From the NCBI GenBank assembly GCA_965219415.1, contig CBDCNP010000002.1, positions 864,001 to 928,000 on the forward strand: a stretch of 64,000 bases of DNA, read 5' to 3'. Below, piece by piece: positions 1 through 64,000 of this stretch. The stretch's first letter is position 1. Every line of letters starts with the position of its first letter. Source of the stretch: Candidatus Marinacidobacterales bacterium. GTDB taxonomy: Bacteria > Acidobacteriota > Vicinamibacteria > Marinacidobacterales > DATDRI01. Position numbers and translations under genes: made by a program. Under the pieces are notes generated by a model. It did not search any database, was not told the origin of the DNA, and saw only the letters and a program-made list of their open reading frames with translations.

Positions 1-1
1 A

Positions 2-1609
2 CGGTGCGCAAACGAGGTGTCCTACGTTCAGCCCGGAGGAAGCTCCGGCGAGTTTGCCGCCATCGAATACATCGTCGAGACGCTCGAAGCCGATGGAATC
101 CCGGTCGAGGTCATGGAATTCTCCGCCTATGTCAGCGACCCGATGCGCTGTGAGGCCAGATTGAAAACTCAAGGCGCGGAGCCCATCACGTGTCTCACTC
201 AAGCCCTGGCCGAGCCAACAGACGAAGGTGATTTGAGCGGCCGGCTCGTCGATTGCGGAACAGGCACGGTTACCGATTACCAGCGCGTCGACGTTAAGGG
301 GAAGATCGCCTTGGTGGAAGCACTAGCCTACCCCCCCCGCGTCGACGCCGCGGTTGTATTCTCTTCGCCCACCGATAAGCTTCATGAGCTCACGGTGAGC
401 ACGATCTGGGGTACGCCCACACACAAGAACTACCAACGCCTTCCCGACATACCGAGCATCGCGATTAGTAAAAAGGACGGCAACGCTCTTAGATCTATGC
501 TCACCTCGGAATCGGTGGAGCTCTGGCTCGAGACCGAGGTCGATGCAGGCTTCAGACCGCTACGGCTACCGATCGCCTCGATCACGAGCGAGAAGGATCC
601 CGAAGTCTTTGTTCTCTTGGGGGGCCATATCGACGCCTGGCATCACGGCGCGAACGACGAAGGCGCGTCCAACGCCGCCATGTTGGAGCTTGCACGGATC
701 TTCTATCGGCATCGCGGCGAGCTCGAGCGCAGTCTCAAAGTCGCCTGGTGGCCCGCCCACTCGAACGGACGCTACGCCGGCTCCACGTGGTATGCCGATT
801 CGGCATGGCTCGACCTCCGGCAAAACGCTCTCGCCTACATGAACGTCGACGGACTAGGTCAAATGGGGACCGCTCGCTACGAGGTCTGGAGCACCGCCGA
901 GATGGACCGACTAGCGCGAGCCGTCCTCGAAGATGTGGCCAACGTTGAGCTCGAACCGGATCGGCCGGCTCGAAACTCGGATCAGAGTTTCTACGCGGTG
1001 GGCCTCCCGCTCCTTCAATTCCATCAACGGCGTAGCGAGGGAGGGGCGGGTTATTGGTGGTGGCACACACCGGAGGATACGATCGACAAGGTCGACTTCG
1101 AGGTCTTGACCGAAGCGACCGGTGTCTACGCATCGGCGCTTTGGCGCCTATTGAGCTCGCCGACTCCCCCCATCGACCTACCCGCCGTCACGCAAGAACT
1201 GCGAGAGCTCCTCGAGGAAAGACAACGGATCGCCGGCGAACACTTAGACTTGAGCCGCGCCTTGGAGCGCACCGACGAGCTACACGAGCTCATGCTGGGA
1301 CTGCGGCGGGACCTTCGCTCGAAGACACCGAGCAATCCTCAGCCCGAGGTTGCGCGGTCCCTGGTTCGCATCGTGCGCCCCCTGATCCGGGTGCGGTATC
1401 AGGAACGAGGCCCCTATCACCAGGATCTCGCCGTCTCTATTCCGATTCTCCCCGGACTTGCCACACTCGAGTCCATCGGGGAGCTCGATCCCACGAGCGA
1501 TCTTTACGGGTTTACCAGAACCTATTTGAATCGCGAGCTCAACCGGCTACTGGATCACATCGATCAATCCATTACAGAGGCGACGGCGCTAAGGCGACGA
1601 CTTCGGTAA
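2..1609 (+). CDS. M28 family metallopeptidase with PA domain (5' partial)
   Basis: PA-domain GRLVDCGTG..VKGKIALV; Zn-binding GGHIDAW..GANDEG, NVDGLG, HTPEDT; frame is open to the window edge. Confidence 0.85.
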   Translation, partial: RCANEVSYVQPGGSSGEFAAIEYIVETLEADGIPVEVMEFSAYVSDPMRCEARLKTQGAEPITCLTQALAEPTDEGDLSGRLVDCGTGTVTDYQRVDVKGKIALVEALAYPPRVDAAVVFSSPTDKLHELTVSTIWGTPTHKNYQRLPDIPSIAISKKDGNALRSMLTSESVELWLETEVDAGFRPLRLPIASITSEKDPEVFVLLGGHIDAWHHGANDEGASNAAMLELARIFYRHRGELERSLKVAWWPAHSNGRYAGSTWYADSAWLDLRQNALAYMNVDGLGQMGTARYEVWSTAEMDRLARAVLEDVANVELEPDRPARNSDQSFYAVGLPLLQFHQRRSEGGAGYWWWHTPEDTIDKVDFEVLTEATGVYASALWRLLSSPTPPIDLPAVTQELRELLEERQRIAGEHLDLSRALERTDELHELMLGLRRDLRSKTPSNPQPEVARSLVRIVRPLIRVRYQERGPYHQDLAVSIPILPGLATLESIGELDPTSDLYGFTRTYLNRELNRLLDHIDQSITEATALRRRLR

Positions 1610-1616
1610 GCGAGCC

Positions 1617-2180
1617 TCAGTTTTTCTTGCGCAAGAGGCCGCGGAGAGCCTCTCCGGCCGCTTCGGTGGCTTCGCGTTTCAACCCCGAACCCGCCTGTGC
1701 CAATAAGGCCTTGGAATCGGGACGCACCTTGGGGTCTTCGAGCGTGCCGGTCACGCTAATAGGGATGGGAACCCACCCTTCGTCATCGGAGAGAACGTCC
1801 AAAACGTTCGACCCGACTCCCTCGATGGTAATCCCCTCTCGCGGTGTGGCGACCGCGAAACCGAGCTCGATCGGACCTGCGAGATTTACCCAACCGTCGA
1901 GATCCAACCGGGCAACCTCGCTAGTGAACTGAAAGGGCGAAAGGACCACGACGTTGTTCTCGAGTCGAAACTGCGCTTCGGTCGCTTGATATTGCGTCCC
2001 GACCAAAACCGTCTTCCCCAAGGCCTTGTCCACTCCTGAGAACATTTCTGCGGCGGGAAACTCGCCTGCCGCTAGAAGCACGTTACCCGATGCCTTCACA
2101 TCCTTGGTGTCCGAACCGACGCCTTCCGCTTCGAGTTTGGCGGTGCCCGGACCGAACCCGTCGCTCGCGCCGACCATACT
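1617..2180 (-). pseudogene. AsmA-like protein, C-terminal fragment
   Basis: Beta-rich segment ending IPISVTGTLEDPKVRPD plus helical tail, typical of AsmA C-termini; the N-terminus is replaced by a BMP fragment. Confidence 0.65.
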
Positions 2181-2650
2181 GTTGAGAGCCAACCCCATCT
2201 CTGCCCTTTGTCGGGATCGACGAACGTACCGGTGAAGGCGACGTCGAGCTCCAAATCCGGCTTCACGGATTTCAATCCTGCCTCATAGCCGGCCAGAAAC
2301 TTCTCCACACCCGGCGTGTCGGCGCCTCCCATGAAGCCAACGCGTCCGGCGTCGCTCTTCGTGGCCGCCACGACTCCGCATAGGTACGAGCCTTCCTGTA
2401 CGTCGTACGCGATGGCACGCAGGTTCGGATGCCTCTCGGGCTCGGGAACACTTTCGTAGACCAGCACGAAGCGCGTCTCAGGGAATTGCGGCGCAACCCT
2501 GAGGAATGGTTCCTTGATGAGAAAAAATGTACTGACCACAACGTCGTAGCCGGCGTCACTTACTTGACGAACGGTCGTCTCGAACTCGGTCGGGTCTTTC
2601 ATCTCTACCATCTTGACCCGCGACGCATAGCCATCATCCTTAGCTGCTAT
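2175..2650 (-). pseudogene. BMP family ABC substrate-binding lipoprotein, internal fragment
   Basis: QEGSYLCGVVAATKS..RVGFMGGAD..FLAGYEAGLK..FTGTFVDPDKG(+EMGLAL in another frame); both termini are missing. Confidence 0.8.
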
Positions 2651-2666
2651 CGGAGGCGGCGTATAC

Positions 2667-3873
2667 ATGACAGGGAGCCTGGGCGGCACGGCTCCGCTGC
2701 CTGTTTCTGGCGAGGTTTTCGCCCAGGAGCCGCCGACCTTCTCGCCCGTCAAAGCCATTGCGGACCGCGACGTCTACTACCCTGGAACCGAGGACCTGGC
2801 GCCCGACGAAATGCGTGTCACCGCCTGCGGTACGGGAATGCCCAACGCGCGACCGAAGCAGGCGGCCGCTTGTTGGCTCGTGGAGCTCGGAAACGGCGAT
2901 AAATTCCTCTTCGACATCGGGACGGGCTCTGCCGAGAGAATCTCGGCGATGAAGATTCCGTACAACTATCTCAACAAGGTTTTCATCGGCCATCTCCACT
3001 CCGATCACTTCGGCGATCTGGATGCGCTCTGGGTCGGCGGGGTCGTGGGCAACCGCGTGGTTCCATTGCGTGTTTGGGGACCAAGCAGCGCCCAGGAGAA
3101 ATACGGAACGAAGGTCGCCCTCGAGCACATGGAGGCAATGCTGGCGTGGGATGTCGACACGCGTTTCGGCAACACCGATACCCGGGGGTTGTACCTGGAA
3201 ACCACCGAGTTCGACTACCGGGCCGTCAACCAGGTCATCTACGAAGAGAACGGAGTCACGATCCGGACGATCCCCGCGATCCATATATACGGCGGTCCGG
3301 TCAGCTTCATCCTCGAGTGGAACGGGCTCAAGTTTGCCTACAGCAGCGACACGTTTCCAAACAAGTGGTGGATGGAGTACACCACAGGAGTCGACCTATC
3401 CGTTCACGAGGCCTTCATCACGCCCGCAGTCGCTGGTCGAGAAGCAGAACTTCTCACCCGAAGCTGCTCTCAACGTAGGTACGCAGATTCACACATCGCC
3501 AGCACAGTTCGGCAAGGTGATGGCGACGACGAAACCACGTATGGCTGTCGCGTACCATTTCTTCAACGACTTCGACACCGCTCCCGACGTGCTGCGCGAC
3601 GTGCGCAGGACCTACGATGGAGCCCTGGCTCTGGCGACTGACTTCATGGTCTTCAACGTCACCAAGGACGACATCAAAGTGCGTATGGCGGTCGTGGATG
3701 AAGACATCTGGCCGATGCCCTCGACGATCCCTCTCGTACCACCGGATCCGAGCATCCAGCGGACTGAAATGACGGAGTTCACGAGAAACGGTCGTATCGT
3801 TCATCGCGACGTCCTCGAGGAGATTTATGCGGAGATCAATGAGCGCTTCGGCTCGAACGCGCGTGTACCCTAG
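2667..3873 (+). pseudogene. MBL-fold metallo-hydrolase (RNase Z/AtsA-like, GntH-like), frameshifted near 3423
   Basis: CGTGMP, FDIGTG, HLHSDH, YSSDT, VHEAF; continues in another frame as PQSLVEKQ..IHTSP..AYHFFND. Confidence 0.8.
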
Positions 3874-3896
3874 AAGGCGCGGGACTTGAGGGGGGT

Positions 3897-3918
3897 CAAC
3901 TCGGTCCGGACCGAGTTG
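3897..3918. repeat. Perfect 22-bp palindrome CAACTCGGTCCGGACCGAGTTG (REP-like)
   Basis: Read directly; lies between convergent genes; related copies at 24249 and 24343. Confidence 0.85.
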
Positions 3919-3978
3919 GCGGCGGATGCGACGTCGTCGTTCAAAGCCGTCTCCACTCGGCCTTAGCAGCACGCGGCC

Positions 3979-4938
3979 TCACTGTCGCCGCCAAACCTCC
4001 CCGTCCCACTCCCACGTGTCTCCAAAGATCTCCCCTCCCGGGGTCGGGATGTAGCCACCGAATAACACCACCTTGTTCCTAGATCTATTGAGCACCATGT
4101 CGTGGTCGACTCTTATCGTGGGGCTATCGACATCTAGCTCGTTCCACTTTCCTTCCCTAAAACTCCATGTCCCAGCTCGGGGCACCCGCTCTGGATCGCC
4201 GCCACCGAACCGGAGAAGACAGTCGCACGAAGGATCGGCGCTCATGGAATAGTGAGAGCGACCGTTCTCATCTCCCGCGTGGAGCTGCTTGCACTCGCCT
4301 TCCCAGGCCCAGGTGTCGGCGAGCACGACGGCTTTACCGTCGTCGAGGTACATCCCGCCGAAAAGAACGACTCGGGAGCCGGCGGAATCGTAGACGAGCT
4401 GATGGGCGTCCCGTTCCCCAGGGCCTTCGGAAGACCCACGGGACCACTCGCGGCCGTCCCATTCCCAGGTATCTTCAAACGACACCGTCCCGTTATAACC
4501 TCCTTGCAGCACCACGCGGTCTCGGGCTGGGTCGTAAACCATGCCGTGATGGTCACGGGGCTCTGGACCGAACTCGGTGGCCAACGTCCATTCCGTTCCC
4601 CGCCATTCCCAGGTGTCGGCGCGGGGCTTGCCGGAGGCATCGCGCCCCCCAAAGAGAACGAGTACCTCACGTAACTCGTCGTAGGCCAAGCCGAACCAGG
4701 CACGCGGCTCCGGCCCGACCGCGGCAACCTGTGTCCACGTTTCCCCGTCCCAACTCCAGGTATCTCCCAAATACTTCTTGCCGTGGGTCCGGCCGCCGAA
4801 CATCACGACCGCTTCTCGGGAAGCGTTGTACACCATGCGATGCCCGTGCCGAGGCAATGGTGCCTCGGCGGCCGCCGATGCCGCGAGAGCCATCGCTGGT
4901 ATAAGAACGAACGTCGCGAATCGCATTAATGTGAGCAT
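3979..4938 (-). CDS. Secreted kelch-repeat beta-propeller protein
   Basis: Signal peptide MRFATFVLIPAMALAASAAA; six repeats of PxPR..H.MVYD..VVLFGG..DTWEWDG. Confidence 0.85.
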   Translation of the reverse strand: MLTLMRFATFVLIPAMALAASAAAEAPLPRHGHRMVYNASREAVVMFGGRTHGKKYLGDTWSWDGETWTQVAAVGPEPRAWFGLAYDELREVLVLFGGRDASGKPRADTWEWRGTEWTLATEFGPEPRDHHGMVYDPARDRVVLQGGYNGTVSFEDTWEWDGREWSRGSSEGPGERDAHQLVYDSAGSRVVLFGGMYLDDGKAVVLADTWAWEGECKQLHAGDENGRSHYSMSADPSCDCLLRFGGGDPERVPRAGTWSFREGKWNELDVDSPTIRVDHDMVLNRSRNKVVLFGGYIPTPGGEIFGDTWEWDGEVWRRQ

Positions 4939-5018
4939 GGCGGGTGAAAATGTCACAGGGGTCGGATCCAATTCTGTGCATGCACAAAACTGGATCCGAC
5001 CCCAGCTTGTAGAGATCG

Positions 5019-6293
5019 CTAGAGCGTCGAAACCCAGTCGCAGATCCGGTCCACTGCCTGGGTGACCGGTCGGCAATGCTCCAGCACGAAACTCTCGCCG
5101 AGGTCTTCGTCCGGGGCCGTGCCGGTGGCAGAGATCAGAGCCGCGGTGCCATCGAAATCGACATACGCTAATCGCAACGTCAACTCCGCCGGGCGTCGAC
5201 CGAAGGCGGCGCCGGGAAGCGTGGCAACACCCGTAGTGCTTCCAGCAACTTCTCACACAACTCCGTACTCGTGTTGATACCGGCCTTCCGAAGCGCGGGC
5301 TCGAAGTCGGGGAAAAGGTAGAACGCCCCATGCGGAGCGGTCAGCTCGATCCCTGTTTTCTTTAGACGGTCGAAACACCATCCGCCCAGCGCTCGGAGCA
5401 CACGCCTACATTGGAAGAGATAGTTTTCGATCTCCTCCCCACCCTCAAAGGCGCGAACAGCGGCGTATTGGATGGGAGTGCTGGTCGAGGTGAAGCTTTC
5501 ACTCGCGACCACCGCCACCGATTGTTGCAGCCAAGATAAGCTATCCGGAAAAGTAGACGTGCCGAGCCTCCAACCTCCAGCGCCACACCATTTGCTCAAA
5601 CCGGAGCTGATGATCGTACCCTCGGGGTAGAACTCGGCCATCGAATTGTGACGGCCCTGGTGATGAATCTCCCCGTAGATTTCGTCGGACAGCATGACCA
5701 CGCGGTAGCGTCGTGCCACGTCGGCCAAAGCCCTCAGCGTGTTGACCGAATAGGCGTAGCCTGTCGGATTGTTCGGATAATTAAGAATGACCAGTCGCGG
5801 TCGGTCGGGATCGTCGCGGCAGAGCTGCTCGAGCTCCTCGGGCTGGAGCTCCCAGTTCTTGTCCCGTTGCGTGTTGAGCCAGCGCACATGTCTGCCGATG
5901 ATCTGGGCCTGCGGCGCGTAGGTCACCCATGACGGCGTGGGAATCACCAGATCGCCGTAGTAGACGAGCTGAATCAAAAACATCAGCTCCTTCGAGCCCG
6001 GGCCGACCAGCACGTTGTCCCCGGTTCGCTCGATTCCATGTTTGCGGGAGTGATACGCCGCGACCGCCTCACGCAGGGCGGCCAGCCCCCTCACCGGAAG
6101 ATAGTCTTTTTGATGGGCGTTCTCCCTAAGCTCCTCGACCACGACCCGTGGCACGGGAAAGGGAGATTGTCCCAGTCCCAGCCGGAAGACCTCCCGGCCC
6201 TCTTCACGGAGCGCTGCGCTGCGCTCGTTGATAGCCAGCGTCGCCGAGGGGCTTAGGCCGCGGACGTTCAGGTTGAGGTTGACGGTTGGGCAT
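5019..6293 (-). pseudogene. Class I/II PLP aminotransferase (AspAT-like), frameshifts near 6290 and 5235
   Basis: LGLGQSPFP, YPNNPTG, SDEIY, SSGLSKWCGAGGWRLG; C-terminus TGVATLPGAAFG..LRLAYVDF in a shifted frame ending at 5019. Confidence 0.85.
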
Positions 6294-6536
6294 TTGGTCG
6301 CTCCGCGCTGCTTGGTCCGGGTCCGGGTCGTACTCATGAGGTTTCACCTGCTCTGCTCTGAAAAGGGCTTCCGGTTGCTAGTGGCTGGGGGACGCAAGGG
6401 GATATATCCAATAGTCTCCACAATCTCTACCGGGGCGACCTGGATAGCTCGCTCATTGGTCGTTTCCTTGCTGGTGGCTTTCTTCTAGTGTAGCGAAGAG
6501 TTGGGTAATTGGCACCATGAGAGGCGGTCACCGGGG

Positions 6537-7547
6537 CTATGACAAGCGAGCGATGACCTTCTCCGAGAGGGTGCCGATGAGAGCTCGTGGGTCACTGCTC
6601 GTGATCGGTATGACGAAACCATCGATTCCGAATTTCAATATTTCCTGAAACCGCGAAACGGCCTCCTCTGGCGTACCGGCGATCGCGATCGAATCGAGTA
6701 TGCGATCCGTCACTAGCTCATTGTGCGGGGCAATTGAGCTGCCGTGCTGGTAGTAGTCGTATCGCTCCTTCATCTCTTTCAACTCCAGCCATAGGGACTC
6801 CGGAAAAATCTCTTTAGGGACGGAGTCAAACACTGTGCCTGCCGCCACGGCGCCATAACCTTTGAGTTCTTCTCTCACACGAGGGCGGTCTGCCCCAACG
6901 TTGCAAGCGAGCCTCATGAATAATTGGATTTCGTCGAAGTTCCGGCCGGCGGCATCGGCACCCTTCCGTACGTTCTCGAGAGCGTACTCGATCAAAGATG
7001 GTTCGGAGCCCACTTGGAAGAGCACTCCATCCGCGACCTTCCCCGCCGATTGAAGGGCCCTCGGACCCGAGGCTGCAAAGAAGATAGGAACAGGCGAGAC
7101 CGGCCAGGCCATCCGAATCTCCTGCCCCTGATGCGTGGTGGTATCTCCTCGAAGGAGCGCTCGAATCGTCAGGGCGCGTTCTTCCCACTCTCGGATGGTC
7201 GCCGGCTTCAACCCCAAGTTGTAAACGGCGCTTTCACCGCGCCCCATTCCGAGTATCGCTCTCCCGCCGGAAACCTCGTTCAAGGTCGCGATGTTCCCCG
7301 CGAGCACCGCGGGGTGACGGGTGACCGGATTGGTGACGCCAGGTGCCAACTGGATCCTTCGTGTCCGATCTGCACAGAGAGCGAGAGCCGTCCAGGCATC
7401 TCGAAAGACGGATTGTGAATCGGCGATCCAAGCGCCGCCAAAACCGGCCTCCTCGGCGACAACGGCAAGCTCCACCACTTCAGCTACCGGTCGAGTGGGC
7501 AGCAGACCCACGTCGAAGCGCACTTTGTTTTCGAACTCTCTCGGCAT
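6537..7547 (-). CDS. LLM-class flavin/F420-dependent oxidoreductase (Mer-like)
   Basis: AEEAGFGGAWIADSQ, LAPGVTNPVTRHP, SGGRAILGMGRG, AASGPRAL, IAGTPEE. Confidence 0.9.
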   Translation of the reverse strand: MPREFENKVRFDVGLLPTRPVAEVVELAVVAEEAGFGGAWIADSQSVFRDAWTALALCADRTRRIQLAPGVTNPVTRHPAVLAGNIATLNEVSGGRAILGMGRGESAVYNLGLKPATIREWEERALTIRALLRGDTTTHQGQEIRMAWPVSPVPIFFAASGPRALQSAGKVADGVLFQVGSEPSLIEYALENVRKGADAAGRNFDEIQLFMRLACNVGADRPRVREELKGYGAVAAGTVFDSVPKEIFPESLWLELKEMKERYDYYQHGSSIAPHNELVTDRILDSIAIAGTPEEAVSRFQEILKFGIDGFVIPITSSDPRALIGTLSEKVIARLS

Positions 7548-7601
7548 CAACGTCGACCGATTTGGTGTGCCGGGTGAATCATGCTATGAACTATAACCCC
7601 G

Positions 7602-9026
7602 ATGGCCAAGCATCTGTACCTTCCGACGGGTGTGATCTTTGTCGCGGCAACTTGGGCCGGGGGCGCCCTTTCCGCGCTACAGGCGGCCCCGCAGCCCGAA
7701 CAAGTCCCTCCCAACATCCTCGTCATCTACGCGGACGATCTCGGGTATGGGGATCTAGGGAGCTATGGTCACCACACGCTCCGGACGCCGACCCTCGATC
7801 GGCTGGCCCGTGACGGCATGCGCCTAACCTCCTACTACGCTCCGTCCCCGCTCTGCTCACCCTCCCGGGCGTCGCTGCTCACCGGAAGAATCCACTACCG
7901 AACCGGCATAGAAAGTTGGATCCCGCCCGACACGGACGTACAGCTCGGCCCTCGCGAGATCACCATCGCCACGCTTTTGAAGCAAAAGGGCTATCAGACC
8001 TTCATGGCCGGGAAGTGGCACCTCAACGGCGGACTGGACCGTCAAGATCATGCCCAGCCCGACGATCATGGATTCGACAATTGGCTCGCGCTCCATGCAT
8101 GGCCGATCCCTCACAACCAGAATCCGGTGAACTTCTACCGAAACGGAGAGCCGCTCGGGCCGATGCAGGGTTTCACCGCGCAGATCGTGGTGGACCAAGC
8201 AATGGAGTGGCTTGGGCAACGGGACGCGGAAGCACCATTTTTCATGTACGTTCCGTTGATCGAGCCGCATTCCACTATCGCCAACCCCAGTTGGGTGAAT
8301 CAGATTTACTCCGAGCTCACCTCGGGAGAGCCTGATCCCATCGCCAACGCGCTCGATATACCCGGTAACCTAGCTGCCCGAGGCCCCGGCGAGTACTACG
8401 CCAACATTACTTATATGGACTACCAGCTCGGACGACTGTTGCGCCGTCTCGACCGGTTGGGTTTGCGAGACGATACGTTCTTGTTCTTTGCCAGCGACAA
8501 CGGACCGGTCACCACCGACTGGAGGCATTGGTGGGAGGTGAATCTCTACGGCAGCACCGGGGGATTCCGCGGCCGCAAGGCCGACCTCTACGAAGGCGGG
8601 ATCCGGGTGCCGGCGATCATTCGATGGCCTGGACGAGTCGAGCCGGGCTCCGAGTCTGACGCGCCGCTCATCGGTTACGACTTGCTGCCAACACTCGCTT
8701 CCGTCGCGCACTTCTCGGTTCCCGATGACCGGCCCATCGACGGCGAGGATTTTTCCTCCGTCCTCGATGGAAAGCCGTTCGTCCGCGAACGGCCTCTTTA
8801 CTGGGAGTTCGATGACGACAACGGCTTCCACTTCGCACTGCGCAACGGGAACTGGAAGTTGCTTGCCGATGAAAGTCTCGAAGAACTTCGACTCTACGAC
8901 TTCACTCACAACCCATTCGAAGTCGTGGATGTAGGCCCTGAGCGACCTGAGGTCGTGTCCGAGCTCTTGGGGAAGCTAAAACTGATGCGAGACAGCGTCG
9001 CCAGTGACCCGCTCAAGCCTCGCTAA
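7602..9026 (+). CDS. Cys-type (FGly) sulfatase, secreted
   Basis: PNILVIYADDLGYGD, CSPSRASLLTG (CxPxR), GKWHL, SDNG, YEGGIRVP; signal peptide. Confidence 0.93.
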   Translation: MAKHLYLPTGVIFVAATWAGGALSALQAAPQPEQVPPNILVIYADDLGYGDLGSYGHHTLRTPTLDRLARDGMRLTSYYAPSPLCSPSRASLLTGRIHYRTGIESWIPPDTDVQLGPREITIATLLKQKGYQTFMAGKWHLNGGLDRQDHAQPDDHGFDNWLALHAWPIPHNQNPVNFYRNGEPLGPMQGFTAQIVVDQAMEWLGQRDAEAPFFMYVPLIEPHSTIANPSWVNQIYSELTSGEPDPIANALDIPGNLAARGPGEYYANITYMDYQLGRLLRRLDRLGLRDDTFLFFASDNGPVTTDWRHWWEVNLYGSTGGFRGRKADLYEGGIRVPAIIRWPGRVEPGSESDAPLIGYDLLPTLASVAHFSVPDDRPIDGEDFSSVLDGKPFVRERPLYWEFDDDNGFHFALRNGNWKLLADESLEELRLYDFTHNPFEVVDVGPERPEVVSELLGKLKLMRDSVASDPLKPR

Positions 9027-9032
9027 CCGCCA

Positions 9033-9818
9033 ATGGATATACCCCACCCTCACAAGCTTCTGGATTTCTCCGGCAAGGCCGCGCTCGTCACCGGGGCGGG
9101 AAGTGGGTTGGGTCAGGGTATCGCAAGGCGTTTCGCCCAGGCCGGTGCAGCGGTTATCGTGGGTTATCACACCAGTGCGGACGGTGCCCGAAGTGTCGTT
9201 GCGCAAATCGAGTCGGAAGGCGGCCGAGCCAAGGCAATCGGGGCCGACGTCACTCAGAAAGACGATGTTGAGCGCCTGCTTCGTGAATCGATCGCGGCCT
9301 TCGGCAAGCTCGACGTTGTCATCAACAACGCCGGGATCTATCCCCATTCGTCGCTGGTCGACATGACGGAGAACGAATGGGACGCGGTCGTCAATGCGAA
9401 CTTACGCAGCGTGTTCCTCTGCACGCAAGCCGCGGCGAAACACATGATGGCGCAAGGCGAAGGTGGGGCCATCATTAACATCTCCTCGATCGAAGGCGAG
9501 AATCCGGCCCCCACGCACAGCCACTACAACGCTGCCAAAGGCGGTGTATTGATGCATACTCGCGCCGCCGCCCACGAGCTCGGGCCACACAGCATCCGTG
9601 TCAACGCCGTCTCTCCGGGTCTTATTTGGCGGGAAGGTATCGAAGTCGCCTGGGCCGACGGCGTCGAGCGTTGGAAGAAGAGAGCCCCCTTGACCCGCCT
9701 TGGAATGCCAGCCGACGTGGCCGATGCGTGTCTATTTCTAGCGTCGCCCGCCGCCCGTTGGATCACCGGCGCCAACCTCCGTGTGGACGGAGGCGTGATG
9801 ACCTGCCAGATCTTCTAG
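9033..9818 (+). CDS. Short-chain dehydrogenase/reductase (FabG-like)
   Basis: TGAGSGLG, NNAG, YNAAK, IRVNAVSPG. Confidence 0.92.
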   Translation: MDIPHPHKLLDFSGKAALVTGAGSGLGQGIARRFAQAGAAVIVGYHTSADGARSVVAQIESEGGRAKAIGADVTQKDDVERLLRESIAAFGKLDVVINNAGIYPHSSLVDMTENEWDAVVNANLRSVFLCTQAAAKHMMAQGEGGAIINISSIEGENPAPTHSHYNAAKGGVLMHTRAAAHELGPHSIRVNAVSPGLIWREGIEVAWADGVERWKKRAPLTRLGMPADVADACLFLASPAARWITGANLRVDGGVMTCQIF

Positions 9819-9822
9819 CCTA

Positions 9823-10494
9823 CTAGGACGCGCGGCGGCCGACCTTGCCAGCCGCCAGGGGGCCGTCCATTAAATCCACGATGGAAGCCACTTCGCCAAA
9901 ATGGTAGGCAAAGTTGCTCAGGAAAACGCGCTGAAGTGTCTCGAAGTCGACTTCGCCCCACCCCTGATCGGGTAGAGATGTAGCGGAGGTTCCGTCGCTG
10001 AGCATGATGGTATGGAAGTCGCGGGCCACCGCATCTCGGGCCGTACATTCCACGCACGCCCCCACCGAAACGCCGCTCACGATGACGTTGCGAACGCCGA
10101 GCTCACGCAGGGTTGCTTCGAGACCGGTGTAGACGAAACCCGATTGCCGGATCTTCTCAACGACGATGTCGCCCTCCTTGGGGGCGATCTTCTCCCACAT
10201 TTCGACGCCGCGAGTACCGGCCCGTACCGCCTTACCCTGACCGATGTTCGGGAAACGCTCTGCCAACGTACCCATGTTTCGGGCTTCGGGATGGAAGACG
10301 TGATTGACATAAATGATCGGCAACCCGACCTCACGACATCGATCAAGTAGCACCGCCAACTGGTCTGCCATTTCGCGGCCGGAAGGGGTCTCCATCGGAG
10401 CACCGGGCGCGATGAAGTCCCGACTCATGTCGATGACGAGAAGAGCGCTGTTTTCGGGTTTAACGTTTTCCAGGGAAGTTTGCTTGCGAGCCAT
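9823..10494 (-). CDS. Isochorismatase-family cysteine hydrolase
   Basis: ALLVIDM, VEKIRQSGF, GACVECTARDA (Asp-Lys-Cys triad); start set at MARKQ, which follows an RBS. Confidence 0.88.
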   Translation of the reverse strand: MARKQTSLENVKPENSALLVIDMSRDFIAPGAPMETPSGREMADQLAVLLDRCREVGLPIIYVNHVFHPEARNMGTLAERFPNIGQGKAVRAGTRGVEMWEKIAPKEGDIVVEKIRQSGFVYTGLEATLRELGVRNVIVSGVSVGACVECTARDAVARDFHTIMLSDGTSATSLPDQGWGEVDFETLQRVFLSNFAYHFGEVASIVDLMDGPLAAGKVGRRAS

Positions 10495-10520
10495 GTCTAA
10501 TCTCCTTATGACTTGGTGTA

Positions 10521-11057
10521 TTACGCGTCTTGGGGCTCCTCGAGCGGGACCTCGAGCATCACGTCTTCTGGTCCAAAATCGTGCCCCTCGGTGGCCTGGT
10601 GATACTGGTTGCCTTGCGTATTCTCGTACTCCTGACTCCCCTCGACCGGAAGCGGAGACGTATGCCAAACGTCGGGGAACATGCTCATCCCCAGCGAGCC
10701 GTCGGAGTAAAACCCGACGAAGTCCTCTGGGCGCGGGTTCTTGGTGGGTTTCGCCAGAAGGAACACGGTCGGTCTACGATCGGCACCAATGAACGCCTGG
10801 GTGGCGTCACCGTGACAGTTGACGTAGCTGACGTGGGCTGCGCCGCCCACCAGTTTGCCAACGACGCCTTCGTCAGCTACCGCGTGGTTTTTGAAATAAA
10901 GCTCGTCTCCTTGGTGGCGCACCTCCATCCGCTCCTTTACCATCTCACCCTCCCGGATTACAGGCTCTATCTCATCGAGGCTCCGGATGACCTTACCGAA
11001 GCCCTCGGCCGCCTCCGGCGTCAGTCGCTTTACCGGAACGCGAACTATTCGCGCCAT
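10521..11057 (-). CDS. Ureidoglycolate lyase (AllA)-like cupin
   Basis: LTPEAAEGFG N-terminus, NCHGDATQAF, PDVWHTSP motifs resemble the ureidoglycolate lyase family. Confidence 0.6.
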   Translation of the reverse strand: MARIVRVPVKRLTPEAAEGFGKVIRSLDEIEPVIREGEMVKERMEVRHQGDELYFKNHAVADEGVVGKLVGGAAHVSYVNCHGDATQAFIGADRRPTVFLLAKPTKNPRPEDFVGFYSDGSLGMSMFPDVWHTSPLPVEGSQEYENTQGNQYHQATEGHDFGPEDVMLEVPLEEPQDA

Positions 11058-11072
11058 TCGTTTCGTCCTCCC

Positions 11073-11636
11073 CTACTTGCGGTCGTACATGGAAGGCTCG
11101 CGCGCAAAGACCCGCCGAACCATGGGCTCGAAGAATTCTAACGGCAGGCTGTCGAACGCCGGGTCGAAAGCCGGCATGTCCCACTTGTGGCAGAAGTCTA
11201 CGGCGTCCTGGTAGTAAGGATGATCGCGGTAGCGATCGCGGGCGTTGCGGTCGCCACCTTCCAAATGGGCGTAGTAATACGCCTGGAAGATTCCGTGCTG
11301 TTTGACGATCCAGTGGGTTTTCTCGGATACGTAGGGCCTTAGAACCGCCGCCGCGATCTCGCAATGGTTGTACGGTGCCAGCATGTCGCCGATGTCGTGC
11401 AGGAGCGCCGCCACCACCATCTCCTCGTCGGCTCCGTCCCGGTGCGCGCGGCTCGCTGTCTGCAGAGAGTGCTCGAACCGGTCGACTTGAAGCGGCGTGG
11501 GCTCGGATTCCAGGCTCCTGAGGTGAGCGAGTACACGGTCCGCGACACCCGCCGCGAACTTGCTCTCGACTCCCTCGATCAGTGAAATGTCCTCGGCCGT
11601 GCAATCCTCCATCTTGGCAAAGCTCACGGTTTTCAT
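11073..11636 (-). CDS. HD-domain metalloenzyme (PhnZ/MIOX-like phosphohydrolase or oxygenase)
   Basis: EHSLQTA..AALLHDIGD..NH..HGIFQ..WD..AFDP. Confidence 0.85.
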   Translation of the reverse strand: MKTVSFAKMEDCTAEDISLIEGVESKFAAGVADRVLAHLRSLESEPTPLQVDRFEHSLQTASRAHRDGADEEMVVAALLHDIGDMLAPYNHCEIAAAVLRPYVSEKTHWIVKQHGIFQAYYYAHLEGGDRNARDRYRDHPYYQDAVDFCHKWDMPAFDPAFDSLPLEFFEPMVRRVFAREPSMYDRK

Positions 11637-11653
11637 TCTTTTACCTCAAACTA

Positions 11654-11676
11654 CCTCTCTCCCCAAAGGGAGAGGG
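11654..11676. repeat. REP-like hairpin CTCTCCC-CAAA-GGGAGAG
   Basis: Inverted repeat in a divergent intergenic region; resembles the widespread CCCTCTCCC..GGGAGAGGG extragenic palindromes. Confidence 0.55.
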
Positions 11677-11762
11677 AGGAAAGGAAGAAGAGACAATTCT
11701 TGGTCGGCGTCTCCGGTTTGTCAATCGCCGACCCGAGGTTATTATGGCGGCCCGAGCCCACC

Positions 11763-13011
11763 ATGAATTACGACTGGACCCGATGGCGCGTCGTACCTCT
11801 GCTCATGGGGATCACCTTCATCAGTCATCTCAACCGGGTGAGTATGTCCGTGGCTGGCGACGAGCGGATCATGGATCAGTGCGCCATCTCCCCTACCCGG
11901 ATGGGCATGGTCTATTCCGCGTTCCTGTTCGCCTACACGCTCTGCATGACGCCGGCAGGTATCTTCGCCGATCGGTTTGGCGTTTGGCTGGCGCTAGGCC
12001 TGATGGCATTGGGAACCGCCGTTTTCGGCGCTCTGACGGGATTGCTGGGATTTGGACTGGTAGCCGGTAGCCAGTGGATTGCGCTCATAGGTCGTGCGCT
12101 CGATCATGGGAGGTTTCAACGCGCCCCTCCATCCATCGAGCGCCAGGACGGTTGCGAATTGGATACCGACTAGCCAACGCGGTACCGCGAATGGTTTTGC
12201 CGTCAGCGCCGCGGCGTTGGGCATCGCGAGCACGTACTACGTCTTCGGGACCTTGATCGATTGGGTGGACTGGCCCGCCGCGTTCCTAATAACGGGAGGA
12301 GTAACTGCCTGCCTCGGAATACTCTGGCTCGCCCTCGCCGGGGATTCACCGACCGCGCGGCGCGAGCCTCCCGCCACCACGCCAGCGACGGAACAGGGTC
12401 ATGAGAACTCCGACTGGAGTCGGCTGGTCCGGAAACCCGGACTCGCCCGTCTCACGCTTTCTTACGCCGCCGTGAACTACTTCGAGTACTTGTTCTTCTA
12501 CTGGATGCTCTACTACTTCGGCTCGGTGTTGGGCCTCGGCGTCGACAAGAGTCGGATCTACTCCACCATCGTCGGGCTCGCGATGGCGGTAGGAATGCTG
12601 TCGGGTGGTTTCCTCACCGATCGCCTCGAACGAATCTTGGGACACCGACGAGGCCGTGTCGCGGTTCCTGTCACCGGAATGATCACCGGTGCCGTCATGC
12701 TTGGCGTTGGCGTCCTGGCCAGGGATCCAATTTGGGTTGTCGTTTGGTTCAGCCTCGGCTTGGGCTCGGTCACCGCCGCCGAAGCATCATTCTGGATGAC
12801 CGCTGTCGAGCTCGGCGGAAAGAGAGGGACCACCGCGGCTGGAATACTCAACACGGGCGGGAATGTCGGCGGGATGGCGGCACCGGTCGTGACTCCGTGG
12901 GTGGGGACGGCGTTCGGCTGGCAGTGGGCTCTGGCGCTAGGTGCGTTGGTAGCGGTCCTTGGGGCGCTGCAGTGGAAGTGGATCGTCCTCGAGCAGAAAT
13001 CGGAGCCTTAG
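11763..13011 (+). pseudogene. MFS transporter (ACS/ExuT-like), frameshift near 12090
   Basis: HLNRVSMSVA, AGIFADRFG, VANWIPTSQRGTANG; two overlapping ORFs give about 12 TM helices. Confidence 0.85.
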
Positions 13012-13150
13012 CTAGGTGCCGGCTCGCTTCGCATTGGGATCGGCGGGTTGATCCAGGAGTTCTTGTAATTGGGGATCTAGTTTCGTGGAGTCGGTGCGAT
13101 TGGCATGGCCGCGCTATACTCTTTCTATGTCTGGCACCGGGGGAGCGGAA

Positions 13151-14422
13151 TCTGATCTTGTATTTCTCAGCGAACGCCTGATACGCCAGCTCGAAGCAAT
13201 CTCTCGGCGCGCGGACAACGCCGGCCCCGATCTGTCCACCGTCGCGGCCGGGGATGCCGGCGTCGATCACTGGATAGATGCCTTCCTCCAGCACTTTTCG
13301 AATGTCGATCCCGGTCGGCGTTCCTCGATACGAGAGGAACGGTATCTGGTAGTCGGTGTGCTCTCCAACCGTGATCTCATACATCGCCTTGTTGTTTTCG
13401 ACCATGGCTTCAGGGGACCCACCCTGGTAGGCCTGCAAAGCGAAAGCGGCAGCTTGCGCGAACCCGCCCAGCCCCACCGTCTCCGCCATGAGGCTCTCTC
13501 CACCCATCCAGGTGATCTCGTCTTCGGTGTGTCCGTCGAAGAGCCTGGCCTCCACCGAGGCGTGAGATCCCAGGAACCATTGATCCCCCAATCCGCTTAC
13601 CCGAATAGCGAATCCCCGGCAGTTGACCGCCATCCCGGTGACGACACTAGAGCCCTCGATCCCCCCGGCAGCATCCGCGGTTCCCTTGGCGGCGGCCATT
13701 GAAAGCCGAAGAAAGAAATAGTTGTCTTCGGTGAGCGCAGCCAGGACATCTTTAATGGTCTGCCGCGAGAACTTGCCATCATCCACTAAATCCAGCAAGT
13801 AAGGAAAGATGCGATCGGAGAACATGAAAGACGCCGCGGTATTGCGGCTATGCAGCTCGTCGCCCATGTGGAGGGCCCTTTTCATGATCGGCTTGAGCTC
13901 GATCCCGCCCGACAGGCGGACCGCCTCCCCGAGGACTGGGCCCAAAACATCCTGGATGACGCCTAATCGGCGCACTACTTCGTCGTTATAGACACCGTAG
14001 CAGAGACGGTCTTTCGTCTTGCCCTCGTAAAAATTACAGTAGCCGGTGTTCCCATACGTTCGATTCTCTACAACGAAGACCGGCATCGAGGCGGTGTAGA
14101 TCCCCGCGACCGACCCGACGCAACCGTAGTCCTGGCAACCTCCAACTTTAATCGCGCCGCTCGCGAATTTCTGGTTGGCCTCCTCGTCGCTCTGGGCCAA
14201 ACCCTCATACAACGCGCCACCGATCAGCGCCGCTCTCTGGCCCCCCATGTAGTCGCCCCACGCCATCGGCGGCCCGGATGTCAACAACGTCTCCTTGGTC
14301 ATACCGGGTACGACCTCGATGGCTTGACGAACGTCGACGAGAATCGGCTCCGACTTGCACAACCGATCGAAAGCCTCCTGATTCGCCCGGTCGGTGTCGA
14401 CGGCAGTTTCGGCCTGTGCCAT
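13151..14422 (-). CDS. DUF1116/YlbE (AllG-like) protein; stop codon apparently lost
   Basis: LLTSGPPM, ALHMGDELHSRN, FFLRLSMAAAK, PTGIDIRKV, GQIGAGV; family-like sequence ends at KYKI, then AGA lets the ORF run into the opposite MFS gene. Confidence 0.8.
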
Positions 14423-14498
14423 TAGAGTTCTCCGCGGCAACGGTTTATGATGCGGGCGATTATACATTGACTTAGCGAGCGGAGACATAACCCGAGAA

Positions 14499-15221
14499 AT
14501 GTCGGCTAATGTTGCGTTAGTCACGGGAGGCCAAGGCGGTATCGGCAAAGCCATCAACCGGCGACTGCTCGATGCCGGATACATCGTTCTCTCGGGTGAT
14601 GTCACCGTTGCTCCGACGCGCAACGGTACGAAGGAAGCAGATACTAACGTACAGCACCTCGACGTGACGTCGCTCGAAAGCGTGGAGGCAGCAGTCCAGT
14701 GCGCACTGGGGTTGGGCCCATTGACTGCGATCGTCAACTGTGCGGGCATTTTGATGGCGTCGGAGGCGGGAAGCTGGGACGATGAGAACACCAAGCGCAT
14801 GTTCGACATCAACGTCTTTGGTGCTGCGCGGGTCACCGCTTCCGCGGTTGAGCACATGAAAGACGGCGGTGCGATCGTGAACGTGAGTAGCATCAGCTGC
14901 CGACTCAACGATCAGGGCGACCTCGCCTTGTACGGAGCGACCAAGGCGGCACTCGAGAGCCTCACACGGAACAACGCCCACCAGCTCGGACCGCGTGGCA
15001 TTCGGGTAAATGCCATCGCTCCCGGGATCATCGATGTTGCAATGTCCGACGACATGCGAGAAGTCGCCTATTCTGAAAAATCACCGCTCAAGAGATGCCC
15101 TCTGGGTCGCATGGGAACGGCCGAGGAGATCGCGGAATGCGTCGAGTTCCTGCTCTCCGACCGGGCGTCCTACGTGAACGGCACCACGCTGATCGCGGAT
15201 GGCGGCATATCAGGCTACTGA
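14499..15221 (+). CDS. Short-chain dehydrogenase/reductase
   Basis: TGGQGGIG, VNCAG, YGATK, IRVNAIAPG. Confidence 0.92.
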   Translation: MSANVALVTGGQGGIGKAINRRLLDAGYIVLSGDVTVAPTRNGTKEADTNVQHLDVTSLESVEAAVQCALGLGPLTAIVNCAGILMASEAGSWDDENTKRMFDINVFGAARVTASAVEHMKDGGAIVNVSSISCRLNDQGDLALYGATKAALESLTRNNAHQLGPRGIRVNAIAPGIIDVAMSDDMREVAYSEKSPLKRCPLGRMGTAEEIAECVEFLLSDRASYVNGTTLIADGGISGY

Positions 15222-15236
15222 AGAGATCGGAGCAAT

Positions 15237-15986
15237 TTGAGCTTCGAGGGGAAAACCGCATTCGTCACGGGAGCCGGCGGGGGCATGGGTCTGGCCATTT
15301 CCCGCGAGCTCGCCGGGCGCGGGACGCACGTCTTCATGATCGATATCAAAGCACAGCCTTCGGAGGTCGCGGACTGGCAGGGCTCGTTTCACTACACTCA
15401 AGGAGACGTCACTTCGGAAGACACGGTCGCCCACTCGATGAAGGGCGCTTTCGAAAAACGAGGGCGGCTGGATTATCTAGCCAACGCCGCGGGCGTCCTA
15501 TGGTTCGGGCGAGACAAGTCCGCGGTGGAGATGGACCTCAACGTCTGGGATCAAGTGCTCGCGATAAACTTGAAGTCAATGGTACATACGGCGCGACATG
15601 CCGTCCCCCTAATGAAGAAGACGGGGGGCGGGGCGATGGTGCACATCTCGAGCATCCAGTGCCTTCGCGGGGACGATGCGCCCCAAGACGCCTATCAGGC
15701 CTCGAAGGGTGCCGTCCTGTCGCTATCGAAGTCGTTGGCGGTGCAATTTGGCCCGGACCGGATTTGATCGAACGCACTACTGCCCGGTCCGACCCTGACA
15801 CCGATGCAACGGCGCTGGGAGGGAAATGAGGAAACCCAACAGGCCATCGCGAACACTGTCCCCCTCAAACGCGTCGGTACAGCGCAGGACATGGCGAACG
15901 CCTGCGTGTTTCTTCTGTCTGAAGATGCTAGCTTCATAACTGGGACCGAGCTCATCGTCGACGGCGGCCTGATGGCAAGACCCTAG
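15237..15986 (+). pseudogene. Short-chain dehydrogenase/reductase with in-frame TGA at 15765
   Basis: TGAGGGMG, YQASK; DRI*SNALLPG continues in the same frame to [10 protein letters not shown]. Confidence 0.88.
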
Positions 15987-16002
15987 CTTCCCGAGATCGC
16001 GC

Positions 16003-18495
16003 ATGCACCCGGTCACCGCCACGCTATCCACTTTCGTACTGTTCTTGGCGCCCGGCCTACTCCTGGTCGCAGCGCTTAACGCGAGCAAGAAGACGCTAGA
16101 GCTGACCCTAGGCGAGCAGCTCTATCTCGTGATCGCAGGAAGTCTCTTGGTCTCGGGCTGGGTGGGATTGCTGGCGGCCGAGGTTGACCGTTTCTCCACC
16201 GTCACCGTGGCTACCACCGTGGGTGGTCTCGTTCTGGTCGGGGCATTGCTCGCCCGCAGGCACCTGTCACTACGCCCCGGTGCACTGGGATGGGATGAGC
16301 TGGCGGTGGTGGCATGCCTCATGAGCTTCGGCGTGGCCGTTTACTTTCCGCCTTACGAGTACATTCTCGGAGGGCGGGATCCTGGAGTCTACGTCAACAC
16401 GGGATTCCATCTCGCCCGCGAGGGTAACCTCACCTATGTCGATCCCGTCGTGCTGAGCGTTCCTGAAGAAGCGCGAGATCTCTTCTTCCGCGTCGACAAG
16501 GATCTGCCGCCCTGGAGTCAGCCGCGGTTCCTCGGCTTTCATATGGACAGCCCGGATAGCGGGCAGATATCGCCACACGGATTGCACCTCTATCCAGTGT
16601 GGATCGGAATTGCGTCGCAACTCTTCGAGATGAAGGCCGGTCTTTACGCAACGCCATTTTTCGCTTTGATGGGAGTGGCCGGCCTCTTCCTAGCGCTACG
16701 CCGTCTCTTCAACACCGAAGTCGCGCTCTGGGCATCGGGAATGATGGCCGTTTTTCAGATCCAGATCTGGTTCGCCCGCTTTCCGAACGCCGAAATCCTG
16801 GTTCAGTTTCTTTATGTCACCGGGTTGCTAGCCTTTTATTTCATGGAGGAGAAACGCTCCCGCTTGGCCGGTTTTCTCGGCGGAGTCGCCTTCGGCGCCA
16901 CACTGTTGGTGCGTATGGAGAATCTTCTCTTCCTCCTACCGCTAGGACTTTGTCTCGGCTGGCGAAGACTACGGAGAGAATTGGGCACGCCGGAGCTCGC
17001 GTTTCTGGGCGCGTTCTCTTTCATGGCGCTCCACGCCGCGCTCCACGGCCGGCTCCTCGCCTGGCCTTACGTCTCGAACGTTTTGGGTCGACATTACTGG
17101 CGCATCGTTTTCGATAACATCGCCCTGTTCGTTTTGGCGGCGGTGGTGGTTTTCTTCCTCATCGACCGGCTGGGAACGAAGGCGGCCTCGCACATCGCCC
17201 CACTGACCGAGAGCAAGACAGCGCGCATCACCGCCGCGATGTCGGTCTTTGCGCTGGCACTCTACGCGTATTTTATCCGTCCCACTTGGCATGGCCCGCG
17301 CACCGCACCGCATGATGCCGAGGCGTTTCTGCGCATGGGTTGGTACCTCTACCCGGTGGGACTCGCACTGGTCGTGGCGGGCGCGATGCTTCTCCTGGCG
17401 CACAGCAAACGGCGGCAAACTCTTTTCGTTCTCATCGGCCTGACGTTCTCGCTTTTCTTTTTCTACAAGGTCCGTGTCTGGCACGATCACTACTTCGCGA
17501 TGCGGCGATTCATACCAGTAATCCTACCTACGTTTTTCGCCTGCATCGGAGTTTTCCTGATCAGTTTGCGGGATGCGAAGGGGTGGATTGGGAGTTGGGC
17601 ACCGCGCGTCATAGGATCGCTCCTGCTGTTTTCCTACTTTGCCGCCGGCCGACCCCTTTGGGGGCACGAGGAGTTCCCCGGTAGCCTCAATTTCGTAAGG
17701 GAGCTCGCCCGGCACATCGGCGATCGTGACGTCGTCATCTTTCCTCGCAAGGAGGGTCTACACCTTCTGGAACTTCCGCTTTCACAGCTCGAGGGGAAGA
17801 ACGTCCTGGAGTTCTACGGACTGAAGCCAGACCGCGGTGCGCTCGAGGGCCTGATCGCAAAATGGCGAGATGAGTACGAGGATATCTACTTCGTTACCAA
17901 CTACAAGATCTCACTCTCCGGGCTATTCACCCAACACGTCAAGGACTTCGCCCTCGGCACACAGCACTACGAGTTCGCTTACACGCACCCACCGACCGGA
18001 CCGAGACCCTTCCATCTGCGATTCACGTTATCCAAAGCGGTCGATGTCGAGGAGCTGGCGGAGCGGATGCCCAAGCTCGATGTGATCGATGTCGGCGGCA
18101 GCGACGAGCTACTGGTGGCGTGGTTCTTCGAAAAAGAGCTCGGACCGGACGGGATCAGCTACCGATGGAGCCAGAGGACATCGAGCATCTTCATCCCATC
18201 GCTCGGTGCGGACAGCAGCGAAATCCTCGTTAGGATTGCCGGGCCCGAGGAAAAAGAGGCGCCTCTATATCCCGTGTCCGTTTCCATAGATGAGCACAAC
18301 TTGGGTACGTTCCATCCAACGCGGCAGTTTCAAACGTATAGCTTGGAGCTGCCGTCCGAACTGGCGGCCAACCGCGACGGCTCCTATGCGATCCTGCGAT
18401 TGGACACCAAGACCTGGAGGCCGTCCAACTGGATTCCAGGGGCATCCGACATCCGCGATCTAGGCGTGAGGGTCGACTGGATCGAAGTTCGCTAA
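16003..18495 (+). CDS. GT-C/ArnT-PMT-like polytopic glycosyltransferase with C-terminal beta-sandwich domain
   Basis: About 13 TM helices, GRDPGVY loop, WFARFPNAE, MRRFIPV; soluble C-terminus ending DIRDLGVRVDWI. Confidence 0.75.
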   Translation: MHPVTATLSTFVLFLAPGLLLVAALNASKKTLELTLGEQLYLVIAGSLLVSGWVGLLAAEVDRFSTVTVATTVGGLVLVGALLARRHLSLRPGALGWDELAVVACLMSFGVAVYFPPYEYILGGRDPGVYVNTGFHLAREGNLTYVDPVVLSVPEEARDLFFRVDKDLPPWSQPRFLGFHMDSPDSGQISPHGLHLYPVWIGIASQLFEMKAGLYATPFFALMGVAGLFLALRRLFNTEVALWASGMMAVFQIQIWFARFPNAEILVQFLYVTGLLAFYFMEEKRSRLAGFLGGVAFGATLLVRMENLLFLLPLGLCLGWRRLRRELGTPELAFLGAFSFMALHAALHGRLLAWPYVSNVLGRHYWRIVFDNIALFVLAAVVVFFLIDRLGTKAASHIAPLTESKTARITAAMSVFALALYAYFIRPTWHGPRTAPHDAEAFLRMGWYLYPVGLALVVAGAMLLLAHSKRRQTLFVLIGLTFSLFFFYKVRVWHDHYFAMRRFIPVILPTFFACIGVFLISLRDAKGWIGSWAPRVIGSLLLFSYFAAGRPLWGHEEFPGSLNFVRELARHIGDRDVVIFPRKEGLHLLELPLSQLEGKNVLEFYGLKPDRGALEGLIAKWRDEYEDIYFVTNYKISLSGLFTQHVKDFALGTQHYEFAYTHPPTGPRPFHLRFTLSKAVDVEELAERMPKLDVIDVGGSDELLVAWFFEKELGPDGISYRWSQRTSSIFIPSLGADSSEILVRIAGPEEKEAPLYPVSVSIDEHNLGTFHPTRQFQTYSLELPSELAANRDGSYAILRLDTKTWRPSNWIPGASDIRDLGVRVDWIEVR

Positions 18496-18496
18496 G

Positions 18497-20450
18497 CTAC
18501 CGCAGATAGCCAAGCGCCCGTAGTTTCTCCTCGAGTGACTCGTCGATCCTCGCCGGCACCGAAGCTCGCGTCAAACTTCTCGAGTGGGTGAGAAGCCTCG
18601 CCAGAAAAGATGCTGGAAGGGGACGCTCAGGCACCAGGTTTCGGGACTCCGCTCCATCCGAGGCGAGATCGAAAACCTGGAGCGGCGGTCGCGGCCGATC
18701 GAACGAGAGATACCGAATGAGCTTTTGGTCTCGGTAGACGACGCTCTCCAGCTCGCGTCCATCCAGATTGAGGTAGCCCACTACTGGGGGGTTTGTCTGC
18801 CTGCTCCAAAGACTTCGCCCATGAAGAGCGCTGGTTGACTCCTCGCCAACGTGTTGCATCAAGGTCGGTAACAGATCGACGTGCTGAGCGATGTCCTGAC
18901 GCCGAACGCCGACGTCATGCCCTCCCGGCCATTTCACGATGAGTGGGATTTCAAGCTGCTCCCGGTAGAGCGTCTTGCCATGGCGCCACCAACCGTGGTC
19001 GTCGAACTCTTCGCCGTGGTCGGAGACGAGCACGATAAGGGTCGATTCGTACAGCCCGACACGTTTCAACCGGTCCAGCAGCTCGCCGAAGTGTTGATCG
19101 TTGAACGCGATCTCCGAATCATACAGTTCCATCAACCGAGCGTGGATCTCGGCAGAAGAATCGATTCGCCCATCCTCGAGGGCCGTCATGAATGCCACCG
19201 TGCCGATCCCTTCCGCCGGCTCTGCTTGGGAAACTCCAGAAAGATAGGGATCATGGGGATCCATCGAATGCATATAAAGGAAAAAGGGCTCGGCCCGGCT
19301 GCGGTTCTCAAGCCACTCGATGGCACGACGATTGAGTGCATCCGACCGGACGTAGCCTCGTTGCGGGTCTTCCTCGACAAGGAGCTCGTACGTCTCGAAC
19401 CCTTGATCGAAACCAAATGCCGGCGCGAGGTTCGGGTTGGTAACGAAACCGGCTGTCGCGTATCCCAATCGGTCCAGCCGCTCAGCCAGCGTGTCGATTC
19501 CCGGAGGCAAGGCATCGGTGCGCCGGTTGGCGGCGTGCGCACGCGGCAGAAGCCCCGACATGATCGAAGCCACCGATGACTTGGTCCAAGACGACTGCGC
19601 ATAGGCCGTCTCGAAGAGCGTCGCCTGCTCCGCGAAGGCGTCGATCCGCGGCGTCGGACTCGAAAAACCGTAACAACCCAAATGGTCCGCACGCAGTGTG
19701 TCGATGACATAGAGCAGAATGTTCGGCCGCTTGGACGGGCGGGGACCGGTTTCACTCGACTTCGGCCACGACGCAGAACGAATAGCCGGCCGCAGCAGAC
19801 GAATCCCGGCATCGCCCCCAGGTGCTCCCGGCACTCCGCGGGCCTGAAAGGACAAGACCAGACGCTGTGATGATGCTACCGATATCGGAAGGTCCACATG
19901 CCCGGGGATTTCGAAGTGCTCCACCGTCCGAGCGTCCATTGTTTGAACGGTGACCTGAAGGTCGGTCGCTTCCGCTTCCTCGCCGTCGTCCCAAAACCGC
20001 ACGCTTTCGATCACCAACGAGCTCTCAGCGGGGACATCCAATTGGTATTCGAGTCGCAGATGGTTTGGAAGCATCACCGATGCACTCTGCCCATCGCCTC
20101 TGGCGAACGGCGTGCGGGAGGGCGTCATTTCCCCGATGCGAAGCCAATCCCAACCAACGGCAAGACCGCGATCGTCAGTGGCGCCGGGAAGCACTTCACT
20201 GGGCGAGCGATGGTGGGCGTACGCGAGCTCGAGCTGGTTGGTGCCAGAAACCAAAACCTCCGCGCCGACCTTCACCCGATACTCGCGGGCCGTCCTTCCG
20301 AGCTCCAGGCCACCGACCTCGTGGCCATTGATCCGCAGAGTCACTTTCTGGAAAGGTGCGCCCTGATACGAAAAGGGCCAGCAACGAAAAGCCAGGGAAA
20401 GTGCGCGTGGCTCGGCGAGAAAGAAGTGCAAAGACGACCTCTCCCATCCG
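18497..20450 (-). CDS. Sulfatase-like (AlkP superfamily) hydrolase/transferase, 5'-truncated
   Basis: RPNILLYVIDTLRADHLG, SSWTKSSVASIMSG, HSMDPHDPY, SDHGEEF..HG, KLRALGYL; no start or signal peptide because it is joined to the methyltransferase tail. Confidence 0.8.
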
Positions 20451-21521
20451 CTTTCCCAACCGGAAGGCAATGCAGAATGCTAGGTGACGCAAAGAGTCTG
20501 CTCATCCACTGCCCCGCATAGGCCCAACTGAGGTCGACCACCAGGGCGATGATAGTCGCAACCAAGATGATGAGCACCACACTTTGGAAGTAGGCATCGT
20601 CCACCCGTACATCATCCTGTCCACTTCGGCCTCCTTGGTGGAGAATTCTTCCCCGACCCGTTCGTCCAAAACAGTCCCGTCGTCTCCGGCGAGACTGCGC
20701 ATCGCTTCGAGACCCCCCACCGGGCGAGACATGTCATGGATGCATTCGAACGCGGTCACTAAATCGTAGCGACCGGCGAGTTGCGGATCCGCGGCATCGC
20801 GGACATGAAACCGCACGCGATCGGAGAGACCGGCCTCCCGCGCGTTTGCACGGGCAATCTCGACCGACGCCTCGTCCAGATCGGACCCATCCACCTGTAC
20901 TTGCGGATAGCTCTGCGCAATGCCGATCGCCGACCACCCGGCACCGCAGCCGACATCGGCGACCCGCGCCGAGGGGTCTGATCCCAAGCGCTGGTGTACG
21001 TCGGCGATTGCCGGTAACCAAACCTTCCCGAGCTCTTGCAAAAACATCGTACGGTTGATGCCTTCCTGCCCCTTCACCAAGTCGGCACCGTAGTCTGCGT
21101 ACGGGACGCCGCCGCCCTTGCGATACGCATCGAGCACTTGGCTTTGGCTTATTGGGCTAACCGCACCGACCAAGAGCTGCGGAAGGGGCGCCAAGTAGTT
21201 CAAGCTCTCGCGATCGACGAGAACCTCGGCATGTGCCTCCGGAAGCCGGAACCGCCGCGCGCTCGCCGCCGATTTCTCGTCATCAACATCGAGGATTCCC
21301 GTGACTGCCTGCTGCTCGAGCCACTCGCGGGTGTAACGCTCGTGTGTGCCGGTTTGAGAGGCAAGCTCGGCGGAAGTCGATGGCCCTGCCTCGGCGAGGG
21401 ACTCGTATAGCCCCAGCCGCGCGCCAATATAGGCGCTGAAAATATCGAAAGTGCCCCGCACCGATTCGAGCAATCGTTCGATGAACGCTTCTCGTTTACC
21501 GGGGAGGTCCGAGTCTGCCAT
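20445..21521 (-). pseudogene. Rv2258c-like SAM-dependent methyltransferase (wHTH + MTase), interrupted and 3'-truncated
   Basis: ELASQTGTHERYTREWL, VADVGCGAG, FECIHDM; MYGW|SILHCLPVG is split by a 119-bp insert and ends at GKADG. Confidence 0.85.
20482..20600 (-). other. 119-bp insert resembling a LysE/RhtB-type membrane protein fragment
   Basis: Reads DAYFQSVVLIILVATIIALVVDLSWAYAGQWMSRLF; removing it restores TGG AGC ATT (W-S-I) in the methyltransferase. Confidence 0.6.
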
Positions 21522-21531
21522 GGCCGTCTCC

Positions 21532-22032
21532 TCAATCTATTCGCTGGCGTTTCCAAAAAACGTAATCCGTACCGGCCGGCTTCCCTCCCAAGGTCCGGAC
21601 CAGAGTGCCTATTTGCCCTCGATGATACCAAGAGTGCCCGAAGAGCTGCGTCAGAAGATCCTCGACGGTATTTCGATACCGTTGCCCCTCCAAGCTCCGA
21701 TAGTCGAACTCCCGTGCCAGCTCGGTCGAATCCAGCCGGCTCAGGTACGCCGTCCAAGCGATATGCATCTCGTCAACGAGCGACTCCAACTCCTCGAGCG
21801 CTACGTCACCTGGAAAGAGCTCGGGTGGAGCACTCTGGGTCACGCCGAAACGATTGAGCCATAGCCAACGCGCCGCAACGATATGGCCCACCAGCTCCAA
21901 GGCTTTTTGGAACTGCGGCGCGTCGCGATGAGTGGCGGGCACGGAGTGCAACGACCGCAGCACTTTTTCGTGGGCCCGGGCCTCGTAATCGAACCAGCTC
22001 CGGTACCGATCACAGAGCGTGTCTGTTGACAT
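21532..22032 (-). CDS. DinB family protein
   Basis: VGHIVAARWLW and GHSWYHRGQ His ligands. Confidence 0.88.
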   Translation of the reverse strand: MSTDTLCDRYRSWFDYEARAHEKVLRSLHSVPATHRDAPQFQKALELVGHIVAARWLWLNRFGVTQSAPPELFPGDVALEELESLVDEMHIAWTAYLSRLDSTELAREFDYRSLEGQRYRNTVEDLLTQLFGHSWYHRGQIGTLVRTLGGKPAGTDYVFWKRQRID

Positions 22033-22118
22033 CTAGCCCCTCCCGATTCGCAATTTTCGCCTACTCTACCACGCCGCCCAACGTCAGAGAGAAGGTACAA
22101 TTCAGCCTTGATTTGAAT

Positions 22119-23639
22119 ATGGCTAATCTTGACTTCTTCGTCCTAGCAACCTACACCATCGGCATCGTCACGCTCGGAAGCGTCTTCTACCGCCGCAGCC
22201 GGACTCCGCGCGGATTCACGGCCGCCGGTGGGTCCTTGCCGGCCTGGGCGGTCGGCCTTTCCCTTTTTGGCGCCTACCTCAGCAGCAATACGTTTCTCGG
22301 AGTTCCGGGGAAAGCCTACGCCTCGAACTGGAACTCCTTCGTATTCAGCCTGTCTCTTCCGTTCGCGGCATGGATCGCAACGAGGTACTTCGTTCCCTTC
22401 TATCGAGGCACCGGCGAAATCTCCGCCTACACGCATCTCGAATGACGCTTTGGACGATGGGCCCGCGTCTACGCGATGGTTTGCTACCTATTGACCCAGC
22501 TCGCCAGGATCGGAGCGATCCTGTTCGGGGTCGGTATCGCTCTCGCGGCGCTCACCGGGTGGCCGATCGAAATGATCATTGTGGCCACCGGTGGCCTGGT
22601 GATGCTTTACACGCTTCTTGGCGGGATCGAGGCCGTTATCTGGACCGATGTCGCACAGAGCGTCGTGCTATCACTCGGCGCGCTGCTGGTCGTGACGATG
22701 CTGCTTTTTGGAATGCCCGAAGGCCCCGGCCAACTCTTCGAGATCGTTTCGCGCCAAGGCAAGTTCGGCCGAGGAAGCCTGGCGTTCGACTTCACGACCT
22801 CGACATTTTGGGTCGTCCTCCTCTATGGAGTCTTCATCAACCTCAACAATTTCGGTATCGATCAGAGCTTCGTACAGCGTTACCACGCCGCACGCAGCGA
22901 TCGAGAGGCCGCCCGCTCGGTGTGGCTGGCCGCTCTCTTGTATCTCCCGATCTCACTGATGTTCTTTCTCATTGGGTCCGGCCTCTTCGCCTACTATGAG
23001 GCCCGCCCGGACTTGAAGGCACAATTACAGCGCGAGATCGTGACGCAATCCGACACGGCCAGCGAGGAACCGGCACCACTGACTAAGGAGGAGCTCGGCG
23101 ACCGCGTCTTCCCTCATTTCATCGTTCGAGAACTGCCGCCCGGTTTGGCGGGTCTGCTGATCGCGGCCCTCCTAGCCGCAGCGATGAGCAGCATCGACAC
23201 CAGCCTGAACAGCTCAGCGACGGTTATTCTGTACGATTTTTATCGAGGGTGGTTGCAACGCACGGTGAACGAACCGGAGGCGATGCGCGTCCTCTACGTC
23301 GGTACGGTCGTGATGGGCGTGCTCGGAGTCGGTGCCGCGCTCGCGATGATCGGCGTGAAGAGTCTCCTCGATGCTTGGTGGACCCTCTCAGGCATCTTCG
23401 CCGGTGGTGTGCTCGGCCTCTTCCTCCTGGGGTTCATCTCCCGTCGGGCCGATCGCCCGGCGGCGGTCACTGCGGTTGTGATCGGAGTGCTAGTCATCTT
23501 CTGGATGACGTTCTCGCCACTTCTTCCGGACGAGTCCTACCTGCAGAGCCCATTCCACGCGAACATGATCATCGTGGTGGGAACGCTGACTATTTTCCTC
23601 GTCGGCGTCTTCGTCACGAGTTGGCGTTCTCGAAACTGA
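22119..23639 (+). pseudogene. Sodium:solute symporter (sialic acid/sugar-type) with in-frame TGA at 22443
   Basis: SNTFLGVPG, SAYTHLE*RFG, GGIEAVIWTDVAQ, DQSFVQRY, AAAMSSIDTSLNS, all in one frame. Confidence 0.88.
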
Positions 23640-23648
23640 TCCGACCCA

Positions 23649-24172
23649 CTATTCTATTTCGATCCCGTCGACGTCATCGAACCTGGCTTTGATTCCCCAA
23701 CCGCCAAAGCTCTCGCCAACCGCCATCCATAGCTCGTTCTCGCCCTTCTCGAGTGGCAGATACAATGCGTCGAAATCCCCGAGCGTCCCCAAGAAGCGAT
23801 AGTCGCGTGACCGGAAAGACCGTTGAAGACCGGCGTATACTGAGTTGCGTCCGGATTGCCGGACTGGTGAGGTCTCATGTAGAAGTCCTCGAAGTTCTCC
23901 TCGCCCTGAAAACGCCACATGGCTCCCACGAAGTTCCGATCTTCCGGGAATGCTATGTCGAACTCGAGGATACCGTCGGTGAAGGCAGCATCCTTGATGA
24001 CCGCAACCCCACCTTTCAAGAATAGACTCGGCTGACCGAGATGTTCCTCGGTACGCCATTCCTCAGCCTCGATTTCCCAACGATCGGAATCGAAGGGGAC
24101 ACTCTCGTTATCGGCGAACGCCGAGACGGCGATTAGAAAGAACCCGAGCGTAATACCCGCAGAACGTTTCAT
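23649..24172 (-). pseudogene. Secreted lectin-fold/DUF1080-like protein with probable internal deletion near 23815
   Basis: Signal peptide, FYMRPHQSGNPDATQYTPVFNGLS, then an abrupt switch of frame to FRSRDYRFLGT..GENEL..ESFGGWG. Confidence 0.6.
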
Positions 24173-24248
24173 GCTGCTCTCCTCGCCCCTCCCGGATGCC
24201 ACCATAGCTCAGCGACATGAGTGGGCCCAGGAAGATGGCGATTCTTGA

Positions 24249-24360
24249 ACTCTGTCCGGAAAGAGTGGAAACGACGGGTAACGTGCATTGACCCTGGTCG
24301 CGCTCCCACACGAAACGCCTCACCGGAGCGGAGACTCCGCGCACTCCGTCCGGACGGAGT
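24249..24360 (-). mobile_element. Palindrome-flanked HNH endonuclease remnant (possible miniature element)
   Basis: ACTCTGTCCGGAAAGAGT (24249-24266) and ACTCCGTCCGGACGGAGT (24343-24360) flank 76 bp encoding VSAPVRRFVWERDQGQCT, the usual pre-HNH motif. Confidence 0.55.
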
Positions 24361-24593
24361 TGGCAGTCTACCAGCGGAAGAGTGGAGCCTCGTCCGACTA
24401 GAGGGGGACGCCTCTACCAGGCTCGCGGGTGCTTATCGAAACGGACCAGCCGGACCTCGAGCGGACCCTCGGGTGTTTCCTTCTCCGTCCGGATAGGGAA
24501 ACCGGTTGGATCCAGCCAAAGCCGATAACTCGATTCAGACTGCGTGATCTCATAGATGGAAGCCACGACGTTCCCTTGTACCTGGGCTTGAAC

Positions 24594-25893
24594 TTCCTCG
24601 TCGCGATAGCCGTAGGCGCGTCGTTGCAGAACACGGATTTTGTTGTTGACCCCTTCAACTAGGCCGAGACTGACTTTGTTCTCCGGATGACAGTAGGAGG
24701 CGATACCATCCCAATGGGACTCAATCATACCGGCGAACTTCTGGTACGGATGCAGGCGTTGCCATTTGAGGCTGTCTTTCCAACGAGTGAAAAAGGCGCG
24801 AGCGCCGCGTTCGGTGCGGTAACCCCAGAGTTGCCCGAAGATCTCCTTCAAAATATAGGCGGTGTTCAGGCGCCGGTTGGCCTGGAGCAACTTTTTGAGT
24901 GCGCGGCGACCGTCTAGGCTCAGGTTCTCCCGCCGGGAAAGCAAAGTGTAACGCTGCCCCTTGATGTACGACCGGTCCTTGCCGCTGAGGCGTTTGTACT
25001 CACCGCGCCGGACCTCATCGAGGGCCTTTGACAGATGACGCATGATATGAAACTTGTCGAAGATGATCCGCGCATTAGGCGCGTTGTGAATCACCGAGTT
25101 CCGGAAGGGCTTCCACATATCCATGGCGGCCAGCTTGATACGGGCGCTTTTCTTTCCGCCCGGCGCCTTGAAGAACAAATCGATGTCGGTTTCTTTGCGA
25201 CCCTCACCGCCCACCCAGAATGGGACGCGCCCGCTCCAGGTCGCTGACAATGACGCGATAGTTATGTCCCTTGCGGATGGAGATCTCATCGACACCGATG
25301 GCCCGAGGCGCCGGTAGCCCCGCCCGGTCGACCTGCTCTTGCATGTAGAGCGTATCCAGAGCCTTCACCGTACCGTGGTGCAGACGTTCCATCTCGGCCA
25401 CCGCCTTGTTCGGCATATCCCGGCGCAGCTTGCCCACATGCGTCGCAAAACGCTGGGTGTAGCGCGAGTTGTTCGCCAGCCAGTCTAGGTGTTCTACATG
25501 CACACCGCCGCACCCAGAACAGTTGACGCGCCAACGCTCGTATTCCAGATAGATCCGCCAGCCTGCCAACGACAGGTCGCGGACCCGGCACACTTGCTTG
25601 CCATAGCGCCCCCGGCACCGTTGCCCACAGTAAGAGCACACAGCTGTTTTTTTCGCCTCTTGAGCTGGATGACGCGGGCGTATCGGTCACCGAATAGACC
25701 CTTCAATCCGGCACCAACCACGAAACCTGGCAGCGCAAACAGCGAGCGGATCGACTGGGAATTTTTCACTCGGTTAGCCTATCCTAAAAATGGACCACTT
25801 TTCAGCACCTGATGAAGTACTCGATACCTTTTCCACACAATGAGTTACACTGTTTTTCCGTCAGAACTTACCCACACGAATCCGCGTAAACCC
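24594..25893 (-). mobile_element. ISL3-family insertion sequence, 3'-truncated; transposase spread over three frames
   Basis: CSYCG..CSGCG zinc finger, AIGVDEISIRKGH, AAMDMWKPF, FDKFH, VEGVNNKIRVLQRRAYGYRDEE; putative left IR GGGTTTACGCGGATTCGTGTGGGT at 25893; right IR absent. Confidence 0.9.
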
Positions 25894-25932
25894 AGAACAT
25901 TATGCTCCCGAAGCACGGCGCCTGCAAGCCCA

Positions 25933-26784
25933 TCACATCTGAACTTTGAACTTGTTCCTCAAGGCGAATGCGAAGGCAATTGCCAGGACGAAGTAGATGA
26001 TCATCCAGTGAAGCGAAAAGCCGAAGACGCTCACTTCCTCGTCCGGGTAGGTCACGCTGATGGACTTGATGGGACTGCCGGCAGGAAGAGGGTCTTCGGC
26101 CGGATAGAGGAGCTGGTTCAGGAACCCTTTCGCCAGACGAGAAGGCGATCGGAGCACGACGTCGTTCGAGACTCGCACCGCCTTGGAATAGGCTTGGCCT
26201 TCCAGCATGACATCCACGGTGAAGTCCCCGGGCTCTTGACCACTGATGCTGATACGCCAATCCATTTCCTGAAGGGAAGGAATCCAGAGGCCGCCGGGTG
26301 TCTCAACAAGGATACCGGAAGGCGCGGTCAGGGTGAGCTCTGGCCTGGGCGCTTCTTCCCACGAAGCGTTGTTCCCGGTGTCTTGGAGCTCGACCTTAAG
26401 GAGGACCGGAGCACCGGCATCGAGTCCACGATATCCGTAGTGAAACTGAAGCTGAGCGATGATCAAGATCAATGGCGGCAAGGTCCACAACATGGGAACC
26501 GCCGACAGGCGAAGATAAGTCAGATTGTGGCGGAGGATCTCGGTTTGCGAACGCAGTATGGCTCGTAGATCGTCGTTGAAGAGACGGATCTCGAAAAGGT
26601 TGGCGTGAATGCGCCGCTTCACGGCCGCGATGGCATCCTGGTTGGAAGTCTTCTTGAAGACTAGAAGCATCCCAATGGACGTGATCAACGACACAACGGC
26701 CAGCCCCACGATGGCGGGAAGCTCGCTAAAGGGTGAAAGAAGAAACTCGAAGACAGGCCTCAGAACGGCGTTGATGTACGACAT
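25933..26784 (-). CDS. Membrane protein, DUF106/EMC3-TMCO1-like N-terminus plus extracytoplasmic domain
   Basis: TM - coiled segment (FKKTSNQDAIAAVKRRI) - TM - beta domain - C-terminal TM (HWMIIYF); last gene of the operon. Confidence 0.6.
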   Translation of the reverse strand: MSYINAVLRPVFEFLLSPFSELPAIVGLAVVSLITSIGMLLVFKKTSNQDAIAAVKRRIHANLFEIRLFNDDLRAILRSQTEILRHNLTYLRLSAVPMLWTLPPLILIIAQLQFHYGYRGLDAGAPVLLKVELQDTGNNASWEEAPRPELTLTAPSGILVETPGGLWIPSLQEMDWRISISGQEPGDFTVDVMLEGQAYSKAVRVSNDVVLRSPSRLAKGFLNQLLYPAEDPLPAGSPIKSISVTYPDEEVSVFGFSLHWMIIYFVLAIAFAFALRNKFKVQM

Positions 26785-26802
26785 ACGATTCGGGACCGGC
26801 GG

Positions 26803-26997
26803 TTAGGATATGTAACCCAACCCTTGCAGTCTTTTTCGGATCTCCTCTTCGGAGCCGGCATCCTCCAGCTTGGCCAGCTCTTTTTCGAGAGCATGAGTGA
26901 TGAACTCCTCGGGTGAGGAGTATCCGGCAATGTCCGCATATTTCTTGATCTTCGCCACCAAGTCTTTATCCAATTTCACTTTCGTCGACCCAAACAT
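26803..26997 (-). CDS. 64-aa CopG/ribbon-helix-helix-like protein ending RLQGLGYI
   Basis: ATG overlaps the upstream TGA (TGATG); KVKLDKDLVAKIKKYADIAGYSSPEEFITHAL fits a beta-alpha-alpha fold. Confidence 0.75.
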   Translation of the reverse strand: MFGSTKVKLDKDLVAKIKKYADIAGYSSPEEFITHALEKELAKLEDAGSEEEIRKRLQGLGYIS

Positions 26998-28976
26998 CAA
27001 CTGCCTCCCTTGCCGGCGTCCATGCCCTCGCCACCTCGCGAGGGAAACTCTCCCTCGATCCCGAATTCCGCCAGGACCGCGGCCGCCAAATCCTGCAATC
27101 GCGTCGCTTCCTTCTTGAGAGGGCGGCTCGTGAGCAGCACGCCGGGAACGGCCTCGTGGTCCATCGCGTGATCGCCACTCCAAACGCTGGTGTTGTCGCT
27201 ATACACCTCTTTGCCCACCGCACCCAAGGCCGACTCGTTGGAGCCCCTAGTCCCTTTGGCGTAGCCGATGACCAAGTCGGGACCGATCTCGAGCTCGCCT
27301 CGGTCCTTATAGAACTCCTCTCGTTTGTAGACCTTCGTGACCGCGGGCTCCCCGGTCTCAGGATCCATGGTCGCCAGAAGCTTCTCGGCGATCTCATCCA
27401 TCACCCTCTCCCGCTCGCCGGGGTTCACGATTCCCCACTTCTCACGCCCGCGTAGGTTGACATAGAGCGAATTGATGCCGACCGCGTAGGCTTGGGTACC
27501 GGTCCAATCGACGTTGGCGAAAATGCCGGGATCGTCTTCCATGTCTGGGTCCCGCACGGCGAGGAATCCATTCTCGTGAAGCCAGGCGTTCAGGTGAAAT
27601 GACCGCCGCCACGAAGTGAACCCATGATCCGACATCACCACCAGTAGGTCGTCTTCGTTCATTCTTTCGAGCGTGTAGCCCACGATTCGGTCCAACCCCT
27701 GATAGAGCTCGTCGATGAGACCGGAGAATCGAGCATCGTTCTCGGCGTCGTACCCGGGATGGTCGGGATCTCTGCCCCGCCACATCATGTGACTGATTTG
27801 ATCCACGTTGCCGAAGTAATAGAAGAGGAGGCCGTTCGTGAATTGATCGAGCACCCACTTGTACTGCTCGACGTTTTCTTCTCCTGCTATCTTGGACTGA
27901 GTTAGAAACTCTTCGGACGTGAACACGTCCTCCATAAGGGCGGCGGTGTCCTCCGGCATCCCTTGTGTGTAGAAGCGACCGGATGCCTCGGCAAGCTCTG
28001 CAGCGTAGGAAACCGGCGTCGAAATGATCGCCGCCGTCTCGTGAGGATCGAAATTGATCGGCGTTGCGTAGAGCTCGAAATCCGGTTCCAACTGTTTCAG
28101 ATAGAAACGGACCATCCCGCGCAGATTTTGCGTCGGGATGAGGTCGAAGTCCACCGGTACCCAGCCGCTCCATTCTCCGACCGCGAGAAGAACTTCTTCA
28201 CTGTCGACGACGATCTTGGCGAGCGACTCTTCCGGATCAAGATAGGCGGCAAACGGGGCAGTGACCTTTTCCGGCTCAACCAGAAAGGGATTGTTGGGGC
28301 CGTAGAGCTCTGCCTCCACAACGTTATCGAAAACATCGACCTCGTAGACCTTTCCTCCAGAAATATCCTCTCCGGCGAAGGCAAAGAGCTCCGAAGTGTA
28401 GAACGAAAAAGTTCCGTACGAGCCGATGATGTCGACGGTTCCCATCCCACTCAGTTCACGAGTGGCCGTGCCGGACGGCGGGTAGTTCGCCGGCATCCGT
28501 ATAATCGTCGTCTCTACGCCGTTTTCTTCGAGCACTTCCCAAAAGGCCTGGCCTCTGCGCAGCAACTCGGTCGAACCTCCGGAAAGCGGGAACTGCCATT
28601 TGCCAACTTCGATCGTTGTCCCCCCGCTAGTTTTGGCAGTTGAGAACTCCGGAAACATCGTCTCGGGATCCCGATGCACGAAATCGAAGATGCCGTGTCC
28701 ACCCGAGTCCATTCCAGTGATGAAGTTGGACCACGCCACCGGGCTTTGGGGCGGCACGGAAGTCGCCAGCGGCGAGAAACTCCCCCGTTCGGCGGCTCGT
28801 GAGAAGTTGGGCAGCTTCCCCTCCGACATCAGCTTCGCGGCGAGCGTGTAATCCATGCCGTCGAATCCCAGAATGATGACGCGGGGCCCGGGCGGTTCAC
28901 TACTCTTGTCGCTCCCGCAGGAAAGCCCCATCAGGCTCAGACCGAGCGCGATGACCGGACCGACGGCTCGCCTCAT
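26997..28976 (-). CDS. Alkaline phosphatase superfamily (NPP/phosphodiesterase) lipoprotein
   Basis: Lipobox LMGLSC; VIILGFDGMD, TSVPPQSPVAWSNFITG, DQISH, MSDHGF, WSGDH. Confidence 0.88.
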   Translation of the reverse strand: MRRAVGPVIALGLSLMGLSCGSDKSSEPPGPRVIILGFDGMDYTLAAKLMSEGKLPNFSRAAERGSFSPLATSVPPQSPVAWSNFITGMDSGGHGIFDFVHRDPETMFPEFSTAKTSGGTTIEVGKWQFPLSGGSTELLRRGQAFWEVLEENGVETTIIRMPANYPPSGTATRELSGMGTVDIIGSYGTFSFYTSELFAFAGEDISGGKVYEVDVFDNVVEAELYGPNNPFLVEPEKVTAPFAAYLDPEESLAKIVVDSEEVLLAVGEWSGWVPVDFDLIPTQNLRGMVRFYLKQLEPDFELYATPINFDPHETAAIISTPVSYAAELAEASGRFYTQGMPEDTAALMEDVFTSEEFLTQSKIAGEENVEQYKWVLDQFTNGLLFYYFGNVDQISHMMWRGRDPDHPGYDAENDARFSGLIDELYQGLDRIVGYTLERMNEDDLLVVMSDHGFTSWRRSFHLNAWLHENGFLAVRDPDMEDDPGIFANVDWTGTQAYAVGINSLYVNLRGREKWGIVNPGERERVMDEIAEKLLATMDPETGEPAVTKVYKREEFYKDRGELEIGPDLVIGYAKGTRGSNESALGAVGKEVYSDNTSVWSGDHAMDHEAVPGVLLTSRPLKKEATRLQDLAAAVLAEFGIEGEFPSRGGEGMDAGKGGS

Positions 28977-28978
28977 TC

Positions 28979-31111
28979 TCAACTCTTCGCTGCCTGAAAC
29001 GATTCCTTGGTGAAGAGGGATGTGCCGTCCATATGTTTCGGCGGCTCGAGACCGAAAAGCCGAAGCGCACTCGGAGCGATATCGATGAGGGCCGGATCTT
29101 CGGACTGGATGGCGCGATTGCAAAACAGCACGCCGGGGACCAACCGTGGATCGATACAGTGGTCACCGCTCCACGCCTTGACGTTGTCCTCGAAAACGGA
29201 TCCGGAGACCATGCCGGTGGCGCAGTCCCAGGAGATTCGGTAGCCGCCGTTGTAACCGATGATCAAGTCCGGGGCGTTTCCGATGTAAGGACCTCCGTAT
29301 ACGTTGGCGGTATCGAAGACTTCCTTGATTCCCACCTCACCCTTCTCCTCGTCCTTCATGCCGTTGAGCTTCGAGATCAGCTCCGCCTTCAACGCGTCTG
29401 CCTCCGCTCCTTGCTCGACGATCCCTTGTCCCTCTCGGCCCTTCATATTGAGAAACATCCCGGTGAGACCGAGGCAGTACGCTTTCGTTTTCGACCAATC
29501 GACATCACGCAGCCATTCCGCCGATCCATCGGCACCCTCTTTGAGAGTCAAGTAGCCGTTGGCGCGCAGCCAGGCGTTCAGGTTCACGCCTCGGCGAAAA
29601 GAATTGAAGCCGTGGTCCGAGATGACGAAGAGCACATCTCCGTCTTCGAGTTGATCGAGCGCCTTGCCTACCAGCTTGTCGTTGTGAATGTAGATCTCAT
29701 CGATGGTCTTACTGTACTTGCTCACCAGATCCGCTTTTCCATTTTGAGTGGCGGGGTGTCCGTCGTCGATATAGCGCCAGAACATGTGCTGAATGCGATC
29801 GGTCGCATCGAAGACGCAGACCAGGCTCCCTCGACGGAGCCGATCCATCGCGGCGAAGAACATCTCCTGGCGTTCACCATCGATGTCATAGGCCTGCTGG
29901 AGGAACGTGCCGTCATCGGTCACGCCTTCGTTGAGCGCCCATGTATCTTCGGCGAGTCCAAGCGTCGAGTAGGGACCGATCTTCTTGGCCAGATAGGTCG
30001 AGTAGTAAGACGGGTGAGAAATGGGCATGGCCGGTTTCTCGGGATCGATGTTGATGGGAGACACGTAGAGGGAAAAATGCTCGTCCATCTCCGTCACCAT
30101 CATGCGGCAAATGCCCGAGACCTTGATTCCCGGGGCAGCCTTGAAGCTCAGGGTGACCCAGTCGCTCAGCTGACCCTTCGCGAGCTCCACCTCGTCACCG
30201 TTGATTGCAACCCGTGCCCGCTTCTTTTCTCGATCTAGGGCGATCGTGAACGGCAGTTCGAGCTTGGTGTCCCCTTCCTTGAAAAGGTTCTCCGGGCCCT
30301 CGAACCTGGTCTCGAACCGGTCACCGTTCGACTGCAGGGAAATCCGTATGCCACCCTCTTTGAATTTCTCGGCGGCGGGCCGAGTCGTGAAGAGTTGAAA
30401 CGTTCCTTGCGTACCCAGGAGGTCCGGCACGCACATCGCACTGAGTTGCGCTCCGTAAAAACGATCGGGAGGAAAGGTAATCGGAACTCGAATGATCGAG
30501 CTCCAGATGTTGTACTCGCCCAGGATCGACCAGAAGGGCTTGGACTTGCGAAGTAGGCGGACTTCCGGCTTGCGCAGGGGGACCCGATAACGCCCGAGTT
30601 TCAAGAACTTTTCGAGCCCCCCGATGTGCGTCGAAGAGAGGACCGGCAAATACGTCCGGAGATCGCGGTCAAGAAAATCATAGATATTGTGGCGCGCCGG
30701 ATTCGTCCCGGTACTAAAGGAAGACCAGGCCACCGGTGAGATCGAAGGATAGGTCGTGCGTAGGCGGCTATAGCTTCCCATCTCGGCCAAGCGCTTGAAG
30801 TTCGGCAGCTTGCCCTTCTTCATGAGCCGCTCGGTGATCTTAGGATCTTGACCGTCGAATCCAACCACGATCATCCGTTTGATCCACGGCTTCGGCCGCG
30901 TCTTGCGCATGATGAGCCGGAAGAGCGCGCGGAACGGAAGAATGAGCAGGGAAAAGATCGCGAGGATGATGGTGGTGAAAAGGACCAGAAAAGAGGAGAG
31001 CAATGCGAAGCCTGCGCCCGGCCCGATGTAGGCGAAGACCGGCTCCGCCGTGCCGAGGGTGGCCGCCAGAAAAACAAACACCGGGGCGGCCTTAATAACC
31101 CTCTCCCCCAT
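28979..31111 (-). CDS. Alkaline phosphatase superfamily (NPP/phosphodiesterase) membrane-anchored protein
   Basis: AYIGPGAG + TM anchor; VVGFDGQD, TTYPSISPVAWSSFSTG, DRIQH, ISDHGF, WSGDH. Confidence 0.88.
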   Translation of the reverse strand: MGERVIKAAPVFVFLAATLGTAEPVFAYIGPGAGFALLSSFLVLFTTIILAIFSLLILPFRALFRLIMRKTRPKPWIKRMIVVGFDGQDPKITERLMKKGKLPNFKRLAEMGSYSRLRTTYPSISPVAWSSFSTGTNPARHNIYDFLDRDLRTYLPVLSSTHIGGLEKFLKLGRYRVPLRKPEVRLLRKSKPFWSILGEYNIWSSIIRVPITFPPDRFYGAQLSAMCVPDLLGTQGTFQLFTTRPAAEKFKEGGIRISLQSNGDRFETRFEGPENLFKEGDTKLELPFTIALDREKKRARVAINGDEVELAKGQLSDWVTLSFKAAPGIKVSGICRMMVTEMDEHFSLYVSPINIDPEKPAMPISHPSYYSTYLAKKIGPYSTLGLAEDTWALNEGVTDDGTFLQQAYDIDGERQEMFFAAMDRLRRGSLVCVFDATDRIQHMFWRYIDDGHPATQNGKADLVSKYSKTIDEIYIHNDKLVGKALDQLEDGDVLFVISDHGFNSFRRGVNLNAWLRANGYLTLKEGADGSAEWLRDVDWSKTKAYCLGLTGMFLNMKGREGQGIVEQGAEADALKAELISKLNGMKDEEKGEVGIKEVFDTANVYGGPYIGNAPDLIIGYNGGYRISWDCATGMVSGSVFEDNVKAWSGDHCIDPRLVPGVLFCNRAIQSEDPALIDIAPSALRLFGLEPPKHMDGTSLFTKESFQAAKS

Positions 31112-31329
31112 CGAACTAGATTGCGTCAACGGATGTCTTCCTTTCAAGAAGGCGCAAGTTGAGGCCGCTCTTCCGAATGCGGGGAAAGCGGGTCGCTGGT
31201 CTGCGCCGGCGCCTCGGGCCAGAATCACGTAGTGTATTGAGAAGCAGCTGGCATTTCAAGCTCTAGGGCGTTATCTTACTGGGTTTTGACGCCGGCCCCC
31301 AAACCTAGGGAGGAGTCAGGAACCCACGG

Positions 31330-31938
31330 ATGGCATCCACTTTAGTCAGAACTTATAGAAGAATCCGTTTCGGTGAGCCGCTGGTTGTGGTCTCGGGCCT
31401 CCCCCGCTCCGGGACGTCCATGACCATGCAAATGCTGGAGGCCGGCGGGCTCTCCATCGCCACCGACGGGATCCGAAAGCCCGGCGAGGACAACCCCCAG
31501 GGGTACTACGAGTACGAGCGCGTGAAAGACCTGGAGAAGGAGACAGACAAGTCTTACCTCAAGCAGTTCCGGGGAAAAGCCATCAAGGTCATCTCTTTCT
31601 TGTTGAAGGATCTCCCGGAGTCGAACAATTACAAAGTGGTGTTCATGCGCCGTAACCTCGACGAGGTTCTCGCCTCCCAAACGAAAATGCTGAAGAATCG
31701 GGCTGAGGCATCCGAAAGCTCGGACGGGGAGATGTTAGAGGTCTACAAGAATCATCTCTGGAAAGTGAACTACCTGATGAAGCACCGTCCCAGTTTCGAG
31801 TTTCTAGAGGTGAACTACAAAGGCGTTGTAGAAGATCCACGGCGTGAGGCGGAGCGTATTGGTGACTTCTTGGGGAATCTCGACATGGACAAAATGACCA
31901 GCGCCGTGGACGAGAAGCTCTACCGAAACCGCCGCTAG
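31330..31938 (+). CDS. Sulfotransferase family protein
   Basis: 5'-PSB loop SGLPRSGTSM, NPQGYYE, 3'-PB FMRRNLDEVLASQ. Confidence 0.88.
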   Translation: MASTLVRTYRRIRFGEPLVVVSGLPRSGTSMTMQMLEAGGLSIATDGIRKPGEDNPQGYYEYERVKDLEKETDKSYLKQFRGKAIKVISFLLKDLPESNNYKVVFMRRNLDEVLASQTKMLKNRAEASESSDGEMLEVYKNHLWKVNYLMKHRPSFEFLEVNYKGVVEDPRREAERIGDFLGNLDMDKMTSAVDEKLYRNRR

Positions 31939-31950
31939 GCGGTAGGCTCC

Positions 31951-32507
31951 CTAAAACTTCCGCCGCTTCTTCTTGTTCAGCCCCAGCGCATCCCTGAGCA
32001 TGATCTCGTCTCGGTATAGCCCTCCCGACGCGCCATCATCATGGGGGTCAGTCCCCTTCTTTCGATCCTGGGGTTGGCGCCCGCGTCCAGAAGCGCCCTC
32101 ACGATCTGGGGACGGCGTTCCATTGTGGCAAGCACCAGCGCCGAGGAATCATCCTCGTTCTTGAGGTTCTTGTGCGCCCCCACCTCTAGCAAGACTTGGA
32201 GCGCGTCAAGATGGCCCCAGAGGGCTGCCATCATCAAGGAAGTCGTGCCGGAGCTCGTCTTGCTATTGACGTCGGCACCCCCCTCGATCGGTGTATGGAC
32301 CACCGTCGCATCGCCCGTTCCGGCCGCGACATGCAATGCCGTCGAGCCGTTCTCGTCCCGAAGGTTCGGGTCTGCGCCGTCTTCCAAGAGGCCGCGTATC
32401 TCGTCGGCGTCACCTTGTTTCGAGGCCTCGATCAAGGCGGTGTTGGGATCTCCCTGACAGCCTGCAAAAGCGGTTATGAAGCTTGCGAGCAGCGCGTTAC
32501 GGAGCAT
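31951..32507 (-). CDS. Ankyrin-repeat lipoprotein (frameshift in last residues)
   Basis: Lipobox FAGC; repeats GSTALHVAA, GTTSLMMAA, GLTPMMMA; final helix continues in another frame. Confidence 0.85.
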
Positions 32508-32585
32508 GTCATCTAATGTACAGGCAGGCACGCGGAACGCCACAAGGTCGAACCTGCACACTTTTAGATCAGACCCTTGCTATAT

Positions 32586-33353
32586 TTAGGAAGCTGCCTC
32601 GCCGAGCCCGGTAACAATGTAAGTACCGCTTCTCTTGTCCTTGCTGATCTTGATGAGGTCTTGCCGCGCCGCGTCCTCAAGCAACTCGTTGAACCGACTG
32701 TAGCCGTAATAGGACTCGCTGAAGGATGGATTCTTTCGCTTGAGGGTCTGCTTGACCATCGAGCCCCAGATGACTTCTTTGTTTTCGCGCTCGAGCGCTT
32801 CGATGGCGCCTAAGACCAGCTTGAAGCATTCCTGCTTCTTCTTTGGGAGCTTGGCCATGCCTGGAAGTGTGCGAGGCATTTGCCGGACGAGATCATCGTA
32901 GTAAATAAACTCGTCACAATTCGACGCCAAAAGATCAGAGGTGGAGTTTTTGACACCCACCCCGATCACCGTCTTGTCGTTTTCCTTGAGCTTGGATACC
33001 AAGGGGACGAAATCGCTGTCCCCCGAGGCGATCACGAAGTAGTTGACGTGCTCTTTGGAGTAAGACAGGTCGATGGCGTCGACCACCATCTTGATGTCGG
33101 CGCTGTTCTTGCCGCTGTAACGTCGTTGCGGGATGTCGATGAGCTCGATGCCCGCTTCGTGGAAGGGACGCTTGAAGTCTCGATAGCTGCCCCAATCGGC
33201 ATAGGCCTTTTTGACGATGATCTTGCCCTTTTCCACCAGCCGCTCCAGGATCCGGCCGATCTCGAAGCCTTTGCCTTTGGGCTTCGAATCCCTCACCCCG
33301 AGGGCAATGTTCTCAAGGTCGACGAAGAGGGCAAGCTTTGGTTCTTCTGCCAT
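32586..33353 (-). CDS. NYN-domain (LabA/DUF88) protein with C-terminal OST-HTH/LOTUS domain
   Basis: FVDLENI, KNSADIKMVVDA, SGDSDF, CDEFIYYD, FSESYYGYSRF. Confidence 0.92.
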   Translation of the reverse strand: MAEEPKLALFVDLENIALGVRDSKPKGKGFEIGRILERLVEKGKIIVKKAYADWGSYRDFKRPFHEAGIELIDIPQRRYSGKNSADIKMVVDAIDLSYSKEHVNYFVIASGDSDFVPLVSKLKENDKTVIGVGVKNSTSDLLASNCDEFIYYDDLVRQMPRTLPGMAKLPKKKQECFKLVLGAIEALERENKEVIWGSMVKQTLKRKNPSFSESYYGYSRFNELLEDAARQDLIKISKDKRSGTYIVTGLGEAAS

Positions 33354-33426
33354 GGGAAACCGTGGGGCCTACTCTATTACAGCGAGGCCAATGGAGCTAG
33401 TGGTAAAGGAAGGGAGCGTCAGGCTG

Positions 33427-34434
33427 TCAGGCTGTGCCCAGCTCGTCGCGAGATTTGTCGTGGCGTCGCTTCAGCTCGCCGTTCCACGGCGGCGTCACGA
33501 GAGTCACGTCTCCCTCGCACTGGGTTTGACAAGCAAGGCGAATCAGTGGCTTCGAGTCGTCGGCTCCGTTGATCGCGTCGTATCCAAAGTAGTTCAACCG
33601 CTCTTTCTCAAAATCGGAAATGTCGGTCAAGTTGCTGTTCCCCTGAATCACGCCGACCCAACAGTATCCGCAAGATGCGACGCGACACTCAACCGGGATG
33701 GGTCCATCGATGCAGCGATAGTCCATCGCCCGGTAGTCGCGCGAGTCGGTCGCCGCCGCCATGGCCAGGTCCTGCCCGTGTCGGGCTTCGAAGAACGCGT
33801 CTGCCTTGCTCTCGTCCCAAACCACCCGATAGCTTTGGCCCAACCCCTTCAGGTATCCGATCACCCCTCCCCCACTCTTCTTTCCGCGCTTCTTAACAAC
33901 TCCGTCAGGAGTGTGGGATGTCCGATCTTTGCGAGCGGGGGGAGCGGGCTTTTCGGCAGCTGCAGCAAAGGCTTTCATCCCCACTTGCTGCAGGATCATG
34001 AACGCGACCGCGCTAATGCCGACAACGATAGATTCCTGGGTCTTTTCCTGGGACGCCACACCGCCCGACACTTCTCGAATGCGCTCTTCTAAGCTTTTGC
34101 CCTCGGGTTTGTCGTAGCCCTCGGCATGCGCAAGGACCGCTTTCTTGACCGCCGGCCAATACCGCGAGCCGTAGAGAAAATCCACGGACTCGTCGATCTG
34201 TTCGCCGAGCCGCCACTTCCCCTCCAGATCCATCACGCGGGCCATCTCCCCGAAGCCGGAAGACTCACCGAGCGACTCGTTGAGCTCGAGAGGCCAGAAG
34301 CCGAACCAGATGCGAGTGGCGGTCTGGTCGACGGGATGGATAGAAGGAACGAGGCTACTCAATATTTCGTTCCAGGTCTGCTGATTGTGTTCTTGTAGGA
34401 AGGAAACGAATCGATTCTTTTCTTTGACGCTCAT
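33427..34434 (-). CDS. Protein with unknown N-terminal domain and C-terminal 2Fe-2S ferredoxin domain
   Basis: IPVECRVASCGYCWV ... RLACQ ferredoxin signature. Confidence 0.8.
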   Translation of the reverse strand: MSVKEKNRFVSFLQEHNQQTWNEILSSLVPSIHPVDQTATRIWFGFWPLELNESLGESSGFGEMARVMDLEGKWRLGEQIDESVDFLYGSRYWPAVKKAVLAHAEGYDKPEGKSLEERIREVSGGVASQEKTQESIVVGISAVAFMILQQVGMKAFAAAAEKPAPPARKDRTSHTPDGVVKKRGKKSGGGVIGYLKGLGQSYRVVWDESKADAFFEARHGQDLAMAAATDSRDYRAMDYRCIDGPIPVECRVASCGYCWVGVIQGNSNLTDISDFEKERLNYFGYDAINGADDSKPLIRLACQTQCEGDVTLVTPPWNGELKRRHDKSRDELGTA

Positions 34435-34620
34435 GGACTTCTTCGAAAACTCCTTAGGGGGGGAAACTTCCCCGAGAGGCTACATCCTAGCACAACGGAT
34501 TCTTGACCTCCCGCCAGTGTTGCGGCGAGCACACAATAATGTAGAGTAGGGGGTCCGCCGCAAGCCCGCGGCAAGCCCGCTTTAGACGACCGAAAGCGTC
34601 GAGAAAGGAGAACCTCTAGC

Positions 34621-35226
34621 ATGAACATGTATCTCAAAATCTTGGCCCACCCGGTGTTTACCGATCTCGGCTTCCACATGCCCATGATCATAGATCTGTC
34701 TCACCCTCTGATCCTGCTGCAGGGAGAGAACGCATCCGGGAAGTCGACACTGCTCCAATCGTTGTACATGGCTTTCAGGGGGGAGCAGACCGACGGGTAC
34801 GTCTACAAGGCCGAGCTCGAGGGCATCCATGCCAAGGAGACCTTCTTGTTCGACGCCGAGCAGCACAACCCGCGGAACCAACTCGGCTTCTTCGAAAACC
34901 AGCCGGCGATGAAGGAGTTCCTTGAAATGGCGAGTCATGGCCAAGTGATGTTGACTCTTTTCAAGGAGAGCTTTCCCAAGTTGCCGGAAGGCACAGTACT
35001 CCTCCTCGACGAACCCGAAATGGCACTTTCGACATCCAATCAGAGGCGCGTGCTCAAGATGCTCTTGGAGCTCGTCGACCAGAAGAATTTCCGAATCATC
35101 GCCGCCACCCACTCCCCGACCCTGATCGAGGCCAATGAGACATACGTGATCAATCTGGATAACCACATCAATAAGAACGTGATCCCCAGCGACATGGGAG
35201 TCGAAGGACATAGCACGCTGCATTAG
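34621..35226 (+). CDS. Stand-alone ABC/AAA_21-type ATPase
   Basis: Walker A GENASGKST, SHGQ signature, Walker B LLLDEPE, ATHSP. Confidence 0.85.
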   Translation: MNMYLKILAHPVFTDLGFHMPMIIDLSHPLILLQGENASGKSTLLQSLYMAFRGEQTDGYVYKAELEGIHAKETFLFDAEQHNPRNQLGFFENQPAMKEFLEMASHGQVMLTLFKESFPKLPEGTVLLLDEPEMALSTSNQRRVLKMLLELVDQKNFRIIAATHSPTLIEANETYVINLDNHINKNVIPSDMGVEGHSTLH

Positions 35227-35556
35227 CTGCACCCATAACTCGAGTTAATACAAGCAATTGCGGGCTTACCGCTCGGTCGCGGGGAATCCCCGACGGCTTT
35301 AAAAGGTTGTAAACAAAGCGCTTCTTTGGCTGGGGAACCGACTTCCCGACCATTGGGGACCATTCGATGGTCCCGAGGGCCATTACAGTCCGGATTCCGG
35401 CTAGTTCGTTGATTTCTGGTAGCTTGCGCGGTTCGACTCCCCTATTTTGTATCGCGTGTCGATTCATTTGTTCGTTTATGTTGGTGGGAGGATACAACTT
35501 ATTTCTCAGACTCCCCCAACCATAACCGCCCTATAACCGAAGAGGTGGAGTTTCTC

Positions 35557-37614
35557 ATGCATCGACCGGTCAAGTACGTTGAAAAGGCTGTCACCTACGT
35601 CGCAAACGGTGCGTGGTTCGTCTTCGAGAGACTGAACCGCGTCCGTCCCAGGCCCTCGTTCACACCTAAGTGGTCGGACAAACCGCTGCAGAAGTCGTGG
35701 CAGAAGACCAAGCCAACTCTGGGCTGGCCCCGGACAACGGACTCCTTGTGTCCGAAGTGCATCCCGGAGGCGCGGGACCAGATCATCAACGGCGATGCGG
35801 ACTACAAAGTCTTCATCAACGAGAAGGTCGGAGAGATCAAGGCTCAGATCATCGAGCGTGACGGGAACATCATGATGGTCAAGGACTGCCCGCGGCACGG
35901 GCACTTCGAGGACCTCATGGCCATCGATACCGATTTCTTCGCGCACCTCGAGAAGACGTTCCCCGGTCGGGACATCCGCGCCCACAACGACTCCAAGCTT
36001 CACAATCACGGCAGCAGCACCATCAAGCACGGCCGGGGGTCGATCCTCACTATCGACCTTACCAACCGCTGCAACATGATGTGTGATCCTTGCTTCATGG
36101 ACGCCAACCAGGTCGGCTTTGTCCACGAGCTCACATGGGATGACGTGAAACAGCTCCTCGACAATGCCATGACCATCAAGCCCAAGCGCCAGATGTCGGT
36201 GCAGTTCTCGGGTGGCGAGCCTACGATGTCCCCGTATTTCCTCGATGCGGTTCGTTACGCAAGGAAAGTAGGCTACATCAGCACCCAGGCAGCAACCAAC
36301 GGGATCGAGTTCGCCAAGAGCACGACGTTTTGCCGAGAGGCCGCAGAGGCCGGCTTGCGCTACGCGTACCTGCAGTTCGACGGTATCGGAAACGCCGCCA
36401 ACTCGCACCGTCGCGTCGGCAACCTCTTCGACGTGAAGCTCCAGGCGATCGAGAACCTGTACTCCAACGGCGTCGACATCGTACCGGTCATCACCCTCAT
36501 CAACGGTATCAACAACGAGCAAGTCGGTTCGGTGGTCCGGTTTGCGCTGGATAACCCCAAGAAGATCCCGTTCCTCTCGTTCCAACCGGTGTCCTTCACC
36601 GGTCGCGACGAGGCGATCACCCCGGCGCGGCGCATGGCGCAACGCTACACGCTGTCTCACCTCGCACACGACGTGAAGAACCAGACCGGACTCGGCGAGC
36701 CGGCGCGCGATTGGTTCCCGATTTCGTTCCTAGGAACCTTCTCCGACTGGGCGGACCTCGTTCACGGTCCGGAAAAAGATTGGGGCCAGTTCGCCTGCGG
36801 CTGCCACCCGAACTGCGGCGTGGGCATGGCGGTCATGGTCGACAAGGAAACCAAGGAGCGGGTACCGGTCACGGCGTTCTTGAATGCCGATCGGCTATCC
36901 ACGGATATCGCCACCCTGAATGACGCGGCGCGAGGAAAGTTCTGGTCGGCTTTCGGCATGGCGTTGTCGGTGACGCGAAACTACGATTCGTTCAAGTCCC
37001 CGACCCACTTCACGCTCAAGGCCTTCCTCGAGAAGTTCGACAAGACCTACAACGTGACCGGAAAGAACTACGGCAAGGTCACCGGCGACCGGACCATGGC
37101 GGACATCGAGAAGCGGCGTGCCGACCGGTGGAACTTCCTGTTCATCGCCGGCATGTGGTTCCAGGATCTGTTCAACTACGACTTCCGTCGCACCGAGCAG
37201 TGCATCATCCCTTATGCCACGCAGGAAGGCGAGATCTCCTTCTGTGCCTACAACACTGGCGTTGGCTGGCGTCAGATCATCGAGAAGATGCATCAGACGG
37301 CAACCATCCACAAATGGTATGAGGAGCGCGGCCGACATCTCATCTACGCCGGCGGCAAGGAAGTCGATCTGCCATCCAATGGGCACTCTCTCGTGCTAAA
37401 CCAGACCGACGTCGATCACGGTGTGCAAACCGATCTCGACGAGAAGGGTATCGCCAAGAATGCTCGCGACGAGAAGCGGCAGGCCCGTGACGCGCAGCTG
37501 GTCAAGACGCCTGAGGACGAGCGGATGGCAAAGCTCTACGAGGAAGTAGTCCTCAAACAGACGCCGAGCACACCGCAACAAGACATCGTGAAGATCGATC
37601 AGATCGACGTCTAA
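35557..37614 (+). CDS. tes: Radical SAM protein, tetraether lipid synthase (Tes/GDGT-MAS, MJ0619 family) homolog
   Basis: SLCPKC..KDCPRHG, DLTNRCNMMCDPCF, QFSGGEPT, ATNGI, YLQFDG, FQPVSFTGR, HPNCG, MWFQDLFNYD..CIIPYAT..FCAYN; RBS GAGGTGGAG. Confidence 0.8.
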   Translation: MHRPVKYVEKAVTYVANGAWFVFERLNRVRPRPSFTPKWSDKPLQKSWQKTKPTLGWPRTTDSLCPKCIPEARDQIINGDADYKVFINEKVGEIKAQIIERDGNIMMVKDCPRHGHFEDLMAIDTDFFAHLEKTFPGRDIRAHNDSKLHNHGSSTIKHGRGSILTIDLTNRCNMMCDPCFMDANQVGFVHELTWDDVKQLLDNAMTIKPKRQMSVQFSGGEPTMSPYFLDAVRYARKVGYISTQAATNGIEFAKSTTFCREAAEAGLRYAYLQFDGIGNAANSHRRVGNLFDVKLQAIENLYSNGVDIVPVITLINGINNEQVGSVVRFALDNPKKIPFLSFQPVSFTGRDEAITPARRMAQRYTLSHLAHDVKNQTGLGEPARDWFPISFLGTFSDWADLVHGPEKDWGQFACGCHPNCGVGMAVMVDKETKERVPVTAFLNADRLSTDIATLNDAARGKFWSAFGMALSVTRNYDSFKSPTHFTLKAFLEKFDKTYNVTGKNYGKVTGDRTMADIEKRRADRWNFLFIAGMWFQDLFNYDFRRTEQCIIPYATQEGEISFCAYNTGVGWRQIIEKMHQTATIHKWYEERGRHLIYAGGKEVDLPSNGHSLVLNQTDVDHGVQTDLDEKGIAKNARDEKRQARDAQLVKTPEDERMAKLYEEVVLKQTPSTPQQDIVKIDQIDV

Positions 37615-37643
37615 ACAGCTCAACCAGGCAGTACCTCCTAGCA

Positions 37644-37680
37644 AGAAGAGCCCGCCGGAAACGGTGGGCTCTTCTATTTT
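37644..37680 (+). terminator. Rho-independent terminator
   Basis: AGAAGAGCCCGCCG-GAAA-CGGTGGGCTCTTCT followed by ATTTT, just after the radical SAM gene. Confidence 0.85.
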
Positions 37681-37714
37681 GCTTATCCCCTATGCTAACT
37701 TCTCTTTCGCACCT

Positions 37715-37753
37715 ATGAGCCTCTTTGATCGCCTCATCGCTTCTTCCCTTCCC
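37715..37753 (+). repeat. Copy of the first 13 codons of putB (direct repeat of 45532-45570)
   Basis: 35/39 nt identical with a 23-bp perfect core GATCGCCTCATCGCTTCTTCCCT; MSLFDRLIASSLP vs MSLLDRLIASSLP. Confidence 0.9.
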
Positions 37754-37850
37754 ACGAGGCGCCCGTCTTGTCCCGCCACCGCGCCAGCGTTAGGCGGCCG
37801 TCCGGCCAGCGTCTCAGGGGCGCCCACCCGGTTTCCGGTGCGCGCCCCCG

Positions 37851-37989
37851 GCAGAAAGAACGACGTCGGCATAGGCGGAATCGGCGGTGAGCTGCCGGCC
37901 GATGCAAACGACAAAATCCAACTGGAGAGAGTCTCGGAATGCGATAAGGCTCTCTCCCTTCAAGACGGCGTCCAGAAGCCCGCTGGCGT
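37851..37989 (-). pseudogene. Remnant of a second molybdopterin oxidoreductase copy
   Basis: ASGLLDAVLKGE and LDFVVCIGRQLTADSAYADVVL match 48498-48695 with the intervening ~20 codons deleted. Confidence 0.85.
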
Positions 37990-38198
37990 ATGTGGGGGGA
38001 TGTTGTTCGCGGCTTCCTTGCCTCCCAAAGCCTGCGAGAGAGTCTCCAGATACTGGGTTCAACCATCCCGTTCTCCCCACTTCTCGAACGGAAACCAGAA
38101 AATGTAGGTCGGGCCCCCTCGACGACTTTCTTCACGAAGTCTTCGAATTGAGGGGCCGCGGTGGGGCCGATCTCGAGCCCCTTCGTCCTGCCTTGTTG

Positions 38199-38629
38199 TC
38201 AGCCCATGCTCGAAAGAAGCCCGCCGAGAGCGCCCTCGAGCGAGCTCGACTGCGGCACTTCGCCTTTCGGTGTGAGCTGATTGACGAGGGAAGGAAGCAC
38301 AGCGGCGAGCGCAGGTCCTGCCTCCGCCAGCCCGATCCCCGCCTTGCTCGCAAACTGACTTATCGTATCGTTGCCCAACACGCTCGCAAGCTGGTCCGCC
38401 CCGATCGACTCGTTCTTGCCCGAGCCCACCCAGGACGACATAACGCTGCCGAGACCTTCACATCGAACGCGCTCATGAGCCCGCTTAGACCTGCGTCGCC
38501 GCCAATCGATGAGTCTTTGGAGCTCAGCAGGGTCGCCGCGGCCGCGATGAGCTGCGGGTTCTTCGCCGCCATGCTTGCCATGCCCTCAAGGCCGCCCATG
38601 TTTTTCATTACGTCATCCACTAATCCCAT
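38199..38629 (-). pseudogene. YidB/DUF937 family protein, frameshift near 38455
   Basis: GLSGLMSAF..(GLG)SVMSSWVGSGKNESI..LPSLVNQLTPKGEVP; RBS GGAGG. Confidence 0.85.
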
Positions 38630-38885
38630 GATTTCCTCCTTTTCCTTGTGTTGTTTTCTTGTTGCGCTCAAAGCCGCCGATTATAGGAACCCGCCTTGGC
38701 TTTGAGCTTCGCCGTCTCGCGCCGCTACTCGGCTCCGTTCGTCTTGAGCGTCGACCGGGCGACGCTCCCCCAGTAGCACGAGTTGATCTCCCGCGTCAAG
38801 TTGCTGATGCGGGCGTGGTGGGTGGAGTGGTCCATGAAGAGAAAGTTCTGGACCAAGTGCGTGGTACCTGTTCACCCAAGTGGGT

Positions 38886-38941
38886 GGCACTTGGTGGCCT
38901 GGCGCTTGGTGGCGGCACTTGGTGGCCTGGCGCTTGGTGGC
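38886..38941. repeat. Perfect tandem duplication of 28 bp GGCACTTGGTGGCCTGGCGCTTGGTGGC
   Basis: Two exact copies, each made of GGCRCTTGGTGGC subunits. Confidence 0.9.
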
Positions 38942-39020
38942 GCTGGTAGCCGATTCACGGAGGGCGGTTCGGCAGGAATCGCCGCCTAGACCGGGGAAAC
39001 GCTCTTCTGTTCATGAGGTC

Positions 39021-40459
39021 CTAAGATCTCGAGAAATCGGGTTTCACTTTCAGCACGATCAGCGTCATATCATCGTCCGCGGGCCGTCCTCCGCTCCAAC
39101 GCTCGGCCTCGGCTACGAGATGCTCCACGACCTCCCTCGCGGCGCGTGGACCCGCTTTCTTCAGCACATCCTTCGCACGATCACGGCCGAACATCTCCCC
39201 CGCATCGTCGAAGAGCTCTACCAGTCCGTCCGACATGAGCACGACCGTGTCACCCGGCGATAGCGCGATGGCCTTTTTCTCGTACGGGACATCGACGTCC
39301 ACCCCGATCCCGAGCGGCAGGCCGCTCAAAGAAACCTCCTCCACCCGCTTTGACCCGCAACGACAAACCATGGCCGGTGGCATGCCGGCCCCAACTAGCT
39401 CGAGCCTGCCCTCCCGAAACCGGCCCGCCGCCAGAGCCATGTAAAGTTGGGGCGGCGCCACGCCTTCGAGCGCTCGCGCCGCCTTAGACAGCACCGTTTC
39501 GAGCCGACCTTCCTTGGAAAGAAGCTCGAACAGGCTCTTCATTGCGGTTACCAAAATGCCTGCTCGAGCTCTGTGCCCGGCCGCGTCGCCGATGACGAAC
39601 GTGAGCGCACCGGTCTCGTCCAAGTCGAAGTCGTAGTAGTCACCTCCGACCTCACTTGCGGTGAGCATGTAGGCTGCGATCTCCAGGTCTGGATGGTCGG
39701 GCAGAGTCGCCGGAAGCATCGAGAGCTGGAGCTCTCTCGCCTCCTCGAGCTCGCGCGACTTGCGTTCGTTCTCCTTTTCGAGAAAGCTCCGCTCGAGCTC
39801 GCTCCGCCGTTCCTCTTGCGCCTCGTAACGACGGCTGACGGTACGGGCCGCTATCGACGCTGGGACGCCAATCAACAGCCCCAGGATCAGGGCGACCGCG
39901 ACGAGAGCGATTCGCAACCTCTCAACCTCCCGTATACGCGCGCGGAGTTCTCATGCGACGAGACCGTCCATTTCGTGTTCGGCAGAGATGTGAAATGGAC
40001 GATCTCCGAAGGCATGCCGGCCCCGAAATGGAGTAACCCGCTGGCGCTCTCGCCGCCATGGATGAGCTCTTGCCATGGAACTTCGCCTCTTCCGCTGAAC
40101 TCACGGTCGAACGTGGCGTCCGGTTTTACGGACATGCCGAGCACGTCGAAGTCCGGGTGGCTCAGGTACTCCACGTCGTTCTGATCGATGAGACACACAT
40201 ACCCTCGGTCCGCCTGAGTGCCCTCGATCGCGTCCTGAAACTCTTCGATGACATCGGCACGGCTCGCGCCCGATGCCAAGCGATTCTGGAGAAAGCGGGA
40301 CATCGCGAGCGCCTGGCGGCGGTTCACGTCCGATTGAAGGCGAAAATAGCCTCGCTCCACGTACCTCACGATCACGGGCAGCGCTACGGCTCCGACGACG
40401 AAGAGAACGAGGAACACCGCCAAGAACGTGTATAGCGAAACGAGTTTGGGTCTTAGCAC
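39021..40459 (-). pseudogene. Membrane sensor (Cache-like) SpoIIE/PP2C phosphatase, frameshift near 39925
   Basis: TM-periplasmic (YLSHPD)-TM, then ARELQLSMLP, EVGGDYYD, IGDAAGH, MSDGLVE, DDMTL. Confidence 0.85.
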
Positions 40460-40701
40460 TGTTGGATTCGCCTCCGTCGGGCCAGTCGCTGTTGGAGTAT
40501 GCCGTGGATGCCGGCGTGAGTGTGCACCGTAGCCCTCCTCGCCGCCAACGGGCATCCCACCGCCTTAATGATGGCGAACAAAACAATGCGCTGCATGAAA
40601 TCATCTCCTTTTCGTCTTGTCAGGTCGTGCCGTTCCGACTGGCTGTAGCCGGACTCCGGTCGAACTGACTGACCGCTGCAACCGGAGGCGTGAAAGCCCC
40701 T

Positions 40702-41494
40702 CTATTGCCTAGGAAACAATCTCAAGCGTGGGAAAGTTCCCGCTGGTTCTATAGAGGGTAGGAACTGCGGTCCGCTGGCTGGGAGAGTCGCCTCGGTTCG
40801 TCTCCCGCTATTCAGGTGCCCCTCGTTGATGCGCACGTCGTCGAACCAAGCGATCGATGATGACTGGGTATCGTCGGTGTCCACGATGACGGCGATGGCT
40901 CCTGGCGAGCCTTCCGGGGGTCGACCGAATCCCATCTGAAAGTCGTCCCAAACGTCTCGCTGTTCGAGAATCCATTCGCCGCTCTTTTCGTTTCCGCGCT
41001 CGAGGACGATGGTGGCGACGTTGTCCAAATGAGGGCTTCGGAACACGGCCCCGACCGGCTCGCCGGCCGCCCAAACATAGCAGAGTCCCCGCGTGCTTCG
41101 ACTGAACGTGCCCGACCCAAAAGTGAGGAGAACGCGGGCCGCGTAATCGTCGCCGTCCTTCGAACGTTCGTTCCGGTTTGCTGTCAGGCTCGACGCGACT
41201 TTCCAACGCCAAGAGAGCTCGAGCGTTTTCCGAGGTTCGACATCGAGTAACCGAAAATGCCGACGCGGAAGCGTCGCTCGTTGCTCGCAGCACGCGTTCC
41301 CCGGAGTCAACAACCACATCGAAACGGGTGGACCGAGAGGCCAGCTTGCGGGTCATCCAGTTCTCGTCCCAGCCGGAGCGGAATCCACCGAAAAGATCGC
41401 GCGACTTGCTCTCCAACAGCTGGCCGAGAGCGAGAGACCCGAGGAGCGACACCAGGAGCGCGACGCGAACCAACCAGCGTGGTCGGATCAACAT
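40702..41494 (-). pseudogene. DUF3047 domain secreted protein, frameshift near 41255
   Basis: VLRATSDASAS.., LSWRWKV, DDYAARV, LCYVWA, DTDDT; 3' end uncertain. Confidence 0.8.
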
Positions 41495-41584
41495 CCTTAC
41501 CTCTCGACGAATTTCAGGGTGCAACGTTCTCTTTCGCCGATCTAGTCTCATGCGCAATTCTCCCTGACGGAGCTCTACCCACGG

Positions 41585-42418
41585 CTAAGCGGCGAGCGCC
41601 GCGAGAGCCTCCGGATTCCGAATCACGACGCGGCCGTCGACTAGCAGGACAAGTCCGCTCCTCTTTAGCTCAGACAACGTGATGTTCACCATCTCCCGGC
41701 TCATCCCGACAAGGTTGCCGAGCACCGACTGGGAAAGTTTCATGGGAAGTAGGATTCCTCGAGCGTCGTGAATCTCGTGGGTCTTGCCCAGCTGCAGCAG
41801 CAGCTCGGCAAGTCGCTGAGGTGCCTTCTTGTACGCGATGTCGAGAAGGCGTCTTTCGAGCAGGCTTTGCCGGTGCCCCAGGAGCTGCGCGAGCTTCAAT
41901 GCAACCTCGGACCTTTTCGTCAGGAGGGCGCGGAAACGGCTTGCTCGGACGACCCAAACGGCGGCACGCTCGAGCGCCTCGGTAAACGTTTCGCGTGGTT
42001 CCGAACGGAGAACCCCAGTCACCCCGAACAGGTGGCCGGCCCCCAGGATGTCGAGAATGAGCTCCTTGCCGTGTGTGGATAATCGGAAGACCTTGACCCT
42101 CCCTGAGGCCAAGAAGAAGGCGGCGTTGGAAGCGTCACCCGGTAAGTACAAGAACTCTCCCTCCTGGAAGACGCGCAGAAACGCTGCGCGCTCGATCTCG
42201 GCAAGATCAGCTGCGTCGAGACCTTCCATCAGGGCGAACTCACTCAAGCGTCTAGCACCTCTAGGATTCCCAGGCTCTCTGCAGTGAGGACCGCCACCAG
42301 CCACGGCGATGCCGGGCTGTACGCCGTCATGTTCGTTGTCGACGGTCGTTGTTAGGGAACGCCGGGACGATTCCATTAATCGTCGCTGCGACCTGCTTTT
42401 ATGATTGTCTGTAGTCAT
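41585..42418 (-). CDS. Crp/Fnr family transcriptional regulator (true start probably further downstream)
   Basis: cNMP domain ASGRVKV..GKELIL..GHLFG; HTH LSQSVLGNLVGMSREMVN. Confidence 0.88.
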   Translation of the reverse strand: MTTDNHKSRSQRRLMESSRRSLTTTVDNEHDGVQPGIAVAGGGPHCREPGNPRGARRLSEFALMEGLDAADLAEIERAAFLRVFQEGEFLYLPGDASNAAFFLASGRVKVFRLSTHGKELILDILGAGHLFGVTGVLRSEPRETFTEALERAAVWVVRASRFRALLTKRSEVALKLAQLLGHRQSLLERRLLDIAYKKAPQRLAELLLQLGKTHEIHDARGILLPMKLSQSVLGNLVGMSREMVNITLSELKRSGLVLLVDGRVVIRNPEALAALAA

Positions 42419-43145
42419 TCGTTTTTGTCGGACTTATCCGAACTTCCCCTGAGCTCGATGACGAGTCGCACCAAGGCATCGGCGGCCAGTCCCAAGCCGA
42501 ACCGAGTGAGTGTCTCCTTGGCGCCGCGATCTTCGCCCGCGTGCCAGAGGTTCGCCAGGCCAGAGGCGGCCGCGAGCCCGCCAAGGTTCGACACGTTCAT
42601 CGTCACGCCGCCGCTACCAGAGCGTACGCCGACACTCGAAGCCACGGCATGGCCCGCGCGTTTCCAGAAACCGCCATGCGATAGAGGTTGATGGCGCGGA
42701 TCCTGATTCAAGAGGCTCGCGAGCGCGAACGTGCCCCACCAGGTCTTTGGAGGCCCAGAACGCCGTGTGGCTTCCGAATCTCTTGAGGTAGCCATCGAAG
42801 CCGTTTCCATAGCCGCGCTGCAACGGCGAGTCTGTGGCTTGAGAAAGACCTGCAGTGACAGCGGTCCCCACGAGCCTTTCTTTCGAAAAGATCCGCTGCT
42901 GTGCCAAATGGAGCTTGTCACTGGAGTCGAATGGCTGCGGTGCTTGGACTGTCGAGTCATCATCCGCGTGGGGCTCCGATGGTTCGAAAACGAACAACGA
43001 CCGATCGGGCAGGGTGAAGGACCACCCAGCGGGTTCGGCCGCCCCAACCGGCTGGGACATCAGGAACATCGACGTGACCAGGAGAACCGAGTACGAGAAC
43101 GCGGGTCTGGAGCATCCGCTGTTTCGATCGACGGCTGAACATCAT
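42415..43145 (-). pseudogene. Secreted hypothetical protein (Acidobacteria-type GYGNG..YLKRFG..QDPR family), frameshifted
   Basis: Signal-like N-terminus; product assembled from overlapping ORFs 42614-43069 and 42415-43047. Confidence 0.55.
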
Positions 43146-43343
43146 GTGTAACCCTCCTTTGTCCATCTCCACTCGTGGAAAACGGCGCCACCTCGACGGC
43201 GCCTCTCGAGAAAAAGAACAGCGGCTCCGGCGAGAAAGTTCCCGACTCGCGCAACAGAATCGACCAAATTGTGAGTCGTTTCTGCGACGGTTCGCTCGAT
43301 TCTCGGACGGTGCGGGTTTCGAAGTTCTAGGCCTAACGCCATA

Positions 43344-43945
43344 ATGGCCGCCGCAGACGGCTCACTCATGAACAGCTCGGACGATCGGCGATCGCAGTTT
43401 GAGGCGGAGGCGCTCCCTCACATGAGGGCGGTTCACGCGGCGGCCTTCCGTTTGAGCGTCGATGCAGACGTGGCGAAAGACTTGACCCAGGAAGCCTACT
43501 TACGCGCCTACCGTACGTTCGATAACTTCGAGCAGGGAACTAATTGCAGGGCCTGGTTGTTAAAGATCGTGTACACGGTTTTTGTGAATCGCTACCACAA
43601 GAATCGCCGCGAGCTCAACAAGTGTCCCTGGACGAGCGCTTTCATCATGCAGTGGCGAGTGGAACCGGGACCGAGCACGTCGAGTTGGAGAGCACGCGGG
43701 CTAGGCTTGTAGGCGCGAGCCCCGACGTGGATGACGCGCTAGCCGCGCTTCCCGAAGCGTTTCGAAGCACCATCGTGCTCGTCGACATCGAAGGGTTGTC
43801 CTATGAGGAGGCGGCGTCGGTTCTCGACGTTCCCGTGGGGACCGTCCGCTCGCGCCTCTATCGAGCGCGAAAAACGTTGTATGTGTCTCTATTGGAATTT
43901 GCCCGCGATCGCGGTTACTTAGACGAACGGTTTACAAAGGGATGA
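43344..43945 (+). pseudogene. ECF sigma-70 factor, frameshift near 43615
   Basis: Region 2 AKDLTQEAYLRAY..GTNCRAWL; region 4 GLSYEEAASVLDVPVGTVRSRLYRAR. Confidence 0.9.
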
Positions 43946-44745
43946 ACGCGACAGAGCACGACGGCGAGAAACTCCAGGCCCTCCTCGATGGGCGTCTATC
44001 GGCGGACGAGCGCGCGCGTGTCGACGCACATGTCCAGGCTTGCTCGACCTGCCAGAAGGAACTGCGAGCGTTGAAATGGGTCAAGTCTGTCGCCGCTGGC
44101 GCCCCAGAAATCCCTTTGCCGAGCGAGCTTCCCGAAACGCTGAGACGCGCGCTCGACCTCGAGGACCGTCGCGATCCAGCCGCAGAAACGAGCCTGGGCG
44201 GTCTCAAACTGTGGGCCGTCGGTTGGCGTCTGGCGGCATCTGTGGTCGTTGCGCTGGGCGCGGTCGTCACGACCGTCATCATGCTTGCCAAACTGGACGC
44301 CCCCGAATTGGCGGCAAGCGACTTCCTAGCGGTCCAATCGGGAGAGTTGGAACTTCAAATGAGAACGGTCGACGGTCCGCAACTCGAGCGCTTCTTCGGA
44401 GAGCGCAACATCTCTTTTCCGACGCGCGTGTTCGACCTGGCGATGATGAACTATCACGTGACGGGCGGTCGCGTACACGCTATGGCCGGGGGCCCGAGCG
44501 CGCTCTTTGCTTACGAGGGCGAAACTGGAACGCTCGTGGTCTGCCAGATGTACGAGGGACATGTGGAAGGGCTTCCGGAGGGCGCAGAGCTCCACGTCCA
44601 CGAGGACATTCGTTTCTACGTTTTTCGAGAGGAAGCACTCACCGTGGTCTTCTGGCAGGAAGGCGACGTCACGTGCGTCATGACTTCGGATATCGACTCA
44701 GAGGCATTGATTCAGCTCGCTTTCGCAAAAGCCATCAAGGTCTGA
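43942..44745 (+). CDS. Zinc-finger (zf-HC2) anti-sigma factor
   Basis: H..LLDGRL..HVQACSTC, single TM, periplasmic domain; ATGA overlap with the sigma gene. Confidence 0.88.
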   Translation: MNATEHDGEKLQALLDGRLSADERARVDAHVQACSTCQKELRALKWVKSVAAGAPEIPLPSELPETLRRALDLEDRRDPAAETSLGGLKLWAVGWRLAASVVVALGAVVTTVIMLAKLDAPELAASDFLAVQSGELELQMRTVDGPQLERFFGERNISFPTRVFDLAMMNYHVTGGRVHAMAGGPSALFAYEGETGTLVVCQMYEGHVEGLPEGAELHVHEDIRFYVFREEALTVVFWQEGDVTCVMTSDIDSEALIQLAFAKAIKV

Positions 44746-44829
44746 GAGGCGTCGCGAGACGGCCCAAGGCGGAAATCGCGGCGTTCCCTTTCTAGGGAGC
44801 GCTCGCAGCTTATCGCGCGTAGGGATCCT

Positions 44830-44991
44830 GTTCGGCCCTTCACCGCTGTACGCGGCGGCTACTATGGCCTCGGCTGATTTCTGCCCATCCTTCGCCACGC
44901 CTCTCAGCTTCGCTAGCCCTTGCGGCGCACCTCCTAGTCACTTCCCGCTTCGCTTTCGCTCCGCGCTTGACAGCGCCAGGCCCTGGCGCAC
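44830..44991 (-). mobile_element. Group IIC intron 5' remnant (no RT ORF, no domain V seen)
   Basis: Starts GTGCGCCAGGGCCTGGCGC right after a terminator U-tract; contains GCAGAAATCAGCCGAGGCCATAGTA..GAAGGGCCGAAC, the class C DII/DIII signature. Confidence 0.8.
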
Positions 44992-45023
44992 AAAACAAAG
45001 AGGCGGGCATTCCTGCCCGCCTC
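44992..45023 (-). terminator. Rho-independent terminator of the 45051-45368 gene
   Basis: GAGGCGGGCA-GGAA-TGCCCGCCTC followed by TTTGTTTT. Confidence 0.88.
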
Positions 45024-45050
45024 GAGCAAGAAAATACGGCCTGCCAGTCT

Positions 45051-45368
45051 CTAGTCCTTTGTCACCTCGAACAGCGATTTCAGGGCCACCACCAGAACCG
45101 CGGGAGAAATAAACGTGACCATATTCGCAAGGATGCGGGTTAGGCCTCCACCCACGTATGGAAGCGAGTGAATCGCGGAAGCCGAGAGAATGAGGCCGAT
45201 TGCCGCGAGGAGAAAGCCCCGGGTCTCTTTCGAAGTGACGTTCAAGAACCCAACGACGAGGCCGAGAATTGCCAGGGCCCAAACCACCCAGGTTGCCTCG
45301 AAACCGAGGCCGGCTATCACGGCAAGGGCGAGACCGGCAATGAATGCATACTTTCCTGCTTGATCCAT
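45051..45368 (-). CDS. Small 4-TM hypothetical membrane protein
   Basis: 105-aa hydrophobic ORF, RBS AGGAGG, terminator downstream. Confidence 0.8.
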   Translation of the reverse strand: MDQAGKYAFIAGLALAVIAGLGFEATWVVWALAILGLVVGFLNVTSKETRGFLLAAIGLILSASAIHSLPYVGGGLTRILANMVTFISPAVLVVALKSLFEVTKD

Positions 45369-45531
45369 GGTATGACTCCCTCCTTTTGGTAATGAAGCAA
45401 CGATAAAATAACCGAGAGATGGTATGATTTTTGACTATTCCAAGGCCGACCAGGCGTCCGAGGAATCCCTCCCGGTTGCGGGAGTTCTATCAGTCTCCGG
45501 CCGGCCTGGCAAGTCCGCCGAGTCGTAGCTC

Positions 45532-46434
45532 ATGAGTCTCCTCGATCGCCTCATCGCTTCTTCCCTGCCCTTCGTCCCGAAACCGATAGTGGGGCATTTC
45601 GCTCGTTCTTACATCGCGGGTGAAACACTCGAAGACCAGGTACGCGTAGTTCGCTCCTTGAACAGCGAGGGCTTCATGGCGGCGAGCGGCATACTGGGTG
45701 AGTTCGTGGAGCACCGCGAAGAAGCGGAAGCTGCTGTCAAGGACTACGAGAGTGCTCTGATCCGGATCGGCCAAGACAAGCTGGATAGCAATATCCACGT
45801 CAAGCCGACTCACCTCGGGCTCAAGATCGACAAAGAGTTCTGCTACCAGAATATCCGCAGCCTGGTCGCCTTGGCGCGTGAGCACTCGAACTTCGTCCGC
45901 ATCGATATGGAGGACTCGGGCTGCACCGACGAAACGCTCGAGATCTTCCTCCGGCTCCGCGAGGAGTTCGACAACGTGGGGGCAGTCCTTCAAGCCTACA
46001 TGAGACGCAGCCTGGTGGATGCGCGGCGGCTCGCCAAAGTGAAGGCCAATGTTCGTGTCTGCAAGGGCATCTACATCGAGCCGCACGAGATCGCGTATCA
46101 AGACAAGGAGCTGGTGCGGTCGAACTTCACGTACCTGCTGGAGGAGCTCTTGGGTGCGGGCTGCTACGTCGGTATCGCTACTCACGACGAGAGGATGGTC
46201 TGGGAAGGCTTCCGCATCGTCGACCGTCTCGGCCTCGATACTTCACAGTACGAGTTTCAAATGTTGCTCGGAGTAGAAGCACCCTTGCGCCGGATCATTC
46301 GGGATGCGGGACACCGGCTTCGGGTGGCGGTCCCGTTCGGCCCGGCGTGGTATCCGTACTCTCTGAGGCGATTTCGAGAGAACCCGACCATCGCCGGCTA
46401 CGTCTTCAAGGCCCTGCTAAGCAGGTCCAAGTAA
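45532..46434 (+). CDS. putB: Monofunctional proline dehydrogenase
   Basis: YIAGETL, VKPTHLG, VRIDMED, VLQAY, VRVCKGIY, IATHDE, YEFQMLLGV, YSLRRFRENP. Confidence 0.92.
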   Translation: MSLLDRLIASSLPFVPKPIVGHFARSYIAGETLEDQVRVVRSLNSEGFMAASGILGEFVEHREEAEAAVKDYESALIRIGQDKLDSNIHVKPTHLGLKIDKEFCYQNIRSLVALAREHSNFVRIDMEDSGCTDETLEIFLRLREEFDNVGAVLQAYMRRSLVDARRLAKVKANVRVCKGIYIEPHEIAYQDKELVRSNFTYLLEELLGAGCYVGIATHDERMVWEGFRIVDRLGLDTSQYEFQMLLGVEAPLRRIIRDAGHRLRVAVPFGPAWYPYSLRRFRENPTIAGYVFKALLSRSK

Positions 46435-46437
46435 GGC

Positions 46438-49400
46438 CTACTTGCAGGGGAGGAACCGGACCGTAGTCTCCATCTCCTCAAGCACGTGTGCCAACGCCGA
46501 TATCGTCTGGTCGATGTCTTCTTCCTTCGCGCCGTGAGATAAAGACAGCCTTACCGCGCAGTGCGCCTCCTCCTCGGTTCGTCCCATTGCCATCAGCACA
46601 TGAGTCGGTTTGGGAGAGCCCGATTTGCATGCGGAGCCCGATGATAACGAGATCCCGTGTTGGTCGAGCGCCACCACCAGCGATTCACCGCGTAACCCCG
46701 GCAGGGTCAAGTTGAGAGTGTTGGGAAGCCGGTTGTCGGTAGGGCCGTTCAGTCGAGCCTTCGGCACTAGTCTTCTGATACCTGCCTCCAGTTTATCTCT
46801 CAGAACCGTGAGGTTGTCGCCGTCCTTGACGGCCTGAAGGGCGAGCTCCGCTGCCTTGCCCAATCCCACGATCGCCGGCACGTTCTCGGTCCCCGCCCGG
46901 ATACCATTCTCCTGCTTGCCACCGTGGATGAGCGGCTCGAGGCGGACGCCGGTCTTGACGTAGAGCACACCAATACCCTTGGGCCCATGGAACTTGTGAC
47001 CCGACAGGCTGAGCATGTCCACGTCGAGATCCTCCACATCGACCTTGATCTTTCCGACCGCCTGAACAGCGTCGGTGTGGAACAAAACGCCCCGCTCGTG
47101 CGCGATGGCACACAACTCTTTGATCGGAAGAATCGTCCCCACCTCGTTGTTGGCCATCATGATGGAGACGAGAACGGTGTCGTCTCGGATGGCTTCCTTC
47201 AGTTCCTCAGGAGCCAGCCAGCCGTCTTCGTCAACGTTCAGGTACGTGACTTCGTAGCCGAGTCTCTCCAAGAAGCTACCGGCCCCCAGAATGGCAGGAT
47301 GCTCGATCGAGGTGGTCACGATGTGCTTGCCCTTGTCCTGATGCGCGAAGGCAACGCCCTTGAACGCCAGGTTGTCCGCTTCCGATCCCCCGCCGGTGAA
47401 TATGATCCTCCGCGGCCGGGTGTTGATGAGCTTGGCCACTTGACGGCGTGCATTATCGACCGCTTCCCGGGCATCCCGACCCACCCCGTGGATGCTCGAA
47501 GGGTTGCCAAGGACCGCCTCCAAGAAAGGAAGCATGGCTTCGCGCACTTCATCGGCGACCCGGGTGGTCGCGTTATTGTCGAGATAGATTCTCTTCTGCG
47601 GTTTCTTCCTTTCTTGGGGCGAAAAGAGTTGCGGTTCGCAAACGCTTCCCGAGCGCACCGCGGTGCGTCGCGTCGCCTCGGTACCCTCTTCGGTTCGAAC
47701 CACCTCACAAAGAAGCGCTTTATAGACCGGAAACCCGGAGATCTCGTCATAGTTTGTTAGGTCCGTCAGCTCGTTGACGTTCCACTCCTGCCATGCCTTG
47801 GGACCCACTGGTCCGCCGCCGCCCATGTTGCACTCGACGGCGCCCTTCACGATGTCTTGGGTGACCCGAGCCCGGAACGGAACGGCCCCTCGAGGGGTTC
47901 GCACTTCCACGAGATCGCCGGTCTTGATGCCCCGCTCCTCCGCATCCTCGAGGTTGATTTCCACGGTGGGCTCGGGGTTGTCCTTTGCCAATCCGTCGAC
48001 CCCATGGTGCTGGGAGCGAAAATCGGTATGAGGGCGGGCACCAGAGTTGAAAACGAGGGGGAAGCTCGCTGCCACATCGGGACTGGCCAGCGGTCCTTCC
48101 TTCGGCTCGACGTACTTTGGTAGCGGTTCGTACCCGTAGTCCTCGAGGACCGTGGACCAGATCTCGAACTTACCTGTCGGAGTATCGAAACCCGGCTTCC
48201 CGTCGTTTCGAAGAGCCCCTTTCTCCCATTTCTTGTACTCCACCATCGCGGTGGGGATCTTGACCGACCCCCCCTTGGCCTTGACCTCCTCGAGAGTATG
48301 ACCCGACCCTTCGAGGGCGAGGCGGATCATCTCCTCTTCGGTCTGAGGGTAGAGATGCCCGTAGCCTAGCCGCTCAGCCAGCTCCGCCATGATCAGATAG
48401 TCGTTGCGAGATTCCCCGACGGGGTCGATCACTTTCTCTCTCAGCTTGAAGATGGGACCGTAGGTCATGTAGGAGTCGATCTCGAACATCGTGGTCGCGG
48501 GAAGCACAACATCTGCGTACGCGGAGTCGGCAGTGAGCTGGCGGTCGATGCACGCCACGAAGTCCAGCTTCGAAAGCATCTCCCGCCAGGTCGTCGTCTC
48601 GGGCCAGGAAGTCAGGAGCGACGCGCCATGAATAAGTAGACCTCGAATGCGATAAGGCTCTCCCTTCAAAACGGCGTCCAAAAGCCCGCTGGCGTGGGAC
48701 TCCTCGCGATAATGTGTGTAGATGGGAAACTTATCCCGTGCCACCGCCAGATCGGTGTCCGGGTTTTCTTGATTCGCAGACCGGTTGATGGGGAAATGGC
48801 TATCGAGCATGCCGAGCCCGATGCCACCGGGAACATCTAGTTGACCGGCCAGGGCGAACAATGTGTGTACTGCACGAATCGCCTGGATTCCAGTGTTGGA
48901 ATACTCGAGTCCGGTGTACATCACCGGGCAGGCCCCCGTCGCGTAATTCAGTCGTCGCGCCAGCTCCCGGATCGTCTCCGCCGGAACGCCGGTGATGGAT
49001 TCTGCGACCTCGGGACGGAAGTGCTGTACGTAGGTCTTCAGCTCTTCGAACCCGTGACACCAATTCTCGGCGAAATCCTCGTCGTAGAGTTCCTCGTCGA
49101 TCATGACCTCGATCATGCTAAGAGCCAGAGCGCCGTCGGTACCAGGGCGGATCGGAATCCACCTGGCGTTGGTACGCGTTGCGGTCTCGGTGTTGCGCGG
49201 ATCGATGACCACGATCTCTGCCCCACGCTTCGCCGCGGCTTCCAGTCGGTGCATGTCGAGGGGAGGAGAATCGGTAGCCGGGTTAGCCCCACACACGATC
49301 AACATCTCGGCATTTTCCATGTCGGTAAACATGTTGACGAGCATGCGTCCCATGGTGACGTGAGGAGCGATAATGGCGAAGGACACGTAGCAGAGTGCTC

Positions 49401-49878
49401 CGACTCCCATCGTGTTCGGGGAACCGAAGGGGAACAAAACACTGGAGGCGGAGGACACACCAACCCCTTTGGGTTGGAACGTGTCGCAAAGGGATAATTC
49501 GAATGAGCCGCGACCGGTGTAGACTGCGACCGCCTCTGGGCCTGATTCTTCTTTGATCTGGGTTAGGTTCTTGGTGATGAGGTCGTAGGCTTCGTCCCAG
49601 GTGATGCGCTCGAACTCATGGCTGCCCTTGGGGCCTACGCGCCGCATGGGGTATTTGAGGCGGTTTTCGGAGTAGATGATCTCGGGAGAATGCTGACCCC
49701 GACGACAAATCATTCCGAGGGGATGGGAGGCGTCCTGCTTGATATTCACCAACTTCCCGTCGTCTAGACCCACTTCCACCCAGCAGCCGGCTGGACAGAT
49801 TCCGCAGATGGCGCTTTTCCACTTAAGCTCCTTCTTCTGTTGTTCGATTGGATCTAGGACGGTTTCACTTTGACTCAT
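46438..49878 (-). CDS. Fusion: bis-MGD molybdopterin oxidoreductase + IscS/NifS cysteine desulfurase
   Basis: CGICPAGC..C Fe4S4 motif, GALCY, IRPGTDGAL, ADVVLPA, RSQHH; then YLDNNATT, FTGGGSEADN, HTDAVQ, SGHKFHGPKG, SSGSAC in one uninterrupted ORF. Confidence 0.92.
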   Translation of the reverse strand: MSQSETVLDPIEQQKKELKWKSAICGICPAGCWVEVGLDDGKLVNIKQDASHPLGMICRRGQHSPEIIYSENRLKYPMRRVGPKGSHEFERITWDEAYDLITKNLTQIKEESGPEAVAVYTGRGSFELSLCDTFQPKGVGVSSASSVLFPFGSPNTMGVGALCYVSFAIIAPHVTMGRMLVNMFTDMENAEMLIVCGANPATDSPPLDMHRLEAAAKRGAEIVVIDPRNTETATRTNARWIPIRPGTDGALALSMIEVMIDEELYDEDFAENWCHGFEELKTYVQHFRPEVAESITGVPAETIRELARRLNYATGACPVMYTGLEYSNTGIQAIRAVHTLFALAGQLDVPGGIGLGMLDSHFPINRSANQENPDTDLAVARDKFPIYTHYREESHASGLLDAVLKGEPYRIRGLLIHGASLLTSWPETTTWREMLSKLDFVACIDRQLTADSAYADVVLPATTMFEIDSYMTYGPIFKLREKVIDPVGESRNDYLIMAELAERLGYGHLYPQTEEEMIRLALEGSGHTLEEVKAKGGSVKIPTAMVEYKKWEKGALRNDGKPGFDTPTGKFEIWSTVLEDYGYEPLPKYVEPKEGPLASPDVAASFPLVFNSGARPHTDFRSQHHGVDGLAKDNPEPTVEINLEDAEERGIKTGDLVEVRTPRGAVPFRARVTQDIVKGAVECNMGGGGPVGPKAWQEWNVNELTDLTNYDEISGFPVYKALLCEVVRTEEGTEATRRTAVRSGSVCEPQLFSPQERKKPQKRIYLDNNATTRVADEVREAMLPFLEAVLGNPSSIHGVGRDAREAVDNARRQVAKLINTRPRRIIFTGGGSEADNLAFKGVAFAHQDKGKHIVTTSIEHPAILGAGSFLERLGYEVTYLNVDEDGWLAPEELKEAIRDDTVLVSIMMANNEVGTILPIKELCAIAHERGVLFHTDAVQAVGKIKVDVEDLDVDMLSLSGHKFHGPKGIGVLYVKTGVRLEPLIHGGKQENGIRAGTENVPAIVGLGKAAELALQAVKDGDNLTVLRDKLEAGIRRLVPKARLNGPTDNRLPNTLNLTLPGLRGESLVVALDQHGISLSSGSACKSGSPKPTHVLMAMGRTEEEAHCAVRLSLSHGAKEEDIDQTISALAHVLEEMETTVRFLPCK

Positions 49879-50075
49879 GGAAATCCCCTCGATGCGACGG
49901 CGAGGCCGCCGCACGGCCGCTTGTTTCTTCGATTAGGTAAATTCAATGTCTCGTTTTCGTACCGCGAAAATTCAAAGCCGTCTAACCTAGGCGATCGTAA
50001 TTGGAAACGATGAGCGACGCAAGTGGGTTGAGTGACTCGCACTCATATTCAATTTCGGCGATACTTCAGCCGATC

Positions 50076-52869
50076 TCACTTGTCATACCAGTGATCTTGC
50101 AGGATGACGGCCTCCCCGCGCAGCACCGTACCATCAACCCATAGCTCGACGGTGTATTCGCCCGGCGCCACGCGGAAATACGCGTAGTCGCGCTCGGTGA
50201 TACCGGCCTCGGCGTGAACACGCGTTTGGAGCGATCGTCCCCACTTGTCCACCTCTTCATCGGGAGCGCCGTAAAAATCCACCGTGTCGTAGTAGTCGAA
50301 GAACTCTTCCTCGTCTGCGGATTCCTTGTCCCATTCTTCCCAGCGCTCGATTTCCTTCGAGGTCCGTTTCCCTTCGCTTCGTCATACCCCACTCGACACT
50401 GTTGAGCCCGGCCGCCCCGGAGCCCTTTATCTCATTTATCAGCCGCGTCCCGTCGTAGATCCGGATCGACACGCCATCCGGGCGTTCTCCCTTCGAGTAG
50501 TAATTAACAACCACTCCGTGTGGCTGGTTTTCGCCCTCGAAATTCTGCGCACTCACCGCTGGCTGGCTGGGCATGACCCATTGCACCTGGGGCTCGATCT
50601 CGAACAGGTGTACGTCTGAGGCCAATAGCTCTTGGGTGAGCTCCTGCAAGGGAGAGATGTCGGTAATGTAGAATCCCCGGCCGTGAGTGCCCACCACGAG
50701 ATCGTTCTCTCGCGGGTGTATGACGAGGTCATGAACCGCGACGGTGGGTATGTTATTTTTCATCCGCACCCAATTCCCGCCGCCATCCAAGCTCGCATAC
50801 ACGCCCCCATCGGTTCCGACGAAAAGTAAATCGGGATTCTTTCGGTCTTCCTTGATAACGTTGACCGACTGCTGGGGCAGGTTGGAAGCGATCGAAATCC
50901 AGGACTTGCCGAAGTCTGTGGTCTTGTAGACGAATGGCCTAAAGTCATCGCGACGCAGTCCGGTGAAACTCAAGTACGCAGTTCCCACGTCGTGATGAGA
51001 GGCGGTGACTCGGGTCACCCAGTAGCCTGGATTGTCGGGAACATTCCCGTTCAGGTCCGCCCAAGTCTCACCGCCGTCCTTCGAGAGCTGCACGTTCCCA
51101 TCGTCGGTGCCCACCCAGAGAACTCCCTGTTCAATGGGCGATTCGTCGACGGTAGTGATGGTGCCATAGCTCACCGCGCCGACACCTCTGTATTTGCTGG
51201 AGTCGTTCTTGGTTAGATCGGGACTCACTGTCTCCCAACGCTCGCCTCGAAACGGAGACCGCAGCAAGACATTAGCACCCACGTAGAGGACGTCGCTGTT
51301 ATGCGGCGAGATGAGAAGCGGCGTATTCCAATTGAACCGGCGGTCGGAGTCACGGTCACCGAGAACCGTTTTTCGAACTCCGGTCTTCTGATCGATCCGC
51401 TGAATATGTCCGAATTGAGAACCGCTGTAGAGCCACCGGCTGTCTGTTGGGTCTACCTGATTGTAGAACCCATCCCCTCCGTTCATGTGCTCCCAGTCCT
51501 CGAACCGAATCGGAAAACGACCCTTTTTCGTGCTAGGCCCCTTCCAGGAGCCGAAATCCTGCGTTCCGCCGTAGACGTTGTAGGGGTAATCCATATCGAT
51601 CCCAACCGCGTAGAGCTGCGCCATCGAAAGCTCATCGGGGTGGTACCATTGCGCCCCCGCGTCGTGGGTGATCGCCATCCCGTAGTCATAACCCATGATC
51701 ATGTGCCGGGAGTCGGCGGGGTCGATCCACAGGACGTGATTATCCCCTCCGTAGCGAATCGGGAGGGTCCAGGTCTTGCCTCCGTCCGCGGATACATCCA
51801 CCCTCGAGCTCAGCACGTAGAGGTGGTCCTCGTCATTGGGGTCGACGATGATCTGGCCGTAGTAGTTGGACCGGTTGCCGATGCTCTCGCCCTCCTTGCT
51901 GACTCGACGCCACGACTCTCCGGCGTCGTCGGAGCGATAGATCCCATGGCCCACCGTCGGCTTACTGGCTCGCTTTCCATCGAAGAGCTCGCTCCGCCTA
52001 ACGTCATCGGAAACGCCGGGAGAGTTCGCATTATCGATCGTCGCGTAGAGGATACGCGGATTCCTCAAATAGATGTCGATGCCGATCTTCCCGAGCATGC
52101 CGCCGGGCAAGCCGTTTTCGAGCTTTCGCCACGACTTCCCAGCGTCCGTTGATTTGTGGATGCCACTGCCCGGCCCCGCGGTCCTGAAACTCCAAGGCAT
52201 CCGCATTCGGTCATAAGCGACGGCGTAGAGCGTATTCGGATCGTCGGGAGACACGATGACTTCGGTGGCGCCGATGTGCCTTCCTTCTATGACGACTTCG
52301 AGCGATTTGGTCCATGATTTCCCACCGTCCGTTGTCTTATACACGCCTCGCTCGGGATTCTCCGTGTAGAGATGCCCTTGCGCGGCGACGTAAACAATTT
52401 CGGGGTTTTCAGGATGGATAAGAACGCGACCGATGTGGTGAGATTCCAGCAACCCCATGTGCTCCCAGCTCTCGCCACCATCGAGGGACCGGAAGATCCC
52501 CTTGCCATAATAGGTGCTGTTCCGAAGGTTTGCTTCGCCGGTGCCTACCCATACGATGTTGTCGTTCGACGGAGCGACGGCGACATCACCAATCGATGCA
52601 ACGTCCTCGTGGTCGAAGACCGGTTCGAACGTTGTTCCGTTGTTGACGGTCTTCCAGACCCCGGCCGGCCCAGCGGCGACAAGAAACGTTTGCGGGTCCT
52701 GCCGAGACACGGAAACCGCGACTACTCTCCCCCCTTGGCGAGTAGGCCCGATCTCCCGAAAGACGAAATGATTCAAAAGCACGGATGGAGCAGGCAGCGC
52801 AGAAACGTTCGGTAGACCTGGAGCGAAAACGATAACGACGAAAAGTAGGATTATTCTTTGGCTTCGCAT
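50076..52869 (-). pseudogene. Secreted VPS10/BNR-repeat (sortilin-like) glycosyl hydrolase-type protein, frameshift near 50370
   Basis: FREIGP..GGRV, many SxDGGxxW Asp-boxes, GTHGRG; acidic C-terminus and VAPGEYTVEL in another frame. Confidence 0.85.
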
Positions 52870-52895
52870 GGGAACTCCCCTATATACGAAAATTA

Positions 52896-52905
52896 TGATA
52901 TATCA
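52896..52905. promoter_or_regulatory. Palindrome TGATATATCA in a 45-bp divergent promoter region (possible operator)
   Basis: Perfect AT-rich palindrome between divergent starts; cognate regulator unknown. Confidence 0.35.
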
Positions 52906-52914
52906 CACGTCCGA

Positions 52915-53976
52915 ATGAACAGCTGGCGGAAGATAACCGGACATCCACTCGTCCTACTGGCTTCCCTCGTCACGGCATGTGGCAACGCCGATCCCGTTGT
53001 CGACGTCCCCGAGGAAGTCACCCGCTTGCAGGACGTAGCGGCAGGCATCGAAACGAACGCACAAGGGTACGGGGAAGCCAAGATAGCAGAGGGCCACGTG
53101 ATGATCGAGGTTCCGGCTGGGAATTTCACGATGGGCACCGACGACGGCCCCGAGAACGAGCGACCGGCACACACGGTCTACCTGGACGACTACTGGCTAT
53201 CGAAGCATCCGGTGACGGTGGGGCAATTCAAACATTTCGTCGAGGAAACCGGTTACCTCACCGATTCCGAAAGAGGGGTCGGATGCTGGGTGTTCGTAGG
53301 AGAGGAATGGGAGCCGAGGTTGGACGGCACGTGGAAAAACACTTACTTCCAACAAGAAGACTCCCATCCGGTGGTCTGTGTGAGTTGGTACGACGCGATC
53401 GCATACGCGGACTGGTTCTCCGAGAAAACCGGCGTCGGGTTCAAGCTGCCCACCGCGGCGCAGTGGGAGAAGGGCGCCAGGGGCAACGACTCGCGAACCT
53501 GGCCGTGGGGCAACGAGATTCCTGACGGAACGCGAGCCAACTACGCCGACACCAAATACTGGAACAAGTATGGCGAGGCACGGGTCGCGGACAAGGACGT
53601 CGACGACGGCTACGTCGAAACGTCTCCGGTGGGAAGCTACCCGGCCGGTGCGTCTCCCTATGGGCTACTCGACATGGCCGGCAACGTGTGGGAGTGGTGC
53701 CACGACTATTATGCCGGCGATTATTACTCGCGATCACCGGATCGCAATCCTCTCGGCCCCGCGGAAGGTAGAGTAGGCGACGATGGCGTTGCCGATCGCG
53801 TCAACCGGGGTGGCGGGAGCTGGACCGACCGCTCCGGCCATCTCACCACGGAGGGTGGTCACAACCTGCGATCCGCCGGGCGAACCGGGGACGGCGACAA
53901 CAGCAGCGACGATCACATGGGTTTCCGTCTCGCCATCGACGACGTCATTCGCCCGCAACACTCGAGGCCGCAGTAG
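52915..53976 (+). CDS. FGE/SUMF1-fold lipoprotein (lacks catalytic FGE cysteines)
   Basis: Lipobox VTAC; PAGNFTMG, HPVVCVSWYDA, LPTAAQWEKGARG, GLLDMAGNVWEW, GFRL. Confidence 0.88.
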   Translation: MNSWRKITGHPLVLLASLVTACGNADPVVDVPEEVTRLQDVAAGIETNAQGYGEAKIAEGHVMIEVPAGNFTMGTDDGPENERPAHTVYLDDYWLSKHPVTVGQFKHFVEETGYLTDSERGVGCWVFVGEEWEPRLDGTWKNTYFQQEDSHPVVCVSWYDAIAYADWFSEKTGVGFKLPTAAQWEKGARGNDSRTWPWGNEIPDGTRANYADTKYWNKYGEARVADKDVDDGYVETSPVGSYPAGASPYGLLDMAGNVWEWCHDYYAGDYYSRSPDRNPLGPAEGRVGDDGVADRVNRGGGSWTDRSGHLTTEGGHNLRSAGRTGDGDNSSDDHMGFRLAIDDVIRPQHSRPQ

Positions 53977-54048
53977 CTGAATTGGCCACCCTGTCCATCC
54001 TGCGAATCCCGTCCCTGATTATTTGAGCGAACTTCTGGAGACACACCT

Positions 54049-55494
54049 TTGACACTAATCGGTTTTTCGATCATCGCGTTCATCGTGGCCACGATGATCA
54101 TCGGCATCCGCACCTACGCCAAGATCAAGGGCCACGCCACAAACTACTACGTGGCAGGCAACTCGATGCCGGTCTGGGTGATTGGCATCACCCTGTGCGC
54201 CCAGGCGTTCGACGCGAATGGATCCATGGGCAACGTGTCCTTGGCTTTCGAGAGTAGCTTCTGGGCGGGCGCCGCCATCCCCATCGGCCTCGCCTCCTGT
54301 CTCTTCTTGACCGGCACCTTCTTCGCCAAACCGATCCACCGCATGCACCTGATGACCCTCGCGGATTTCTACCACCGCCGGTACAGCCAAACGACGGAGA
54401 CCCTCGCCGCACTCGCCATGTTCGTCAGCAACATCATACTCGTTGCCGGAAACCTAGCCGGACTCGGATTGCTATTGGATCAAGTCTTCGGAGGCGGCTA
54501 TCTCGCGATGTTGATGGTCATTGGCGCTTGCATCCTGACGTACGCGGTCACCGGGGGCCTCTATGCGACGATCACCACCAGCGTGCTGCAGGTGGGTATG
54601 TTCGTCGCCGCAACCATCGTCGGTTTCCTTTGGTTGGTGGGGGCGCATGGGTGGACCGAGCTGATGTCCAGGGTGCCGGCGGAGGCCACGAATCTGTCGG
54701 GTCTCTTGAATCCGGACAACAACGCCTACGTCAATTGGGCGGCCCTCGTGTCCTTGGCCCTCGGTGATGTCGTCGCCATCGATTTCATTCAACGCGTGAT
54801 CTCGGCGGATTCCCCGCAAACGGCGCGTCGAGGCTGCTATGTGGGAGGGTTTCTCACGCTAGGAGTCGGCCTACTGGTCTCGTTTATCGGATTGTTTGCG
54901 TTCTCCTTCGACAAGGAACCGAGTCGATTCTTGCTGGTCGATCTTTCCATGAACAATATGCCCGCCGCCGTCGGGACCGCAATTCTCCTGGGCGTGATCG
55001 CCGCGAGCATGTCTACCGCAGCCGGAGTGGTCCTCGATCTAGCCAACGTCATCACGCGGAATCTCGTGCAGCGCTACACCAAGTCGACCTGGGGCGATCA
55101 CACGATGTTGCGCTTCTCCCGCTGGATCGCACTTCCCACCATGGCCGCATCGATCGCCTTCGCTTACTTGAGGCCTGAGCCTGGTATCCTGCTGATTCTG
55201 GCGTTCGACGTCGTTCTCGCCGGATGCTTTGTACCGATGGCGCTGGGTATCTATTGGAAACGGTCAAACACGCCGGGGGCCATTGCCGCCATCGTCGTCG
55301 GCACCCTGACGCGAGTCGTTCTGTACTTCTTGATTCCGGAACCGTACGCAGGGCTCGACACTCTAATTCCACCGGTGGTGAGCCTCATTACTTTCGTCAC
55401 GGTTTCGCTCGTGACTCAGGGGACTTCGAAGCCCAACCACGATGCGTTGACTTACGTTCCCACCGATGAAGAACTAGTGAAGGGAATTTATTAA
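54049..55494 (+). CDS. Sodium:solute symporter (choline/urea-like)
   Basis: NYYVAGNS, MTLADFY..RYS, YAVTGGL, FIQRVISA, AASMSTA; about 13 TM helices. Confidence 0.88.
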   Translation: MTLIGFSIIAFIVATMIIGIRTYAKIKGHATNYYVAGNSMPVWVIGITLCAQAFDANGSMGNVSLAFESSFWAGAAIPIGLASCLFLTGTFFAKPIHRMHLMTLADFYHRRYSQTTETLAALAMFVSNIILVAGNLAGLGLLLDQVFGGGYLAMLMVIGACILTYAVTGGLYATITTSVLQVGMFVAATIVGFLWLVGAHGWTELMSRVPAEATNLSGLLNPDNNAYVNWAALVSLALGDVVAIDFIQRVISADSPQTARRGCYVGGFLTLGVGLLVSFIGLFAFSFDKEPSRFLLVDLSMNNMPAAVGTAILLGVIAASMSTAAGVVLDLANVITRNLVQRYTKSTWGDHTMLRFSRWIALPTMAASIAFAYLRPEPGILLILAFDVVLAGCFVPMALGIYWKRSNTPGAIAAIVVGTLTRVVLYFLIPEPYAGLDTLIPPVVSLITFVTVSLVTQGTSKPNHDALTYVPTDEELVKGIY

Positions 55495-55509
55495 CGAGTG
55501 AGGTGATTG

Positions 55510-56857
55510 ATGCCAACGAACCGGATCCTGCTCATGCTCGTGTTCTTGGTTGCGACAGGTCAGGGAACGCGCGCCACCCAAGAAAGTAAGAAGGAAGAGA
55601 CCGCCGAGGAGTTCATCGCCCGCGTCAATAAGGAGCTCGACGATCTCGGCAAGGAGGCCGCCGCCGCTTGGGTCCGTGCAACCTACATTACCCCCGATAC
55701 CGCGGTTCTGGCCGCCAAGGCTCAATCGCGTTTTCTCGAGTATCAGAATCGAGTGGTGGAAGAGTCGAGGCGCTACCTGGATGAAGATGTGGGGGCCGAT
55801 GCCGCCCGATCGCTCAGGCTGCTCAAGTTGCAGGATACGCGCCGGCCGGCGCCCGCGGATGCAGCGAAGCGCGAGGAGCTGACCGACCTGTACCAGGAGC
55901 TCACCGGCGCCTACGGCGAAGGCAAGTATTGTCCCGGAGGTGAGGACACTTGCAGGACGTTACCGGAGTTGGAACGGGTGCTCGCCGAAAACCGAGACTA
56001 TGACGAGCTATTGGACGCTTGGCAGGGGTGGCGGACCGTCTCGCCGCCCATGCGTGGGTCCTACACTCGGTTCGCAGAGCTGGCGAACGAGGGCGCGCGA
56101 AACCTTGGGTTCCAAGACCTCGGACAAATGTGGCGCTCCGCCTACGACATGAGCCCGGATGCATTCGCACAAGAGACGGAGCGGCTTTGGAGCCAGGTAG
56201 AGCCCCTATACGAGCAGCTGCACTGCTACGTCCGAGCTCGGCTGGGCGAACATTACGGAGAGGGGACAAAGTCCCCGCCGATGGACCCATCCCCGCCCAT
56301 CTCCTCGGAAATATGTGGGCGCAGGAGTGGGCCAATATCTACGACCTGGTGGAGCCCTATCCCGGTGTGGCGAATCCGAATGTGGGCGAGGCCCTCGTCG
56401 ATCAAGACTACGATGCGGTGCGCATGACGCAACTCGCAGAGGGCTTTTTCGTCTCTTTGGGCATGCCCAACCTTCCGGAGACCTTCTGGGAGCGATCCCT
56501 GTTGACCAAACCGCGTGACCGCGAGGTCGTATGCCACGCCAGCGCCTGGAACATGGACTCGGGAAAGGACGTGCGCATCAAGCAGTGTATCGAGCCCACT
56601 TCGGATGAGCTCGTGACCGTGCATCATGAACTGGGGCACGTCTACTACTACCTGTACTACGGCCACCTGCCCGCTCTCTATCAAACAAGTGCCAATCCCG
56701 GGTTCCATGAGGGTATCGGCGACACGATCCCTGGCAGGACACCTTGGAGGAGCTCACCGGCGGACGTGAGATGGATGCCAGCGCTATCATCGACTATTTC
56801 CAGCCGTTGATGGCGTGGCTAGAAGAGCAGAATCAGGGACGAACTTGCGGCTGGTGA
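55510..56857 (+). pseudogene. M2 family peptidyl-dipeptidase (ACE-like), frameshift near 56262 and internal deletion at 56729
   Basis: [33 protein letters not shown], then jumps to [24 protein letters not shown]. Confidence 0.9.
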
Positions 56858-57115
56858 TGCGGCGAACACCGGTACTGGAAACCAGCCCCCAACCCCGACT
56901 CGCGGGGCTCGAATGGAACCTCCCTACACACCTCCACGACCTCGATCGCTGAGGGATGAAGCAGCGCGCCAAGTTTCGGAAAAAAGATTCGGCGCCAACG
57001 AAAAATAGAGTAGAATCAGCAGCAAGCCCTGGGACCGGTAGGGCCTTACATCGCTCTCAATCCACTCCGAAGATCCACCGAGCCTAAGACGGTCTTCATG
57101 GCTAGGAGAAAGAAC

Positions 57116-60100
57116 ATGCCTTTCCGATCTGCAGCGAAAGTCCGTTCGCTCCTCCTCGGACTCAGCATCCTGTTGCCCGCTTCTTCTTCCTCCCTTGCGC
57201 AAGTTGCTGCCACCGATCCGAATGCGTTTCCGTTCTACAACTGGGCGGGCGCATCGGGTGATACCAGTGGCGGCCTCGTCAAGCCCTCGCTGTTTACCGG
57301 AGCGGTTGTTGTACCCATCCATATCGTGGTGCCGGCGGGCACAGGAGGCATTCAGCCGTCCTTATCACTCGCTTACAACAGCCGTCAGGGTCGCGGAAAC
57401 GCCGGAGTGGGATGGAGCCTGGGGCTTTCGAAAATCATTCGCTCCACGAAGTACGGGGCGGATAAGGCTCAGGAGTGGACGCCCTCGGAGGCGGTTTACC
57501 TCTACGGGGATCAGGAGCTCATTCGCGGCGTAGGGGAGTCCGATCCCTTTGGCTGCCCAGCTATTCGCTACCACCCTAAATCGGAAAACTTTCAAAAGAT
57601 CCTCTTCTGCGCAACGGAAGACTACTGGACCGTCCTCGGTAAGACCGGAACGAGGACGACGTTCGGGCGACACGCCGACACTCGCCATAGCAAGCTCGCC
57701 CAGGACGGCGTGACCTTCGAGTACTTCCTCGACGAGTTGACCGACCCGCACGGTCTGTCGTGGCAGGCGACTTACTCCCCCACGACCGCCTACAGCGCTC
57801 CCCGGTTGGATCGGTTGGACTGCACCTTCCACGACGGCAGCCCCTTGGGTGAGCCTCGGCGCGTAGAGATTCGGTGGGGACCAAGGCCCGATGGGAGGCC
57901 CGAGTACGTCAACCTCCGCTATGGGTTTCCGCTGTTGCAAGACCAGCGCATTGATCGATCCGGGTCATGCTCGGGTCGCGCCGGGTACGCGAATACGTTC
58001 TCGGGTACGACGCCGACAAGGATTCGGGGAACGGAGAACAGTACAGTCCGGATAGCGGCGCCAGCATGTTGCGCTCGGTGACGCTGTGCGGAACGAATGA
58101 CGACTCGTGTCTCCCGCCGCAGCTCTTCGAGTATCAGTACAACGCCCCGACACCTGGCTTCAACGAGGCACCCGTCCAGCAGCCATTCCCAAAGAGCTGG
58201 GGCGCCTCTACGCCCAACTATGGGACGCGTCTAGTGGAAGTGCGGGCGAGGCCATTACGTTAGGTGATCTCATGGACATCAACGGCGACGGTCATCTCGA
58301 CGTCGTCGAGGCCTACTGCCCTGCGTCCTCGACACTCGAGTGCAAGCCACCCGCGGTGAAGTGGCGAATTTGGCCGGGAGCCGGAGCTTCGGGATTCAGT
58401 TCGAGCCCAATCTCCTGGCCCGGTGCCGAGCACTACCTGAGACGCTCGCCTTGGGATCCCAATGACTCTGGCTCAGAGCAGGATGTTAGCTGGGAACGTT
58501 GTCGACATGAACGGCGATGGGCTTCCCGATCTGTTCACTGGTCGTTCGCTCTATCTCAACACCGGCAGTGAATTCGAAAAGAAGCCATGGAGCTGGCCAA
58601 ATGGAAACACCCAAGATTGGGTTCGCGACTACCGGCGAGTCGGCGGCACCGGCACATTCGTGGTCGCGGACCTGGTCGATGGCAATGGGGATGGGTGTCC
58701 GGACCGATTCGACATCGACGCGACGGCGGGCGTCTGGCGGTACTGGCGCAACCGGCTTTGTGATCCCGTGCCCCACGCGGGCTACGAAACCCCGCCGCAC
58801 ATGGGACTGGGGACCGGTAGTGCCCCCTACCTACCTGGGGCGCGATGTCTCCTTCACAGGGCCGATGGGCGATGGGTCTTTGTTTTACTCGACGGACGGG
58901 TTCATTGAGCTCAACGGGGACGGGCTACTCGACTTTCTATATCAGGGAAGGCTCTACCTCGGCACCGGTCGCGGCTTCCGACCGGAGACGGGCACAACCT
59001 ACGCCTCTGATCTAGTGGAGATCTTGACGGCGTTCAAAGAGATCACATCACCGTTTCTCAAGAAGTATTGGTCGAATGAGCTCGACCTCCCCACGCGTCG
59101 CCAGCTTTACGGTTTTCTCGACTTGAATGGCGACGGCCGCCGGGATTTCGTGCGCCTCGAATCGTCAGCCCATTGGAAGGTGTGGCTCAATACCGGAAAC
59201 GGTCTCAAAAGCGAGCCTCTCGAATGGCCGATGCCGATGGTATTGCAGAACGATGCCTTCCCCGGACTTCAGAAAAGCATCATGCAAGGAACCAACCCAG
59301 TCCGCCGTGTTTACGGCTGGCAACGTCTATTCGATCTGGACGCTTCTGGAGCCACGGATTTGGTCAACTATCCCCTGCTCGGTGGGTTCACACACTTCAA
59401 TTTCTTCGCCAACAAGGGCCCCGAGCCCGAGCTCCTCGTCGAGGTGACGAACGGGGTCGGGGGGTCCATTCATCTCTCTTACACGGCGAGAGTGGGTGGT
59501 GGGCTAGAGGTCCAGGTAGGAGGGGAAACTTTTGAAGGCGGCAACCTGCACTTCCCGGTGCACGTGCTTTCGAAGATGGAAGCCGACGATGGCTACGGCA
59601 ACGTCTATGCCAGCCGCTATCGATATTGGGACGCTTATTATGATTCAGAAGAACGCCGTTTCCGAGGTTTCGGTCGCGTGGAAGTCACGAGCAGCGACAA
59701 CCTTGGCGCGGCTCCTAACTACAGCCTCCACGTCTTTGCCAACGGGGATCCCTCACGCCTTATCCAACCGCCGCATACATCACAGAGTTGGCCCGACCAC
59801 CCATCGCTTGCCGGGCGGGGATTCGCGATTCGAACGGGTCCGGATCGTGGCACCATCGAATACGAACCTCGGCGATGTGACCTCGGGCGATACAACCCGC
59901 GTCGAGACACTCGTGAAATACGCCACCGAACCGCCGCTCTGGGCGGCGAGCGAGTCCAACTATGATGCCTACGGCAACGTAGTACGGTTGCAGGGACCGG
60001 AGGGAGAGCTTGCTACGATTGACTACTCGCCGGGGAGCTTCACCTATCCGATCCGACAAACGACAACTGTGACCAAAGGGAAGAGCCCCGGAGAACAGAT

Positions 60101-63100
60101 TACGCTGGTGAGCACTTCGCAATGGGACGATCGGTTCGGCGTCGTCGTAGAAACAGTTGACCCGAATCGGCGGCGGGTAGAACGCGAGCTCGACGGTCTC
60201 GGGCGGCTGGTTCTCGTGACCAGCACGCCATCGTCGGATCCGACCGCCCCGCCCATCACACTCCAATCCTTCGAGTACTCGCTCGGCACCCCGTTGGGCT
60301 CTAACTATCTGGAGCGAACCAGCGCCATAAACGAGGGTGAATACGTCGTGAGCCGAACCTATTTTGATGGGATGCTACGTTCCGTTCAAGAGAAGACACC
60401 GGCAGCCGATGGACAGTGGACGACGAAACATCGACGATACGGTCTTCACGGAGTCGAAATCGAGACCCTGCCCTTTTTCACCGGCTCTAACTCCTACACC
60501 TTCCTTCCCTACCTCCCGGCGCGACCTTTATACCGCACGGCCTACGATTGGGAGGGCCGCGTCGTCAAGAAATGGCTCGAAGACTCTAATGGCAATGCCC
60601 ACTACCCGACGGCAACCGAAACGCGTCTCTGGGATACCGTCGTGACCGATCCACGAGGAAACCGAAGGACCGCTCGCCGAGACGGCCACGGGCGGATCGT
60701 GAGAATCGAGGAACAGGAGGGCTCTACCCTTCGTGCCGTAACGCGTTTCGATTACAACCGGATCGGAAACCTTGTGCAGGTTATGGATAACGCCGGCAAT
60801 ACCACCCGACTGCAGTACGACAGTCGAGGTCTCCGGCGAGCCATGGAGGATCCTGACCTTAGCAACTGCGGCAATCCATCTGACTGCCCTTGGAGGTACG
60901 CATACAACCTCAGTGGGCAGATCATCCGGCAGGTCGACGCCAAGGGCCAACACATCGACTTTTACGCTGACGAGTTGGGCCGCGTTTACCACAAGGACTT
61001 CCAGGGCGACGACGACGTCCTTTTCTCTTACGACGAGGGTCAGAACGGACTTGGACGATTGTCGTCGGTTAGAAACGGTATCGGGAACAAGGTGTCGTAC
61101 GAGTACGACAACTGGGGCCGGACGTTGCGGCACGAGCGTACCGTTGCCGACTCCACGTTCGTGTTGAACACGATCCACGACCTCCTGGGTCGGATCACCA
61201 AAGTTCAGTACCCGACCGGTGAGACCGCGGAGTACGTTTTCGACGGCGGCGGTCGGGTCAGTTCGGTCGCGTTCAACGGGGCGGACATCCTTCGCTCGGT
61301 CGTCTACGATCCCCTATCCCGTATTGTGGAGATCCAATGGGGAAACGGCCTGACAACGAATCAGGAATACGGACCGAATGAGAAGCTCAAGTCTCTTTCC
61401 GTCGGGGGCGGGGGCGACTCCCCGCTCCACCGACTCGCGTACGAGTTCGACGAGGCGGGTAACACCAAGGCCGTGTACGTCGTCGAGGAAGCCTGGCGCC
61501 GGGTCTATGCGTACGATTGGGCCGGTCGCCTAATCGATGCCCAACACCAGGATCGTGTCGTGACGCGAACTTGCCCCGAGGGGCTTTCCTGGCCGTCACC
61601 GCTTTGCGACATCTTCATTGATTGGGAGACCCTGAAGGAATGGAGATGGGAATACGACGAGATCGGAAACATGACCTACAACTCGGACTGGGATACCGCC
61701 GATCCTTTTTCGGATGGTCGGTACAGCTACGGTTCCGGCGCCGGGCCTCACGCGGTTACCCGAATCGGAACCGCGACATCACCCCATACATTCAGCTACG
61801 ACGCGAACGGATTCATGGTCGGGGAAGGCGAGTCAGTAGGTTTCGCATACGACACGGATGGCAACATGCTCAGTGTTTCCGACGTGTCGGGAGGCACTGA
61901 TCTGGTTGCACGGTTCGAATATGACGGTGACGGCACCCGGACTCGCAAGATGGTCACCGGAAGCGAAACGGAACTCGAGATCCGCTATTCCGGCACGCAT
62001 TTCGAGGAGCTTCTTGAAGACGGAGTAAGAAGTGGCAATAGGTATGTCCTCTTGGGCAATAGCCGGGTCGCACTCATCACCGATCGAAACCCATCCAAGG
62101 TGCTCTACCTCCATCCAGACGTGCAAGGCACCATCGGCCTAGTGACCGACGAAAACGGTGAGGTGGTGCTGCGTCGACAGTTCGCGCCTTACGGAGAGCT
62201 CGAGAGCGAAGAGGGCACCGATCCCGGAGTTCGTTACGGATTCACGGGCGCCGAGCACGACCGGGAAAGCGAGCTGCTCCACCTAGGAGTGCGTCAATAC
62301 CGGCCCAAGATTGCCCGCTTCGTTCAGCCAGATAGCACCGTTCCCAACCCTGATGATCCCCAGAGTCTCAATCGCTACGCCTACGCCCGTAACAACCCAG
62401 TCCGCTATACCGATCCCAGTGGCTTCCAAGAAGAAGAGGAGGACGAATACGACCCCCTCGACCGCCACGCCAACCGGGGCGAGCTGCCACCCTCACCGCT
62501 TATGCACGTAGCCGGCGAGGGACTGATGCATGCGTCCGAATACTTCTACCTGCAGACGGCAGAGTTCGACGAGAAAGTCACCGTGCCCGTAGCATCGTGG
62601 TTCGGGGAAGAAGCCTTCCGGCGCAACCCAGACATGGCCTGGGTTGAAGCCACGGTAGCCCACTTCGGTCTTTCCTTCATTACGTTCCTTCCGAGACTTC
62701 TCGCGACGCCCGCCTGGCTCAGGAGGCTCCCGGAGCAAACCGCCAACGACATCAGCGTCCTGCACCAGAGCGATGATCCAGACGCCCGGCTCGACGCATG
62801 GCTTTCTCTCGGGGGAAATGGAGCAACCCTCCTCGGGCTGGTCGCCGGAGGGGCGAAGGCCGCCCGTGGTGCAGGTGCGCGTGGCCCTAGGCTGAACCTC
62901 TCCAGGGTGGCCGCGGGAGAGCAACGCCCGATTCTGGTGCGCATTCGATATACAGAAGCGATGGCAAGAGCTGCGGGCGATGCGAACTTCCTCCGAGCGG
63001 CGATCGAATGGGCGCAGATGGAGGATGGCGTCCAACTACGGGTCGGCGCTCGCGCGGCAACGGACGCGACTGCCCGCGCTTGGTCCAGGCGGACCATGCA

Positions 63101-63356
63101 GCGTCTCGGTTTCGATATCGAGGGCAGGCAGGCGATGCATCCGGTAGACAGCATCATCAACCCCTACTTCATGCCAGAGTACGCTGGGTACTACTTTGGC
63201 AATTCGAGCGCGAATCTCTCCATGGGCGCACAGCTCGGCAACCAGTTGCGAGGCGTGCCGTCAAATACACCGGTCTTTGTCGAGTTCGTGGGGTTTCCTG
63301 CCTACGAGGTCGCGCCTGCTATAGCACCGCCGGTGGTGCCTACGACCTGGCGCTAG
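57116..63356 (+). pseudogene. SpvB/FG-GAP/TcdB-midN + RHS-repeat polymorphic toxin (about 2070 codons, five frameshifts in the N-terminal half)
   Basis: Signal peptide; PSLSLAYNS..GVGWSL (SpvB), DxNGDG repeats, RRFRGFG, YD repeats, core QPDSTVPNP..LNRYAYARNNPVRYTDPSG, 310-aa C-terminal tip. Confidence 0.88.
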
Positions 63357-63400
63357 GCCAGATTTCGCCTCGAGTTCTCAGAGGCGTTTAAAAAGTCGAT

Positions 63401-63416
63401 TCTCGTCCGGACGAGA
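63401..63416. repeat. Perfect 16-bp palindrome TCTCGTCCGGACGAGA
   Basis: Read directly; between convergent genes; shares the GTCCGGAC core with 3897 and 24343. Confidence 0.6.
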
Positions 63417-63424
63417 CACTCCCC

Positions 63425-63605
63425 TTAGTCCAAGAAGTACAGTTTCCAGAAACTGGTCTGGCCTTCATCTCGGGCAAGGTTCACGAGCTTGCCATCCTTG
63501 ATGACCATTGACAACGTGCGAAGGTTGGAGATGTGCTCGAGTGGATTTTTTTCAACGACAATGAGATCGGCCAGCTTGCCGGCTTCGACGGTTCCCAGGC
63601 GGATC
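63425..63605 (-). pseudogene. Amidohydrolase C-terminal fragment
   Basis: RLGTVEAGKLADLIVVEKNPLEHI..VIKDGK; begins immediately after the stop of the upstream gene. Confidence 0.8.
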
Positions 63606-63606
63606 G

Positions 63607-64000
63607 TTAGCGTGCCGCCGGGATTGGATCGCCCTTGGGGATCGGTCCGGCCCACCGCAGCACGGTCAACCCGCCGCCACTTCCGTCGGTGACGTAGAGG
63701 AGTTCGGTATCGGGATCCTGAAAAACCTCTCGAGTATGCCGGTCAACCCTGCCAGGAGCCGCGTACCGCGGCGAAACGTAGAACCCTACTTCCCGCGGAA
63801 GGAATGGGTTTGAGATATCCCAGACACGGACTCCCTGGTCATACCATGCTTGGTAGAGAAGACTCGGCGCTCGGGAGTCGAACCACGGCAAGTGAGCCGA
63901 TTGCTCACCCGGTGGGCATCGAAACTCGCCTTCCATGGAGTTGAAGTCGTCGTCCACGTGAGGAATACGGTAACTCGAAACCACTTGCGGATTGGACAGG
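63607..64000 (-). CDS. LVIVD-repeat protein, C-terminal part (5' partial)
   Basis: SAH, YQAWYDQGVRVWDISNPFLPREVGFY, LLYVTD..GGLTVL. Confidence 0.8.
   Translation of the reverse strand, partial: LSNPQVVSSYRIPHVDDDFNSMEGEFRCPPGEQSAHLPWFDSRAPSLLYQAWYDQGVRVWDISNPFLPREVGFYVSPRYAAPGRVDRHTREVFQDPDTELLYVTDGSGGGLTVLRWAGPIPKGDPIPAAR

Follow-up and report, generated by a model that had tools for sequence, protein, structure and literature searches.

The window, a stretch of 64,000 nucleotides from a Candidatus Marinacidobacterales bacterium, encodes on its minus strand a polypeptide which, judged by its sequence, is very probably an orthologue of metallopterin-dependent ergothioneine synthase (MES), an enzyme by which the antioxidant ergothioneine is made without O2. 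The preliminary description of this DNA knew of no characterised function for the architecture, a statement overtaken by the description of MES in 2022, the published enzyme being CaMES of Caldithrix abyssi (Beliaeva & Seebeck, JACS Au 2022; PMC9516567); the enzyme type is already known, and the window protein is an ordinary member of it. According to that account, activity, essential residues and intramolecular transfer were shown for CaMES in E. coli, the C153S variant has no activity, Cys1074 and Cys1135 are each essential (2000-fold loss), and MES orthologues yield ergothioneine in E. coli (PMC9516567).

Gene, modules and relatives

In the window's list of open reading frames, a single minus-strand frame occupies 46438..49914, and from the ATG at 49878 it runs through 1146 amino acids without stops, the length of its closest relatives. 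An in-frame GTG at 49914, upstream of this ATG, would give 12 amino acids more, and the ATG is preferred because the relatives have 1146 amino acids. The gene and its parts are as follows.

46438..49878, minus strand: gene of the putative MES orthologue, 1146 codons plus stop (open reading frame, Pfam, NCBIfam and relatives)
49669..49824, minus strand: Molybdop_Fe4S4 domain, residues 19-70, with Cys25, Cys28, Cys32 and Cys58 (Pfam PF04879, E 5e-8)
48370..49662, minus strand: molybdopterin (bis-MGD) binding module, residues 73-503 (Pfam PF00384, E 3e-44)
47716..48036, minus strand: Molydop_binding domain, residues 615-721 (Pfam PF01568, E 1e-20)
47590..47715, minus strand: inter-module linker, residues 722-763, including Cys747; weakly conserved
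46507..47589, minus strand: class V PLP cysteine desulfurase module, residues 764-1124 (Pfam PF00266, Aminotran_5, E 7e-85)

The fused Mo/W-pterin and cysteine desulfurase gene is thus real and intact: the uninterrupted frame and the Pfam and NCBIfam domains, the latter including a NifS match (TIGR03402) of 517 bits over residues 764-1136, bear out the earlier claim of a complete Mo catalytic module joined without lesions to a complete desulfurase. The motifs that had been named (CGICPAGC, GALCY, SGHK, SSGSAC and the FLPCK end) are all present and, as had also been noted, no twin-arginine motif, and hence no Tat signal, can be read from the translated N-terminus, MSQSETVLDPIEQQKKELKWK...

The objection that homologs might always be separate genes, with the fusion a local stop loss, was put to the test, and can be set aside because the best 120 database matches are all full-length fusions (1103-1202 amino acids, 74-99% identity) and relatives turn up in at least 484 stretches of species-representative genomes. 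What looks like a gene split in two in L001, the closest relative, is a frameshift within that assembly's Mo module and does not represent two genes. Among the matches listed, databases label MES-type relatives only as ‘IscS/NifS cysteine desulfurase’, a name that would conceal a complete O2-independent ergothioneine route in those 484 or more stretches.

Catalytic residues and proposed mechanism

CaMES and the window protein have the same two-module layout in a single polypeptide, of 1136 and 1146 amino acids, respectively. No Caldithrix-named protein occurs among the best 120 matches of two protein searches or in four cluster listings, and CaMES-like proxies from 61 sampled Calditrichia genomes were used in place of CaMES for alignment. 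This CaMES-like subgroup is about 59-61% identical to the window protein. One proxy, L098, agrees with the published CaMES numbering at five residues (Cys14, Cys17, Cys21, Cys48 and Cys153) and is off by one at four; it aligns with the window protein over its full length (59.4% identity over 1136 columns, 1437 bits), with all nine residues named for CaMES matched. These nine, comprising four Fe-S cysteines, the metal-ligand Cys, the PLP Lys, the persulfide Cys, a second conserved Cys on the desulfurase side (Cys1107 here) and the penultimate Cys, are found in the window protein 10 or 11 positions beyond the published numbers. Conservation was measured in 141 relatives of the window protein, in 139-141 of which each of the nine is kept. 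The cluster cysteines (Cys25, Cys28 and Cys32 of the CGICPAGC motif, and Cys58), likewise kept in 139-141 of the 141, align with C14, C17, C21 and C48 of L098. The codons of the remaining key positions, together with one variant position, are listed below.

49390..49392, minus strand: Cys163 codon, predicted Mo/W ligand, GALCY motif; 141 of 141 relatives; corresponds to CaMES Cys153
46993..46995, minus strand: Lys962 codon, PLP Schiff-base lysine, SGHK motif; 141 of 141 relatives; corresponds to CaMES Lys952
46627..46629, minus strand: Cys1084 codon, predicted persulfide-forming Cys, SSGSAC motif; 140 of 141 relatives; corresponds to CaMES Cys1074
46444..46446, minus strand: Cys1145 codon, penultimate residue of 1146, predicted sulfur-relay Cys, FLPCK end; 139 of 141 relatives, the other two being gaps; corresponds to CaMES Cys1135
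49291..49293, minus strand: Cys196 codon (TGT), Trp (TGG) in 140 of 141 relatives; strain polymorphism

By analogy with CaMES, the C-terminal PLP module (Lys962) would take sulfur off L-cysteine to form a persulfide on Cys1084, from where the sulfur would reach the Mo or W centre in the bis-MGD module by way of Cys1145 at the C-terminus of the same polypeptide. This centre, with Cys163 as its ligand, would lie in the N-terminal module, which also holds one Fe4S4 cluster. The imidazole C2 of hercynine (N-alpha-trimethylhistidine), supplied by the single EgtD methyltransferase of the genome, would attack the metal-sulfido group, and ergothioneine would be released without the participation of O2. 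We infer that the window protein performs this CaMES-type reaction in its host. The earlier suggestion that the terminal Cys acts as a sulfur relay agrees with the published mechanism (PMC9516567). The accompanying idea of a self-sulfurating Mo/W enzyme agrees with the published model in that Cys-derived sulfur reaches the metal, but not in treating the sulfido group as a one-off maturation ligand, since each turnover renews it and it is passed on to C2 of trimethylhistidine (PMC9516567). The Cys-containing linker had been singled out as well, and Cys747 does exist; as a feature, however, it is not conserved, being kept in only 96 of 141 relatives, which rules it out as a sulfur relay, and the linker (about residues 735-760) is the least conserved stretch of the whole protein among the 141.

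Position 196 sits in the WGANP segment of the relatives, and its Trp is found also in both CaMES-like Calditrichia proteins. The Cys196 allele is retained in contigs of runs X1 and X4, which belong to two studies (X1 may be the source sample), and in run X6 a strain that is almost identical carries the codon for Trp. A functionally weakened window allele, as the near-invariance of Trp and the X6 codon might suggest, is nevertheless improbable, given that the frame is otherwise intact and that the Cys allele recurs in the two studies; PsrA and acetylene hydratase both have an aligned Ile here, and the wider superfamily therefore tolerates other residues at this position. A ‘CT’ insertion at 48657 and some apparent skips were set aside, as they stem from short pieces (35-51 bases) of other contigs.

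Comparison with other molybdenum and sulfur-transfer enzymes

The best solved relatives of the Mo module by sequence are PsrA (2vpw, E 1.3e-68), the closest, and acetylene hydratase (2e7z, 3.7e-68), both of which share with the window protein one Fe4S4 cluster, bis-MGD and a Cys ligand, the Cys of their active-site segments aligning with Cys163; neither carries a fused desulfurase. The proximity of PsrA, together with the completeness of the desulfurase module, could be taken to indicate a Mo/W oxidoreductase that matures itself and acts on some unrelated redox substrate or, as had been proposed, a cytoplasmic persulfide/polysulfide reductase that frees H2S from Cys-derived sulfur. Either is extremely unlikely. 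The Tat signal and the PsrB/PsrC partners of PsrA are absent for the window protein: no PsrB/PsrC-type electron-transfer genes lie beside the MES gene in the window, where the neighbours encode a proline dehydrogenase and a Sortilin/BNR protein, or among the recurrent neighbours of 72 MES loci, and with the PhsA profile NF012032 the protein scores 278 bits where the cut-off is 694, so that membership in the PsrA/PhsA group fails. The neighbour that does recur is EgtD, orthologues yield ergothioneine in E. coli, and the published mechanism has the sulfur ending on trimethylhistidine and not in sulfide (PMC9516567).

Classification of the Mo module as an FdhF-type formate dehydrogenase fails on the Fdh-alpha profile TIGR01591 (297.6 bits against 666.25). 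Acetylene hydratase, too, is a cytoplasmic enzyme that lacks a partner subunit, but an Asp beside its second cluster Cys is catalytic; this Asp of 2e7z aligns with Pro29 of the window protein, which in addition carries the fused desulfurase, and membership fails here too. In Moco sulfurases (ABA3/MOCOS, and IscS-FdhD for formate dehydrogenase), a NifS-type desulfurase places a sulfido ligand on the molybdenum cofactor, as in MES; that sulfuration, however, is a one-off maturation on behalf of another enzyme, whereas in MES it takes place in every cycle and the sulfur leaves in the product (PMC9516567). The eukaryote-type Moco sulfurases, in which a MOSC domain comes after the NifS-like one, are further set apart by their reversed domain order and by the MOSC family itself, absent among the Pfam matches of the window protein. 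Two other ergothioneine routes, through EanB (rhodanese-type) and EgtB (non-haem iron sulfoxide synthase), start from the same EgtD-derived trimethylhistidine and reach the same product as MES, but with unrelated folds and chemistry: EgtB requires O2 and EanB draws its sulfur from polysulfide, whereas MES obtains its sulfur from cysteine by means of the fused desulfurase and passes it on via a metal-sulfido intermediate (PMC9516567; PMC10903977).

EgtD, selenium and oxygen in the host

The host encodes EgtD at G000:C3:2176771-2177703 (PF10017 370 bits; TIGR03438 366 bits, cut-off 290.9), on the same contig as the MES gene but unlinked, about 1.25 Mb away. Co-occurrence with EgtD is a further likeness to published MES: of 50 other MES-bearing genomes, 46 encode an EgtD that passes the cut-off, compared with 58 of 151 in the host's own phylum and none of 14 control genomes. 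An EgtD-type methyltransferase is present in the flanks of 28 of the 72 MES loci, and in 26 of them the gap does not exceed 200 bp. In a count of sulfur-inserting partners that covers EgtB and SenA, each of the two is above cut-off in just one of the 50 MES-bearing genomes; set against these two, MES is therefore usually the only candidate for this role. As for cofactor supply, the host has MoaA (352.6 bits, cut-off 284), MoeA_N (151.9 bits) and a full-length MobA-like gene (95.9 bits, below the strict cut-off of 151.85).

An EgtB-like match in the host (343 bits against 360) is in fact SenA (491.5 bits, cut-off 420), followed by SenB, also above its cut-off; these selenoneine genes and MES have one EgtD in common. 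The EgtD, which is not adjacent to MES, could thus serve the SenA/SenB route alone. The in-frame TGA in the host's SelD indicates that the genome uses selenium, and class I desulfurases are promiscuous for selenocysteine. These traits might be read as signs of a MES-type enzyme with a shifted substrate, using selenocysteine to form selenoneine without O2 or sulfurising another heterocycle, a possibility that PMC9516567 raises speculatively for related Mo enzymes. Such a shift appears very unlikely, in view of the median identity of 77% between the window protein and the relatives that so regularly accompany EgtD, of the rarity of SenA among MES-bearing genomes, and of the fact that none of the family-invariant residues examined differs except position 196.

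Compared with CaMES, the orthologue described here thus belongs to a different setting, in which egtD is unlinked, SenA and SenB occur as well, Cys takes the place of Trp196, and the host is an 8 Mb Acidobacteriota-like bacterium with an A-type haem-copper oxidase operon (COX1, 480 bits, and two COX3 genes on one contig). The published account states the distribution of MES as “exclusively anaerobic” (PMC9516567), which is a statement about hosts and not a defining property of the enzyme, and a strict anaerobe is not what is found here. A MES in a large, oxidase-bearing genome that also encodes a selenoneine pathway would point to a wider ecology than that of the hosts which the 2022 paper presents as ‘strictly anaerobic’. 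The chances are about even that MES is not confined to strict anaerobes and that one EgtD here feeds both MES (sulfur, O2-independent) and SenA/SenB (selenium, O2-dependent), possibly giving ergothioneine in anoxic and selenoneine in oxic phases. COX3 is present in 27 of the 50 MES-bearing genomes and, with more than half of the sample thus carrying A-type oxidase genes, the making of ergothioneine without O2 may be widespread among facultative bacteria of sediments and the sea.

The fusion gene and the MES family

The family of metallopterin-dependent ergothioneine synthases (MES) was described by Beliaeva and Seebeck (JACS Au 2022; PMC9516567). In the characterised enzyme of Caldithrix abyssi (CaMES, 1136 aa), an N-terminal metallopterin module (residues 1-718), kin to acetylene hydratase, carries the Fe-S ligands Cys14/17/21/48 and the metal ligand Cys153, and the C-terminal desulfurase (747-1136) carries Lys952, Cys1074, Cys1097 and Cys1135 (PMC9516567). 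Four homologues produced ergothioneine in E. coli given trimethylhistidine; CaMES C153S made almost none, while output fell about 2000-fold in K952A, C1074S and C1135S and just two-fold in C1097S (PMC9516567). Co-expression of the K952A and C153S variants gave no complementation, and sulfur transfer is therefore intramolecular; sulfur exchange between ergothioneine and trimethylhistidine was retained in K952A (PMC9516567). In the proposed cycle, the imidazole ring attacks the Mo(VI)=S centre, and a protein persulfide then resulfurates Mo(IV) (PMC9516567). These findings are restated in a 2023 review (PMC10903977), and a 2026 review cites the MES paper, nothing more.

The window gene (46438..49878, -) lies within an uninterrupted single ORF (46438..49914, -), has even G+C along its whole length, and encodes a product, P0001, of 1146 residues counted from the ATG at 49878, in which four Pfam domains are recognised.

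Pfam domains of P0001
Residues 19-70, Molybdop_Fe4S4
Residues 73-503, Molybdopterin
Residues 615-721, Molydop_binding
Residues 764-1124, Aminotran_5

The ORF and these domains bear out the preliminary description of a fusion encoded by a single intact gene; each motif named there is found in P0001, and the N-terminus indeed shows no twin-arginine motif that would indicate a Tat signal. The top NCBIfam match is NifS TIGR03402 (517 bits, residues 764-1136), slightly below a cut-off of 530.75 that was set for stand-alone NifS, and the NCBIfam equivalogs for molybdenum enzymes are all far under cut-off (Fdh-alpha 298 vs 666, PhsA 278 vs 694). No structures closer than PsrA or acetylene hydratase were found in the PDB copy searched with P0001.

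P0001, which is 10 residues longer than CaMES, carries Cys25/28/32/58, Cys163, Lys962, Cys1084, Cys1107 and Cys1145, each standing 10 or 11 above its published counterpart. These nine positions are kept in 139-141 of the 141 family proteins fetched and aligned, the exceptions being gaps or single substitutions. Sampling 61 Calditrichia genomes, of which 19 gave a match at E <= 1e-200, yielded two CaMES-like proteins, L097 and L098. In L098 (1135 aa), Cys14/17/21/48/153 are identical to the CaMES numbering, and Lys951 and Cys1073/1096/1134 each stand one below the published number. P0001 aligns end to end with L098, a proxy and not CaMES itself, at 59.4% identity (1437 bits), and is 60.9% identical to L097, with all nine residues matched. 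By sequence, the window gene adds an unremarkable new member to the MES family already known. A relay of sulfur to the metal, as envisaged in the preliminary description, agrees with published MES; its view that the architecture was uncharacterised had been overtaken in 2022. The alternative offered there, a persulfide or polysulfide reductase, finds no support, given the low PhsA score and the lack of a PsrB/PsrC-like or other electron-transfer partner among the gene's neighbours in the window.

Cys196 of P0001 (TGT, 49291-49293) occupies a position that holds Trp in 140 of 141 relatives and in both CaMES-like proteins, and Ile in PsrA and acetylene hydratase. The Cys codon is present in contigs of sequencing runs from two studies, X4 and X1, the latter perhaps the source sample, and the Trp codon in a near-identical strain in run X6, from a third; Trp196Cys is a real polymorphism.

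Distribution of the family

The best 120 database relatives of P0001 are all full-length fusions (1103-1202 aa, 74-99% identity) and not separate genes, which rules out a local accident such as the stop loss considered earlier; those with names are labelled just 'IscS subfamily cysteine desulfurase', 'NifS' or similar. A relative is encoded in 484 of 512 pattern-matched stretches from a species-representative genome collection. The 71 loci kept for comparison belong to MAGs that bear the labels Acidobacteriota, Dehalococcoidia/Chloroflexota, Calditrichota, KSB1, Aminicenantes, Gemmatimonadota, Latescibacterota, Krumholzibacteriia and others. Within its own clade, P0001 is 73-99% identical to other members (median 77%, 141-protein alignment). 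The Calditrichia proteins L097, L098 and L102 form a distinct subgroup, ~61-63% identical to the main clade, with the C-terminus RFVPCR (vs RFLPCK) and a spacing from the third to the fourth Fe-S Cys that is longer by one residue; the numbering of this subgroup fits published CaMES. The closest relative among the loci kept (91%) lies on a Candidatus Marinacidobacterales chromosome (Acidobacteriota, Vicinamibacteria); its MES gene (L001:7956-11439) looks split owing to a frameshift inside the Mo module, after '...IDPRNTE', which reflects an error of assembly or else a pseudogene.

MES homologues are said to occur 'exclusively in anaerobic' organisms (PMC9516567). In the own genome, the 5.7-Mb contig that holds MES also encodes COX1 (480 bits) and, after it, two COX3 genes. 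Of 50 MES-bearing genomes, 27 have COX3 above cut-off, the profile matching solely the nine oxidase-bearing organisms among the controls. As a sign against restriction to anaerobes, these genes carry the caveats of possible MAG contamination and of oxidases that serve O2 detoxification only.

EgtD and the predicted ergothioneine and selenoneine routes

In the window, the MES gene is flanked by a converging proline dehydrogenase on its 3' side and a Sortilin/BNR protein upstream, neighbours that are uninformative on function. Among ORFs called and clustered across the window and the 71 loci, the sole widely recurrent neighbour was a ~330-aa protein; the three members compared with Pfam all match the 'histidine-specific methyltransferase' family (PF10017, E 1e-99 to 1e-110). 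This neighbour is EgtD, the enzyme that begins ergothioneine synthesis by making N-alpha-trimethylhistidine (hercynine). One of 300 aa or more is present in the flanks of 28 of the 72 loci (61 of which offer 1200 bp or more of flank downstream), on the same strand as the fusion gene in 9 and convergent in 19, with a gap of at most 200 bp in 26. Two further proteins recur near MES/EgtD in Dehalococcoidia (L006:12612-13139, L005:14590-16008 and similar), one of them DinB_2/mycothiol-S-transferase-like (8 loci), the other a pyridine-nucleotide disulfide oxidoreductase (6 loci). They might act on conjugates of ergothioneine or on its disulfide.

The own genome (8.05 Mb, 3 contigs, 96% complete, 8.45% contamination) has one EgtD (C3:2176771-2177703; TIGR03438, 366 bits vs cut-off 290.9), on the contig that also carries the MES gene and ~1.25 Mb away from that gene, and the genes adjoining EgtD suggest no pathway. 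Two large ORFs without Pfam family flank it, L073:5800-7950 (-, 716 aa) and L073:9637-11601 (+, 654 aa), the latter overlapping the egtD end and having a faint, glycosyltransferase-like sole NCBIfam match. MoaA and MoeA are also encoded, as is a full-length MobA-like gene under the strict cut-off.

Among 50 other MES-bearing genomes (those of loci L001-L050, leaving out L051-L071), EgtD is above cut-off in 46 and split across contig ends in a 47th, compared with 58 of the 151 genomes that represent the own phylum (own genome counted in) and none of 14 controls. EgtB and SenA each exceed their cut-offs in one of the 50, and MES is therefore normally the sole sulfur-inserting partner visible in a search for EgtB and SenA. 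In a Gemmatimonadota MES-bearing genome (G017:C13:19297-21673), EgtD directly adjoins a true EgtB (362 bits vs 360), so that both O2-dependent and O2-independent routes are present there.

The sole EgtB-like gene of the own genome is not EgtB (TIGR03440, 343 bits vs 360) and is instead SenA, the selenoneine synthase (NF041186, 491.5 bits vs 420), followed by SenB, the selenosugar synthase (TIGR04348, 371 vs 300).

Selenium locus of the own genome
G000:C1:227988-230200 (L085:7935-10200), SenA/SenB tandem, then glycosyltransferase genes

SenA is also found in the genome of the closest relative. Together with a SelD containing an in-frame TGA (C3:3889655-3890587), the tandem suggests that selenoneine is made by a pathway drawing on the same single EgtD as MES. 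One EgtD may thus feed both branches, and finding it here argues less strongly for MES function than it does in other genomes.

Other features of the window

Two genes upstream of MES, a secreted or lipoprotein-like protein with an FGE-sulfatase domain (52858-53976, +) was rejected as EgtB, being a weak partial match (80.9 bits) without a DinB domain. A Tc-toxin-like run (57098-63356, +) consists of several overlapping or abutting ORFs, not single large genes.

Tc-toxin-like domains
57098-58081, +, SpvB
58517-59965, +, TcdB_toxin_midN/FG-GAP
59532-63356, +, RHS/YD-shell

A 306-aa ORF (55507-56427, +), overlapped by another at 56019-56810, covers just positions 2-227 of the 581-position Peptidase_M2 (angiotensin-converting-enzyme family) and may represent an M2 peptidase that has been truncated or frameshifted. 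A radical SAM protein of 689 aa (35545-37614, +) has an N-terminal HMPTM-type zinc ribbon (PF23545).
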